Assembly: GCA_025558095.1 (NCBI GenBank)
Contig: JAIVFI010000007.1
Location: 496,001-560,000, forward strand
Source: Hyaloraphidium curvatum SAG 235-1
Lineage: Eukaryota; Fungi; Monoblepharomycota
Length of the DNA stretch: 64,000 nucleotides
Direction: 5' to 3'
Part shown: positions 1 through 64,000 of the stretch, piece by piece
Layout: each line of letters begins with the position of its first letter
Position numbering within the stretch: the first letter of the stretch is position 1
Notes under the pieces: generated by a model
The model's database searches: none
What the model was told of the DNA's origin: nothing
The model's input: only the letters and a program-made list of their open reading frames with translations
Translations under genes and position numbers: made by a program

Positions 1-3000
1 GGTAGGGCCCGCTGTCGCATTCAGATCGCAGTCCGCTTATGTTTTCCATTAGACACCTCGGCGTCACCCGTGACTGCAATGATTGCGCAGGCGTTGTCTC
101 GATTCCTTGGGTTGTCGAAACGCCTTGGCAGCATCTATCGAGACGTTGGTCTCGTCACCATTCTCGGCAACATGACCTTCGACATGGCGACGAATCTGCG
201 TCGACTGCTGGGCAGTTTCCTTTCGGAATCATCGCTTGCGTCGGCGGATGCGTCGTCCCTCTCGCTCGTTGAAGTCGGCTCTGAAGATGGCCAGCCTTCC
301 GCCGTGCAGCTGGTCGGATCGGCAGACGAGCTGCGTTCAAGCCGGCGGAAGCCGTACACGCGGTTCCCCCCAACGATTCTCGAGAACTACAACGCTATGA
401 TGGCGCTTGCCATGCAGTTGTTGGAAGGTGACGTGGAAAGCTGCGGCGTCTGGATCAGGTGTGCCAAAGGGTACGCTTTGCCGTGAGATTCCCCATCGTT
501 CGGCTCATCTCCCGTAATAGCGCGCTCCTTGACCTTGTCGCGGTGGACGAGCTTCGTCCCTCGGCTCTCAAGGTCATGCGCACCATAGGTCTGGCCCTAG
601 CCTCGCGAGACAAGGCGGCGGTCGGCAACGAGTTCGACAAGATATTTGTCGCTGTCATTGAGACGATTCTCAGCGCACCTGCGCGGAGTGTTGCCTTCAA
701 GGCCGATGTCTTTGAGGTCAGCACAGTGCCTGCTCCCTGCTTTGTCGAATCTGAAACAGGTCGCCCCTGCTAGGTCATTGGCGAGCTAATGTCGTTTGCT
801 CCGGTTTTCAAATCTTCCTTCCGTGAAGCCGGAGGCTACATGACTGCGGTTTCCATTCTTGCTTCCCTGGAGGACGTCTTCCTGCGCTCCCCGCCGTTCC
901 CTCTCGACTCGGACTTGGTCGTACCTCACGGACATCTCGCTGCGGTCGCAAGCGTTGGGACGGAACAGGAGCGTGAGAGCATCATTCGCTCCTACAATCT
1001 GGCGGAGGACTTGGCACCGTCTTCGGCGCTGGCCGTTGATTACCCCGCCTGTGCGCGCTTGGTGAACGCCAGCTTGCTAGTTCTAATGGAAGCGTCGAAG
1101 AACGACGAAACCGGAAGGGCTTTGCTGGCCGCCGAGCTCGATTCGCTCATGCAGGCGATCAGACTCAGCGGTATCCTGCAGACTCGCTGGGCTGCGCATC
1201 TCCTGGGGACTCTGTTCTCGCTGGCACTGGAGGACGGCAGTCTGCAGCAAGTCTTTGTCGGGAACACGTGGGAAGCGCCTTTGGAATCCACGTGGGCCTC
1301 ACCCTCGGACGATCCGACGCAACGCTCCGGGTCTTCGTCGTCCTTGGGATCGGCAATGAAGGAGGAGTCCGCCGCGACGCAGCAGGTGACTGCCCTGCGA
1401 AACACCATGGCGAGGTCAACGAGGTTGCTGCGTAATCCGTCGACGTTGGTCGCTCTGTTGGCTTTGCTACCCGATCTCGGCGGCGCGGCACCTCCCAAGT
1501 TGGGCTACGCGTGCCTCATTGCGATCCATGGTCTGTCGCTGGGAAATAGGGGTAACCACGCGCGTATGAGTGGTGCCGCCATGCTCATGCGCCTGCTTGT
1601 GGATCTGTATGCTGCCGAGGGCTGGCTGGCTCCGCACAATGCGCACGCGCAACCTTTGCGGACGCAGTGCCGAGAAACGGCTAGGTTGCTGGCGATGCGC
1701 TTACTCGAGCTCGGCGTCGCTTCGGACACCGAACTTCGTTTCCTGTTCGAGCAAGCCAACCCTGACGCTCCGTGGAACCGCGAAGACCCCGCAATCCTGA
1801 ACGATGTCGCGGAAGTGATCTTGCACGGGATCAAATATGGTCGCACGCCGGCGCACGTTCATTTCGACCATAGGACTAGCTCCCTTTCCGGGGTGATGAT
1901 GGAGAACCAGAGCGTCAACTCGTCCTTCCCGCCCAACGGATGGAGCTACTCGATCTGGCTTCGCGTCCAGGACTTCGATCCGCTGGGGAACGTGAACCTG
2001 CTGACATTGCAGGCGGATGACTCCTCGGACCTTCCGATCCTTGGACTGAGCATCGAGGGCCAATCTCGCAAAGTGGTCGTCACGGCTGGCAAGAGCCACA
2101 TGCGCTTTGAGAACTTTGCGTTGCGCCCCCGCAAGTGGTACCACATGGTCATCGTTCACGCCAGATCGCGCATGACGCAGCTCACGTCGAGCTCGATCAC
2201 GCTGTTCATCGACGGGATCGTCGCGGAGCAGGCAAAGTGCGGTTACCCCTCTGGGAGCTCCAAGATCAAGCGCAGCGTGTTCGGGGTAGCGACCGAAGAA
2301 GCAGCTACTGGGCCGTCGCAGCTCGTTTGGGATTTGGGGACCTGCCACTTTTTCGGCGACGTGCTGGATTCCGATTCCGTGAACATCGTTTACAACCTTG
2401 GACCGCAGTACAGAGGTGCGTCGACTTGCTGCTCTGTTTGCACGTGGCGACTGATCCTGGCATTGGCATTGGCGCAGGCAACTTCCAAGATGCGCTGAAG
2501 AAGTACCAGACGTACGAAATCATCGACAGCGTCAATCTGGATTTTGTGAACAGCGGGAACGAAGACGGCACGGACTTGGGACACCTGGCACTCTCAAACG
2601 CCGTCGTGCGATGCGGAGGCGTCGCAGTGACCGAGGACCAGATCCTGTTCAGTTTGTCGGCGAACATCGAGATTGCGGACGCCAGCGTCAAGTCTCGTGC
2701 CCAGCTGCCCGATCAGAACCTGCTGGTCAACTCGGCAAAGCCCCGCGACCTGCACCTCGCCGACTGGATATCCGCGCCAAGCATGCCTGGAGCCGCGAAG
2801 CTACTCGGCAATGCTTTGCGCATCAACCCGCATCGACTCGTCGATGGCATCTGGAAAGTCGGTGGCTGCGCCCTGCTGGTCAAGTTTGTGGAGGGCATGC
2901 AGTCCCCCGAACTTCTCTTCAAAGCGGTGTGCATTCTCGTGGAATCCGTCCGTTTCAACTGGCGCAACACGGAGGACATGGAGCGGGAACATCTCTACGA

Positions 3001-6000
3001 GGCCTTCGCCAGCGTTCTGAGAAACCAAATCGAGCTGGTGACCGCCGAAGTGGTGGATCAGCTGCTCGTTCTCGTTGGCAAGCTCCCCAACTTGCCCACA
3101 GAGGCTGTGCTCGCGAACACAATGGCGTACCGCTTCTTGTTCCTCGACTTTGAGCTGTGGCGGAAGGCCAGCCGCGACATTCAGAAGCTGATTCTGAACC
3201 AGTTCCAGGACTTCACCGTCGGGAGTCGGAAGCGCGTCTTCAATGCGCGGAGGCTTGGGAAGCTATTCCTGACCAAGCGGCTCCTCATGGCTCTCCGGAC
3301 GGAGGTGTTTACGCAGAGCCTATTGCGGGACGTGGTGCACGTCATTAAGTCCTCGTTGATTGCTTCGTTCAACGTGGACTCGGTGCGGGCCATTGCGACC
3401 TTCATCATGTCGACGCTGCCTCAGAACTCGGCCTCGGATGCTGCGGCGGCGCCGCCCCCGGACGAATGGGGCGGACAGCGCCAGCGCAATGCTACGATGA
3501 CCCCCACGCTCGGAGTTCCGGGCACGGACTGGAACCGGCGCAATCGTGCCGCATCGATCGCAACCGTGTCGGGTGGAACGGGCGGGCCCGGATCCCCCGC
3601 CCGTTCTGGTTACCTTGCTGTGGAACCGCGGACACGTCGCGCGACAGGCGTTCCCGGTCCCGGGGAATGGGATGCGGGGGACTTCTTGTCGTCGAAAAGG
3701 GCTCGCATGCCCTCCACGCTCAACATAACTACGGAATCAACGCGGTCCGCATCGAGATCGGAATGGTACAACGCGGGAGCCCAGCTTCCCTCGCTTGTCG
3801 CCAATGCCGAAACGGAGGAGACCCGCTTCAGTATGCCGCAGGTCGTCACCGAGGTCAGAAACCTGCTGCTGGAGTGCCTGGTCGATATCGTCTGCCGAGA
3901 GCCGGGCAACAACCCGTACGCGGAGCACTTTGTGCAGATGATCACGGCCCGCTGGGTGCTGCTTTTCATGGAGGGCAAGATCAATTCCCACACCGTTGTT
4001 CTGGGCACCCGGCTCATGGCCAAGCTCCTGACGAGTCAGGGTTCCGCCTTCGTCGAGAGGTTCCGCTCGTCTTCGCAAGGCTTCGTCATCATGGCCAACC
4101 TCCTGCCGCGCCATTGGAACCTTCTCGAGGTGCACATAAGCATGCTGGCGCTCGCGTTCGGGGTGGACCAGAGCGAGATCCGCCCGCGGCTGCCCTTTGA
4201 CCTTTCGACTCTGGCCAGCCTTCTTAAGCCGGATGCCACCCGGGCCGCTGTTATGGTTCCCGAGGGTCTCACGCTCGCTTTGACCATGCTGAAGGAGATG
4301 GTCTACGTGATGTCGCGCCAGCGAAGCTACGCGAACGCAAGATTCGGCGGCTGGTCTGGAGCCGGGAGCGACGTTGATGCCGATGAGAGGATGCCCGTCA
4401 TGCGGGACTACTGCCAGCTCGTGAACATTTACTGCCAGCTCTTCGAGAGGCTTTACTCTGCCTCCAACGACGCGAAGGCGCTCCTCGCGTCCGCTGATGT
4501 AGTCGAGCAGCTGTTGCTCATCATCTTCCCTGTGATCTGCGATGCGGCACCAATTCCTGCTGAGGCCGAGATGGAGGACATGGAGTTCGACGGCGACCAC
4601 GGCGCGGCTGCCTCGAGGCGCCAGAACACGCTGGCCATCCCTGTTTCTTCCGCTCCTGCGATCGCGAGTCGTTGGCAAGATGCAGCGGGCCTCGGCGTGG
4701 ACGATGGCAGCAGGCAAAGGACGGTCACCATACCGACCGCATGGCAATCGGGTCCTACAGCCGCTCTCCACGATGATCAGCCGCAAGTCAACGAGGAGCA
4801 GCCTGCGTTTGTTCCCGTCGATCCTCTGAATGCTCAGAGCGACGATCTCGCCGTCGAGGCACATGCAAGCATGCACTCGAACTTGCCGACCGAAGAACCG
4901 CTCCTGCGGGGATCTTCCTCGGAGATGGAAGCCGTCGGGAAAGGGGCATCCGTGGAGACTCTGACCAGGTCTGCGGTCGATCGGCTCTGCGACTTCGTGA
5001 TCTATCTCTGCGTCGAATCCGTCATCGGCGATTACAAGCCGCTATCGGCGCTCGAGAACGTAATGAAAGGCAGCCCGCCTTCCACCCCGGCCGACCAGAA
5101 GCGCTTCAGGGCGTTCCTGCTGGCAAAGATCCTCCAGAAACTGCAGGGCATCATCGCTTCGTCGAGGAACTTGGTGCTCGACACCCGGGTTCAGAGCAGT
5201 CTGAACAAGCTCGCGAGCTATGTCGTGGACAAGCTGTTCCAAGGCTGGTTCAACGATCACGCGGAGCTGGCTTTCGATGTGTTCAGCGCGGTTTTGGAGA
5301 TCATTGAAGCGGACTCGAGGGGCAGCAAGACGGACTCGAACGTGCAGGGTCTGTTCCGGTCTCTGAACAAGGCGATCATGTTCCAGCTCAACGAGTACAA
5401 GAGCGACAAGGACAAGCTGCTGTCCCTGACCAGGAAATGCGCGTACCACCAGAAGATCATCTTCAGCTCGCAGAATGGCGACTCGGAGTTCTACAAGTGT
5501 CTCATCAGCAGGATGTGGAAGATGGTCGCTGGCTCGGACATCGAGCTCAGGAACGAGGCGATCAGCGTGGGTGTTCTTCCGGCAGGGCGCGGTGTGAAGC
5601 GGAGTTGACGGGCCGTCCTAAGCTTTGGAAGCTGCTTCTGCTCCAAAAGCCGGCTGAAATGGCCTCCGTGCTCAAGGCGAAGGGGAAGAGCAATGAGTAC
5701 GCGACTTTCGTCGAAGGCTTTTCCAAGCTCCTTGAGATGGTCAGTTGAGGCACGTCCGCGACCCAGCCTGACAGGTGGACTGACGTCCTATCCTAGGATT
5801 CTCGCCCGTTCTTGGCGTGGATTGCGGACCGGAAAGGCGATCTGGGCACCGTATTCCACGATGCCGTCGACACCGTGTGGGAGAGCTTCCTGGTCGCCGA
5901 GGTCAAGAACGCCATGGAGCTGGACAAGATCTCTGCGAGCAAACGCCTTGCCCGGCTAAAGCGCATCAGCAAACGATCGAGCTCAGAAAAGGCGACGTTA

Positions 6001-9000
6001 GCAAAGTACAACAGCCGGACGGAAATCTGGCTGAAGGATGTGCAGGAGAACGAGTACCTCCGGTACCGCAGGTTTGCGCAGGACGCGCTGGACACGCAGT
6101 CGTTCGTGATGGACGAATGGTCAACCACCTCTGGAGAGATTACCAGGGAATGGAGCCTGTGGGATCCGGCTCTGTATGCCTACGAAACGCCGATGGTCAC
6201 CTGGCAGCTGGACCTTGTCGAAGGGCCCCAACGGATGCGGAGAAAGCTGCGGCGCTCGCGCCAGGCTTCGGACCTGGAGGTGATGCAGATGGATATGGCA
6301 AAGAGGGTGGCCAGCCCTTCTCCTTTGGAACAGGCTTCCCGCCGGTCCGGCGGTTCCGGCAGGCTGCTTGCCGGACCGCAATCGTCGGCTGCCTTGGATT
6401 TGCTGGCTGATGAGGGCAAACTGGGTGGCGATGCCGGCGCAGAGGACGACCTGAAGCAGGAGGAAGCCGCCGCTGACCTTGTTGCCGGGAACACTTCTGC
6501 CGAAGGTGCGGAAGGCGAGGTCGACGATGACGATGAGGAGGACGGTTCCTTGATGGACGAGGACAAGAACCGAAAGGTTGCGCGTTTGCTGGAGGCGGGC
6601 GACACTGTCTTGGAATCGTACAATGCGGCGCGCGTCATGGGCTTGGACATTTGCGAGGGACTCCTTCTCGTTTGCAAGCAGAACATCTACCTCATCGACA
6701 ACTACACGCGCCGCTCCGACGGCGAGCTCGACGACATCGACAACGTACCGATCGATGAGCGAAACCCCTACAATGTCATACTGTCGTACAGCGCAACCCC
6801 TCGCGTGCCGGGACGTTCCCGGCACACGTGCCGCAAGTGGGCTTACGACAACATCAAGGAGGTGCACAGGCGGAAGTTCCTGTTCCGGAATGTCGGCCTC
6901 GAGATCTTCCTCCTCGACGGCCGGAGCTTCCTGGTCACTCTGGAACCGGCCGATCGGGACATTGTATACAACAAGCTCATGTCAAGGGCTTCTGTCGCGG
7001 CGGCAAACAGGACGGACTCGCTGGGCTCTGCGGACGACTGGTCCGTGGGAAGCAAGCTGACCAACATCTTCTTCGCCGCGTCGTCGCTGGCCGAGCTGAC
7101 TACCAAATGGGAGAAGTGGGAAATCAGCAACTTCGAGTACCTCATGAGACTCAATACCCTCGCCGGACGCTCCTACAACGACCTGACCCAGTTTCCCGTC
7201 TTTCCATGGGTCATTGCCGACTACGCGAGCGAGTCGCTGGACTTGTCTCTCCGTTCATCGTTCCGCGATCTCTCGAAGCCCATGGGCGCACAGACCGAGG
7301 AACGGGCCGCTGAGTTCGAGGACAGGTTCCGCAGCTGGGAGGATCCCGACGGCCGGCCGGCGTTCCACTACGGCACCCACTATTCGTCGTCCATGATCGT
7401 GTGCTCTTTCCTCATCCGCTTGGAACCTTTCACCCAGCTTTTCCTGAAGCTCCAGGGAGGTCACCTTGACCACGCGGACCGGCTTTTCCATTCCATCCAT
7501 CACGCGTGGCTGTCGGCGTCCAAGCTCAATACGACCGACGTGCGGGAGCTGATGCCCGAGTTCTACTGCAATCCCGAGTTCCTCAAGAATTCGAATCGCT
7601 ACGACTTCGGCGTCCGACAGAGCGGTGAACAGATCGACGACGTCGTGCTGCCGCCCTGGGCCAAGGGCGATCCGCGCTTCTTCGTCTTCAAGCTTCGTCA
7701 GGCGCTCGAGAGCACCTACGTGTCTCAACACCTGCACGAATGGATCGACCTAATCTTCGGCTACAAGCAGCAGGGCCAGGACGCCGTCATGGGTCTGAAC
7801 GTCTTCCACCACTTGTCGTACGAAGGGGCCGTGGACATGGACGCTATCCTCGATCCGGTGGAAAAGCAGGCTACGATCGGCATAATCCATAACTTTGGCC
7901 AGACTCCGCGGCAGCTGTTCAAGAAGCCGCATCCGCCGCGACTCATATTCCCTCCCGTGGTGTTTTACAAGCTCGCCAAGCAGCCGCAGCTCTTGTTCCC
8001 GGCGCAGAAGGTTGTGCTGAAGACGGAACAGCCAGTCAAGTCCTTGGCGATCTTGAACGACAAGGTGGTCGCTTTCGGCCCCGGGCGGGCGAAAGTGCCG
8101 AATCCTCCGGGGCAGGCGGCCATAGGCACTCGGTACCTGGAGTGGGGCTACGTCGATGGAAGCGCTCGCATTTACCAGATGGAGACCGACCGCCTGGTTG
8201 GCGTCTTTGAGGGGCTTCACACCGGACAACTGACGTGCGCCCAGTTCGCGGACGACAAGACGTTGGTCATCGGAGGGGCGGACACGGTGAGCACACGACG
8301 TTGTTTCGATGCACCGTTGGCTCATTCAGCTTCAGGTTGTCACGGTCTGGCGCGTTCGGCAATCGAAACAAGTCGAGCTCACTCTGTTGTATGTGATGCG
8401 CGGTCATCGCTCTGCCATCGCCTGTGTGGCGGTGTCCAGGCCGTACAATCTGATCGTCACGGGGGCTATTGAGGTTGGTGGCTCGCTGCGGGATCCTGTG
8501 GCTCAATCGCAGGGCTCAACCATTCTGCCTTAGGACTGCTTTGCGCTGGTCTGGGATCTCAACCGTCTGACCTATGTGCGGCATCTTCAGCATCCGGAGC
8601 CAATTACCTTGGCTATCGTCAACGACACCACCGTAAGGAGCCCGGTTTGGCGCACATTTTTGTTACATTTTCTGAATCGATTTCATAGGGCGACATTGCG
8701 CTGTGTTCGGACCTTAACATCAGCGTCTACACCGTTAATGGAGAACTTCTCGCGGCCCGCGAGGTTGCCGTGCTTTCTGCGGACGCCCTACAGTCGTGTG
8801 TCTTCTTCACCGGAGACGGATGGGCGGACGCGGACCTGATTGTGACTGGCCATCGATCCGGCGTTTTGAAGGTGAACGGTGTTGTCGTCCGGACTCGGCG
8901 CGATACTTACAATCCTTGGACGCGCTTGACAGCTGTGGAAGATGAATCTGGCAGGTCCTAGGAAGTCGGAAGAAGGTTAGTCAATGCATTGGGCAAGTCC

Positions 9001-9510
9001 TTGTACCGATCTGATTCTTCGGTTTCAGACTTTTCTCCGCGCTGGAAGCTGGATCTCGTGCACACGCTGTCGCCGAAAGTGGATCCGCGGGCGTGCACGG
9101 CCCTGTACCTTTCGAGGTAAGGCATTTGAGCCGCTCCTAGCCACACACGGCTTATTTTTGCACATGACCAGCTCGCAACGATTCTTACTCAGCGGCGATT
9201 CCGTCGGCCGCGTCCATGCCTGGCTGATGCCGGACGGCTCGGGAACCGAACTGCACTTCCAGAGCCTCAACGACGCCTCCAACTGCGCCTCATGTGGGCG
9301 GAGCATTGGCGGCATGACTCTCCTCGGAGACAAGAGGGTCAACTGCGTCGCTTGCGGCATTGTTTATTGCAGCGAGGTACGCGTTCTTCCTCGACGTTGA
9401 CGGAGACCTGGCTAACGATCATGCAGTGCGTAACTCCGCTGCCCACTCTCCCTGGACGCTACTGCATGGGCTGCGCGGAGAGAGCGCAGAAATACCGCGC
9501 AGAGCTATAG
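1..9510 (+). CDS. Large multi-exon BEACH-domain protein (ConA-like + PH-BEACH + WD40 + C-terminal FYVE-like zinc finger), Bph1/WDFY3(ALFY)-like; 5' end lies upstream of window
   Basis: BEACH motifs ISNFEYLMRLNTLAGRSYNDLTQFPVFPWVIADY, HYGTHYSS, DVRELMPEFY, HEWIDLIFGYKQQG, NFGQTPRQLF in ORF 5812-8472; WD repeats (EGLHTGQLTC, RGHRSAIAC); Cys-rich NCASC..NCVACGIVYCSEC..CMGC end; ORFs joined by short GT-AG introns. Confidence 0.93.
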
Positions 9511-9633
9511 CTCGGGCGCCACTGATACCCCGGTGAATGAGTTTTAGACGTTCTTTGTCGTGGGCATGATGTTTGTATTTGACGATGTGTCAAGAGATGA
9601 ATGATTGCGAAACTCCTACGCACTGACACTCGA

Positions 9634-12161
9634 TCACGGAGTCCCGGGCCTCGCTCCCTTCTGAAGCAAGTGCTTCAACGTGCCATGATCGACGGAGACG
9701 GCCTTGCAAGACAAATGTCAATCTTATGAACCGCAAAACTTTCGAGAGCACGTACTTCGTTTGGAACGAACGCATAGTCCACGCTCTCCAGCATCTGCTG
9801 CAACTTCTCACCCTCGGACCGTGGCTTCACGTCGGCGGAACCTGCGCCGAATGATCCTCCCTCTTCTTCCGTGATCTGCTCCGAGTAATCCAAGGTCCGC
9901 ACAGATCGCCTCACCGGCGTGACGTAGGAAGGGACACCGAGGACTGCATAGGACGAGGGGTTAAGTCCGGTGCATGGAAAGTGCCAAGGTTCACCTACGT
10001 TCCCGCTCGCGTGGTCGCGCCCTAGCCGGGGTCAGCATGATCATCGTACCGGCCTCGGGATGCTTTCCGATGGGCACGAGCTGCTCCACGCGCGAGCGGT
10101 GCGGGTTCGGGTGCGCTGGTGCCTGCAGCCGTGGAGTGCCCGCACGTTCGCGGCCCGAAGCTTCGGCGATGACAGAAGGCTCGGGCTCGGCTTTGACCTT
10201 GACTTGCTCCGAAGGGGAACCCAGACTGAGGCTGCTGAACTGGGAGTAGATCTTGACCATGTCCTCGACGGCTTCCTTGCGCGACTTGCTGGTGCCGGGG
10301 GTTGACGAGCGCTCGCGCGCACCAGGGGTCGTGGTAATTGTGACAATGGGCGACATATCCCTCAAAGGGAGCCCTTCCGGAGTTGCGACCTGCCTGTCCT
10401 CGCGGTCCTCCCGGTCAAGATCGATGATGGAGTGCGGTTCCTCCATGGACGGCGATTCTGGTTCCGAGCTTTGGTCCGCGAAGTGCGACATGGGAGGCTG
10501 CGGGGAAGCAGGAGACTCGGCTTCAAACTCCTCCCGATCGTGCCTCGGGGTAAGGAAGAGGTTGGGGTCCGACACGTGTTCAGAGTGGGGCTCTTCGGGT
10601 TGGAAGCGCCCCCCCTCGGCCGGAGATTCCGTTTCGACGTCCATCTCGACGTCCGCTGGCAACACATCGGCGGCGGAGGCCGAAGCCGATTCGCATGTGC
10701 AGTCCTGTGTCGCAGCTTCCGGCTCCGAGCCTTCAGCATGCACGGTAGCAGCGACTTCTGCCGAAGTGTCTGCCGGTTCCTCGGCGGCCTCGTGAATGGC
10801 ATCGAGGGGATGAGGGACAAAAGCTTCCGTTTCGGCTTCGACTGCGGCCGCATCCAAGCCGTGGTCAAGTTCGTCTCCCTCGGGTTGGTCCGGCGCTCCG
10901 GCCTCCTGCGCGGGTTCTGGGCTCTCGGGGACGCTGACGGTAGGCGTCAGAGCTGGCACCGAGTAACCTGAAAGGCAAGACTGTCACGCATCTTGCAAAA
11001 CTTTAGGAGACGGACAACTCACCGGCAGCTGACATGCGCTCCACAAAAGCGTCAAACTCGGCCTCCAGCAGGTCATCGGGGAAGGCACCCCGATTCTTTG
11101 CTTCCCGGAAGCATCCCACGGCGCCGTCCCACCAGCCCAGGAGTTCCAGCTCGCGGGCTTTGGCGATCCAAACGGATGCATGATTCGGGTCGAGGGCAGG
11201 GGCCTCCGGCTTGACAGCGGGTGCAGGCAGGGAGTGCGCACCAGCGATCGGACTACGCGGCTTGAATCAGAATGCAGGGCGTGAAGCGGCCGACGTCTGA
11301 TGCTCACCTTCCATCTCTGTCGTAGATGTGCTTCCTCTGCAGCTTGTGCGCGCTCTTCAGGCGGTCCTCGAAGTTCGACAGCCCGACTTCCACGCTCAAG
11401 CTCTTGATTGGCGTCGACTGCGACGCATCGAGGCCGCGGACCTTGGGCAGCAGCCTCTTGACCGAGTCGGGCACCGCGGCGTCCGTCCGCGCGACGGAGG
11501 GCGAGTCGAAGAGGCCCTTGCGCGAAACGGCCTGCTCCACGGCCGACGTCGCCTCGGCGAGAGAAGGGCCCTCGCGGAGGGATTTGCGCGCGCTCGGCGG
11601 ATCGGCCAGGCGCTGCTGCAGGACGGCGATGGGCTTCGCTGCCGCGGGCTTGGGAGCAGGAGCAGGCTTCGGCGGCACGACCACGCTCGGCCTGGCAGCG
11701 GGCTTCTGTCCAGTGGGAGCAGCAGCAGTCGCAGGTTTGGCCGGCACGGCGGGTTTCCGTGTCCTGGAATCGCGGGTTTCGCAGTCAGACCCTCCCGTTC
11801 CCCGCTGCCCGAGTGCCACCCACTGCTGCACGGCCCGCTGCTTGAGGAGCTCCCTTTCCTTCCTAAACTGCTCGAGCTTCGCGCGGCGGTCCTCCTGCCG
11901 TTTCGCGGTGTCCTCGTCGGTGCGTGCGGGGCGCGGCGGGACAGGGACCGTCGCAGCGCGTTTCGGCGCGGCGGCCTTGCCCGCGGCGGGCTTCCCCGGC
12001 TCGAGCGTGCCGACGCGCCGCGCACCGGCGGGATTCGCTGGGACGCGCGCGTTCTCCTTTGCTGGAGGCTCCATCTCCTGTGAATTCGAAGTCCGGTAGT
12101 AGGCATCAATCGCCCCCGCGGAAAACCCCTTGGCCGGAATCACAGCTTTTTTCCGAGCCAT
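9634..12161 (-). CDS. Low-complexity basic/acidic protein with CKAP2_C-like helical repeat and TPVRRS motif (putative microtubule/spindle-associated protein)
   Basis: Spliced minus-strand exons: K/A/P-rich N-terminus (MARKKAVIP..), exon ~11025-11185 HASVWIAKARELELLGWWDGAVGCFREAKNRGAFPDDLLEAEF, acidic middle, C-terminal YVTPVRRSVR..YAFVPNEAV; stop at 9634-9636. Confidence 0.6.
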
Positions 12162-12636
12162 GGACGGCGTCGCGGACGACGCCGATGCGGCAGGCGGGCA
12201 GTACAAGTACATGAAGCCGCCGGCGGAGCGGCAGCGGGGCCCCGTGGCGTGGATCCGCCGGGCGTACTACAAGTATGAGCTTGCCACGGCCCTCTACATG
12301 CTGGACCCGTGGGAAAAGACCATATTCAGTCGGTGTCTGCCCGGAGAGGCTCTGCTGGTGCCGCGTCGGGCGTTGGGCTCACCATGGGGCCGAACGGCCG
12401 CCCTCCCACCTGCCCACGCGAACCCCAATACCTGTGCCCACGTTCTCCAGACACCATCGTCGTGTTCTGCTTGGTCTTCAGCGCCTATACGGCGTACCGA
12501 TATACCCCCGACCACATTCGAGAAACGGTGCGCCCTTGCAGTGGACTGCTCTTTCGCCTCCGGCACCTGATCCTCGACTCCAAACCAGATTGACTTCACG
12601 TCGTGGCTCTTTGCCCCGGAAGCCTCCAAGGAATGA
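12160..12636 (+). CDS. Serine palmitoyltransferase small subunit-like protein (SPTSSA/B, DUF3317 family), 3 exons
   Basis: WIRRAYYKYELATALYMLDPWEKTIF|NTIVVFCLVFSAYTAYRYTP; introns 12329-12450 and 12528-12588; start may instead be ATG 12211. Confidence 0.85.
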
Positions 12637-12762
12637 GCTTGCTCTGTCTGATATCTTTGTCTCGGATCTGTATACCCCTCGTAAACCACTACACGAACCG
12701 TGAATACAGATAAGCTCCTAGCATGCCGTGTGCTCGAGAAGATGTCGGCCTCTGCCCCGACG

Positions 12763-15225
12763 CTAGGGCTGGTGAGCCCTCTGCAGCCTCTCCAGGGCCG
12801 CGAAGCACTTGTACAGCTTCGCATCCGTCTCCTGCAGCTTGTCGGAGAGGTACCCAACCCGGGCTTCGAGCTGGTCGCGCGTCATGTGCGCGAGGGCGAC
12901 GAAGCCGTCCCCGCCGGTGCCTGGCGAGGGCGTGGGAACCAGTGTGGCCTTGACATCCAAGTCAGCCGGGCCAGTCGCCTGATAGGGGGCATGAGCAGTC
13001 AGCAAGCTGCCGGAATCCGCGGTCGAAAAAGGAAATCTACCGGCGAAGGTTCGCTGCCGGGAGAAGGCTCCCCGTCCACGTCTCCAGGCGTCGCTTCGGC
13101 AGGGCTCACCCGCACAACCGCGGCCGCGTCCTTCAGGTGCTTTCGCAGCACACGCACATCGTGCTCCAGGCTCTTTGCCCAACTCTCCCGCTCCGCCACC
13201 TGCGACCGCAGGAGGTCCAGCTCGGTGGTCCGGTCCCTGAGCTCGGACGTCCGCGCCTCGAGCTGCCCCTCCACGGCCTGCTTGTCCGTCGTGAGGGTCT
13301 CCACCTCCCGCACCAGGCGCGCCGTCTCCTCCCCGATCATCGCCAGATCGCCCTCGAGGCGCTCGACTTCGGCCGCCAGCTTCTCGTTGGCCGATTTGAG
13401 CTCGGCGCTCAGCCTGGCTACCTCGGCCTCGCTGGTGCCGAGCTTCTTCTCCAGGCTCGCCAGCGTGACGGACCTGCACGTATCCAGCTCCGCCGACATG
13501 CTGTCCAGCGCCTCCCTCGTCGCAGCCAGCTCGCTCGCCACACGGCCGGACTCCAAGCCGGCAGCTTCCAGGTCCCGAACGCAGGAGCGGATAGTGTCCA
13601 AAAGCTTCCGCAGGGGAAGCAGGTCGGCCTGTTGTGAGGTTGGTTAGCGGTCGAGCAGAGGGGTGCCAGGCTTTTCTGGCCCATACCAAATCAGGATCAC
13701 TCGATCGAATGGATTGGACTGGAGGGAACCAAAATGTGAGCAAACACCCCAAGCGAGCCATCATTGGACCCACCAATGAGCTCCAAGATCGAATCCACGT
13801 CCCGGTGGGCCTGCGGAACCTTTTCCGCGATGCCTTCCCACGCCGCGAACCAGTCGACCAGGAGCCGCAACGACTCTGTCCGCACCGCCCATGGAACCTT
13901 TTCAGAATCTGAAGAAGCGTAAGCGCGGGCGGTACGTGGCAAAGACGAGACGAACCGCTGAAATCCTCCGCTATCCGCTCCAACCTGCCCTCGTACCGCT
14001 CCAGTGCCGTCCCGATGGCGCCCAATAGCGGGCGCCCGGCAATGTCCAAAGTCGTTGCCAGGGCCGCGCCGAGCCCCCGCACGCGGCGCAAAAGCTGCTT
14101 CACCGCGGGCGACCTCTCCTCAGGCCCGAGGTCGCTCCCGGCAAAGACGTCATCGAAAATGTCCACGGCTTCCGCCAGCGACCGGTTCGCCTCCCTGACC
14201 GGCTCAAAATCGGTCTGCGCCCGCGGCTCCTCTCCTGCCCCCCCGAACGCCTCCGCGAACCGGCAGCTGGCCTCGACCAACGGCACCCAGAGCCCAAACA
14301 CCCCCTTGAGCGGCGCCGCCGCCACCCCCTCGGGCTGCCGCTCCGCGCACCTGACCTCGGCCTGGATCACGAGCTGCCGGCTCTCCACGAGGCGCACCGT
14401 CGACATGCGCGCCGACAGCTTGTCCTCGTACTCCTTGGCCCGCAGCTCGCCGTCCCGCGCCGCGTCGTAGAGCTGGAGCTTCAGGGCGGCGGCCTCGGCG
14501 GCTTGCGCTTCAAAGTCCTTGGCCAGCTGGTCCTTGGACGCCTGGCGAAGGACGCGGGTCAGCGAAACGGGCGCGGCGGCGGGTCAAGTCTCACCTTCGA
14601 CTCCCTGAGCAGCTCCTGCAGCTGCTCCGTCCTCCGCCGCTCGTGGGCCAGATCCCGGGTGAGGTTCTCCGCCTGCTCCGACTTTTTCTGGAACTCCTCG
14701 AGGATCTGCTCGATGCTCTCCTGCTGCTCGGTCCACGTGTCACGCTGCGGCGCGCCCTTGGACTGCCGCTTCGACTGTCGCCGCCACCCGTGAGCCAGAA
14801 AGCGGCCTCAGAGTTCCAAATGAACCCACGGAGAGGTCGTCCTGCAGCACCTTGACGGTGCGCGACAGCTTCTCGCTCTGCAGCCGGTACATGTCCAGGT
14901 CGTCCCGCGCCTGCCGCCGACCCGGTTAGCGGGGGCCTTTGTCCACGAGTGCGAGCAACCCCACTTTCCGGAGCTCCACATCCTTCACTTTGCCGTCGGC
15001 CTGCAGCTGCTTCGCCAGGGCCTGCTCCTGCGTGCGGCGGGTCAGCCGTGGACGCGCCTCCGGGGAGGAGCGCCGCACCTCGACCAGCGCGCGCTTCAGG
15101 ATCGCGTTCTGCGCGCGCGTCTTTGCGTACTCGTCGAGCAGCGTCTTGTACGACTGCGCGAGGCGCGTTGGGTCTGCGAGGGCCGACACGCGCGGGGACG
15201 CGGAAGGCGACGACGCGGACGACAT
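12763..15225 (-). CDS. PPP1R21/KLRAQ1-like coiled-coil protein (FERRY subunit Fy-2-like), multi-exon
   Basis: N-terminal YKTLLDEYAKTRAQNAILKRALVE|EQA resembles the KLRAQ motif; long heptad-rich exons; C-terminal LEARVGYLSDKLQETDAKL. Confidence 0.7.
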
Positions 15226-15409
15226 CGCGGGGCGGGCGTTCTCGCCAACTCCGCCTGCCCTCCCGTCAGCCGCCCCGCGTCGGCTCTCCTTGGCCGGCTC
15301 TCCCGTGGCCTGTTCACCCGGGTGAGGGAGTTGCGCGTCGATCAGAGTGACGAGTCCCCGGTCCCATCGCTCGCACCTCCCACTCCTCCCGATGGGGTGA
15401 AGCCCCGCG

Positions 15410-17468
15410 ATGCGCATCGTGTCGTGGAACGTCAACAGCCTCGCCACGGTGCGCGGCTACAACCCGTGGCGCGGCCGCTCGTGGCGCGAGGTGCTCGACG
15501 CGCTGGACGCAGACGTGGTGTGCTTCCAGGAGACAAAGATCTCGCGGGCCACGGCGGCAAACCAGCCGGACATGGTGCTCGTGCCGGGATACGACGCATT
15601 CTTCTCGTTCTGTCGGCAGCGCGTGGGCGGCGGGGGCTACAGCGGCGTGGCGACCTATGTCCGCACCGAGCGCGTGCCGCCGCCCGTCGAGGCCGAGGAG
15701 GGCTTCCTCAACGTGCTGGGGCAGCGGCCGCAGAGCCGCATCGGACACTGGCCGGACCTGGAGGCCGACTTTACCCGCGAGGAGCTGGAGGCGCTGGACT
15801 CGGAGGGCCGCTGCCTCGTCACGGACCACCACCTCTTTGTCCTGTGCGTCTCCTTCGTCGCCCGCCATATCGACAGCTGATGTTCTTCGACGCAGGTTCA
15901 ACGTGTACTTCCCGAACGACGCCACGGACGAGCGCCACGTGTACAAGATGAAGTTCTACCGGGCCATCGAGGCAAGAGTGCGCGCGCTTCTCGCCGCGGG
16001 CCGGCACGTCGTCGTGGTGGGCGACGTCAACACGACGCACGAGGAGATCGACCACGCGGATCCCAAGAAGTCCATGAAGGAGCTCGGCATCGAATCCTAC
16101 GGCGAGACGCCCTCGCGGCGCTGGATCCACGCCCTGCTCCACCCGCGGGGGCCGATGGTCGACGTCTTCCGGCGCTTCCACCCGGACAGGACGGGCGCGT
16201 TCACCTGCTGGAACACCAAGATCGACGCGCGGCCGGCCAACTACGGCACCAGGCTGGACTACGTGCTCGCCTCGGTCGGGTTGGCGCCGGCATTCTGCGG
16301 CGGGGACGTGCACCAGGACGTCATGGGGTCGGACCACTGCCCCGTCAGCGGGACGATGCGGGACGAGGTGTGGGTGGACGCGGAGGGGAGGCTGGTCGAG
16401 GGCGAGGGGCCCGAGGGGGCGAAGCTGGTGCGCCTCGCGGATCTGATGGAGCCCGAGCCGGATGCGGCCCCGCGGAACCCGCCGGCGCTGTGCACGAGGT
16501 TCTGGGAGGAGTTCTCGGGCAAGCAAAAGAAGCTCAGCACGTTCTTCTCTGCCGCGCGGCCTGAGGCGGACAAGGCGGCTGCACCCGACTCGCCCGTCGA
16601 GGAGACGCCGGGAGATCGCGGGGGAAGCCAAACCGAGCGGCCGACGTATGCGCCGTCCGCCGCGATCGCCGCCGCTTCCGCGCCTGCCAAGCAGGAAAGG
16701 ACCTCGTGGACGTCGCCAAGCTCGAAGGCGGCCAAGAAGGCGGCGCCCAAGAAGAAGGGGTCGGCGGCGTCGGGTGCGGCCCCGGGACAGAAATCGCTGC
16801 TTTCTTTCCTCGCCAAACCCGCTTCGGCACCGTCGCCTCCATCGGTACCATCACCGCAGTCGTTGGCACCACCGCCTGAACCGGAGCTGCCCGTCGGAAA
16901 CGGACGTGGGGCCAGGAGCACTGGCGATGACGACGCTCCCTCCGCGGAACCGACGCCCTCCCTCGCCTCCCCCCACCCGCCGCATGCCGACCTGCCCCCC
17001 GACCCCGGCTTCACCTTTGAAAGCAACGAGCCCGTCGTCAAGACGGCCTGGAACGCGCTCTTCCAGCCGCGGCCGGCGCCGTTGTGCCACCACGGCGAGC
17101 CCACGAAGGAGTGGGTCACCGGCAAGCCCGGGCCCAACAAGGGCCGGGCATTCTACCTGTGCCAGCGGCCGGTCGGGCCGGAGGAGGAGGGCACGCAGAA
17201 GGGGGTGTTCGGCGCGAAGAAGGGGCCGGGGCTCAAGATCGGACAGTTCCGCTGCGATTTCTTCGAGTGGAAGCACGGGAAGAACGGGAAACGGTGGGCG
17301 GAGGTTGTTCGTGCATGGATTGGCTTGTCTAGCTGACGATCGCGGATCCGCAGGCGCGCGAGCGACGTTCCGGAGGACCCGAAGCGGGGCAAGGCGGCGA
17401 GGGTGGAAACGGGATCGAGCCAGGAGGAAGCGGAGCCCGACTGGTGGCCGAGCGACGTCGAGATGTGA
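15410..17468 (+). CDS. APN2: AP endonuclease 2 (ExoIII/EEP domain, PIP box, zf-GRF)
   Basis: MRIVSWNVN, CFQETK, GYSGVATY, LDSEGR, NVYFP, GDVN, FTCWNT..NYGTRLDY, GSDHCPV; QKKLSTFF PIP box; CHHGEP..GPNKGRAFYLC..CDFFEW; intron 15844-15895; probable last intron extends the CDS to 17468. Confidence 0.95.
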
Positions 17469-17597
17469 TGTTCTTTCTTTCTCTTTGCGTGGTTGTCGTG
17501 TAGCTGGACGGCATGGTACGGATGGAAGGTTCGGGAGCCTTCTGCGTGGTGGCGGCTCGGAAGTCGTCGCACCCGATCGCATTTCGAAATCTCCGCG

Positions 17598-20500
17598 ATG
17601 CTCGCTCCACGCGGGCCCGGGCCCGGGCAAGCGAGCCGGACTCTGACCGCTGCAGTACGGCTCGGCGGCATCTTGGCCGAGGGCCCGGTTTCGGCTGCAG
17701 CAACCGCGATGCGGGCGGTGCCGGCGTTTGGCCGCCAGATCTCCAACGCGGCGTCGCGCACGCCCCTCGCGCCCGTCGGCCGTGCGGAACACGCGGCAGT
17801 GCGATGGACGCCTTCGATGCGGCCGCGTCTGCTGCTTCCGGGTTCCCCGGCGTCGCGGACTTCGGGCGCACGCCGCGCGTCCGCGGTCGCGTCGCTGCGG
17901 CCGTTCCCGCGCTTCGCACCGCCCCTTTCAGAGACGCAGGACCCTCGCGGCCGCCCTCCCTTTGCGCTGGACTCTGATGCGCCGCCGCCGGCGGGCTCGG
18001 ACGGCGACGGCCTCGGCGGAGCTGACTCGGCGGCCCCGCCCGCCGACGGCACCGGCGGCGGCGACGACCGCTCGGGCAAGTCCGGCAAGGGCCGCAGGAG
18101 GGCGCCCGCAAAGACGCAGGACGCGGAAAAGCCGGAGGAGGAGCGCCCCAAGGGCGTGAAAGCGGACCAGGACGGCGAGCCCGCCGAGGAGGCTCCGGCC
18201 CAGATCGTCGAGGACATCAAGGGCCTCGCGTCGCTGTCGGGCTCCGAGGCCGCCTCGGGCGCGCTCGTTGCCGGCGGCGACGGCTCGTCGAACGTGCCGG
18301 ACAAGGTCCAGATCCCCAAAGACTACCCCCAGCTGCTCGCCATCCCGCTCACGCGGCGGCCGCTCTTCCCCGGCTTCTACAAGACCGTCTACATTAAGGA
18401 CCCCCAGGTCATTGCCGCCGTGCACGACCTGGTCGCGCGGCGCCAGGCCTACGTCGGCGTCTTCATGACCAAGGACGACAACTTTGAGCCCGACGTGATC
18501 ACGGACGTCGACCAGATCCACCCCGTCGGCGTGTTCGCCCAGATCGCCAACGTCTACGCCTCGGGGCCCGACAACAGCGGCCTCACCGTGCTGCTGTACC
18601 CGCACCGCCGGATCCGCGTCAAGAGCCTGGTGCCGCTGCCGCGGACCGGCGCGGCGCTCAAGGCCGAGGTCGCCGACGAGCAATCTGGCCAGGATCAGGT
18701 GTCGCTCCCTGGTGGGTTTCCACTCGGCGGGGCTGCCGCGCGCACAGAAGGCTGACATATCGCTCCCTGTGTCAGGCGACGTCGACGTGATCCCGGACCC
18801 CTTCTCCAACTACATACCCATCAACCTGCCCCTGTCGAAGTTCGCCGCGGCCCTCGTCAACGTCGAGAACCTCGCCGACGAGCCGTACAACGCCGACAAC
18901 CCGCTGATCAAGGCCATCACCAACGAGATGCTCAACGTGATGAAGGAAATCTCGCAGCTCAACCCGCTCTTCCGGGACCAGATCATCACCTTCTCGATCC
19001 AGTCGGGCGGCTCCCTGCTCACGGAGCCCTCGCGGCTGGCCGATTTCGCCGCAGCGGTGAGCAGCGCCGAGCCCGCGGAGCTGCAGGCCATCCTCGAGTC
19101 GATGGTCGTCGAGGAGCGGCTCCACAAGTCGCTGCACGTGGTCAAGAAGGAGCTGGCCAACGCCAAGCTTCAGCAGGAGATCGCCAAGGAGGTGGACAAG
19201 AAGATCACGCGCAAGCAGCAGGAGTACTTCCTCATGGAGCAGCTCAAGGGCATCAAGAAGGAGCTGGGCATCGACAGCGACGGCAAGGACAAGCTGATCG
19301 AGAAGTTCAAGGAGCGCGCGGCCAAGCTCAGCATGCCCGAGGCCGTGCAGAAGGTCTTTGACGAGGAGATCCAGAAGCTCTCGACCCTCGAGAGCGCCGC
19401 CTCCGAGTTCAACGTGACGCGCAACTACCTCGACTGGATCACCAACATCCCGTGGGGTAGGTTCGCGACCGAGAACTTCGACATCAAGCACGCCGTCGCC
19501 GTCCTCGATGAGGACCACTACGGGCTCAAGGAGGTCAAGGACCGCATCCTCGAGTTCATCGCAGTGGGCAAGCTGCGCGGCACCGTCGAGGGCAAGATCA
19601 TCTGCCTCGTCGGGCCGCCCGGTGTCGGCAAGACCTCGATCGGCAAATCCATCGCCCGGGCGCTGCAGAGGGACTTTTACCGCTTCTCGGTCGGCGGCCT
19701 GTCGGACGTCGCCGAGATCAAGGGGCACCGCAGGACCTACGTCGGCGCCATGCCCGGCAAGGTCGTGCAGGCCCTCAAGAAGGTCCAGTCGCAAAACCCT
19801 CTTATCCTGATTGACGAAAGTGGGCAAAATCGACGAGCTTATCGTTTGGACAGATCACTCAATTCGTTTCCCGTTGTTCACTAGTCGACAAGCTCGGCCG
19901 CGGACACCAGGGCGACCCCGCGTCGGCCCTGCTCGAGGTCCTGGATCCCGAGCAGAACAACTCCTTCCTCGGTTGGTTCCGCTCGACTTTCCCGCGTGTC
20001 CACGCTTCTCACCGCCCTTCACACCAGACCACTATATGGACGTCCCGATTGACCTTTCCAAGGTCCTCTTCGTATGCACCGCCAACCTGCTCGACACCAT
20101 CCCCGCCCCGCTGCTCGACCGCATGGAGGTCATCCAGCTCTCGGGCTACGTGGCGGAGGAGAAGGTGGCGATCGCGGAAAAGTACCTGGCCCCCCAGGCG
20201 CGCGAGGCCGCCGGTCTGCAGGACACCAAGGTTGAGATCAAAAAGGACGCCATCGAGGCTCTCATCAAGTTCTACTGCCGCGAGAGCGGCGTCCGCAACC
20301 TCAAGAAGCACATCGACAAGGTCTACCGCAAGGCGGCGCTCCGGATCGTCAACGACCAGACCAACACGGACGTCGAGGAGGCCAGGGCCATGATCGCCCA
20401 GGCCCGCGCGGACCTCGCCAAGGATGTCGGCGGAGCCTCGTCAACCCCGGTGACGGTGCAGGTCGGCGACACTACGGTGACGGCGCCGGCGCCCAAGAAG

Positions 20501-21356
20501 CCCACGCACGGGCTCGGTTACGACAAGACGCTGGTCATTGACAGTGAGAACCTCAAGGACTTCGTCGGGTCGCCCGTCTACACGAGCGACAGGATGTACG
20601 AGACCACGCCGCCCGGCGTCGTTATGGGCCTCGCGTGGACTTCGATGGGTGAGTCCCTTTGGGCGCATCGGTTCTGTCGCCTCACTGACCTCGACTTTAG
20701 GCGGATCTGCCCTCTACGTCGAGTCGGTTCTCGAGGCCCCGCTGGTTGCCGACGGCAAGCCGTCCTTCAGCCGCACCGGCCAGATGGGCGACGTCATGAA
20801 GGAGAGCAGCGCCATCGCCTACACCTACTCCAAGTCGTTCCTTGCCCGCAAGTTCCCCGACAACAAGTTCTTTGAGCGTGCCGCGATCCACCTCCACGTG
20901 CCCGAGGGCGCGACCCCCAAGGACGGACCGTCGGCGGGCGTCACCATGACGACCTCGCTGCTTTCGCTGGCCCTCAACGAGCCCGTGATCCCCAATGTCG
21001 CCATGACGGGCGAGCTGACCCTGACGGGCAAGGTCCTCAAGATCGGCGGCCTGAGGGGTGGGTTCCATCGTCGGGGTTTCGCTGCCTTTCGCTGACACTC
21101 CTTTCCAGAGAAAACCATCGCCGCCAAGCGCTCTGGCGTGACCAACATCATCTTCCCGGCGCCCAACCGCAACGACTGGGACGAGCTGCCGGACTACATC
21201 CGTGAGGGCGTGAACGGCATCCCCGTCGAGAACTACGAGGACATCTTCAAGATCGTCTTTGCTCAGGCCGGCAACTCGTTGAAGGTGGAGAACGAAGGCA
21301 AGGGTTTCAACACCATCGGCACCCCGATCTCCATCCAGGCCCCGCTCGGAGGGTGA
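17598..21356 (+). CDS. PIM1: Mitochondrial Lon protease
   Basis: Arg/Ala-rich presequence; LON_N ([10 protein letters not shown]); Walker [10 protein letters not shown]; [14 protein letters not shown]; catalytic PKDGPSAG and KIGGLREK; several short introns. Confidence 0.97.
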
Positions 21357-21471
21357 AATATAGACGTGCTGGACAGGAAGGAACTGAACGATATCCCGAT
21401 CTGTGTCTTCTTGTACGCAAAGGAGCCAATGAAGGCATCTAAATGCGTTTATTGCGCCGGTCCACATTCTG

Positions 21472-23716
21472 CTATTGACGGCGGTAGCCGCGCGGCATGG
21501 ATCGGCCTCCCTGGCCCGGGAAACCGCCGCCGCCGTACGGGCTTCCCCCGAACCCGCCACCAAAAGGACTGCCGCCGAATCCTCCACCCCCGCCTGGGAA
21601 GCCGTGCATGCCACCCATGCCGCCGCCCATCCCACCTCCCTGCGACATAAATGCTCGTAGCACGTCCTCGACGTCCAAGCCTAGTTGATGAGCGGAGGGT
21701 AAGGACACTACCACGTCCAGCTCCGCACGCGGAGCTACGCACCTCCAGGGAAGCCTCCCATTCCTCCTCCCATGCCGCCCATATCCTCGTCAAAGTCCGC
21801 CCCGACGTCGTGTGCGCGCCGCTTCTGGGGGTCTATGAGACAATTGTAGGCCTCGCTGATGTCCTTGAACTTTTCCTCTGCCTTGGCCTTTTCCTCGTCG
21901 CTGAGGGAGGCCTGCTTGTCTGGATGGTACTGCAGCGCCAACTTGCGGTACGCCTTCCGGATCTCGTCCTCGCTGCAGCTTTTTTCCAACCCGAGGATCT
22001 GGTAGTAGTCCTTGCGCGCGGCGGCCTTTTCGGCCTTGGCCGCCGCCCGCTTGGCACGGGCCACCTCGGGGTCGTTCGGCTTGATGCCCTCGGCCACGCT
22101 GTAGGCGCGGAAAGCTTCCGCGTGCCTGTACAGCTTCGTGTTCGAGTCAGCAAGCCGCAGGTGCAGCTTGAAAAACAGGGATTCGTTCAGGCTCTTGCGC
22201 ATTTCCTCGGCGTGCGCCGAAGCGTGCGCGGTCGGGAACGACAACACAAGGAGTAGGGAAATGGCACGGGAAGCCGCGCTGGCCGACGGCTCGTAGGCCT
22301 TGAGCTGAGAATCAATGTGAGTGAGAACAGGCACTAGAGGACACCAGAGACGACCAACCTTGGATTGAGCGGTCGCGATGTTGCTAAGGCACTTGACGCG
22401 GACAACGCCTCCGCGCCACGCCTCCTTCTCCGCCCACTTTTCGTCCCCGGTTTTGGAATCCGCGTCGTCGCCGTACTCCACATCCTCGTCAATCTCCCAC
22501 CACCCCAACTTGGTGACCGACAGAGCCGTCCTCAGGGTGGATATGGCGTCCGTGTACAGCTCGATGGACTTTGTCCACTCCGAGCGGCCGAACGCCTCCT
22601 TCGCCTCCTCTCTAATCCTCTCGACGTTCTTCGTCAACCGCAGGAGGAGCAGCGACGGTTTGTGATCGGGATCGAACGACAGCGCCCGCTGCAGCAGCCC
22701 GGGCACAGAGGAAGCAGCGGTATCGGAAAGATAGAGCGCCAGCGCGCGGAGGTGCAGGAGGCTGGGCGAGGTCGCGTGCCCGAACCGTGTCAGACCGTAG
22801 TGAGCCGCCTGCTGTGCAGCGCCGAGATCTGACAGGACGAGAAGGATACGTGCGCGCAGCAGGATCCACTCGTGCGGCTGCGCGGAAAGGTCCGAGTCGG
22901 CCGTGAAGTAGCTGTGCGAGCCGGGATCCTTGGTCCCCCGATGCAGATTCGAGTCGAGCGCGATCATGGCCGATTCAATCGACGACAGAGCAGATGTATA
23001 GTTGCCCGTGCGGAGATACTGCCGCGCCGAAGCGACGTGGTGGGAGAGCCTGGACGTCGTGATAAGCTGGAAGGAGAAGTCAGAACTGGAGTGAATCGGC
23101 CGCGACGGTCGATGCCCACCTCCTTCTCGATTTCCTTCAAGCCATGGTGGTCGACGACTTTCTTTCCATCCCGGAGCACGGTCTCCGCGTCCTCGACGCG
23201 TCCAAGCCCGCACAGCGCTTTCGAGCACCGAACGATGGCCTTCACGTTGCCCCGGTCCGTTTCCATGACCTTTTGCGCGTCCCGCATGGCCGATGAATAG
23301 TCGCGCAGCATCAAATAGGAAGCCGCCCGGTTCAGGATCACGGTCGGGTTGCCGCTGGCTTCAAATGATTCCGTATAGAGCTCGACAGCCTCGGCATAGT
23401 TGCCAGCCTTGTAGGCTTCGTTGCCCCTCCCCTTCAGCTCCTCCGCGATGGCAGCGGGATCCCTAGGAGGCGCGGGACTCGCCGGCCCGTTGCCGGCAGT
23501 AGGAGCGGGATCTCTCGGAGCCACAGGGCTCGCCGGCCCGTTGCCGTTGGCCGCATTGTCCGCGGGGCTACCACTCGCGTGGCCGTTTTCCATCGGCGGC
23601 GTGCTGAACGGCCCGTCGCCCTGGGCGCCAGGCGACTGGGGCGATGGCGGGCCCGCGCTCGACGGCGATGTCGGCGTTGCCGATCCGTCGCCTTTCTTCT
23701 TCGGTTTGCCGGGCAT
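21472..23716 (-). CDS. TPR + J-domain co-chaperone (DNAJC7/Tpr2-like)
   Basis: TPRs ([26 protein letters not shown]); J domain [29 protein letters not shown]; Gly/Phe-rich tail. Confidence 0.92.
23455..23555 (-). repeat. Two-copy ~51-nt coding tandem repeat (NGPASP-xx-PRDPA) in the DNAJC7 N-terminus
   Basis: [17 protein letters not shown] / [14 protein letters not shown] in ORF 22964-23716. Confidence 0.8.
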
Positions 23717-23851
23717 CCTTGGGCAGCGAACCTATTCGGTCCTTCTGAGAAACCGACGGGTGGCCAGCGGGCCGCGGCTGGCCGCGGAAGTCTGGAGAAG
23801 CCAAGATCTCAACCTGGCCAATCAGAGGAGGGAGGTAATGATACACTTCTT

Positions 23852-25778
23852 CTACTCTTCGGCATCATCATCATCGCCGAAAATGTCGTCGAAAAAGTCG
23901 GGGAGCTCCTCCTCGTCCACCGCACCCGCATCCGATCCCGACTCGCTTTCGGTATCGCCTTCTGATCCCCCCTCTTCGCCTCCTCCCGATCCCTCCTCTT
24001 CCGATCCTGCATTGTGACGGAATCAGCCACGCATGGGGCGGGGTTTCAGAACATCCACGTACCTGACTCCGCTGCCGATCCCTGGTTCTGGCTGCGAAGC
24101 AAGGACTCCACCCGCTCGTTGAGCTCGCCCGGCGCCATCGGACGCACGCCCTGGGGCTGCGAGCCGCGCTGGCCCCGTCCGGACGGCGTGACTGCCCCCT
24201 TTTCCTTGCTCTTTGCTGCGGCCTTGCCCTTCTTCTTTGTCGGCGCCGGCGACTCCTCTCCGGATCCGCTCCCACTGCCCTCCTCCTGGGCCTTTTTCTT
24301 GCGTCCCCTCCTCCCCTCCCCCTTTTTCGCGTGCTTGGCCGCAACGCCCTCCTTCCTGCGATCGTCGGTCCGGTTCGCAAGCCGGAGGTACTGCGTCCTC
24401 AGCTCCTCCCTGATCGCATCCAACTTGGCCCTCGAGAACCACCCGTCCTTCGGATCGTACGTACCCCGCACGTCCTCTGGCGACTCGACCATGCCCTTGA
24501 GCTTCGGCTCGAGCAGGTCGACACCCTGGTACACTGTCATCTCGCGCTGGTGCACGCCGTCGAAGAGGTGCGAGTTCGGGTCCGCGGGCTGCGGCGCGCC
24601 CTCGCCGCGCTGCGGACCCAGCGCCGCGCGGCCCTCAATGAACCGCTTGGCGCGGGCCAGCGGGCGTGCCTCTTTGACGAAGCGCACCTCGAAGGTCTGG
24701 TAGGCGCGCGACGCCGGGTCCCGACGAAAGTCGTACCCGTACCGCACCCAGGCCTCGCGGAAGGGGCCCGAGGAGACGAAGTAGGCGGCGATGGGGAGGA
24801 GCTTCTTGATGTGCTTGCGGGCTTCCGGGGGGAGGGAGTTGAGCACGCCCAGGCGGGACCAGATGGGGCGGCGCTCGAAGAGCTTGCGGACCAGGGCGAC
24901 CTGGTCCTGCGGAAGCACCTGCGCGTCCCTGCCCGCCTGTGCAGGCGGTTCGGTCGGCACCGTGGGGGATTTGAGGTCCAGCACGTGGGCAACGAGCCGC
25001 GCCATCTTCTGCTTGTTGACGAGGCGGTAGCCCTCGCCGCTCTCGTTGGGCACCTTCACAACGGCCGGGTTCTGGCGGAAGCCGTAGACCTGCGGCACGT
25101 CCACGCGGGAAAAGATGGGCGGGGGGATGTTGCGCATCTGGCTCGAGCCGGGCACGTCGTCCGAGAGCGCCGACAGGCGCGCGATGGCGTCGACTGGCAC
25201 GAGGTGAGGCGCATTACACGGTGCGGCCGGCAGACTGCCTACCGTCGAGGTCCTGCAGCGCATGCCGCAACTGCGTCGTGTTCCAAGACAGGTCGGGAGT
25301 GTACTGGAAATCCGCCATGGCTGCCCAAACGCGTCGGTCGGCGGCCTCGCGGTCGGTGTCGTGGCCACCCACCCCTGAACCGCACCGTCCTCGCAATCGT
25401 CCCCACCACCTCGCTCCTCTCCTCCCACTCCCCCGCCGGCCTCCCCGGCGCCGCCCTCCGCCTCCGCCGCGTCACCTTGAGCAGCAGGTTCGCGGTGCCA
25501 ATCGCGTCGCCCACGATCGGGTGCGCGAACAGGTCCTCGGGCCGGTACCGCAGCTCCAGCGTGTCCGCCGTGCCCGCAGCCACCTTGCCCACGCGCTCCT
25601 TGCCGCCCAGCGTGGCGAACGCGCGCTCGGTGTCGCGCACGAAGCCGGGGTACTCGACCGAGACGAGGCGGCGGCCGCGCGGGAAAGCGTGCGACGGGGC
25701 GTGCTTGTATGCGACGGGCGGCGGCCGCATTTCGTCCACGTCGATGGGAGCGGCAGGGCCGCCCAACGAGGAGGCCAT
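23852..25778 (-). CDS. TFC1: RNA polymerase III transcription factor IIIC subunit tau95 (Tfc1/Sfc1/GTF3C5)
   Basis: LVSVEYPGFV..AFATLGG, LELRYRPEDLFAHPI, TANLLLKV, VRFR|xMADFQY, LFERRPIWSR, SGPFREAWVRYGYD, KDGWF; acidic last exon. Confidence 0.92.
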
Positions 25779-26357
25779 TTCTCGGATGGGGGACGCGGGG
25801 CACGGCGAAGTGGAGGCCAACAAAGGTTTGATCTCTCGGCGTTCCATAATAGTGGAACCCCCCGCGCTCGCTGCGCCTGGCCGTGCGTCGCCCGGAGCCC
25901 TTTCGGGGGCGATGATGCCGCTTAGCCAATTCCGAGTCATCCCTGACGAGAAATCTCCGCTCGGGCGGCGGAGAGGACGGCCGGCTGCGCGGCGCGGGAA
26001 GGCTGTGAAGACATCTGTGCTGGGCCGAGCCGGACCGCTCGAGACGCGTGCTCGCGGGGGCGATGAGGCCGAGTTTTCAATCGGAGCCGCAGGCGGGGAA
26101 AACGGGCAGCGAATGAAGGGCGGGTGCGGAGACCCCGACCCAAAGTCCACTGCGGCAAAAGCACCTTCGAAGGCTCTCCGAGGGATCAGGAAACGTCGCA
26201 TGCAGATCAGACGCATCTACTCGGGTATCCACGGGCGGTCTACAGGGTATTGTACAAGGCGACTCCCACCCCCGACTCCCCGGCTCTACGTTCGGTGCAG
26301 ACAAAGACAAGGCATCGCAGGAAATCGGCTTTGCATCGCGTGCGCAACAGCGTCCGT

Positions 26358-27682
26358 TCACGCAAACAGGAACCCGCTCCTTGCGTCCGGCAGCGCCCAC
26401 CGCGCATCCAGCCACGGCCACGGGCCGGACGTGTCCGGCGGGCTCGGGTTGGATGCGGGGGTGATGGGCGGCGTGGGGAGCTGCGCGGGGAACTGCGTTG
26501 GGAGCTGCGCGATGTAGGCGCGCAGGGGGTGCGACGACGGCAGCGGGGCCGGGCGCGCGTAGAAGGCGGGTATCTCGACCATGAGCGGCCGCGTGCGCTT
26601 GCCCAGGGCGGATGCGGGTGCAGCGGTCGCCCAGGCGGGGAGGAGGGCGGGGATCGCGGGGTGCGGCGCGGGGCGGCGGCGTCCGGTACGCTCGAGGGCG
26701 AGCTGCGCGGCCTCGCGGATGGCGGCGGCCAGGGTGCGTTCGCGGTCCGTCTCGCCGGGCAGCAGCGGCGGCGAGAGGGCTTCGGGCTCGTAGCCCCGCA
26801 CGGGGTCCGCGCGGCCGCGGGGCGGGCAGAGCGCCTCGCGGGCGGCGGCCAGCTCGCGCACGTCGGCGACGAGGCGGTCAAAGTCGCGGGAGGGGCAGCC
26901 GAGGCCGTGGTCCAGTGCGGCGAGGGCTGCGCGCTCGGCGCGGGAGATGGCGGGGCCGTCGAGGCCGTCCTGGCGCAGCCAGCGTGCCCAGCGCCGGTTG
27001 GAGCAGGTCCGGTCGTTGATGTACTTGTTGGCGATGATGAGGAGGGGCAGCAGGAGCAGCTGCGGGCGCGAGGCCGAGCAGGCGTGCGGGAAGAAGCTGG
27101 CTTCGCCGAGGTCGGCGGACCGCAGCCTGCGCAGGTAGTGCAGGGCGAGCACGGCGACGGACAGAGGCTCCTGCAGAGGGCGGGAAGGCGGTCAGACGCC
27201 GTTCTTTTCGAAGGCTCCGTGGCCGAGCGGGGTGTTTCCCCGATTTCCCGGGCCCGCCCTGGGGCTGCTGCGGGATACCCCGCCGGGGCAGGGCGCCCGA
27301 CGCACCCCCCGGGATAGGCAGCAGGGTGCCTGCAGACGGGCCCCCGGGGGTGTCCGGTGCCTGTGCAGCGCCGGCGGGGTGGCCGCCGGGGAGTGCTTCC
27401 GGGACGGCAAGCCCACCGGCCGGCGTCCGCCCACCGGCGGCGGTATCCTCCGCGGGACGTGCGCGAGAGCGCAAGAAGGAGACTCACCGCCAGCCTCATT
27501 GTCGCGATGGCGGTCGGGTGCAGCAGGCGGGCGAAGAAGTCGCGCAGGGCGGCGCGGGCTTCGGCGGGCGGGCGGCGGGGCAGCGCGGCGGCGGCGGCGG
27601 CGGCGAGCGCGGCGGCGACGGCGTCCGCGGCAAAGCCGGCCAGCGGCGCCGCGGCGCCGGCCATCTGCGGCTGCGCGGCCAT
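26358..27682 (-). CDS. Pho80/Pcl-family cyclin (Pcl1/Clg1-like)
   Basis: Cyclin box: VAVLALHYLRRL..LLIIANKYINDRTCSNRRWA..ISRAERAALAALDHGL; intron 27171-27487; PEST-like tail PTPPITP. Confidence 0.8.
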
Positions 27683-29944
27683 CGGCGGCGCGTAACGAGC
27701 GGGCACAGCCGGCGGCGGGTGCGCTATGCCGTCGGCCGGGAAGCCGGCGCGGCCTCGCTCGCTCGGCTCGGGGGCCGGCGCGGGCGGGCGGGGGTGAAGG
27801 CGGACCGCGCGGGCCGGGCGGTGGCTGTTCGGACCGAGTTTGTCGAGGACCCCGCGGCGGCAGTGGCTGCCGCCCACCGCAAAAAAAAGGCGGAGGTTGG
27901 CCCGCACAATATCCGCGCCCCCTGGATGTCGCACCCGGTTGCTTGCGGACCCTCGCGGCGTCCAGTGGGCTGCCTTTGGCACGCAAAGGGCGCTCAAGTC
28001 CTCCTGTCGAGGGCTCCTGTCGCACCGATCCCGGGACCACCCTTGCGGCCGGGAAAAAGGAACCGGCCCGACGCCTGGACCAGAATACCTCATAGGTCCG
28101 CAGCGCAGGAAACCGGTGGAGGAAGACCGGTCAGACGACGCCGTCCGAGTCGACCGAGCTCCCTTTCCAGCGCAGTTGTGAGTCCTCCCGCCGGGCATGC
28201 GCGAACGACACGACCGGCGATCCTCGCTTAGGCAGCCGCGCGACTGTCAGCCACCCGGGCGGCTGCGCCGGGCCGAAGCAGGCCATTACTGGTCCGGCCA
28301 AGGCGGCCGTTCTCGGTGCCCGTTTGGGCGTTGGGTCACACAAAGCGAGGCGTGCGACCGGTCACACGAGCTACTTGGCCGCACCCGCGCACCCGTCGCC
28401 AACGCAGAGGCTTCGCGGTTCCGCACCTCAGGGTCTCCCACGGCGTCCCTGAAAGTGCGGCACCGAACCCCCGACCGGCCCCGGGCTTCCCTGCCGACCG
28501 CGCCGCCGCGCCGCTCACCCACTCGACCCCCGGTCCGTCCCGCATCCACAAGGCCGCCGACCCTGCTTGGTGCCGCGCGACCATCATACCCATCCCATTG
28601 CAGTCTGTTGACTCATCCCCAACCCCCGGTCGCGCATGCCATCCCATCCGATCGGTGCCGCTACCGGCATGCCATGCAGCCCCTTCTCACAAACCGGCAC
28701 TGTTCCATCCGGCGGCAGGACGGCGTGCGGGCCGCCCAGAGGTGGCCGCCCCACCGGCCGGCCGGTCGTCGGCCGATGGCCGGCGGCACGACCGGCCGCC
28801 GTACCACGTGCGGCCACCCCCCTTTCGCCTCCGGGCTATTTGCCGGGGCATCCATCCGGTCGGCGATGGAAGGGCGCTTGTGGCTTGGTTCCGAGCCCGG
28901 GGATCCGGAAGGGGACGGATTGGTTTTCGGGACAGGGGACGAGGACCCTACGATCGGGGTACCGACCGGTGGCCAAGGGACGGAGGCGGGCGGACCTCCC
29001 ACGCTGCGGACATCTTCCAGCTGCACCGGACGGATGATCCGCCCCGCCAATCTCCGCGCTCCGCAATGGGCAGCCGAAACGGCGGGGGCGGGTTGGACAG
29101 CAGACCCTTGCACCCCGTACCGCTTTGCCGACGGCCACCCCTTCACATTCGTATCCCAGGCGGCCACCGCGGCCAGCAAGGCGCGCGATATTCCGTCGGA
29201 GGGAAGCCGGGACGTTGTCCATCCTTCGGGAAGCAGCGTAAGGCTGGCGACCGGCCGTGGGGATGGGACGGGATGGCCCAGGGCTCGGTGCCGCCCCCGC
29301 CAGGGCCCCGGGAAGCCTCGACCGGACCCCGTGACGTTATGCGCGAAGCCATCCCGGAGGAACGAGATGTGCTTTGCCTGTTGTTGCTGTGGGCCCTGGG
29401 GGTCGCGCTGCGGATGTGTGGGCGATCGGTGGACAGATCGGAGGATCGGCTGCCCCCCCGGCCCCTTGGGTCTTTCGGGGCGGAAGCCCTTGTCAGAGAA
29501 TCGAGAGAGGCGAGGTCAACCATTCTCTCTGCACAAATGAACGCAGCGTCGGATCGGTATGGAAAGTGCGAGCCTGGTTTGCAACCGCTCCGGTCCCGTG
29601 CTAACGCCTCGAGTGGCCCGCGGGAGTGGAACCGAAAATGTCCCCCGATCTTGCTCGCCAATTCTTCTCGGGAGATTGCTGCGATACCAGATCGGCCAGG
29701 ATTCGTCCCCCCGGGTAGCGAGAAGGAGCGGAGGTGGGGCCCAGGATCACGTGCTTGCGACAGATCGATCCCAAGCCCAAGCCTCGTACCCAAACAAAGC
29801 TCCGGTCGTGAACCTGCCCGCGATTACGGCCTCCATCGGCCTGGGACCTCAGCGGCCGCCTTTCCCGTGTTGCTGCCGAGCAGCTGCAGGGCGTCAGTTT
29901 GCTTGCATAGCCGGCACGCCGTGCTGGGGTCACCCGAGGCCCCG

Positions 29945-31292
29945 ATGGCACTCGACCTGCAAACCGCCGTCCTGACATGGGTTGCCGTCGAGCTCGCCCT
30001 CGTCCCGCTCTTCTTCCTTCTCCGCCGCCGTCTCTCCCCCGTGCGGCAACCCCCTGTTCTCTCAAAGAGCGAGCGGCGGGCGCTCTGGGACGCCGTGTTG
30101 GGGGAGCTCGAGCCCCTGGACTCGTTCCTGCCCACCTGGTTTAGCCCGCGCGTGCCGCTGCGCGAGATCGGAGAGCTCAATGCGGCCGAGTTCCTCGGCT
30201 GGGCGTTCTGGCACCGGGCACTGCCGGGCGTGCCGGTGGGCGACGGTATAGACGAAATGTCGGCCGAGGACCTGGAGGAGGCGCTGGGGATGCTGAGGGA
30301 GGCGCAGGACAAGCTCGGGGGCGAGAAGCTGCGGAAGGGCTACTACAACCCTGAGCTGAGGTGCAGCCGGCTCACGATGGACAACATCAAGGCCCTGCCG
30401 AGGCCATGGGCTGTCTACCTGGTGGGTGCCTTGCGCGGACGTATTCGGCCCTTTCGCTGACCTCCTCGCGATCCAGTTCACGCACATGGCGTCTTACTTC
30501 CACCACCTTGCCCTGCGCTGGCTCTATGGCTTCGATTACCGGACCTTCTCGGATGTTCCGTATCTGATCCGCGATCCGAAGCCCACGGCGTCAGTGGACG
30601 GAGGCAAGGACTCCAAATCCGGCGCCGCCGCCGATGATCCCATCGTTTTCGTACACGGGATCGGCATCGGCAGCCCCCCGTACCACCACTTCCTCGACTC
30701 GCTCATCCGGCGCTTCCCGAACCGGAAGATCGCCGTCATCCTCCTACCTCACGTCTCGATGAGGATACACCACCGGGTTCCCTCGCGAGGGGAGTGGATC
30801 GACGCCGTCGGCGGCATCCTTCGCCGCGAGGGCATTTCGAGGGCGGCCTGGGTCGCCCATTCTTTGGGAACGACCTGCTTCGCGTGGGTCGCAAAGCACC
30901 GGCCCGAATGGGTTTCCTCGGCGGTGCTGATCGACCCCGTGTGCTTTGCGCTGTGGGACGGCAACGTCGCGGACAACTTTGTCTACTCCGATCGGTTCGG
31001 GTCGCTCGCCGACCGCATCGTTCGCTTTATGGCCGGGAGGGAGCTCTTTGCCGCCCACGCCCTCGCGAGGCACTTTATCTGGCACGAGAACCAGCTGCTT
31101 GCGAGCCATCTGGGGGATCTCAAGGCCGGCGTCCGCGCCTTCGTCGCGGAAAAGGACGCGATCGCCGACCCGACGCGGTGCGAGGCGTGGTGCCGGAAGC
31201 ACGGCATCGACGTGACTGTCATGCCGGGGCTCGGACACGCGGGATGGCTCTTCAAGGGCGACTGGACCACCAAAGTGATCGACGCAATCTAG
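29945..31292 (+). CDS. Membrane-anchored alpha/beta hydrolase
   Basis: N-terminal hydrophobic segment; FVHGIGIG oxyanion motif, AHSLG nucleophile elbow, EKDAI and GHAGW; one intron at ~30423-30475. Confidence 0.85.
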
Positions 31293-31409
31293 ACACTGCT
31301 TTCTTCTCTCCGTCTCCTTCCTTTCTTGCCTCTCACACTCTGGCAGCTATGTACAAAGGAAAAACACGCTACTTTGTCCCCGGATCTGACCTCTCCGAAA
31401 CGGTTTCCA

Positions 31410-32308
31410 TCATCCCCGTCCAACGAAAGGCATGTCCCTCGCCATAATAGTAAGGTTGAGAACGTTGGTATCGAGGGGCAGCTTCGCCATCAACCTCACG
31501 GCTTCGGCAACCTCGGCCACGTCAATCATGGGCTCCGGCCTGAGCGAGCCGTCCGGTTGCTTGAGCGGGGGCCCCATTCTGGGGCCGGCAGTGTCTGTGG
31601 GGGCGGCGGAATCACCCCCGCGGAACTTATCAAAGATGCCGGTGGCGGCGTTTCCGATGTCGATCTGGCCGCATGCAATGTTGTACTTGCGGCAATCGAG
31701 GCCGGTCGACTTTGTGAGACCAGAGACGGCATGTTTTGTCGCAGTGTAGGCGACGGAGTTGGGCCGGGGAGCGTAGGCCGAGATGCTGCCGTTGTTGATG
31801 ATTCGGCCTCCGCCGTTGTTCTTCATCAGCTTGATGGCCTTGGTCCCCGCGATCAGTTGCGAGACGGCGGGCGAGCGGGGACCCCATTACCTCCTGAGTA
31901 CAAAGGAACATTCCCGTCAAGTTGGTGTCAATGACGGACTTCCAGAGCTCGAACGGCAGATCCTCGAGCTCGTACGTCGCAGGTGTGCCCTGGCCGGCAT
32001 TGTTGAATAGAAGGTCGCATCTGCCCCATCGTTCCTTGACCTGAGCAAAGAGGTTCTTGACCTGATCGGGCTGGGAGACGTCGACGAGGAAGACCAGTGC
32101 GTTCTCGGCGCCAAGTTCCCCAGCGACGGCCTCAAGAGGCTCCCTCCGGCGTCCAGCGAGCGCGATGCGGAATCCATCCTTCGCCAGCGCGATTGCACAT
32201 GCCCGACCGATACCGGTTCCAGCTCCCGTACTCGAGTGGCGAACGTCATGCTCTGACTGTACAAGAAGCAGCCGCAACGGCTCACATTACGGCGACCCTG
32301 TGTGCCAT
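31410..32308 (-). CDS. Classical short-chain dehydrogenase/reductase
   Basis: MAHRVAVI|[43 protein letters not shown] end; two introns. Confidence 0.92.
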
Positions 32309-32510
32309 CGAGGTCCTGACGTAGAAGTCCTATCGAAATCGCTGTTTGAATGGGTGAAGCGAAAGGACGAAGTGAGAAGGCCGCCGCGCGGACGCGCCAG
32401 CGCGCCGCTGTCCATTTTCACACCGACACCTCCTGCGGGCGCAGGGCCGACGCCGACCGGCGGTTCCCATATGATTCTTCGGTGACGCTTCCAGGGAACC
32501 GGCCGCCAAG

Positions 32511-34934
32511 ATGATGACGGCAAATAGGAAGCTCCAAAGCGAGTGGAGCTGCGCGGCGACACCGCGCCCCGACTGACGCGTCGCCGCCTTTTGCCGCGAT
32601 GGCCCGCAGCGGAGATCGACCGCGCCCTCAAGCGGGTCTCCGAGGGGGTTGCAGAGTTCGAGGAGGTGCGCCGAGGCCGCGAAGCGCGCCGGCAGCCCCT
32701 GAGCGCGTCCCTCGCAGACCATGGAGAAGCTAAACGCGGCAGCGAACCTGGCGCAGAAGGAGAAGTACGAGGGCGAGCTGAAGAAGCAGATCAAGAAGCT
32801 GCAGAGGGAGCGGGACCAGATCAAGACGTGGCTCACGTCGAACGAGGTCAAGGACAAGACCATCCTGCTGGAGAATCGGAAGCTCATCGAGCACCAAATG
32901 GAGCGCTTCAAGGCCGTGGAGCGCGAGCTGAAGACCAAAGCCTACTCGCGCGAGGGCCTGAGCGCCGCGGCAAAGATGGACCCGCAGGAGAAGGAAAAGG
33001 CGGAGCTCGGGAACTGGATTTCCGAATCGGTCGACCGGCTCTCGGCCCAGGTGGACAAGTACGAGGCCGAGGCCGAGCTCTTGCAGGCGGCCGCAAAGAA
33101 GAGCAAGAAGGCGGACTCGGCAAAGGTCGAGAAGCTCACCCAGCTGGAGAAGCAGGTCGAGCGGCACAAGAACCACATGACCAAGCTCGAAATCGTTCTG
33201 CGCATGCTCGAAAACGGCAATTTGACTGTGGAAGAAGTCGGTTCCCCCCACACGGAGTTGATTGCGCCCTTCTGACGCGGAACGGCAGGTCCAAGGCCTC
33301 AAAGAGGACGTGGACTACTACATCGAAACCGCCGAGAACGGGGATTATCCGGAGGATGAATCCTTCTACGACGACCTCAACCTGGACGAGGCTGAGGTCT
33401 TTGGCTTCACTGCGGACGATGACGGAAGCGGGGACGACGAGGACGAGAAGGAGGCCTCGGTCGCGTCGCCAAAGGAGAAGGAGGCGCCCGAGAGCAAAAC
33501 TTCCACCCCGAGTTCGGCGGTGGGATCGCCGCAGAAGAAGGAGGTCAAGCCATCGGCACGTGAGTCGCGACGAGCCGATGTTTAGTCGACCTCGTGGTGA
33601 CCATTGAAACCGTCCAGCTGCACCTCCTCCGCCGAAAGTGGCTGCACCACCGCCAGCGAAAGTGCCTGCTGTGACAGCTGCGAAGCCGACGGCGAGCGCA
33701 CTCCCTCCCAGGCAGCCTTTCACGGCAGCGGTGCGCGCCCCTGCTGTGGTCCCGGCACCGCCCCCGGTCGTGAGCACCGCTGGGCGCGGTTACTCGGCCG
33801 TGGCGGCAGCGACGACCTCGACACCGGACTCGGCGTCTAGCACGCCCGTCGGAGCCTCCGACGAGAAGAAGCCTGCGGTTCCGGTGGCGCCCGGGCGGGC
33901 ACCGCCGCCAGAGCCTGCAAAGAACTTGCCTCCTGGGGCCGCTGGACCTCCCGCGCGGCCTCCCGGGTCGGGCCTCCCCCCTCCTGCCGCGAACGTTCCC
34001 CCGACCGCGCCGGCCGCGGCTTTGCCGCCGCCACAGGCCGCTCAGCTGGTCACATCCCCCACGCCGTCGTCAGTCACCTCCATGTCTCCGCAGCTCAACT
34101 CCTCGCGGCCCTCGTCGTCGTCGCCCGCACCGGCGACTCCGACGGTGCCGCCGCAACCGGTGCCGAAGCCCGCAGAACCTGCGAAAGAGGAGGCCGGGCA
34201 AGGGGCGCCAGCGCAACCGCAGCCTCCGCCGGCACAACCGCCGCAGGATGGCGCCGAAAACAGGTTGCCGCCGTCGCTGGCCGACCTCGTGGAGTCCTTT
34301 GAGGCTGCCAAAGCCCGGAGTGAGCTCCGTTCGGCGCAGATCGTTTGCTTTCTTACTGACGTCGCCACTTCAGCGACCAAAGGAGCTCAGGATGCTTCTT
34401 TCTCCCGGGTCATGCTGGAATCTTCCTTCCCCTTCATTCCGGATTCCATGGACTGGGAAAAGTACGCTTTCGCGCATGACGGGATGGCCGTCTTTCTAAT
34501 CGTGCCGCCACCAGGCCCAAGAACTATGTCCCGAAAAATCCCTACCCGACGCCCCTCTACTATCCGCAATCGCCCCCGTCCTACCTCGAGGACCCGTCCA
34601 TCTTCGAGAAGTTCGACGTGGACACGCTCTTCTTCGTCTTCTACTACCAGCAGGGCACCTATGCCCAGTATTTGGCGGCTCGGGAGCTGAAGCGGCAATC
34701 CTGGCGGTTCCACAAGAAGTATCTGACGTGGTTCCAGAGGCACGAGGAGCCAAAGGCAATCACAGACGAGTACGAGCAGGGAACGTACATCTACTTCGGT
34801 CGGTTCTCCTTCGCGCCAGTCCCGCACGCCCCTGACAGTGCTCCCGCGCCGCAGACTACGAAGGCGCATGGTGCCAGCGGAAGAAGTCGGAATTCCGGTT
34901 CGAGTACCAGTTCCTGGAGGATTTGACCGACTAG
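32511..34934 (+). CDS. NOT3: CCR4-NOT subunit Not3/Not5 (CNOT3)
   Basis: NRKLQ|[50 protein letters not shown]; NOT box [34 protein letters not shown]. Confidence 0.96.
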
Positions 34935-35029
34935 CTGTGCCACACCATGTAAACGAGGTTGCAGGGAATGTCGACTTCTGTCCCCCTTTTTTTTGTTGCG
35001 CGAATGTACGCACCATTTCCGCCTGGATT

Positions 35030-37168
35030 TCACGGCGACTTCGGCGCGACCGTTTGGAGTACCTGGCCCGTCGGCGTCGCTGTTGTGCCCGTCTTCAGCT
35101 CGTCGAGCCACTTCATGATATCCTGAGCGCCTTTTTCCACGATCCCGTTGATGTCGACCCCGGCGGCGACGGGATCCCAGTCCTCGGCGAGGATCGCTCC
35201 ATCTGCAGCAAAATCGACGGCCGCCGGCGAGTACTGGAGGTTGGCCGTGCACTTCCTCCTCCCCTTCATCCGGTCCCGGTTGTGCGCGCACAGCCGGAGC
35301 TTCGAGATCAGCTCGTCTGCCAGCGACTCGATCTCGGCTCCACTAAAGTGAACTCCGTCGGGGGCCCTGTGCAGCCGGGCGAGGAAGCGCTGGTGCGAAT
35401 TCAGCAGCAGGAAGCTGCTCCGGTTGTGCGGGGCCGGGTCGAACGGCGGGAGGGGGCCCAGGTTCTCCAGCGCTTTCTCGTCGATTCCCGGCGGGCAACG
35501 GCCTCCGGTCGCCACGACGTACTGAGTCCAGAGCGACCACAGCTGCATCCTGTCTGGCAATCGCCAATCGGCAATGGGATGCAGGCGCATGGAACCTGCG
35601 ACGCTAATGGGCTGCACGTCCGCGTAGAAGATGCGCAGCGGGCCCAACCGATCGATCTCCTTGCGCGCGGGCCGGTTCCGGTCGCGCGACCACCGGTTCT
35701 GCACGTCGACGGCCCTGCGCGCGGTCCGGACCAGGGAAAGCAAGGCATGCAGGTAGAAAAGGTGCGTCCAGTGCCCGTGGTGCGCAGTAGACGCGGCCGG
35801 CCAGTGTCCGAACCCGGCCACGACGGTGTCAAAGAACGTGTACGAGGTCCACAGCCGCCCGAAGCGGTCCGACTCGGGGCCCGAGGAATTGGCAACGGCG
35901 TAGGGTATCGCGAGGGTGTCGTTGGTCAGCCTCCTGGCCGCAAAAGCCATACGCGAAAGCATATCGTCTATCCAGAGATCGGCGCGGACCGTGCCGACCA
36001 GCTCGGTCTTGTCCAGGCGGTACTGTCTGTACGGCGTGTTGAGCACAAAGCCCCGGCCAAAAGGGTCGATGCGGGTCTTGAACGCCTCGTACATAGTGCG
36101 GAGCTGGGAATCGCCTTCGAAGAGCAGGGACTGGGAGACGGCGTTGGATTTGCGGCCCTTCTCGGGTCCTGTGGGCGCATCCGAGCACCGCTTGGGGCAG
36201 AACCTCGTGGTTCGTCCGGTCCGGTCCCTCCGGAAATCCACATGGCGATGGCTGCACGAATAGGGCACGAACACCGCGTCGCGGACGAGATCGGCATGGA
36301 CCCTTTCCACCGCCTCGTCCGATTCGACGCGGAGCCACGTCCCCACCAAGGGGCCGGAAACGTCGGCGCAGTCCGGCGCCGCGGCGGGGGCCGCGAGGTG
36401 CGGGTTGAACGCCGGGTGCCGCAGCTGCGGGCACACCTCGACGCGGTGGCCGCTCACGAGGGAAACGTTCTGGACGTCCGGATGGTGGTCGTACTGGTCC
36501 CGCAGGCCGTCGTGCTTCCGATTCCGCCAGGTCAGCGAAAGCTCGAACTGTCCGGCCGCCAGCAGGTGAAAGTGCAGCTCGGACCTGCACTTTCGCGGCG
36601 ATTCCCAATCCGACGTGCCCGAGTCCAGCTCCGGATGACGGTAGTTCCGCGCGCCCGACGCGGTCGTCCATGGCCATGAGGTTAGCTCGTCGGCCAAATC
36701 GCCCCAGATCGATCGGAGCTTTGTGGGCGACGGCAACAGAGCGTAAAGCTCCGGTCCCTCCAACAACGCGGTCAAGGTATCGGGAGCAAATCGATCTCGC
36801 AGGTATTTGTCCGTCGTGCTGCTGAGCGCACTGGTGTTTGTCTCCGTGGTGCACGCTGCGGCGTCTGTCCGTTGGATCCGAACCACGCCGCGGAAGCAAT
36901 TGTCCGTGGCGAAGCACAGCTGCACCGCGAAGCCCCCCGCGGCGGGTACGTCCGTGCAGCTCAGCTGTCCGGTGCCCAACGAGCTTGGCTGCCCGGTTGC
37001 CGCGGAGCCACCCAATGAGAGGTAATCGGGGTCCGCGATCGGGTCCAGCGGGAAGCCAAAGCCGAGCTGGTCCGGGTCCTCCAACTCCTCCGGTTCTATG
37101 CTCAACATGACCAGCAGCATCGCAGCCAGGAGGAGACCGGCAAACAGGCGCCATCTCGTGGTGCTCAT
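35030..37168 (-). CDS. Type II membrane SGNH/PC-esterase (TBL/NXPE/Cas1-like) protein, intronless
   Basis: 712-aa ORF; N-terminal TM; C..GTW..VFVPYSC; LLFEGDSQLR (GDS); PDGVHF (DxxH). Confidence 0.75.
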   Translation of the reverse strand: MSTTRWRLFAGLLLAAMLLVMLSIEPEELEDPDQLGFGFPLDPIADPDYLSLGGSAATGQPSSLGTGQLSCTDVPAAGGFAVQLCFATDNCFRGVVRIQRTDAAACTTETNTSALSSTTDKYLRDRFAPDTLTALLEGPELYALLPSPTKLRSIWGDLADELTSWPWTTASGARNYRHPELDSGTSDWESPRKCRSELHFHLLAAGQFELSLTWRNRKHDGLRDQYDHHPDVQNVSLVSGHRVEVCPQLRHPAFNPHLAAPAAAPDCADVSGPLVGTWLRVESDEAVERVHADLVRDAVFVPYSCSHRHVDFRRDRTGRTTRFCPKRCSDAPTGPEKGRKSNAVSQSLLFEGDSQLRTMYEAFKTRIDPFGRGFVLNTPYRQYRLDKTELVGTVRADLWIDDMLSRMAFAARRLTNDTLAIPYAVANSSGPESDRFGRLWTSYTFFDTVVAGFGHWPAASTAHHGHWTHLFYLHALLSLVRTARRAVDVQNRWSRDRNRPARKEIDRLGPLRIFYADVQPISVAGSMRLHPIADWRLPDRMQLWSLWTQYVVATGGRCPPGIDEKALENLGPLPPFDPAPHNRSSFLLLNSHQRFLARLHRAPDGVHFSGAEIESLADELISKLRLCAHNRDRMKGRRKCTANLQYSPAAVDFAADGAILAEDWDPVAAGVDINGIVEKGAQDIMKWLDELKTGTTATPTGQVLQTVAPKSP

Positions 37169-37392
37169 GCCCGAAACGGGCGACTACAGGGTGCGGCCCG
37201 TGGCGGGCCGCCAGCCGAGCGGTCGAGCCGGGGCCGGCGCGGGCTGAACCAAATGGGCCCAGCGCTTCGCAATGAAGCCGAGAGCGGCGGGGACCTCCAG
37301 TGGGCAGGGCGGCGGGGCGGTGATGATGCGGGGATTCTCGTCCCCTTGTCGTCCCCGACCTGTCCCCGACCCTTCGCGCCCACCCGTACGCG

Positions 37393-38523
37393 ATGGCGCG
37401 TCCAAAGACGGCCGGCGCGTTCGAAATCCCGCCGGCCGATCGGCTGGACCGCGAGGGCGTGCCGTTCCAGCGGCCGTTGCAGGTCGCGTGCTTTTCATGG
37501 GATGCAAATCGCCGCCTCGCGCTCGACGACCGCGGCCTGCGCTTCTACGCGCCGCCAAACATCGCCGTGCCGCTCTCGGCGGGCTTCGAGAGCTACGTGA
37601 CGCGCGCGCTCGCCGTGCCCGAGCACCTGGACGCGCTGCTGGCCGCCCTGCTGGCAGGCTCGCTCGTGACCCCGCACCCGCCGGCCACGCCCGAGGCGCG
37701 CAGGCACCTGCCCGCGTTCGTCACGTGGCGGGGCATTCTCACGAAGCTCTTTTCGGCCGCGCACGATCGCCGGGAACCCTTCGAACTGCGCGCCACACGG
37801 TTCAACGGAACCATCTACCTCGTGGAGAATGAGCTGCCCGAAAAGGCGGAACGCGAGCGAAACATGAGCGCGAGAGAGGCGCTGTTTGCCTACGGGGGTT
37901 ACAAGTTCGAAGCCTTGTGCACGCTGCCTGTGCCCTTTCCAAAGGCCACGGAGCAAATGCTGCAGGCGCGCGACACCGCGCCAGTCAACAACAACGAGCA
38001 GTTCTGCTCCGTGCTCAAGACGCGGATCGGCGAGGATCTGGTGTTCATCGGGGCCGAGGTCGACTGCGCGGCGGCGCCGCCGGACCATCCCACGTCGACG
38101 GCAAACTACATCGAGCTCAAGACGAACCGCGTCATCGCCAACGACCGGCAGCGGCGCACGTTCGAAAACAAGCTGCTCAAGATCTACCTGCAGTCGTACC
38201 TGGCGGGCATCCCGAAGGTCATCGTCGGGTTCCGCAACGACGACCACGTCGTCGAAGACCTGCGCGAGTTTGCCACCCTTGACATTCCCGCCATGCTCCT
38301 CGGCCGCGTGGATTGGGATGCAAACGCCTGTTTGTCCTTCGGCGCGTCGTTGCTCGGTTTTCTGAAGCGGACAGTGGTCGTGGACGACCCCGATGTGGTG
38401 TATGCGGTCCGGATGGAGGAGGACGCCTTGCAGATCGTGGTGTACGAGGGCCGGCGCGATCCGGCACTGCGCTTCCTTCCCACGTGGTACACCACTGGCG
38501 AGGGCCGCCCGCCGGATGTGTAG
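37393..38523 (+). CDS. RAI1: RAI1/DXO decapping and exoribonuclease family protein
   Basis: FVTWRGILTK, YGGYKFE, NNNEQFCSV, GAEVDC, YIELKT, LQSYLAGIPKVIVGFRN. Confidence 0.95.
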   Translation: MARPKTAGAFEIPPADRLDREGVPFQRPLQVACFSWDANRRLALDDRGLRFYAPPNIAVPLSAGFESYVTRALAVPEHLDALLAALLAGSLVTPHPPATPEARRHLPAFVTWRGILTKLFSAAHDRREPFELRATRFNGTIYLVENELPEKAERERNMSAREALFAYGGYKFEALCTLPVPFPKATEQMLQARDTAPVNNNEQFCSVLKTRIGEDLVFIGAEVDCAAAPPDHPTSTANYIELKTNRVIANDRQRRTFENKLLKIYLQSYLAGIPKVIVGFRNDDHVVEDLREFATLDIPAMLLGRVDWDANACLSFGASLLGFLKRTVVVDDPDVVYAVRMEEDALQIVVYEGRRDPALRFLPTWYTTGEGRPPDV

Positions 38524-38559
38524 CCAGAACAAGGAGCGCCTCTCTGGACCTCAGCCCCT

Positions 38560-40109
38560 CTATGCACTCTCCTCGTGCGTAGCATGCTCTACACCGTCAC
38601 CCTCCTCGCCCTCCGCATTCTCCTCGGTACCGTACCGGTCCGTGTGCATGTCGTTCAGGCCGAGCATCTCGTTCTGCTCCCAAGTCCGGTCGTAGTCCTC
38701 TATCGTCATGTTCGGGTCCGGATCGGGCGCGTAGAGGTTCTGGAGGTAGCTGTTTGCCGCCGGGTCGTCCAGCACCAGGGTCCACGGCACCACCTCCATG
38801 TTGATCACGGAGGTGAGCTTCCGTATCAGGTTAGCAAACACCGCCTTGCGCGTCTGGTCCACCGAATCGCCGTGGCTGAACGGGTTCCTGGTCTCCAGCT
38901 CGTCCCGTACCCGGATCAGCAGCCCCTCCAGCGTCGTAAACTGCCCGCCCAGCGTGCCGGGCGTGAGCTCCAGCTCGACCTCGGGGATCGACAGCCCGCA
39001 CGTCTCGCTCTTGAGCACGTCCCGGGTGAGGTCCTCCGCCTCGGTCACCTTGAGCGTGATCCGCCGCCCCTGCTCGGCGATCGCGCCCCCGGCCTTGACC
39101 TCGTTGCTCTTGAAGCCGCACGAGTCACACGACGAGGCCATGATGACCACCTCCTTGAAGTAGGGGATGGAGATGACGTGCATGCGGGTGTCGTTGGGCG
39201 CGGTGCAGTTGGAGCAGTTGGTGTGGAACTGGAGCACCTCGGGCAAGTTCTCCTCGTCCTCTTCCACTGAACGGCACAAGCAATGAGTGGGAAATTCGGC
39301 GGGATATTGGCGGGAAGCGGAACCCACATTGCTTCGCGGACGCGGTAACGGCGGCTGCCTCGGCATCCTGCGGCACTTCGGGTTCGGCCTCGGTGGCGTT
39401 CAGACCCAGCATCTCGTTCTGTTCCGGAGTCCGCTCGTAACGTCGGGAGGCTATCTTCTTGTCCTTGAGCGGCGCCGTCCTGCGGAGAGGCGGTGAGCCT
39501 CCCGGATACCGTCGTTGCTCAGCAAGGTCCTCACAAGCTCTCGATGTAGCTGTTTCCTGAGGGATCGTCCAGCTCGATGTGAAACGGTCGCTTGAGCTCA
39601 ATGAGCTCGCCCAGTCCTTCCACGATCCCCTGAATCTTGTCGTGCAGCTCCGGTTCCATGATCTTCCGCACAGGTTGTTCTGCCGAGAGCGCCTCGACGG
39701 CCCGCTTCAGCAGCCCTTCCACCGTGGTCAGCATCGCCGGCTGACTCCGCGCCGGGATCTCAAAGTCCAGCTCCGGAACGCGCGCGGCGCAGCTCTCCAT
39801 CTTTACGATCTGGCGGTTCATGTCCGCCTCGTCCTCCACGCGGCACACCTCGAACAGGCCCTTCTCTGCCACGGACCCGGCGCTTTGCACCTCATTATTC
39901 TTGAACCCGCAGTGCGGGCACTCGAATGCCATGAGGACGATCTCCCGGAAGTGCGGGATGCGCGTGAGGAGCAGCCGGGTGGTGCCCTGCTCGTGGCAGT
40001 TCATGCACAGGGACTGGATCTCCGTCACCGGGTTGTCGGGATCGATGTCCACGAAAAGAGGCTGCGGAGCCGCCGCGGACGCGGTCTCCGCGTCGCCTTC
40101 GGAGGCCAT
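38560..40109 (-). CDS. ZPR1: Zinc finger protein ZPR1
   Basis: Two ZPR1 modules: SLCMNCHEQGTTRLLLTRIPHFREIVLMAFECPHCG..DDPSGNSYIE and TNCSNC..IPYFKEV..CDSCG..DDPAANSYLQ. Confidence 0.97.
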
Positions 40110-40336
40110 CGCCGGGGGACGTTGATGATTTGTTTGCGCCGAAGCTCCGCCCCGATCGATTATCACTTCGAAGCTCGTCTGCCAGGATCGAAGTGCTTCT
40201 TCGCGAAGACATGCATTGCTCCAAACTCTACATCGCCTCGTCGCGTCCATCTATGCTTCTATGGATTCTCGTCGTCCCCGACGGCCGATCACATCTTCAC
40301 CGAAGGCGCTCCCTTGAACGAACCAACCCGAGCGGA

Positions 40337-43300
40337 TCACCTGCCCTGCTGAACGAGCCGCCCCAATGCCGCGAGCAGATCCTGCTGCCGCGCGGGCTTG
40401 GGAACAAAGTCGTTCATGCCGCTTTCCTGAGCACGCACCCGATCCCCGGCAAAGGCGTTGCCTGACAGCGCGCAGATGTAGATCGCATCGCCGGCGAGCT
40501 CGCGGATGCGCCTCGTCGCTTCGAACCCGTCCATCTCGGGCATCTGGAGGTCCATGAAGATGACCTCGTACTGCCTCCCGTCGTCCGCGGCACTCTGCAC
40601 CCTTTCGATCGCCTGGAATCCGTCGTTGGCAAAATCGTACTTCTGGTGCAAGCGCTGGAGCAGTTTGCCCGTCACTCTTTGGTTGATCAGGTTGTCCTCC
40701 ACCACGAGAACCCTGAAGACGGGCAGCTTGACGGGCCCGAGTTTCGTGTCCACAAAGATCTCGGCCGCGGCCGCAGGCCGTTTTGCGGGTTTCGAGGGGG
40801 ATGGCGTTTGACGGTCGGGTCCGGGCGCCGGCGACTCGAGCACCGTCGTCGCAGACAGGTTATGCGCCAGGGAAAAGTAGTCGCGCGGCTCCACGGCAGA
40901 CGCCCTCGGCGACGAGAGAGCTTCTAGTCCTGCCTGAGGAGTCCCAATGCCCGAAGGAGTTGTCAGGATGGTTGGCAGCGAGCTGTCCGAGGAGTCACCG
41001 ATCTCTTCCAACGACACGTCCGCCACGCGGGTCAGGCCACTCGTATCGGTAGTCGATGTTCGGAGGGGAGTCGCAGGCGACTTGACTGCTTCGACTTGGG
41101 CAGTGCCACCACCGGCATCCGTTGCCTCGAAAAAGACAGGCTTTGCACGCAGAACGTCGCGGACGTCCGCGACAGACAATGTGTCGTTCGGCAGCTCGTT
41201 GATGAAGCGCACGACCGCCGACATCTTGGCCGGTCGCAGGAGAACGGTCACCTCGTGCGCCTTGGTCAGGCGAAGCGACTTCCTGAACGTTTTGTGCGAC
41301 CCCGGTCCGCACAGGAGCAAACATCGTTTGGATAGTCCGCTCCTCAGAATGCACTTGAGAGCGCTGACCTCGTGCATGCATGTCCTGAAGTCCATCACGA
41401 GGGCCGAGACCGACTTGTCGGTCAGAAGGAAATCTCCCAGACTAGAGCATTCGATGATTGCAGCCGAATCCACCCCAAGCGCCTGCAACAGGTATCGCAG
41501 CGCGTCTCTGTTCAGGGGCCTATTGTCCACGATGGCGAACGAAATCGAGGACGGCGATCTCGAAAGCTCCAAAGGCTCCTGAACGGAGTCGGCCAGTTTT
41601 GCCTTGCCGGGAGAAAGGCGGTCGAGAAAGACCCGAAAGCAGAATGTTGCGCCCCGGTTCTCGAGCCGCGACAGGACCTCAAGGTCCTCTTCATGCATGC
41701 CCGCGCCATCCGAAAGCCACACGTCGCCACCCATTAGTGTCGTAAGCTTCTTTACGATGTTGAGGCCGAGCCCGGTGCCGCCGAAACGTCTCGTAATGCT
41801 CTCGTCCAGCTGTGCAAACTGCTTGAACAGCTTCTCCTTGTGCTCGTGCGAGACGCCAACGCCCGTGTCGCGGACAGCGCCCTCCACCAAGATACGCGTA
41901 GGGTCGTCTGCCGGGACACTCGTTCGCAGGATCAACACGACGTCGCCTTCCAGAGGCGTGAATTTGATCGCATTGTTGAGGAGCTGTGAATGACAATTAA
42001 ACGAAATTCACGGCAAGTAAAGGACCGGAGACTCACGTTGACCAAGATCTGCCGAAACCGCGTGACATCTCCGGCCGCCACTCGCGTCTCCGGCTCCTCG
42101 AACAGATACGCTGCGAATCTAAGTCAACAAAGGGAGACCAGGCCGAGCGAGAACCCCACCATTGATCTGCGGGCCGTCCTTGGAAGCCGCCGTGGACACG
42201 ATCTCGATTGCCAGATCCATGGCTTCCCGGATCGCAAATGGCCGCTTCTCCAACGCCAGCGAGCTCGACTCGTACTTGGAGAAATCCAGAATGTTCGACA
42301 CGATCTGCAACAGAAGGTCGCCGCTTTGCTTGATGATTGTGACAAGCTCCTGCGCCTCGGCGAACTCTGCGTCATCTTCGTTCTCCGCATTGGCAAAGAA
42401 GCCATCGAGCAGGATCCCGGAAAGAGCGGTGACGGCATACAGCGGTGCTTGCAGCAACCCGATCAGACGACCTTTGAAGTTTTGCTCTGCAAATGCACTT
42501 ACTTCTCAGCTCGTGAGAAACGATCGTGAGGAAGTTGCGATGCTCCGCCGCCACCTCGATCTCCTTCCGCGCCGCCAACAGCAATTCGTTTTGTTGCTTC
42601 AGATTTTCCATCTAAAGAAGCATGTCAAACGTCGTCCAGCATTGTCAACCAACCTGACGTACCCGAAGCCGATCGACTTCGATTGCGTTGGCTGCAACGG
42701 AAGGTAAGAACAATGATGAACGCAATTCGAGCTCGTCACCTTGATTCAGGGCGATACCGATTTGCTCCGCAGTGTCGGTGACCAGGCTCGCGGCAAACTC
42801 CACCCTCTCGGGCAGATTGTCCTTGTCCGGTCCCGGATCCTGAATGTGCAGGACAAGAAGGCCCCATTCCGACGCATCCATACGATCGTTCGAGGTCTTC
42901 GATGTGCTCTCCCCCACTGTCGCGTTCTGATCCGCACCAGGCGTACCTGCCGGAGTCGTTCCCGGTGACCCAGAGGTCGCGAACCCAGCATCGGAGGCCG
43001 TCGGAAGGGGGAAGCGAATCATGATGACAGCCCCGATATCATCCATGGGCCCGAGGCGATGTCGGACCCGCTGGTGCGGATGTTCGTGTCCGATCTCCAC
43101 AGCAGTGAAGATCTCGCGCATGGCCTCCGAATCGCGATCCGTGAATAAGGTGATGCATTTCGACGTCTCCAAGGCGACGGCGATTGGAGCGACCCGCGTG
43201 TCCAGATCGTGGAAAGGCAGCTTCTCCACGCCATTCGAATACTCAGCGAAGAGAGACATTTTTGTTTCCTGGAAGCTCGGAAGATAGATGAGGCAACGCC

Positions 43301-44309
43301 CTCCGTACCGGCCCTCCGGCTGGGCCATCCATGGAGAATCGCCGTCCGGTCCATACTGGTCCGCGTCCAAGTACTCTTCCAGCAAGCGGGCACTCGCATC
43401 CAACGGGTTTTCGGCAGCGTCTGGAGAGCCGGGCGCAGCGAATACAGAACCGTCCTCGCCCAGCTCCGAAGGAGGTTTGGAAAACAGGTCTCGCTTCAAG
43501 AGAGCCCTTCCAATCTCCCTCGCAGAGATCCGCAGAATCGCGGCCCGCGCGAGCGTTCTGCGAATCTTGATGATGATGTGGCGGAGCAGTACGAGAGAAT
43601 CGCTCTGGTACCGAAGCGATCGTTCCGACAAATGCTTCTTTGCCAGTTCGTTCTCCAACCTGTCGTGCGAGCACTGTGAGGAAGAGATGCGACTGCAACG
43701 GATCATGACCTACGCCTGAATGAATCTGGGAATCATGACGGCCTTTGGGGCCAGGCGAATAAGCACGTACGCGGTGTAAAGGCTCACAATGCTCGTCAAG
43801 ATCTTCGAGACGTTGAGGAGAACGAACGTCCAGTGATAGAACGGTACGAAGGCGCCGATGAAATGGGTCGTGCCGCAGAGGAGGATGAACTGAACGGTGG
43901 CAGATCAGAGGCGCGACGGTAGGTAACGCGTGTAGAAGGAACTCACGGCGACGAAGAGATGCACCACAGACTCCACCGGCAGGTGGGTCTGCGCTTGCTT
44001 CATGAACCAGAACATGCTCAGCGGGATGCTGAAGTAGGCCAGGGCGATGCCAAAGTCTGTAGTGAAGGAGCAAGGTTGAAGCGTAGTCGGCGCGGACGGA
44101 AGACCACGGCTCTCACCACTGACGGCGCTCACGACCTTCCCCGCACCGCTCATGGGCAGGCACGGCTGTGATGTGCCACCATAGAATGATGAGTCCCGTA
44201 CGGGTGGAGGGGCCGGGGCCTCGTTTCGGGCGACAATGGCAGCGCCCCCCACGGAGGTTGCACCAGCGACGCACAGAGCCGCAAGCGCCAGATGGCCCCA
44301 GCGCTTCAT
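40337..44309 (-). CDS. Ethylene-receptor-like hybrid histidine kinase (signal segment, ETR1-type 3-TM ethylene-binding domain, GAF, HisKA, HATPase, pseudo-receiver, receiver)
   Basis: Spliced: SDFGIALAYFSIPL..FVA|FILLCGTTHFI..SKILTSIVS; GAF IRRTLARAAIL..TAEQIGIALNQ; SHELR|TPL; LLNNAIKFT; DTGVG; GGTGLGL; VEDNLINQ..IFMDLQMPEMDG..VPKP. Confidence 0.92.
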
Positions 44310-44512
44310 TGCCAGCGACTCAGAGGCTCGATACTCCTCGGAAACCACCGGTTTCCGCTGGAAGGGAATGGTCGGCGGGTGATAGCTTCCGTATGTTTAC
44401 GAGAGGCTTTTGGCGTCGGCGGGCCCGACCGACCGATGACATGACATCAACCTGCGAAATACAACTCGTTCAGAATTGCCGGCAGAAGATTGATGCGGAA
44501 AACGTACAACAT

Positions 44513-45287
44513 TCAATCTGCGGAACCGTTCTCCCCTACTTCGCCGCCTGACGCGTCATTCGGTTCCGGTTCCTGCTTAACAGCTGAGGAGGCAGGTCTG
44601 CGGGAGCGACCCTTGTTCGAGCGATCTCCCGGCCCCGATTGCTTCAAATTGTCAAGAAAGGTCTCCATAACGGCTTCATAGTCATCGAAGCCGAGCTGTC
44701 CCATAGCCCATAACACGTCCTCGCCCGTCAAGGCCTTTCGGTCTTCCGACAAACAGTGCTCCGCGGCTGGAAAGAGACATCGATCAGACCGTCACCATCG
44801 CACAATCTCAAAGCAGGTCACCTTCGCTCGTAATGAAGCTGATGAACTCGCTCGCACACTCCAAGATGCTGTCCTTGGCGTCCTTGGCGATCTTTGCGGT
44901 TTCCGGCAGCACCGACTTGATGATCCTGGACACGTTCGCGTCCGGGAGGAATCGATCGTGCTCCTTGACATCCTTTCCGTCGTCCTCCTCGCTAGCCACA
45001 GCCGACGCGCTCCCGGAACGATCTCTCCGCTGCCGCCTCGGCGGTCCCGAGGAAGCAGACGCGTCGCTCGCGTCGTAATCGTCGTCCGCTCCATCGTCCT
45101 CGCTTTTTGGTGCCCACTCCTCGTCATCCGCGGCATCGGGAGCCAGTTTGGAGACGGAAACGGGGGTCGCAGTGGGGATCGTCACCTTCCCCTTGCGCGC
45201 TGCGGGACGCGTCCGCGGGCTCCCATCGGTCTCATCGACATCCTTAGAAGGTTCAGGTTCTTTTCCGCCGCGTTTCCGACCCGACAT
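44513..45287 (-). CDS. Histone-fold protein, NF-YB/Hap3-like
   Basis: [46 protein letters not shown]|[30 protein letters not shown]. Confidence 0.85.
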
Positions 45288-46009
45288 GGTCGACCGGAGG
45301 ATGGGGACGCGATCACCCCCCCTCTCACCCCAACAATTAATCAATCAATCAGAGGAAGCAACAATCGCCATCCGACGCCGTTCATAATCCGGTGGGTAGG
45401 CGTGCGGTGAATGCAACCGCTCTCGGAATGAGGATAAAACTGGTAGTCTATCGCGGGCTCGGTCCGCGAGAGCCGGGAGAGCGTCGGCATCCTGCTCCTG
45501 GTGCCTGCTCCCTCTCCGGTCGAGCGGCTTCGGAAAGCAGCCGGCGGGCACAAAGTGCCGGCTCTCGGCGATGAAAGAACCAAGGCGAAGCGGACCGATG
45601 GCGACCCAGACGACGTGTTCTTCTCGTTCCTCTCTGGCTTACCTCCACCTCCATTTCCTCCCAGATTACCTACCAGGCGGAACTCTAAGTACCTGGTAGA
45701 ACTCTCAAGACAAACTGTGGAGAGACAATCCGTCATGGGAACTTCTGCCGGTGAGGATCGGAACGACCGTTGTCTGCCACCTTGCTCTGGGGTGGTGGGG
45801 GAACTCGGGCGAAGACGACAACACTCGACTCGACGCTCCAAAGCAATGGGTGTCAAACATCTCTAAGAAGTACTGAGCCTCGGGTTGCTCTAGCTGGATG
45901 GTTGGATGTGGCGGAGGTAGATTGGGCGCTGACTAGCTCATCCCGGGACAGGCACGAACAAAGATCAAGATTCCATCGGCATGGCGAGCATGTATTTCCG
46001 TTCCAGAAT

Positions 46010-47851
46010 CTACTCCGGCGAAATGATTTTCGTCACCTTGCCGATAGCCACAGTCCGTCCTGCAGATCGGAAACGCGTCAGTGCCCGAGAAGCTCACACG
46101 CGCCCCCCCAAAAAGCAACGCACCTTCGTCGCGGAGCGTGAACCGCCCCAGGTTCGGGTGATCCGCGTACGTCTCGACGCACACGTTCTCCGCCACGTCG
46201 ATCCGCACGATCGCCGAGTCGCCCTGCTTGAGGAACTGCGGCGGCAGCTTGGTCTTCTTGCCCGTCTTCTTGTCCACCTTGTGCAGCAGCTCGGCGATGA
46301 CGACCTCCTCGGTCGCCGAGCCGAGATGGCAAACGCATTGGTAGCCGGCGGCCATGATGGATTTGAATTCCACGACGTTGATCTGGGCCTCGAAGCGGTT
46401 GGTGTAGTGCACGGGTTGGGAGGGGTCGCAGATGACGAAACCGGGTTGGACCTCCTGTTTCGCGGACGAAGGGGATGAGAGTATGCAGCACCGCGCCGTG
46501 ATGCCACCCACGTCTTCCTCGACGCCCTTTAGCCGCAGGCGGATGCTGTCCCCCGTCCTCGCGGAGCTCAGCTCCTGCTCCTCGATCCAGATGCCCTGCA
46601 CCTCGGTCGTCCGCTTGTTGGGCATGAGCAGCACCGTCTGTCCCTTCCTGATCCTCCCCGATTCCACCTTGCCCAGGATCACGGTGCCCATGTCCTTGAA
46701 CCGGTCCGCGACGGTGATGAGCAGGTTGCCGTCCGTCTTGCGGGCCAGCTCCATGCTGTCGAGGAGCTCCAGCAGCGCGGGGCCCTGGTACCACGGGCAC
46801 ACGGAGGCGGGGGCGCGGTCCTTGAGGTTCGCGCCGGAGAAGCCGGAGAGGGGGATGGTTTCGATGTCCGTCTTGGGATTGAAGCCGATGCCCTTGAGGA
46901 AGGGCACGACCTTGCCGATGATCTCGTCATATCTGCGGGCACTGAGTTAGACCCACGCCGCCGTGCAGCGCCGGTGACCTCACCTCTCCTTGCTCCACTG
47001 AACGGTGGGCTCGTCCATCTTGTTCACGGCGACGATGATCTTCTTGACGCCCGTCGTCTTGACCAGCATGGCGTGCTCCCGCGTCTGCCCGCCCTTTTCG
47101 AAGCCCGTCTCGAACTCGCCCCTGCGCGCCGAGATGACGAGGCAGGCCACGTCGGCCTGGGACGCGCCGGAAATCATGGACGGGACGTAGGTCTTGTGGC
47201 CGGGGGCGTCGAGGATGGTGAAGCGCCGCTTGTCCGTCTCGAAGTAGCCGCGGCCGTATTCGACCGTGATGCCCTGCGCGGGTGTCAGGTCGGCGGGACG
47301 GGTACGCAGGGCGGGGCGCCGACCTTTGCCCGCTCCTCAGAGTTGGCGTCCAGGGCCCACGTCAGGTAAAAGGTATCCCGCCCAAGCTCCTTGGCCTCCT
47401 TCTCGTACTTTTCCAGCGTCCGCTTGTCCACCATGCCGGTCAGGAACAGGATGTGGCCGCCCATGGTGCTCTTCCCCGCATCGACGTGGCCTATGAAGAC
47501 GATGTTGAGGTGCTCCTTGTACTCCTTGTCCTCCTTTTCCAGCAGCGCAGCCTCCTTCTCCGCGGCGGCCGCCGACTTTGTCGGCTGCGACACCGGGGAA
47601 GGCGTCTGCACGTCGGCGGCGGCAGTCTTTGCCGCGGGGACGGTGGCGACAGGCTTCGGCAGGTCCGCCTTTGGCTTCGGCGCCGGGGCTGGAGCAGGTG
47701 CGGGCTCCTCCTCCGCGGCCGCGGGGGCGAAGCCCGACGGCACGAAGCTGGGAACAAAGTCCAGGCTGTCCAGGTCGAGGTTCGCGAACTTGGAGGCGGC
47801 CTGTCCGACCGGCTCCTCGTCCCACGACTCGGGCGCCCCGTTCGCGGCCAT
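46010..47851 (-). CDS. SUP35: Translation release factor eRF3
   Basis: GHVDAGKSTMGG, LDAPGHKTYVPSMISGASQAD, REHAMLVKT, NKMD, GRFTLRDEG; several introns. Confidence 0.95.
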
Positions 47852-48245
47852 GGCTGGTTGCGAGGCGATGCGGGCCGTGTGGGGCAGTAGCAAGTAGAAA
47901 GAGTGCGGGAGATCGCAGGCGAGCCACAGAGAGGCGCCGATGCGGCCCGGGGGGCGGTGAGCGTCGCGAGCAGAAAGCCCGACGAGTGTGGAGTGCACGG
48001 CACACGAGGCGCGGCAGGAAGCACGGGGAACGGCGGAGGCTCCGATGACTCGGCGTTCCCGGCAGCGGCACCGATGAATGCCCACCTGCGGCCTTCCGCT
48101 CCGCGAGGAAAGAAACGTCGCTCGGGGGAGGGACTTGCTGCACCGCGCAGAGCGAGTGCGGTGTCTAGTGGCGCCGAACTCCGGCGCCGTACAGCTCAAT
48201 GGAGCCGCGAGATAGCCTCCAGATCAGCGTGAGCTGACCTTTGCA

Positions 48246-50001
48246 ATGGAGTGCCCCGCGTGCCGGGTCCGCGCGCAGCGCTGGGTGTGCCAGAAGTGCC
48301 TCGCGACGACGCTCGCGTCGCACGGGCAGCTGTACGCGTCGCGCGAGGAGGCGCGCGACCGGACCGCGAAGCGCATCGAGGAGAGGCTGAGCAGCGAGGG
48401 CACGGACCGCAGGCGGCGGGTGGACGCGGCACTGGGGGACACGAGGGAGCTGCTCGACGCGGTGGACAGGGCCGTGGACGAGGCCAAGGATGAGATCCAG
48501 AAGCGTGGGTGTCCCCTCGGATCTGGGTGGCGACAATCATGGAGGTACCTTTGTTGCTGGGGCAACGTGAAGACCTTGGGGGAGGAGAGGCGGTTCCACC
48601 GTGGGGGATCTCAACGCCGTCGCCTCCTTCGACTCGCCCCCTGCCTTCCGTGTCTTGTCTTTTGCCTTTATCTAATTGTTTCTTCCAGTTCAACACGCGG
48701 TGGCCACACTGAAGGCCTCCAACGCGGCGCGGCGGCAGCAGCTGAAGCAGCAGCGCAGCGCCGTCAACCTCGCGCGGGCGACGGCCGTCGCCGAGCACGA
48801 CAAGAAGATGCTGGAGCTCAAGGAACGGTACAACGAGACCGCCGAGGTGCTCACGCAGACGCGCAAGGTGCTGGTGAAGGAGCTGTGCAGCGTGTTTGGG
48901 CTGCGGAGGGTGCGGAGGGAAGTGACGGGCAAGGCCGACGAGGGCGGGGCAAAGGAGCAGCCGCAGTCCCCGACGTCGGATGCGTCTGGGGGCAGCAAGG
49001 AGCCCGCGCGGACAGGGAGCCCGAAAGAGTACACGGAGGACTACAGGATAGTCAACGTGACATTTCCGACCCAGGGCGACTTTTGGAGTGCGTGGTTGCT
49101 GCTTGTTATGGAAAAACACGGGCTAACGATCGTTGCCCGGCCAGACTATTCGAGGGACGAGTTCAACACGGGCCTGGGCTACATCCTGCACATTACCATC
49201 CTCGCTTCGCGCTACCTCTCGGTACCCCTGCCGTTCCCGTTCGAGCACAAGGGCTCAAAGTCCTTTGCTAGAGCACCGTACCCCGCCTCCCTCGAGACTG
49301 GCCAGATGCCCCTGCACCTCTCATCGCAGCCGAACAACTACGACCTCTTCCTCGTCGGCTTCACCATGGTCAACTACAACCTCGCCTACCTGGCGCACAC
49401 GCAGGGCGTCCGGATCCACCTCGCCGACGTCACCCACTCCCTGCGAAACCTTTGGCAGGCCCTGCACTCCCCACTGCTGGGCCGGGACTCCTTCCCGCCG
49501 CGCCTCATGATCCCGAACGCCACGGGCACCGCGGCTTTCTACGCGACCCTGGGCAACTCCTTTCCTTTGGACTTTGGCAAGTGCATCCGCGGCCTTGCCA
49601 CGCTCCGCGCCGGGAACGGCGTCCCCGGCGCGCCAAACGGCGGCGCGGGGTACAGCTTCGGCGTCGGACTGGGCAACGCCTTTTTGGAGCGGCTGGCGGA
49701 CGACGCGCTGCTCTCGCGGTTGAAGAACAACCTCGTCGGATCGGCCAACGGGGCCTGGGCAAACGGGAGCGCCATGTTCTCGAGCATCGGCGGGGGCTGG
49801 AGCACGCTCTCCAAGCCCGAGGCCACGGAGGAGGTGGTGGGGAGCGCGAGGGCCGCGGCGAGGGCGGACAGGCCGCGCGAGGAGGGAAAGAACCGGGGGA
49901 AGCGGAAAGAAGAGGACGAGGAGAAGGTGCCCGCCACAGAGAGCGAGGCGCAGGGCGAGGGTCTGCTGGACCCGGACGATGCTGATTGGCTTGTGGTCTG
50001 A
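48246..50001 (+). CDS. Atg14/UVRAG(Vps38)-family PI3K-III subunit
   Basis: N-terminal CPAC..CQKC; coiled coil; NTGLGYILHITILASRYLSVPLPF, NYNLAYLAHTQGV; acidic DWLVV (LIR-like) C-terminus. Confidence 0.82.
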
Positions 50002-50033
50002 TTCTTCCCATTCGCGTCATCGTTGGCAATGCA

Positions 50034-51938
50034 TCAGCCTGTACCAAAAAGCCTCGACGCGGCGTCCTCCTCCTTACAGAACGGCATCTCGCACGATCCC
50101 GCCCGTCCGAACCGCGACTTTCCCCTCCCTGTGCCCTGCCAATCCAGTATCAGCACGTCGCGCCTCCTCCTGACCGCCACTGTCCCGTCCTGCTTCCCGA
50201 CGTCGATTCCGGCCCTCAACGCCGCCGCTCGCCCGCTGTCCCCTGCGAGGGCCATGAGGAGATCGCCCTCGTGCGTCGCGTTCTCACTCAGCAGGGCGTG
50301 GCAGAGCTGCCCTTCGAAGAATAGGGTCCGGAGGCAGGATAGGAACGGGAGCCAGCCGAACGGGAAGGCGGACTCGCCAAGGATCGGGACTGTCTCGATC
50401 GGCTGGAGGAGGGTGAGCCGGTGCAGGTTTGCGAACCTGGCGAGGCTGGGCAGGCATCGCGAATCGAGGACGCTGCCTCTGCTCGTGAGCGGGTTGGACA
50501 AGTTGAGCGAGACCGGGTTGGGCGCCGATTCCGCCAGTGCGTCCACGGCGGCGTTGCTGGCGAGCACGGATCCATCCGCCTGCAGGCGCCGCAGGGAGGG
50601 GGAAAGGTGCGAGCACACCGCGCGGATTTGCCGATCGCGGCCGAGGGCTTCCCAGGCGACATTGGGCGATGCGGGGCCCTCGTCGTCCTCGGACATTAGT
50701 GCGCGGGCACGCGCATAGTCCTCCAGGTCCAGGTCGGTCAGTTGCCGGCCGTATAAAGACAGCAATCGGTGCAACTGCGCCAGCGAAAGGCCAAGGCCGC
50801 CGGTGAGCTTCAGCACACGCAGGACAGGGAAAGCGGCGGGCAAGTCGGGCGAGCGGAGGAAGGACTCAAAGCGCTGATGCATGTTTGTCGGATCGTCCGC
50901 CGCATGGAGCTCGGAGAAGTCAAACTTCTCCAGCGAAAGAGCGAGGTGCTTCAGCCGAGAGCAACGTTTGATGCCGGCGCCAGGCTCGGGCGACAGGAGA
51001 CGCGGTGCATCTGGATAGATGCCCTCCACATCCAGACGCTCAAGAGTCTCCGAGTGCACGTCCACGAGCTCGGCAACAGCTGTCTCGCGAATCTCGGTCG
51101 AATTGTACCGGCGATCGTGGAGCGTCAATGAGGTGAGCTTGATGCCGGAAGTGAGGAACGCGGTCGGGAAAGTCCCTCGCGTGATACCAGGGACACTGAC
51201 GCAGACCATGTCTACGTGCACGATGCTGCGAGAGAGCGAGAGAAACATGTGGAGCACGCCGTCATTGATGCCGAGAGACGGAGTGAGGTCGAGGTGAAGC
51301 AGGTTGGGAAACATGGCACCTGCTTGTTCTGAAAGCAAGATGGATCCAAGAAGGTCCGAGATTTCGTTCTTCAGGTACCGTCCCGACAACACCGGTACCT
51401 TGAGGGAGACCAGACTCCTGTTGCACGCCAACAGCAGAATCCCAAACAGTTTGGCCAGGATGTACTCGGCATTGTCGATCGAAGGCGATATCCGACCTCT
51501 ATCGCCCGCAATTGAGTCGACCATGGCCTCGAACTCGCGGTATCTGGCACCGTCCGGCCAATGCGCGATCCGCTCGAACGACAGCTTTGACAGGCACAGA
51601 TGCTTCACCCGCGAAAAGCGTGCCAACGTCGCTTCTGGAAACAACGAATATAGATCTGGCGGGACTTCGTCCCCGGAAAACAAGAGTGCTCGATCAAGAC
51701 CCTCCAGCAGCACCTCAAAGAGCGCAAAGAGACCTCCGTAGCCGTTAACGTCCAGAGTTGTCCACAGCACCGCCAAGGCGGGTTCACTGAAGCACCGGCC
51801 GGTCAATGACAATGGTAGTAGATCATTTCTGCCGACAAGACTGAAGATGTCGAGCAGCAGCTCCCGGGGAAGGTCCTCGATTCGCGTATCCCGGCTGGCG
51901 GGCGAAGGAGCTGCAGGTACCCCGGAAACGGGCTCCAT
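50034..51938 (-). CDS. F-box + leucine-rich repeat protein
   Basis: IEDLPRELLLDIFSLV..DLLPLSLTGRCF..ALAVLW F-box; repeats such as FPNLLHLDL, LERLDV, LKHLAL, LTDLDL. Confidence 0.85.
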   Translation of the reverse strand: MEPVSGVPAAPSPASRDTRIEDLPRELLLDIFSLVGRNDLLPLSLTGRCFSEPALAVLWTTLDVNGYGGLFALFEVLLEGLDRALLFSGDEVPPDLYSLFPEATLARFSRVKHLCLSKLSFERIAHWPDGARYREFEAMVDSIAGDRGRISPSIDNAEYILAKLFGILLLACNRSLVSLKVPVLSGRYLKNEISDLLGSILLSEQAGAMFPNLLHLDLTPSLGINDGVLHMFLSLSRSIVHVDMVCVSVPGITRGTFPTAFLTSGIKLTSLTLHDRRYNSTEIRETAVAELVDVHSETLERLDVEGIYPDAPRLLSPEPGAGIKRCSRLKHLALSLEKFDFSELHAADDPTNMHQRFESFLRSPDLPAAFPVLRVLKLTGGLGLSLAQLHRLLSLYGRQLTDLDLEDYARARALMSEDDEGPASPNVAWEALGRDRQIRAVCSHLSPSLRRLQADGSVLASNAAVDALAESAPNPVSLNLSNPLTSRGSVLDSRCLPSLARFANLHRLTLLQPIETVPILGESAFPFGWLPFLSCLRTLFFEGQLCHALLSENATHEGDLLMALAGDSGRAAALRAGIDVGKQDGTVAVRRRRDVLILDWQGTGRGKSRFGRAGSCEMPFCKEEDAASRLFGTG

Positions 51939-52112
51939 CCCCGCGGAGCAGTGCTCGGAGCACGAAAAATGACACTTTAGCACACGTTTCGATCCCGTAC
52001 GGGTGGATTTGCCGAAGAGATTGCTACCCGGTCGGTGCCCGGTGATCGAGGTGTTTTCGTCTGCGACGGCCTGGTCAGTGCGGGAAGTGTATTTCTCCCT
52101 CCTGTAGCCACG

Positions 52113-53423
52113 ATGGCTACAGTAAATCCGCCTGCCGTATCCGTACAAGGATCCTCGGCCTCCGCCCCCTCTCCATCGCCACCATCGAAGCCTCCGGCTC
52201 CGTCCCTGCCGGATCTGAGCTTCCCGTTCGCCTCCCAAGCGGACGTGATTCGGGCCGAGCAGAAGGATGCCTACGTGAAGTACACGTTGCGTGAGATGGT
52301 CAAGGAGGTCTACCAATCTTTCTTTGGTAAGCTGCCTCGATTGGACGCGTCCGGATCCTGTCCTCACGTCGGGGCAGGGACCCGGAGCCTCATGAACAAC
52401 GTCCCCCTCTTATCGACGGCATCCGACACTGCCTACTATGCTCTGACTACTTTAGTTGGATCCCAGACCCTCGGGGAGGAGTACACGGAGATCTTGCCCT
52501 ACGCGTTGGCGTCTGAGGAGTTCCCGCGGCTGCCGCGGAGATCCATGTGGATCGGACTTCACGTTTTGGCCCCCTATCTGTGGAACAGAACGCTTAACCG
52601 CGCGGTTAGGGAGAACCAGATGGGCAGCCCTGTAAGCTCGGGGGCGTTCGGTGTGGCCCGGCGTCTCCCCCGGAAGGACACGGACGATCTGGACCTCGCC
52701 GAGGACGCTGAGGAAGAGGAGGGACCCGTGCCGAAGATAACGCTGCAGACTCTGGCTAAGGAGCAGCTGGACAAGCTCTGGAGGTGGTTCGTGAAGTGGG
52801 CCCCGACGATTCGCAAGTTTATGGGCACCGAGTTTCGGGCGCTCCACTTGGCCATATTCTATTTCGTTGGCGCCTACTACAACATCGCAAACAGGCTGCT
52901 GCGAATACGATACGTGGGACCGAATCGTTTGGCAAATCGGCTTCGTCTGACTCGCCCGCGAACCAGATCTTTACCCGCCAGCTCGCCCCGAACGAGCAGC
53001 CCATCTCGTACGAATTTCTTGGACTCCTCATTGCAATTCAGATTGCTGTCTCCCTCTACATTCGGCTACGCGGCGGCAAGGCCCGCCTGGGCTCCGCGGA
53101 CCCGAACTCTATCGACGAGGAGGCCGACGAGGAGGAGGAGCGCGGGGAGGAGCTGCTCGGGGCCGAGCTCGAGAAGCTTGGCATGATTAAGGTCGAGCAG
53201 AAGAAGTGCACGCTCTGCCTGGAGCCACGCAAGGTGCCGACGGCGACGCCCTGCGGCCACGTGTTTTGCTGGAAGTGCATCGGCGACTGGTGCCAGAACA
53301 AGGTGGGCTTTGTCAGCGCGTTGCACCCTTGCTTTCTAACGTCTCGATATTCAGCCCGAGTGTCCGCTTTGTCGGCAGGACATCAATCCCAGTCATTTGA
53401 TTCCGCTGTACAACTACGCTTGA
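52113..53423 (+). CDS. PEX10: Peroxisomal RING E3 ligase Pex10
   Basis: [36 protein letters not shown]; [23 protein letters not shown]..|PECPLCR. Confidence 0.95.
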
Positions 53424-53529
53424 AAGAACCCCTCGCCGAACCCAATGCTTTACACCGTACGATGTAGTACGGTCCGGTCGAAAAAGCTTTTCGACGACCA
53501 AATAGCTGTCCGATCTGACTGCGGAATCG

Positions 53530-54421
53530 ATGGGTCATGACAAGGCCGTGATGAATGGCGACGCCACCGCACACAACGCAAACGCAAACATGGATCGGTC
53601 CTCGTCGAGCTCCAATGGCCAGTCGGCGCCGCCGCCGTTCTCTCCCGAGACGGTTTCTTCCATGCTCGGCAACGTCAAATTTGACCCGTCGACGTACCGG
53701 CCGGTTCTGCCCCCGCAGAACAACGACAACCTGGAGTACCTTTACGTGGACGATGCGCTGCCGTTCCCCACGAACGCACCCGTGCACCACCCGAGCGGGT
53801 CGTGGGGCCCGCTTCCGATGCGGACGGACGGCGACAAAATGCTTTACGGCACGGGCACGGCCTACATGCTCGGGCTCAGTTCCGGCGGCCTCTACGGCTT
53901 CGTGCGCGGCCTGCAGCACCCGATGGCGACCACTTTCAAGCTCAAAATCAATAGCGTGCTGAACCTGTGTACGCGATACGGGCCGTGGGCGGGAAACCAC
54001 GCCGGCATCCTGGGTGGGTCCTTTGCTTCTCGGTGATCCCTGCGTCTTCTAAACGAGTCGCCTACTCCAGCCCTGGCGTACACGTCGCTGGACTCACTTC
54101 TCGGGAAGTACCGAGACGTGAAGGATTATTCGAATCACATCCTCGCGGCATTCACAACCGGTGTCATCTTCAAGAGCACAGGTTAGTAGGCCGGGGCGGC
54201 GCGCTCCACCACGGATGCTTATTACCTCCGTCTCCCTTCCTCGCTTGCTTGCAGCCGGTTTCCGCCAGGCCATCGTGATGGGGAGCACCTTGGGAACCGG
54301 AGTCGTGCTTTACGGCATGCTGGACGCTTACCGGAAGGGGGAGCTCGAGATCCCCGGGCTCAAACTGGGGACGGTGGAGAAAGCTGGCGATGCCGGCAGC
54401 AACAAGCTGCCCGCGCACTAG
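53530..54421 (+). CDS. TIM23: Mitochondrial inner membrane translocase Tim23
   Basis: LEYL, YGTGTAYMLGLSSGGLYG, KLKINSVLN..TRYGPWAGNHAGIL, AGIHTGVIFKST-like TM exon; two introns. Confidence 0.9.
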
Positions 54422-54548
54422 CTTGTTGGTCTTTGGACTTGCGGGTCCTGTGGACTCACGATTCTGTGGACGTGCGAGGTCGGCTGGATGTACCGGTATA
54501 GAGATTTCGCTCAATCCATACAATGATTGTGAAAACAAATAGCAGTCC

Positions 54549-55400
54549 TCAGTCTCGGAACTCCCAATCTTTCTGATTGCCTCCAGACAAGTAAGAGGAA
54601 ATATACTCGAGTTTCCAAGGCTCGTCGGGCCCGGCCCGTGTCAAGATGTTCGCTGCGCAGACACCAGAGTGCACTCGCATGCCACCGTCCAGAGCAACCT
54701 CAGAGGTAAACGCCACATGGCTCGGATCGGAAGGGATGCTGGCTTTTTCGAAATCGAAGCCTCTCACGAGAGCAACGATACTGGCCGCGTGCGAAACACA
54801 TATCAATGTCCTGCCTTGACACACTGACTCGAGCTGTTCGCTGAACGCCTTCAGCGAGAACAAAAGCTGATCCTTAGTCCTCGCCAGCGTTTCGCCTTCC
54901 GGCACCGCGATCCAGGGTTCGGAATTCTCGATGAGGCCGTCTGCGCCCGGAAGGAACCGGCAGACGTCCTCTTTCGCCCCCAAAGGTGGTGCGGCCAGCT
55001 CATCCTCGGGCAGATACCACTCCCGCAGCTGGACCGCGATTCGTATCCGAGGGAGCTCGCCTCTGGGAACTCCGAGTTCGTAAAGCCGTTCGAGAATCGC
55101 CAACGATGTCTGAACGCATCTTAGGTAAGGGGAGCTCATCAGGACGAGCCCTGGAGCAAGTTTCGCGCCGACACCCGGTTCCAAAAGCAGCGGGGCGACG
55201 AATCTGGCCATTTCGCGCGCTTGAAACACGCCCAGCTCCGAAAGATACGGATCATTGAGCCGGCCGGTCTCGGAATAGGCCGGCAAGGGTGTGACACCGC
55301 CCGATGCGCCACCGTCGTGCAGAGCAAAGTGGGGAGCGATTGGGTCCCAATCCTGCCGGAATCCGTGTCGAATGACTATTATTCTGTCCTGCGATGCCAT
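54549..55400 (-). CDS. Histidine phosphatase (PGM-like) protein, Tfc7/tau55-HPD-like
   Basis: IIVIRHGFRQDW, DPYLSELGVFQA, SSPYLRCVQT, LREWY, VSHAAS, YLSGGNQKDWEF. Confidence 0.85.
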   Translation of the reverse strand: MASQDRIIVIRHGFRQDWDPIAPHFALHDGGASGGVTPLPAYSETGRLNDPYLSELGVFQAREMARFVAPLLLEPGVGAKLAPGLVLMSSPYLRCVQTSLAILERLYELGVPRGELPRIRIAVQLREWYLPEDELAAPPLGAKEDVCRFLPGADGLIENSEPWIAVPEGETLARTKDQLLFSLKAFSEQLESVCQGRTLICVSHAASIVALVRGFDFEKASIPSDPSHVAFTSEVALDGGMRVHSGVCAANILTRAGPDEPWKLEYISSYLSGGNQKDWEFRD

Positions 55401-55580
55401 TTTGACCAATGGTCGCCCAGGCTGGCCAGGAGGGACGCTCCGAGTGGTAGATTTTGGGGGAAAGAAGTTGGGACCAGGGTTGCCGCGAGAGATGACCACC
55501 GCGGAGGCGTTGCAGTTTTTCAAGCAGGTGAGCAATTTTTCGCCGTCCGCTACAAGTGCTGGAAGATCTCCTCGCAACCT

Positions 55581-57116
55581 TCATTCATCATCTTCCCCGC
55601 TCTCGTATCCGCCGATCGTCGCCAGCGCGTTGCCGCCCTTCTTTGCGGGCTCGTCCCTCTTGCGCTGCGCCAGCTTCGACGCGTTCTGCGCGATGGCATT
55701 CAACGTGTCCCGGGAAAGGATGCCGCCGGTCGGCTCGGGCGCCGCAGCCGCCGCCGTCTTGGCCTTCTTCGCGGCCGGCTCGGGAGGCGCAACTTCGTCC
55801 CCGGCCGCTGACGGGGCCTCCCGTGCCGCGGCAGCCGCCGGTGCCGTTTTAGCGGGCGCAGCAGGCGCCGCCTCGGCGCCGGCAGCGTACTGATGGCTCG
55901 TGTCCGGGTAGACGTACGGGTCGCGCTTGCTCGACTGGGTGGGATCGTACGTGCCGCCGAGGTCCTTCTCCGCAGGCTCGTAGGTAACGACGACCGCGGT
56001 TTCGGTCTCGTAAGGGTTCTCCTCGTCCGCAGCGACCTCGACCTCGGCAAACTTCCGCTTGGGCTCCCTGGCTTCCAGGGTGTTGACCGGCGGGGGTGCA
56101 ACCCCCTCGCCACCTCCGAGGCCGTAATTGTTCTCGGCCGAGTACGCCGAATAGGCGGCCAGCATGGCCGGCGACATGCCGGCCGTTCCCCACTGCGCGA
56201 CCTCGGCCTGCATCCTGGCGACGAGCTTATTGTACTCATTCTGCTTGGCCATCTCCTGCGCCCGCGGGTTCGGGTCCTCGTTGGCCCACCGGACGTTGAG
56301 AATCTCTTTGCCCTTGGACTTGCCGTCAAGCGTCTGGCCAACCATGGCCTCGCGGGCAAACTCGGCGTTGAGGCGCGACTTGTAGCGGATAAAGGCCACG
56401 GCCTTGCCCGTGAGCACCCGCACCGACTCCAGCTCCCCAAACTCGGCAAAGTGCTTCCGCACGGTGGCCTCCACGTCCTTGTACGAGGTGGGCACGTGCC
56501 CGACGTAGAGCGTGCGGTTGCCGGTGACGAACGAGCCCGTGCCGCTCTTGTCGTCGCGCTCATTCTCGTGCTTGTCCCGGCCAAACACGTCCTTGGTGAC
56601 CTCCCACCGCAGCTCGTCGCCGTGCTCCGGGATGCGATGCAGGAACGAGCAGTCCTCGCCCTTTGCGCAGTTGCCCTTTGCGAAGTGGATGCAGAACAGC
56701 GCGGTGGCCGGGTGGTGGCGCGAGCCCTTCGTGTATCCGGTGTCGCGGGCCGGGTTGCAGCGCGTCTCGGCGGGGATTGCCGACGCGTGCTTGCGCGAGT
56801 AGTCGCCGATAGTGTAGCCCCACCACATGTTGCGGTCGCCCTCGATGGCGGCGGCCTTTGCCAGCGAGGCCGCCTGCTTGCGCGCCGGCCGCTTCATCAG
56901 CGGGTTCTGCGACACGCCCTTCGGGTAGTAGTACGCCACCGCCGCCGCCGCCATCGCCGCCGGGTCGGTCGCCTGCGCGTACGCGGATGGGTCGTACGCC
57001 GCCGCGGCCTCCGCACCCGAGGGGTCCGTCCCGCCGGCCGCGTAGTACTCGGCCCACGCCCGCTGGTACTCGGCAATCTGCTCCGGCGTGTACTCCTGCT
57101 CCGCGGCCTGCTCCAT
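55581..57116 (-). CDS. CWC2: Pre-mRNA splicing factor Cwc2 (Torus/CCCH + RRM)
   Basis: RPARKQ, NMWW, TRCNPARDTGYTKG, FCIHFAKGNCAKGEDCSFLHRIP, DVFGRDKH, NRTLYVG, AEFAREAM, LNVRWANEDPNP. Confidence 0.95.
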   Translation of the reverse strand: MEQAAEQEYTPEQIAEYQRAWAEYYAAGGTDPSGAEAAAAYDPSAYAQATDPAAMAAAAVAYYYPKGVSQNPLMKRPARKQAASLAKAAAIEGDRNMWWGYTIGDYSRKHASAIPAETRCNPARDTGYTKGSRHHPATALFCIHFAKGNCAKGEDCSFLHRIPEHGDELRWEVTKDVFGRDKHENERDDKSGTGSFVTGNRTLYVGHVPTSYKDVEATVRKHFAEFGELESVRVLTGKAVAFIRYKSRLNAEFAREAMVGQTLDGKSKGKEILNVRWANEDPNPRAQEMAKQNEYNKLVARMQAEVAQWGTAGMSPAMLAAYSAYSAENNYGLGGGEGVAPPPVNTLEAREPKRKFAEVEVAADEENPYETETAVVVTYEPAEKDLGGTYDPTQSSKRDPYVYPDTSHQYAAGAEAAPAAPAKTAPAAAAAREAPSAAGDEVAPPEPAAKKAKTAAAAAPEPTGGILSRDTLNAIAQNASKLAQRKRDEPAKKGGNALATIGGYESGEDDE

Positions 57117-57224
57117 TTTGCAGAGGGGGGGAGTCGAAGTGGAGGAAAGCCGGCCTCACTCCGACTCGCGGGCGGCTGCGCACATTCATCACGCTCTGCT
57201 TCCCCGTTTTTTCCAGATCATCGG

Positions 57225-58461
57225 TTACAGCCGACTGGCATTCGAAGTAAGGCCGAAGACGTAGCGCACGCGGATCCGGGCGCCCATCGTCTCATCCAGG
57301 TCCATCAGCTCGCCTTCGTCGCCGGCCGATCCGCTCTCGAGGCCCCACATCCTTCCCGCGTCGGCAATGAGCTCGATCTCGAACGGCGACGAGCCATTCG
57401 CCAAGATGTGGGCCACCTCGGCGGCGCTGGCCGCCTCTGCGACCACGATCCGCTGTCCGTGAGGGTGGAAGGGGCTTGGGGCGTCGCGCTGCAGCTGGAA
57501 CATCGCGGTCCTCCGCGTGAGTACAACGGTGTTCTCGGGCTGTGGGATGAGCTCGTGGGCCGAAGTAGAGTTCGACGATTCGGCGATCAGATCCTCCTCC
57601 GACTCGGTCTCGGCCAGCATTTCCTCTTCCTCGACCACGGACTGCCACGGTTTGCCCTCAGGGAGGCACCATCCAGAGTAGGCCTTGGCGACGTCTTCAA
57701 AGCTCGGGCCCTTGTAGGACCCGCGCTGCTCGTCGTTGGCGTCTGCCGCTTCCGCGACCCCGGCGAGGACGAGCACCGAGGCCAAGCCGACGATGCCGTT
57801 GGTGTGTCCGCCCGCGTCTTCACATTCCTCGAGGGGAACTCGCCAGGCTAGATACGGAAAATGAGATCGACCTGCCGTCGGGGTGAGCGCGGAGCAACTC
57901 ACGCCGCGGCGTCACGTCAAAGCAGAGAAATGGCAGCGGGCGGTGCGCCGAGTCTGCACCGCTGCTCTTGCCCGGCGCCAAAGACGGTGGCCAGCCCATC
58001 TTCCACTGCAGCTCCTTCCCCGCCGGGGTCTTGCGGGCTCCGGGTGCCGGGCCTGCGTAGCGCACGGGGTTCGAGGGAAGCTTGGCGAGCCCGGCGATGG
58101 CCGCATCGATGTCTGCGGGCAGGAGGGCAAAGTCGATCAGGCCCGGCTGCAGGCCCCACCAGCGGTGGTTCCCCGAAAGCTTGGTAGCCGCGTCCGGCGC
58201 GGGCTCCGACTCCCGGATGAAAGCGAGGAGCTCCAGGTAACAGCCATCAGCTTCAAACGGGATCAAAGCGTTCTCAGTGCGCTGCCCCGGGAATCCGGCA
58301 TGTTTGCCGCCCCGGATGACGCGGAAACCGAGCCGAGTGTAGGAACGAATCGCTTTCTCCAGGTCGGGCACAAGGATCACGGCGTGGTCGATGCAGGGAA
58401 AGAGAGAATGCGAGGCCTGCGCACGCGTGGCGGCGCGCTTGGCGGCGCGTTTCGGAGGCAT
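57225..58461 (-). CDS. Glyoxalase-like (VOC, Glyoxalase_3-type) protein
   Basis: IDHAVILVPDL..LGFRVIRGGKHA..TENALIPF..YLELLAF, GLIDFAL, GARKTPAGKELQW, LPFLCFDVTPR|..HTNGIVGL; one intron at ~57849-57903. Confidence 0.85.
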
Positions 58462-58528
58462 CGCTTGTCGACCGCGGGCGGGATGTGCCGATGATCGCGG
58501 GTGAGCATCGACTGTCTCCCCCAGCACG

Positions 58529-59811
58529 ATGCCCCGTCCCACGCAGCCCACGCTAGGTGCGTGAATTCTGCATTTGCTTCCGATCTGGGAATCAGACGAT
58601 TCACCCTTGGCCAGAGCCTTCGAAGTCCCCGGAGCTGGCGGCGCGTTTCAACGCGCTCTTCGCACCAAGCGGCCTTGCGTTCAAGCTCGTCACCGACAAG
58701 CAGATCTTCACCGAGGGTCCCTCCTACCTTCCGGCATTCGATGTCTGGGTGTACTCCGATATCCCCGGCAACCGCCAGATGGTTTACTACCGGAAGTCCG
58801 GGGCGGTGGACGAGCTGGTGCCTAAGAGCAACAACACGAACGGCACGTTCTACTCGCAGTACCTGAGCAACAAACGTGGCAAGGGTCAGGTCATGCTGTG
58901 CTGCGAGCACGCCGGCCGGGCCGTGGTCAGGATGGATCTCGACATGGTGGACGGAAAAGTGGTCGTCTCGGACCGCAGGGTAATCGTGAACACATACGGA
59001 GCCCGGCTTCTCAACTCGCCGAACGACTGCATTGAGACGGATGACGGTTTCGTCATTTTTACTGACCCGATGTACGGTACGAGCTTCCTTCTTCGATTGA
59101 AGTTCAAGCGTTGTTGTTCAACTCCGCCTCTTCAAGGTTGCTATCCTCAGGCTGTCGAGCGCGGACAAGGGCATGGCAACGAGCCCGAGCAAGACAAGGC
59201 CTGCGTCTACCGTTTCCACCATGATTTCCCGGCCGGAACACTGACGAGAATTGTGACCGACATGGTTCAGTGAGCTCCACGTTCGGCATCAGTTCCGTGT
59301 CCTCTTAGTAACCTGCTTCGGACCAGACCGAACGGCCTCACCATTCCTCCGAACATGCGGGACCGCCTCTACATCGCCGACACGGGCGTCGCCATGCCGT
59401 GGACGGACAAGCCTTTCGACAAGACCCGCCCGCACCACATGCGCGTCTACCCGATCGACCCGTCCAAGGGCTGGGCGGTTGATCAGAGCAAGGGTCGCCT
59501 GTTCGCAGACATCCCGGTCGGTGCACCGGACGGGATTCGGACGGACGCCCACGGAAATGTGTGGAGCAACTGCGGTTCGTGCCCATCCACCCTCGCCGCT
59601 ACCCTATCTTGATCGCTGGTTTGCAGGCGACGGCATCCACATCCACACGCCCGCTGGCGAGCTCCTCGGCAAGATCCGCTTCCCCGATTCGGCCGTGAAC
59701 AGCGTGTGGGGCGGCCCTGGTCTGGACGAGCTCCTCGTGTGCTCCCACGAACGGGTGTGGCACCTGACGGGGATCAAGGTCGGGCTAAAGAAGACTGGGG
59801 AGAAGTTGTGA
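58529..59811 (+). CDS. SMP-30/gluconolactonase family beta-propeller
   Basis: FTEGPSY, SDIPGN, NTNG, CEH, LNSPND, FTDPMYG, PNGL, LYIADT, PDGIRTDAHGNVW; first intron 58557-58614 inferred. Confidence 0.9.
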
Positions 59812-59831
59812 TGCATTATTGTAGCCAGATT

Positions 59832-60891
59832 TCACACACAACGACCGCCGTCGACCTCCAATGCCAGGCCTGCGATGCCCGTGGTTAGCCCGCCTCATCC
59901 CCCGTGTCGGGATCGCTGCTCACCGGTAATGAAATTGGATGCGTCGATGCAGAGCCAGAGAGCGGCGTTTGCGATGTCCTGCGGCGTACTCAGGCGGCCG
60001 AGGGGAATGGATTTGCGGAACATCTCGCGCCGCTCCGGAGTGTCCTCCCCGAGGAAGGTCGGGAGCAGCGGCGTGTCGCCGGCAACGGGACACAGAGCAT
60101 TGACGCGGATCTGCTGGGGAGCGAGCTCGACGGCCAGGCTCTTGGTCATGGTGATGACCGCCCCTTTCGACGAGTTGTCTGAAGGTGACGAGGCTCAGCG
60201 AAGTTCGTTCCGGAGCGAGACCGTCACCCACACCACGTCAGTCCGGGTCTAGGACGCAGTCCTGCAGTCGAAGCCACGTTGACGATGCTGCCACCGCCCT
60301 GCTTCTCCATGATCGGGACGACCTCCTGCACGGCGTGGTAGATGCTCTTCACGTTCACGTTGAAGACGCGGTCGTAGATATCCTCCGTTGTCTCCAGGCA
60401 CGACTGGTTCGTGTGCGAGAAGCCGGCGTTGTTCACGATGACTGGAGAAGCAATGAAGTGCCATGAGCGAAGGAGTGGGAGACAGGTCGTGGAGACCAAC
60501 TGTCCAAGCGTCCCGTGCCTCCGAACTCCACGCCGGCGGCAATCATCTTCTTCGTGTCGGCGCGACTGGAGACATCGGCTTTGCAGGAAACCGCCGCGCC
60601 GGGGTAGGATTTGTTGATATCCCCACAGACGCGCTGAGCCGCATCCTCCCGCAAGTCGGCAATGACGACCTTGGCTCCCTCCTTGGCGAACAAATGCGCG
60701 ATTCCTTCGCCAAAACCGGAGCCTGGAATCAGGAGGCTCGCGTCAGCGCCGGAATGGAGTTGACTGTTGACTGCGACGCAGACCAGCTCCCTGTAGCTCC
60801 GAAACTCAGTTCGGCACCGGTATACGCGGGTTAGCAGACTCACGGTTACGACGGCAACTTTGCCGGCAAGGCTGCCCTGTTTCGTGGCCAT
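59832..60891 (-). CDS. Short-chain dehydrogenase/reductase (FabG/TsaC-like)
   Basis: LAGKVAVVT|GAG|SGFG (microexon), VNNAG, NVASTAGLRPRPGLTW|YNSSK, IRVNALCPVAGDTPLL, FITG|LALEVDGGRCV*. Confidence 0.92.
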
Positions 60892-61053
60892 TTGCTGCGC
60901 GTGGCGGGGACGTGCGTTTTGTCTTCCGCGCAGGTTGATGATTCCAACGCACTCGGGCCCGTCCTGCCAAACCGATTGCTGGATGTTCAAGTCCAAGATC
61001 TATCGTTATGTACAGATGTACAGAAAAAGAATCAAGGACCACACTCCTAGGAT

Positions 61054-61803
61054 TCAGTTCCGGCCCCGGCCGAACATCCCCTTCATCCGCGACAGAAAGT
61101 CGTCGTTCCCCTCGGAACCAGGCTTCGACTCGCCGACGATCTCTCCTTCTTCTGCATCCACCTCCTTCAGCTTGGGCTGCGAAGGCAGGAACCTCTTGTG
61201 GCCGGAAGCCGGCCTCAAAGGCTCCGCCGGGACCTCCTTGGGCGGCGCCTTCGCGCGCGGAGGCGCCGCCGGCGGTGGCGGGGCCGGTGCCGCCGCTCCC
61301 CCGCCCAGCAATGCCATCATCGTGGCCATCTGGTCCCCTCCCGCTCCGGCGCCGGACTCGCCCATCATCTTCTGGGCGAGCCTTCCCAGCTCCTGCACGT
61401 CCTCGGTCGTGATCCCGCACTGATCCATGACCGTCTTCAGCTTCGCAAGGTCCGCCCTGACCTGGGAGTCCATCATCATGCGCATCATGTCGCCCATGGA
61501 CGGCTTCGCCGTGGGGCTGCCCGACGGATTGACTTTAGAAACCATCCGCATCGAGATCTCCTGAACCTCGAGCATAGCGGACGGGTTTGCAGACAGTTTG
61601 CGGAAGAAGGCCGAGTTGAAGAGCTCCATCGGGTTCGGCGCGGACGCGTAGGCTCTCCGCGGGGCTGGGCGCGGCACGCCGCAAGATCGGGCGGGAAGGG
61701 CCGCGGGGAGGAACGCGAAGGCATGTCCGACGGCCGGGGCCTGGTGCCGCAGCACCGCCGCCCGCGTCGCCATCCGAAGCGAGGTCCCGATGAGCGACGG
61801 CAT
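61054..61803 (-). CDS. Uncharacterised, probably mitochondrial protein with Met-rich helical (STI1-like) region
   Basis: Presequence-like Arg/Ala-rich N-terminus ending RRAYAS; KPSMGDMMRMMMDSQVR; C-terminal FLSRMKGMFG. Confidence 0.6.
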   Translation of the reverse strand: MPSLIGTSLRMATRAAVLRHQAPAVGHAFAFLPAALPARSCGVPRPAPRRAYASAPNPMELFNSAFFRKLSANPSAMLEVQEISMRMVSKVNPSGSPTAKPSMGDMMRMMMDSQVRADLAKLKTVMDQCGITTEDVQELGRLAQKMMGESGAGAGGDQMATMMALLGGGAAAPAPPPPAAPPRAKAPPKEVPAEPLRPASGHKRFLPSQPKLKEVDAEEGEIVGESKPGSEGNDDFLSRMKGMFGRGRN

Positions 61804-61870
61804 GTTGAGGCAGGTGGTTCGGTGTCCGGGGGCGGCTCTCTGAGACGGGCACCAGCGCCGTGCCATCGCG

Positions 61871-62857
61871 ATGCACGCCGGAGCAGCGGGAACGTTGGGT
61901 TCCGACTCGGAGGAGGAGGATTACATGTCTGCTGCCTTCTTGGAGACCGAGGCGGCCGCCAAGGCGCCGGAGACGTACGCGGAGCGCCGGCGGAAGCGCA
62001 TCTTGGAACAGGAGGCCAAGGGCCGGATAGCACCCCTGCGCGAGCGCGAAAAGGAGGCGCGGGATTCCGGGCTCGCGGCTCCGATACCGAAGGACAACGT
62101 CGGCTTCCGGTTGCTAGAGAAGATGGGATACAAGAGCGGCATGGCCTTGGGCAAGCCGGCTCCGGAGTCTCCGCCCCCCGAAAGCGCGCGGACGCCGTCG
62201 ACGGACCCCGAATTCGAGCGTCCGTCGTTCAGACAGGCCGAGAGCTCGGGGGACGACGAGGACAGGGCGACACCGGGGCCGCGACCGGCGTTGGACGACC
62301 GCGGCCGCCTCTTGGAACCCATTCCGATCGCAATGGTCGAGAAACGGACAGGGCTCGGCCTCCAGGCCGTGACGGAGAAGCGCAAACGGGAGCACGAGGA
62401 AGCGGACAGCCGGAAGAAGGCCGCGCTCGAGAGGGACTTCCAGGCGTCGCGGAGGCAGCAGTTTGAGGACAAGCGCGTGCGCGGGGAGGTGGAAGCCATG
62501 CGGCGCGAGCTGCGGGCGCTGGACGAAAAGAACGGCATCGACGCGGGGGAGATGTGGCCCGAGGTCAAGGTGCCTGTCCCCGACGGCGCTGAAGCCGCGG
62601 AAGAGGGGCTGCACGCGACCGCTCTCTCAAAAGAGGAGATCATCGGTCTGGACGGCGAGGACGGCAACAGTGAGGCAGCCGAGGGGCAGGACGGCGAGCC
62701 GCCCTTCTCGGCGCTCGAGCCGGTTGTGCAGCGCGAGAAGCTCATCAAGCATCTGCGGACTCAGTACCACTTTTGTCACTATTGTGGGGTCGAGTGCGCG
62801 AACGCAGAGGAACTGGCTCAGGACTGCCCGGGAGAGGATCGGGAAGACCACGAATGA
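61871..62857 (+). CDS. G-patch domain protein with DUF4187 (GPATCH11-like)
   Basis: EEEDYMS; NVGFRLLEKMGYKSGMALG..EPI..KRTGLG; HLRTQYHFCHYCG..CPGEDREDH. Confidence 0.92.
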   Translation: MHAGAAGTLGSDSEEEDYMSAAFLETEAAAKAPETYAERRRKRILEQEAKGRIAPLREREKEARDSGLAAPIPKDNVGFRLLEKMGYKSGMALGKPAPESPPPESARTPSTDPEFERPSFRQAESSGDDEDRATPGPRPALDDRGRLLEPIPIAMVEKRTGLGLQAVTEKRKREHEEADSRKKAALERDFQASRRQQFEDKRVRGEVEAMRRELRALDEKNGIDAGEMWPEVKVPVPDGAEAAEEGLHATALSKEEIIGLDGEDGNSEAAEGQDGEPPFSALEPVVQREKLIKHLRTQYHFCHYCGVECANAEELAQDCPGEDREDHE

Positions 62858-62948
62858 ATGATTCTGGTGTATCACGACAAAGGATTACACTGGTATCAAA
62901 TGGAACAAATGATGAGCAGATGTCAGTCTCAATTCCGCGCGAGCTCCG

Positions 62949-64000
62949 TCACTTTCTGGAGCGGCCGCCGCGGACCAGCTTCTTCGGAGGTCCGGCTGGA
63001 CCCCTTGCTTTCCCGACCGCCTTCTTGGCCGCGGCAGGCATTTGGATTTGGAAAACTGCGCGCCCAGGGAGTCAGAGGCTGCGGAACTGCAAACTGAGAA
63101 GACCAACCTTCGTCGTCACTCGAGCTTTCGGTGGAATCGCCCCCGCGATCGACGCCCGGTGCTGCCTTCTTCTTGCCAATGACATCCGGCTCGGAGCCCG
63201 AAGAAACCGTCGTAGGCTCGGCCTTGCGTGCCTTTGCAGCCTTCTTGCCCGCGGGCGCCTTGCCCTTCGGCTTCGAAGCGCCTCCTCCGTCGCTCTCCCC
63301 GCTTTCGTCGGAGGCGACGGCCCGCTTATTGGAAGCAGCTTTCCTTGCCGGCTTCTTCCGCGGCCTCTTCTCCTCCTCGCTCTCTTCGCTCCCGTCCGAA
63401 GGGTCATTCCCGCCCTCCTTGTTGACCCAGCGCTTGACGATCTTTTGCACGCGATTCGAATGGAGCCGCTTAAGCTTATCCGTGGGGCCGAGCACAGCGT
63501 CCACGGGGAAGAAGCGGTCGATCGTCTGTTGCACGCCTTCGGTCTCGTAGCTTCCGATCTGGCGGATGATCGGAAGCACCACCTCGTCCGTCTTGTCGTG
63601 CGTCCAGCCTAGCTTGCGGTCGAGAAAATCGCGGAGCTGGTCCAACGAAGGCACGCCCCATTCGAAGGGTTCGGTGGAATCGTCCACGGTCGGGTTCATG
63701 TAGGCGTTCCGCACCTCCGGGGCGGGAAAGCTGTCCGGCAGCTCGACTTTGAGGCACAGGTTGGCGAGCCGCTTCTTCAGCGCGCTGCTCTTGTCCGCGT
63801 CGGTCAGCTGGTTCATCTTTGCCCGCCACCAGAACTTGGAAAACTCGCGCAGTCCGCCCAGCCCGTCGCCGCCGGCATTCCCCGAGTCAAACGAATCGAG
63901 GATTTCGAGCGCAGTGACACCGCCGACGCCCTTGATCCCGTCGGTGTAGTCGCTTCCAAGCAGGTACGCCAAACGGATGAGCTTCTGCTTGTCCAGGGCC
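62949..64000 (-). CDS. RAD2: XPG/Rad2 endonuclease, 3' part (continues beyond window)
   Basis: LAYLLGSDYTDGIKGVGGVTALEIL (H3TH); FPAPEVRNAYMNPTVD..FEWGVP; PIP box QQTIDRFF; LHSNRVQK. Confidence 0.92.

Follow-up and report, generated by a model that had tools for sequence, protein, structure and literature searches.

In plants, the output of the ethylene receptors runs through CTR1/EIN2 and is largely independent of their His-kinase activity. Outside plants, homologues of these receptors are known from sequence. Early-diverging fungi have homologues of both subfamily types, mostly full hybrid kinases, and the crucial residues are reported to be conserved in them (Hérivaux et al. 2017, mBio, PMC5285503); fungal homologues were also published in PMC6324907 and correspond to group XVIII of Kabbara 2018. 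Our literature searches found neither biochemical data nor functional tests for the early-diverging-fungal homologues of this group. A further described system that bears on the present locus is ShkA of Caulobacter, in which a pseudo-receiver controls whether the true receiver can reach the kinase (PMC6969517, PMC12632262).

The gene described here lies on the minus strand of a window of 64,000 nt from Hyaloraphidium curvatum SAG 235-1 and is a new member of this known group, the same layout being readable in a Gonapodya protein published in 2017. Read from the N-terminus, the protein encoded by its one spliced transcript comprises a signal-like segment, a three-helix domain of the ETR1 type with the residues that ligate copper and ethylene, a spacer that is GAF-like but divergent, an intact kinase core (DHp and ATP-binding), a domain of receiver fold from which the conserved lysine is missing, a Ser/Thr/Pro linker that is disordered, and a canonical receiver. 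The preliminary description of the locus had presented this as a new mix of plant subfamily I and II traits; the extra N-terminal segment and the intact kinase do occur together, but the newness does not stand, as both types were already reported in PMC5285503. On balance, we think it probable that the product is a membrane-bound hybrid histidine kinase of the early-diverging-fungal ethylene-receptor-homologue group, the counterpart of GpHHK2 of Gonapodya prolifera, and that it would work by an ethylene-to-phosphorelay mechanism.

Gene model and ethylene-binding domain

A single intron-free RNA contig of 4,658 nt, from a public transcriptome-like run (X1), joins nine exons (44451-44117, 44056-43947, 43889-43714, 43659-42740, 42691-42663, 42611-42503, 42447-42160, 42110-42037 and 41983-40219) without a mismatch to the window, skipping eight GT..AG introns of 48-60 nt. 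The spliced coding sequence extends from 44309 to 40337, with the ATG at 44309 and the stop codon at 40337-40339, and forms a frame of 1,181 aa; the RNA-based gene model thus shows the coordinates first given for the gene (40337-44309) to be exact. The stop codon is followed by at least 118 nt of 3' UTR (together 40219..40339), the contig ending at 40219 and then passing into adapter sequence. In the 5' leader the contig continues past 44451 at 44508 onward, leaving out a GT..AG intron of 56 nt (44452..44507; sites gtacgt...cag) whose start lies 6 nt beyond the stop codon (44513-44515) that ends an upstream NF-YB/NC2-beta-like gene. The closest matches of a neighbouring eRF3 are chytrid proteins (about 55% identity).

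Within the coding sequence, a 60-nt intron that is in frame and free of stop codons (44057..44116) is removed in the RNA (joint 44056/44117) and splits the codon of Asp65 (G/AC), the equivalent of ETR1 D25. The binding-domain exons and the kinase exons are carried by the same RNA contig, and the concern that they might lie on separate transcripts therefore falls away. The gene, from an early-diverging fungus, is real and transcribed, and it encodes an ethylene-receptor-like hybrid histidine kinase.

The translation opens with a hydrophobic, signal-like segment, as had been proposed (residues 1-27 from the start codon; 44229..44309; MKRWGHLALAALCVAGATSVGGAAIVA, by hydropathy of the translation), and both close orthologues likewise begin hydrophobic. 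The cysteine noticed some 15 aa before the first transmembrane helix is Cys50, which sits 15 residues ahead of Asp65. Neither of the two closest orthologues has an equivalent in this segment, and a conserved cysteine forming a dimer disulfide was for this reason rejected as a general feature.

The ethylene-binding domain, with three transmembrane helices (residues 65-159; 43716..44117), is spread over three exons. All sequence searches were run exon by exon rather than with the joined spliced protein as query, and the Pfam model ETR1_N (PF25487) was matched by exon 2 (E 8.2e-7, 29.6 bits) and by exon 3 (E 1.5e-10, 41.7 bits), each above the curated cut-off of 27 bits; the orthologue P0001 gives an uninterrupted match of 82.8 bits. 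In an alignment of the window protein with bacterial and orthologous binding domains (A5), Asp65, Tyr72, Ile103, Cys106 and His110 occupy the positions of ETR1 D25, Y32, I62, C65 and H69. Profile searches of 14 control genomes returned no ETR1_N match, and those of the H. curvatum genome found this copy only; the binding-domain exon matched no PDB entry. The binding domain of P0001 is 37-49% identical to those of cyanobacterial and other bacterial ETR1_N hybrid kinases.

GAF-like region and kinase core

Exon 4 encodes a coiled coil and a GAF-like region (306 aa; 42741..43658; alignment A2 and composition). Two low-complexity inserts interrupt it (43305-43478 and 42873-42992, exon-4 residues 61-118 and 223-262), of which 69-80% is S/T/P/G/A/D/E, as against 43% in the remainder. 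The region had been described as a GAF domain collinear with ETR1 and carrying two inserts; composition bears out the inserts, and the match to ETR1 is seen by eye against the AtETR1 sequence in Text S1 of PMC5285503 (common pattern ..IR.TL.R..IL.....E.GR.L), but no tool confirmed the GAF fold. Pfam gave no match to exon 4 even at E 10, and hhalign against a six-sequence GAF alignment returned a probability below 1%, with and without the inserts. The AlphaFold2 model of the exon, built from a three-sequence alignment, reached a pLDDT of 35, and no fold search was therefore made with it. The predicted order of secondary structure is compatible with GAF; GAF clusters appear in an ESM Atlas feature search at ranks 20 and 24 only, and the PDB search yielded a marginal two-ended match to chain 8k9o_A, deposited as 'histidine kinase' (E 0.038 and 0.055). 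Among 1.84 billion representatives, phmmer with exon 4 found two fragments only, P0001 and P0002, and no plant or other fungal receptor at E 0.001.

The GAF-like exon is 48-52% conserved among the orthologues (A2) and is therefore under constraint, which suits a different account of the input: in this organism the transmembrane domain could sense some other small hydrophobic or copper-dependent cue, or serve chiefly as a copper-loaded membrane anchor, with the GAF-like region as the real input and the phosphorelay unchanged. Thousands of bacterial kinases fuse ETR1_N to PAS or GAF sensors (3,264 matches), and cyanobacterial receptors are reported to respond to light as well as ethylene (cited in PMC6324907). 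We nevertheless regard this account as rather unlikely, since all the ETR1 ethylene-binding residues checked are kept here and the crucial ones are reported to be kept in the fungal homologues (PMC5285503). In the favoured reading, ethylene would be bound by the transmembrane domain via Cu(I) held by Cys106 and His110, and its binding would alter autophosphorylation at His509.

That histidine lies in the motif SHELRTPL of the DHp/HisKA domain which, with a linker helix, occupies exons 5-7 (42161..42689) and is followed by the catalytic ATP-binding domain in exon 8 and the start of exon 9 (41624..42108; HATPase_c and PDB kinase matches). The H, N, G1, F and G2 boxes, stated at the outset to be complete, can all be read on the spliced exons: the H box, whose Thr codon is split by an intron (SHELR/T/PL), the N box LLNNAIKFT, the G1 box DTGVGV, the F box FKQFAQ and the G2 box GGTGLGL, with HATPase_c at E 7.9e-14. 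The C-terminus carries the expected canonical receiver (40349..40720; Response_reg E 3.8e-23, alignment A3), with Glu1062-Asp1063, the phospho-acceptor Asp1111, Ser1140 and Lys1162; its best PDB matches include the receivers of Sln1 and ShkA. Judged by its sequence, then, the protein has all the parts that a phosphorelay-competent hybrid kinase needs.

A kinase that is catalytically silent despite its motifs, and that signals by protein-protein contacts like plant subfamily II, appears very improbable to us. Exon 7 alone matches Pfam HisKA weakly (25 bits against a cut-off of 26.9), the domain being split over exons, and the largely His-kinase-independent output of plant receptors provides a precedent. 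Against it, the five boxes and the receiver quintet are all preserved, the DHp exons share 70-83% identity with those of the orthologues, and no CTR1-type partner domain was found in a search run without a positive control.

Receiver-fold domain and candidate relay

A degenerate receiver with Lys replaced by Arg had been proposed ahead of the canonical one, and a pseudo-receiver is indeed predicted there (residues ~780-895; 41198..41545). The Pfam receiver model gives no match even at E 10. The AlphaFold2 model (pLDDT 81.7, pTM 0.78) has (beta-alpha)5 topology, and the top 50 Foldseek matches are all receivers (TM 0.55-0.66), ShkA Rec1 being among the fold matches. VIA-align against solved receivers gives Z 12-13 over 115-122 residues, while hhalign against 14 receivers aligns the domain in register at E 1.2e-4 with a probability of 55%. 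As modelled, the domain between the kinase and the canonical receiver has a CheY-like receiver fold. Its quintet reads Asp786-Asn787 / Asp831 / Gly859 / Arg883, compared with the canonical DD / D / T / K. In an alignment with two syntenic orthologues (A1), 34 pseudo-receiver columns do not vary, those of the Asp and the Arg-Pro among them; the change of Lys to Arg is common to all three proteins, and the window protein additionally has Asn for Asp and Gly for Thr. No paralogue of the pseudo-receiver was found in the genome itself, where matches cover residues 1-108 and 334-545 of the last exon only.

The two orthologues retain DD and Thr/Ser, and the acceptor-position Asp is present in all three proteins; phosphorylation of the pseudo-receiver is therefore still conceivable. 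The middle domain might accordingly be a second working receiver, whose Asp831 would be phosphorylated to serve either as an internal phosphate sink or as a further step of the relay. The exchange of Lys for Arg is conservative, and by eye GpHHK2 and Rozella RaHHK2 have Lys-Pro at beta5, a position that reads Arg-Pro in the window protein and in both of its closest orthologues. Against such a role, which we consider doubtful, three of the five catalytic-pocket residues are gone from the window protein (D to N, T to G, K to R), the Pfam model is blind to the domain and the hhalign probability is only 55%. The pseudo-receiver is most likely an internal regulatory or docking module that regulates how the true receiver reaches the kinase, as in ShkA, an analogy of architecture and fold with no ligand indicated.

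The pseudo-receiver had been regarded as an addition of this gene. It is present, but it is not peculiar to the gene, as by eye GpHHK2 has the same block and RaHHK2 a receiver-like block at the corresponding place. A bolder proposal, to which we give little credence, is that it is an ancient, conserved part of one fungal ethylene-receptor-homologue lineage (present in the window protein and two syntenic relatives and, by eye, in Gonapodya and Rozella as well), serving as a ShkA-like gate for a second input, which may be a metabolite or else the phosphorylation of the conserved Ser/Thr/Pro linker motifs. If true, the receptor would combine two inputs and pass them to a His-Asp relay independent of CTR1. 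A receiver-fold domain that Pfam does not detect, between kinase and receiver of these fungal proteins, is a possible addition to the literature and would affect construct design and mechanistic models. The Ser/Thr/Pro-rich linker between the two receivers, also foreseen, comprises 155 aa (40733..41197; composition and pairwise alignments), 34% of them S/T/P, and its motifs SSDSSLPT..TTPSG.GTPQ and DYFSL are kept in the orthologues.

The preliminary description had asked which partners the genome offers. It contains a single Ypd1-like Hpt with the motif GHFLKGSSAALG (encoded at C22:402932-403243), at least three copper P1B-ATPases (the RAN1/CCC2 type of enzyme sought), and a Skn7-like gene, in which an HSF DNA-binding domain precedes a receiver by about 0.8 kb on the same strand. 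Neither the EIN3 DNA-binding domain nor the EDR1/CTR1 N-terminal domain was found by profile searches of the genome, which had no positive control and are therefore weak evidence of absence. In the ethylene-to-phosphorelay mechanism that we favour, the phosphoryl group would pass to Asp1111, to the single Ypd1-like Hpt and then to Skn7-like or Ssk1-like regulators, and the CTR1/EIN2/EIN3 branch would play no part. With its RNA-backed exons, its intact kinase, only one candidate Hpt and nothing that points to the plant CTR1/EIN3 branch, the locus is a fungal example and a clean candidate for asking whether the ancestral eukaryotic output of the ethylene-binding domain is a plain phosphorelay.

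Comparison with fungal, plant and bacterial systems

GpHHK2, RaHHK2 and AtETR1 were compared by eye from the text of the supplement, and the orthology of the two fungal proteins was judged in the same way; word-based searches for plant and fungal receptors returned bacterial and cyanobacterial proteins only. Read in this way, GpHHK2 (Text S1, PMC5285503) has the same order of parts as the window protein, pseudo-receiver included: a hydrophobic segment at the N-terminus, a Cys some 16 residues ahead of the Asp, the binding domain, a GRCLVYLP-type GAF-like core, the H box SHEMRTPLYAVTALS and kinase core, a block resembling a receiver (..IIDMRT..IMILCNP..MATKP..), a linker rich in Ser and Pro that contains DYFSF, and a canonical receiver with ..GMNDFVPKPA at its end. 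Its extracellular N-terminal extension is far longer. No exact peptide of the window protein occurs in Text S1, and GpHHK2 is therefore from another species.

Arabidopsis ETR1 shares the binding-domain residues, a coiled coil leading into the GAF-position region, an intact kinase and a C-terminal receiver; it differs in having no signal-like segment, GAF inserts, pseudo-receiver or long linker, and in its length (738 aa as against 1,181 aa). Its ATP-binding domain (4pl9) is no better a PDB match than generic kinases (E 1.6e-9 versus 6e-15). Plant subfamily II (ETR2, ERS2, EIN4) shares the extra hydrophobic segment before the binding domain, but its kinases lack catalytic motifs that the window protein has in full. 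Cyanobacterial and other bacterial ETR1_N hybrid kinases (e.g. P0003) share the kinase and receiver output, whereas their spacer is PAS, GAF or absent and they have neither signal-like segment nor pseudo-receiver.

Plant cytokinin receptors AHK2-4 also carry a receiver-like domain (PMC10779265). Finally, ShkA (PDB 6qrj, 6qrl) has the same order of DHp, ATP-binding domain, pseudo-receiver, linker and receiver, and among PDB sequences 6qrj matches the C-terminal exon best. ShkA is a cytosolic protein and c-di-GMP gates it, whereas in the window protein a ligand site is not evident and the linker, which is disordered, is much longer; the two pseudo-receivers have little sequence in common but share a fold.

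Transcript and inheritance of the receptor gene

The only public sequencing run that contains this stretch is listed as "RNA?" and is stored in contig form. One contig of 4,658 nt matches the window with 0 mismatches while skipping eight short stretches, all of which read CT..AC on the plus strand, that is, GT..AG on the minus strand. Because these stretches are introns, the run is RNA-derived, and a model of nine exons could therefore be read directly off the contig: 44451-44117 (exon 1, ATG at 44309), 44056-43947, 43889-43714, 43659-42740 (exon 4), 42691-42663, 42611-42503, 42447-42160, 42110-42037 and 41983-40219 (exon 9, stop at 40337-40339), all on the minus strand. The resulting CDS of 3,546 nt encodes 1,181 aa. 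Database searches of the receptor were run exon by exon rather than on the joined protein. The preliminary description, made from the sequence alone, was correct and now has RNA evidence beneath it. Its proviso that binding-domain and kinase exons might lie on separate transcripts does not apply, since one contig spans both sets (an assembled contig not being equivalent to a single molecule).

Intron 1 (44116-44057) is 60 nt long, in-frame and stop-free; it is spliced out in the RNA contig and splits the codon of the Asp equivalent to ETR1 D25. Introns 1-5 (42612-44116) measure 60, 57, 54, 48 and 51 nt, all multiples of three, and retention of the first would insert 20 residues just before the helix 1 Asp. 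Upstream (44452-44515, minus strand), the contig extends into an NF-YB/NC2-beta-like gene across a canonical 56-nt GT..AG intron, whose first base lies 6 nt past the stop codon of that gene. This continuation means one of three things: the transcript is bicistronic or arises by read-through, the receptor promoter lies within the neighbouring gene, or overlapping UTRs were merged in assembly.

A phmmer search with exon 4 as query, covering 1.84 billion representatives, returned two proteins only, both on eukaryotic contigs from two further sequencing runs (L004 and L005). These contigs have a common gene order (eRF3, NF-YB-like, receptor gene, ZPR1, RAI1), and both orthologues are collinear with the whole window protein, including the pseudo-receiver. 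On account of this shared order and collinearity, the receptor gene is vertically inherited in this lineage, and a contaminant origin is ruled out. The nearest relatives of the neighbouring eRF3 are chytrid proteins (~55% identity), which indicates an early-diverging fungus with no close named relative among the matches of that search. Intron positions are not shared across the three orthologues (window, L004:6001-9821 and L005:1260-4918): L004 is uninterrupted where window introns 2 and 3 fall, and L005 is broken at a minimum of three additional points, once in the ATP-binding domain and twice in the receiver.

The ethylene-binding and GAF-like regions

Residues 1-27 are basic, then hydrophobic and signal-like, and the two closest orthologues start alike. 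Pfam ETR1_N matches exon 2 (E 8.2e-7) and exon 3 (E 1.5e-10), each over the curated cut-off; it matched in 0 of 14 control genomes and at no second locus in the 31.9-Mb genome. Alignment with bacterial binding domains places Asp65, Tyr72, Ile103, Cys106 and His110 at the positions of ETR1 D25, Y32, I62, C65 and H69. The cysteine noted about 15 aa before the first transmembrane helix is Cys50, 15 residues ahead of Asp65; as it is absent from both close orthologues, it is ruled out as a conserved dimerisation cysteine.

Exon 4 (306 aa) opens with a long helix and closes with WGLLVLH...AEQIGIALNQ. It was described earlier as a GAF region collinear with ETR1 and carrying two inserts. The inserts stand, exon-4 residues 61-118 and 223-262 being of low complexity and variable among orthologues, as does collinearity by eye, in that the exon ends match AtETR1 (Text S1, PMC5285503), with KIRRTLARAAILRISAREIGRAL opposite a 23-residue ETR1 stretch. 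The GAF fold itself was not confirmed by Pfam (no match in exon 4 at E 10), AlphaFold2 (pLDDT 35) or hhalign against GAF (probability <1%). Apart from the ETR1 comparison, the sole sequence signal is a marginal match of both ends (E 0.038 and 0.055) to 8k9o_A, a chain of 194 aa entered in the PDB under the name "histidine kinase". Exon 4 is a likely but unproven GAF domain.

The kinase core, pseudo-receiver and receiver

The five kinase boxes reported previously are all complete on the spliced exons: H (SHELRTPL, containing His509, with the Thr codon intron-split), N (LLNNAIKFT), G1 (DTGVGV), F (FKQFAQ) and G2 (GGTGLGL), with HATPase_c at E 7.9e-14. Residues ~780-895, which had been taken for a degenerate receiver (IVDN.., VMDF.., K to R), have no Pfam match, and both fold and key residues support that reading. 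AlphaFold2 with a three-orthologue alignment produced a (beta-alpha)5 domain (pLDDT 81.7, pTM 0.78). The best 50 Foldseek matches of this model are all receiver domains (TM 0.55-0.66), VIA-align yielded Z 12-13 across 115-122 residues, and hhalign against 14 canonical receivers gave E 1.2e-4, in a register placing IVDN at the acidic pair and VMDF at the acceptor Asp. At the receiver quintet, the window protein has D-N / D831 / G / R and its two relatives have DD / D / T or S / R. By definition the domain is a pseudo-receiver, yet it retains Asp at the acceptor position.

As first described, a Ser/Thr/Pro linker (155 aa, 34% Ser/Thr/Pro) and a canonical receiver follow. The latter matches Response_reg (E 3.8e-23) with E1062-D1063, D1111, S1140 and K1162, and the receivers of Sln1 and of the Caulobacter kinase ShkA are among its nearest solved relatives. 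Within the otherwise variable linker (window 40733-41197; L004:8973-9416; L005:4010-4387), the motifs SSDSSLPT..TTPSG.GTPQ.G.E and DYFSL are kept in all three orthologues, and DYFS(F/L) is also visible by eye in the linker of Gonapodya GpHHK2. These motifs are possible phosphorylation or docking sites.

Pathway context and comparison with known systems

The same genome holds one YPD1-type Hpt locus (motif GHFLKGSSAALG), about 25 or more HisKA loci, at least three copper P1B-ATPases and a Skn7-like gene whose HSF domain and receiver lie ~0.8 kb apart on one strand. The proposed searches for CTR1 and EIN3 gave no match to the EDR1/CTR1 N-terminal or EIN3 DNA-binding domains, which is weak evidence of absence because these searches had no positive control. 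That the receptor may feed a His-Asp relay instead of CTR1/EIN2 is plausible and agrees with this gene content; the fungal homologues already published lead naturally to the same idea. Two HSF-domain loci (G000:C44:237315-237545 and G000:C47:78965-79195) are identical in score and open-frame length, as would be expected if a duplication were recent or a haplotig had been left uncollapsed in the assembly. Another hybrid kinase of this genome (G000:C20:411515-412315) carries two tandem Pfam-detectable receivers in a single open frame.

Ethylene-receptor homologues have been reported in Rhizophagus, Conidiobolus, Catenaria, Gonapodya, Basidiobolus, Spizellomyces, Allomyces and Rozella (Hérivaux et al. 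2017, PMC5285503), and later in Capsaspora, Acanthamoeba and one diatom (Kabbara et al. 2018, PMC6324907). Exact window-protein peptides are absent from the PMC5285503 sequence supplement, so the protein lies outside that set. The mixture of subfamily I and II traits is not a novelty, having already been published there, both plant types occurring among fungal homologues, with or without the extra N-terminal helix. Nor is the pseudo-receiver a special addition, as it is visible in GpHHK2. Compared by eye from Text S1, GpHHK2 matches the window protein from end to end. Its N-terminus is hydrophobic, a Cys stands ~16 residues ahead of the Asp, the GAF-like core contains GRCLVYLP, and the H box is marked by SHEMRTPLYAVTALS; there follow a receiver-like block (IIDMRT .. 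IMILCNP .. MATKP), a linker rich in Ser/Pro that includes DYFSF, and a receiver ending GMNDFVPKPA. In Rozella RaHHK2, compared likewise, the kinase and the receiver are separated by a receiver-like block too. In Catenaria CaHHK6 and CaHHK7 (same supplement, by eye), a long block separates the ATP-binding domain from the receiver, and its end, ..V(S/A)RPFKQ(S/T)HL(F/Y)R(I/V)LD, is similar to the Arg-Pro motif at beta5 in the window pseudo-receiver. Many fungal hybrid kinases may thus contain pseudo-receivers that have escaped annotation. Recognising a Pfam-undetected receiver-fold domain in this fungal receptor lineage may be new. The order of kinase, pseudo-receiver and receiver is itself well known from ShkA (PMC6969517, PMC12632262) and the plant cytokinin receptors (PMC10779265); by analogy of fold and position only, the pseudo-receiver described here might gate the kinase as in ShkA.

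Follow-up and report, generated by a model that had tools for sequence, protein, structure and literature searches.

The minus strand of the window, the 64,000-nt stretch of Hyaloraphidium curvatum DNA analyzed here, carries a gene for an ETR1-like hybrid histidine kinase (Table 1). Exon-by-exon translation gives a nine-exon reading frame, divided by eight introns and free of internal stops, in which HisKA, HATPase_c and receiver domains are all located on one polypeptide with an ethylene-binding domain. The initial annotation of this DNA described positions 43660-44309, which make up the first sixth of the gene at 44309-40337. H. curvatum, a little-studied relative of the Monoblepharidomycetes without flagella, has an unclear lifestyle (PMC6899921); literature searches returned no link between Hyaloraphidium and ethylene receptors and no ethylene response of Hyaloraphidium.

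Table 1. Features of the ETR1-like gene (window positions; aa, residues of the spliced protein)
Feature	Position	Strand	Evidence
Whole CDS, ETR1-like hybrid histidine kinase (1181 aa; 3546 nt in 9 exons)	40337..44309	-	RNA joints, phases, no stops
Exon 1: hydrophobic N-terminus resembling a signal peptide (aa ~1-25), short spacer, Cys50 (44162-44160), beginning of TM helix 1	44117..44309	-	Hydropathy, homolog comparison
Intron 1, 60 nt, in frame, stop-free, splits Asp65 codon	44057..44116	-	RNA joint, translation
Exon 2: TM1 (D65, Y72, I75, P76, S78), loop, beginning of TM2 (F99)	43947..44056	-	Pfam ETR1_N 29.6 bits, alignment
Intron 2, 57 nt, in-frame TGA inside	43890..43946	-	RNA joint, translation
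Exon 3: TM2 with I103, C106 (43877-43875), H110 (43865-43863); TM3 with K130, T133, S137	43714..43889	-	Pfam ETR1_N 41.7 bits, alignment
Intron 3, 54 nt	43660..43713	-	RNA joint, translation
Exon 4: helical linker and predicted GAF domain carrying two inserts of low confidence (aa 161-466)	42740..43659	-	AlphaFold fold match; no Pfam match
Exon 5: 29-nt micro-exon joining sensor and kinase halves in frame	42663..42691	-	Joints 42691/42740 and 42611/42663
Exons 6-7 (intron 42502-42448): HisKA, phospho-His509 at 42515-42513	42160..42611	-	Pfam HisKA on exon 7
Exon 8 and first part of exon 9 (intron 42036-41984): HATPase_c	41627..42110	-	Pfam HATPase_c E 9e-18; N, G1, F, G2 boxes intact
Degenerate receiver-like domain (a lead only), aa ~780-900, limits approximate	41183..41545	-	ESM Atlas feature matches; no Pfam match
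Canonical receiver domain, Asp1111 (40552-40550), Lys1162	40364..40711	-	Pfam Response_reg E 4e-23

Splicing and copy number of the ETR-type gene

Public sequencing run X1, which comes from one study, is taken as RNA by a guessed label and may be the annotation's own library, yielded a single 4658-nt contig across the gene. Its joints at 44056/44117, 43889/43947 and 43657/43712 (cut +2) correspond to introns 1-3, all bounded by GT..AG, and five further introns are spliced out of the same contig (42739-42692, 42662-42612, 42502-42448, 42159-42111 and 42036-41984). Because ten GT-AG introns are skipped precisely, the contig represents a spliced transcript. We conclude that the ETR-type gene of H. 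curvatum is real, intact, expressed and spliced.

The three introns named in the initial annotation are all missing from the contig, and the spliced peptide given there was reproduced by translating the exons in turn. The limits proposed for introns 1 and 2 (44116-44057 and 43946-43890) were exact; the third intron, placed at about 43713-43661, exists but its end was one base off (43713-43660 by the RNA joint). The same joint ruled out an alternative acceptor for intron 3 at 43674. The CxxxH exon is absent from the list of open reading frames, as had been noticed, owing to an in-frame TGA within intron 2.

Intron 1 divides the codon of Asp65, the equivalent of ETR1 D25, after its first base (G/AC). 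Its retention would add 20 residues right before TM1 with the Asp still encoded; it is spliced out in the run X1 contig, and contigs drop rare forms.

Searches of the 31.9-Mb assembly with the Pfam ETR1_N profile (PF25487) and with a 68-sequence profile each located one binding-domain locus. No paralog was seen with either profile, a search that divergent, intron-chopped copies could escape, and the gene is single-copy in H. curvatum.

Domains and conserved residues of the predicted receptor

Searches used the individual exons of the spliced model; the intronless ortholog P0122 served as its stand-in for fold prediction and the database protein P0001 as its stand-in in trees. Wang and co-workers reportedly found in 2006 that seven ETR1 residues, D25, Y32, I35, P36, I62, C65 and H69, are required for ethylene binding. 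Equivalents of all of these, and of K91, T94 and S98, are present in the H. curvatum protein, in agreement with the initial annotation. The mapping was made by eye against the Arabidopsis ETR1 sequence given in the PMC5285503 supplement and reads, from ETR1 to H. curvatum, D25=D65, Y32=Y72, I35=I75, P36=P76, E38=S78, F58=F99, F61=F102, I62=I103, C65=C106, H69=H110, K91=K130, T94=T133 and S98=S137.

That these residues belong to an intact ETR1-type binding domain, as originally proposed, is borne out by PF25487, which matches exon 2 (29.6 bits, E = 8e-7) and exon 3 (41.7 bits, E = 1.5e-10) above its cut-off of 27. Because each exon scores separately and the two matches follow on directly along the profile (positions 12-45 and 46-95), the match is not due to chance; intronless orthologs score 83-101 bits. 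D25, Y32, I35, F58, F61, G66, T68 and H69 are invariant in 68 of 68 homologs, and C65 is found in 67. The replacement of E38 by Ser, to which the initial annotation had drawn attention, is genuine (Ser78) but carries no special meaning: Glu occurs in only 4 of the 68 homologs, and since position 38 varies outside plants the substitution is little informative.

Three TM helices are predicted in the window protein by hydropathy, and the AlphaFold model of P0122, the intronless ortholog from environmental contig L003, consists of helices at 2-32, 40-63 and 69-100 plus a linker helix (pLDDT 95.7). PDB sequence searches, and fold searches using the P0122 model as query, gave no significant match to a solved ethylene-binding-domain structure. 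The signal-peptide-like hydrophobic N-terminus has similar counterparts in three orthologs (P0121, P0122 and L005). Cys50 lies at -15 from the conserved Asp, where 57 of the 68 homologs have a Cys, and is missing from P0122; dimerization via a single upstream Cys has been suggested for cyanobacterial receptors (PMC6682694). In a model of ETR1, Cys and His hold Cu(I); the Asp of helix 1 positions the His and forms a bridge to the Lys of helix 3 that couples ethylene binding to output (PMC10266040). All four of these residues are present in the H. curvatum protein.

Exon 4 produced no Pfam match, and an hhalign profile-profile match with plant GAF profiles was not significant. Its AlphaFold model (pLDDT 62, core 70-87), however, matches GAF domains at Z 14-15 with an rmsd of ~3 Å over 150-170 residues, and GAF-containing structures are found throughout the top ranks of the structure search. 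By predicted fold, a GAF domain thus follows the binding domain in exon 4; the model is of medium quality, and its input alignment included plant GAFs and may therefore have biased it. The Pfam HisKA match on exon 7 (25 bits) falls just below the cut-off because the H-box sits in exon 6. Kinase motifs H509, N, G1, F and G2 are intact, as are Asp1111 and Lys1162 of the receiver. The stretch between kinase and canonical receiver has no Pfam match, and its ESM Atlas feature matches to receiver-like clusters (0.94 and 0.90) make a degenerate receiver-like domain at this place a lead only.

Orthologs and relation to known receptors

Three environmental contigs (L003, L004 and L005) contain orthologous kinase halves followed by ZPR1, and the gene order of L003 is that of the window: ATG14, eRF3, NF-YB, ETR, ZPR1, RAI1, NOT3. 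In L003 and L005 the binding domain has the same key residues and is encoded in one exon, the window's three binding-domain introns being absent; at the sequence level these single-exon domains independently confirm the spliced reading. L003, L004, L005 and P0121 are environmental contigs of Hyaloraphidium relatives with kept ETR-ZPR1(-RAI1) synteny. An in-frame TAA at L003:9385-9387, within the HisKA exon of that ortholog (single contig, SRR26194948), reflects either an assembly error or loss of the kinase from this receptor.

Full-length ETR-type hybrid kinases were found in Synchytrium endobioticum (TPX42470.1, P0125), S. microbalum (P0281) and Amoeboaphelidium protococcarum (KAI3633784.1, P0129). 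All three are annotated as hypothetical proteins, from species outside the 2017 survey (PMC5285503). In a kinase-core tree among bacterial and plant kinases, the window protein groups with the Synchytrium and Amoeboaphelidium ETRs (support 100/99); in a tree with 11 other Hyaloraphidium kinase cores added, the same clade is recovered at 100/100 with the 11 outside. Both groupings refer to trees that leave out the reference sequences RiHHK6, GpHHK2, CaHHK1/2, RaHHK2 and SPPG_07928. A match to a repeat protein (P0123) was spurious and was rejected. As judged from these sequence comparisons, the gene is an ortholog of the ETR homologs in other zoosporic fungi and aphelids, and we regard membership of the H. 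curvatum protein in the family as practically certain. The fungal-clade trees therefore argue for an old, vertically kept fungal ETR member and against contamination or recent transfer.

ETR homologs with all key residues, some with an extra N-terminal helix, were described from early-diverging fungi (Rhizophagus, Gonapodya, Catenaria, Allomyces, Spizellomyces, Rozella, Conidiobolus and Basidiobolus) by Herivaux et al. in 2017 (PMC5285503). Kabbara et al. refer to them as HHK group XVIII-A and add Capsaspora, Acanthamoeba and a diatom (PMC6324907), and a 2023 preprint adds Ancylistes and Zoopagomycotina and reports that kinase parts were lost in the Entomophthoromycotina homologs (10.1101/2023.12.22.573025). 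PMC11819568 credits Monges et al. 2023 with saturable ethylene binding in Rhizophagus irregularis, and gives Synechocystis, Azospirillum and, reportedly, Rhizophagus as the ethylene binders among tested seven-residue homologs. Because fungal ETR homologs have been known since 2017 (PMC5285503), the H. curvatum gene is a further member of a described family. The initial annotation noted reports of ETR-like genes in early-diverging fungi but overrated the surprise, given a described group and the binding reported for R. irregularis. New here are the species, which was outside the species sets of PMC5285503 and PMC6324907, the full-length gene model in corrected form, and a sub-lineage of orthologs whose GAF carries inserts.

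Like the group XVIII-A fungal ETRs, the H. curvatum protein combines a three-helix domain and all key residues with GAF, HisKA, HATPase_c and receiver domains, and its extra N-terminal hydrophobic segment is as in subfamily-2-like members of PMC5285503. It differs from that group in a GAF region of ~300 aa with inserts that escapes Pfam, and from RiHHK6 and GpHHK2 in its short lumenal N-terminus; those two keep Gln or Glu at 38. P0125 and P0129 have the same domain order by Pfam and 46-49% identity in exon 3, whereas P0125, P0281 and P0129 have kept Glu38 and have a shorter GAF region. With Arabidopsis ETR1 (At1g66340) and subfamily-2 receptors the protein shares D25, Y32, I35, P36, I62, C65, H69, K91, T94, S98 and the EBD-GAF-kinase-receiver order. 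Unlike plant receptors, it pairs the signal-peptide-like extension with an intact kinase, has one Cys at -15 rather than C4/C6 and Ser for E38, and has the putative extra pseudo-receiver. Synechocystis SynEtr1 (slr1212) and Azospirillum AzoEtr1 are likewise non-plant proteins with the seven residues, and ethylene binding has been demonstrated for those two; the single upstream Cys is a feature shared with cyanobacterial receptors (PMC6682694). Bacterial ETR kinases fall outside the fungal ETR clade, and the GAF of SynEtr1 is a photoreceptor, whereas the H. curvatum GAF gave no evidence of photoreception.

A non-flagellated aquatic fungus thus joins the ETR carriers, a loose fit with the 2017 idea of plant sensing on land (PMC5285503). 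The significance is modest, and the gene's presence would not surprise a specialist; a single-copy receptor with an intact kinase, in a sequenced strain with one HPt, nevertheless offers a tidy test case for ethylene in zoosporic-lineage fungi.

Proposed signaling mechanism and alternative readings

The genome contains two P1B Cu-ATPase loci above cut-off and one HPt on contig C22 at 402932-403243, which is YPD1-like with a conserved His motif. On contig C44 an HSF domain lies ~0.8 kb before a receiver, a Skn7-like arrangement. Of the plant pathway, the CTR1 N-domain, EIN3 and RTE1 had no match in the genome, a weak negative from an exon-wise search in which the positive controls were also silent. 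The two-component set is large for a 32-Mb fungus, with 41 kinase-core and 35 receiver matches alongside the single HPt.

Because the key residues and the expected genome partners are present, we favor, with a probability of about 0.65, a Cu(I)-ethylene sensor, close to the reading of the initial annotation, that would feed an HPt/response-regulator relay through His509 and Asp1111. The exon structure, splicing, domain order, residue conservation and orthology are established above; from the biology of ETR1 and SynEtr1 we infer the mechanism, including the binding, localization, dimerization, sign and targets of the H. curvatum receptor, as follows. The signal peptide would send the receptor into the ER, where the three TM helices would dimerize, possibly through Cys50, and a P1B Cu-ATPase would load Cu(I) onto Cys106/His110. 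Asp65 would orient His110 and bridge to Lys130 on helix 3; ethylene on Cu(I) would alter the Asp65-Lys130 bridge, and the change would travel through the linker to the GAF domain and the kinase. Autophosphorylation of His509 and transfer to Asp1111 would then change, most likely falling as in plant ETR1, although this direction is a guess. The phosphoryl group would next reach the one YPD1-like HPt and then response regulators, for instance the Skn7-like HSF-receiver protein, an output route other than CTR1/EIN2/EIN3. Ethylene is probably the physiological ligand and, given ethylene, output by phosphorelay is very likely.

The same copper site might instead respond to another input, such as a different small alkene or gas, or copper or redox status, in which case ethylene binding would be incidental or would not occur. 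Such a role would suit the unclear lifestyle of Hyaloraphidium (PMC6899921), the pocket-adjacent changes (e.g., F27 to Gly and E38 to Ser) and a domain that is widespread in bacteria with many outputs. We nevertheless consider it unlikely, in that the changed columns are variable within the family (68 homologs) and the cited tested homologs, all with the seven residues, bind ethylene. It is also rather doubtful that the sub-lineage formed by the window, L003, L005 and P0121, marked by a short lumenal arm and a GAF with inserts, senses gas through copper but responds to an input other than land-plant ethylene (e.g., algal alkenes or another gas) or integrates a second input at the GAF. If true, this tuning of the sub-lineage elsewhere would point to an ancestral, plant-independent receptor role in aquatic fungi.

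A receptor that binds ethylene but signals mainly without a phosphorelay, through protein contacts that its enlarged GAF or its pseudo-receiver would make, appears distinctly unlikely. The H, N, G1, F and G2 boxes and the receiver Asp/Lys are intact, as are those boxes that were read in L005, an HPt is present in the genome, and CTR1-N and EIN3 were not matched, the last being a weak negative. Plant receptors do act in this manner through CTR1, however, and the kinase parts lost in Entomophthoromycotina homologs (10.1101/2023.12.22.573025), the TAA in the L003 HisKA exon and the large GAF inserts all lean toward such an output.

The public gene model bears on whether the two halves of the favored ethylene sensor belong together. 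KAI9028627.1 (DFJ74DRAFT_496422) of H. curvatum, the single GenBank protein found for the locus, shows 100% identity to the last exon. This 705-aa protein lacks the binding domain and GAF because it starts at Met477 (42611) and covers residues 477-1181 only; proteome surveys may miss the receptor because this model hides its sensor half. If the model were right, the kinase would be separate and the sensor half separate or non-functional. The run X1 contig also spans the upstream NF-YB gene, and de Bruijn contigs can merge overlapping transcripts. A split gene is nonetheless very improbable: both introns flanking the 29-nt micro-exon are spliced with the frame kept, L003 and L005 have kept the same sequence at the junction, and in Synchytrium and Amoeboaphelidium each full-length ortholog is one protein. 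An origin by contamination or by recent transfer from cyanobacteria or plants can be dismissed, for although database matches of the domain are mostly cyanobacterial, the gene has eight spliceosomal introns, a GC content resembling that of the window, fungal neighbors with synteny kept in L003 and a place in the fungal clade, synteny and tree together ruling out recent transfer.

The upstream NF-YB-like gene (45287-44513, PF00808) and the ETR gene are joined in the run X1 contig, which is unbroken across both (window 44310-45391), either through overlapping UTRs or by read-through. The 203-nt spacer between them holds a GT-AG intron (44507-44452) and two upstream ATGs (44447 and 44442); a fusion protein was ruled out because the NF-YB stop (44515-44513) precedes this intron. 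A loose end of the contig maps to 45665 and defines a plus-strand GT..AG intron of 273 nt (45392-45664), indicating that a spliced antisense RNA overlaps the 5' end of NF-YB. This RNA is probably non-coding: no ATG-led ORF crosses the joint, and it is not conserved in L003 or L005. NF-YB is the upstream neighbor in L003 as well, and in L005 an F-box gene lies at that position.
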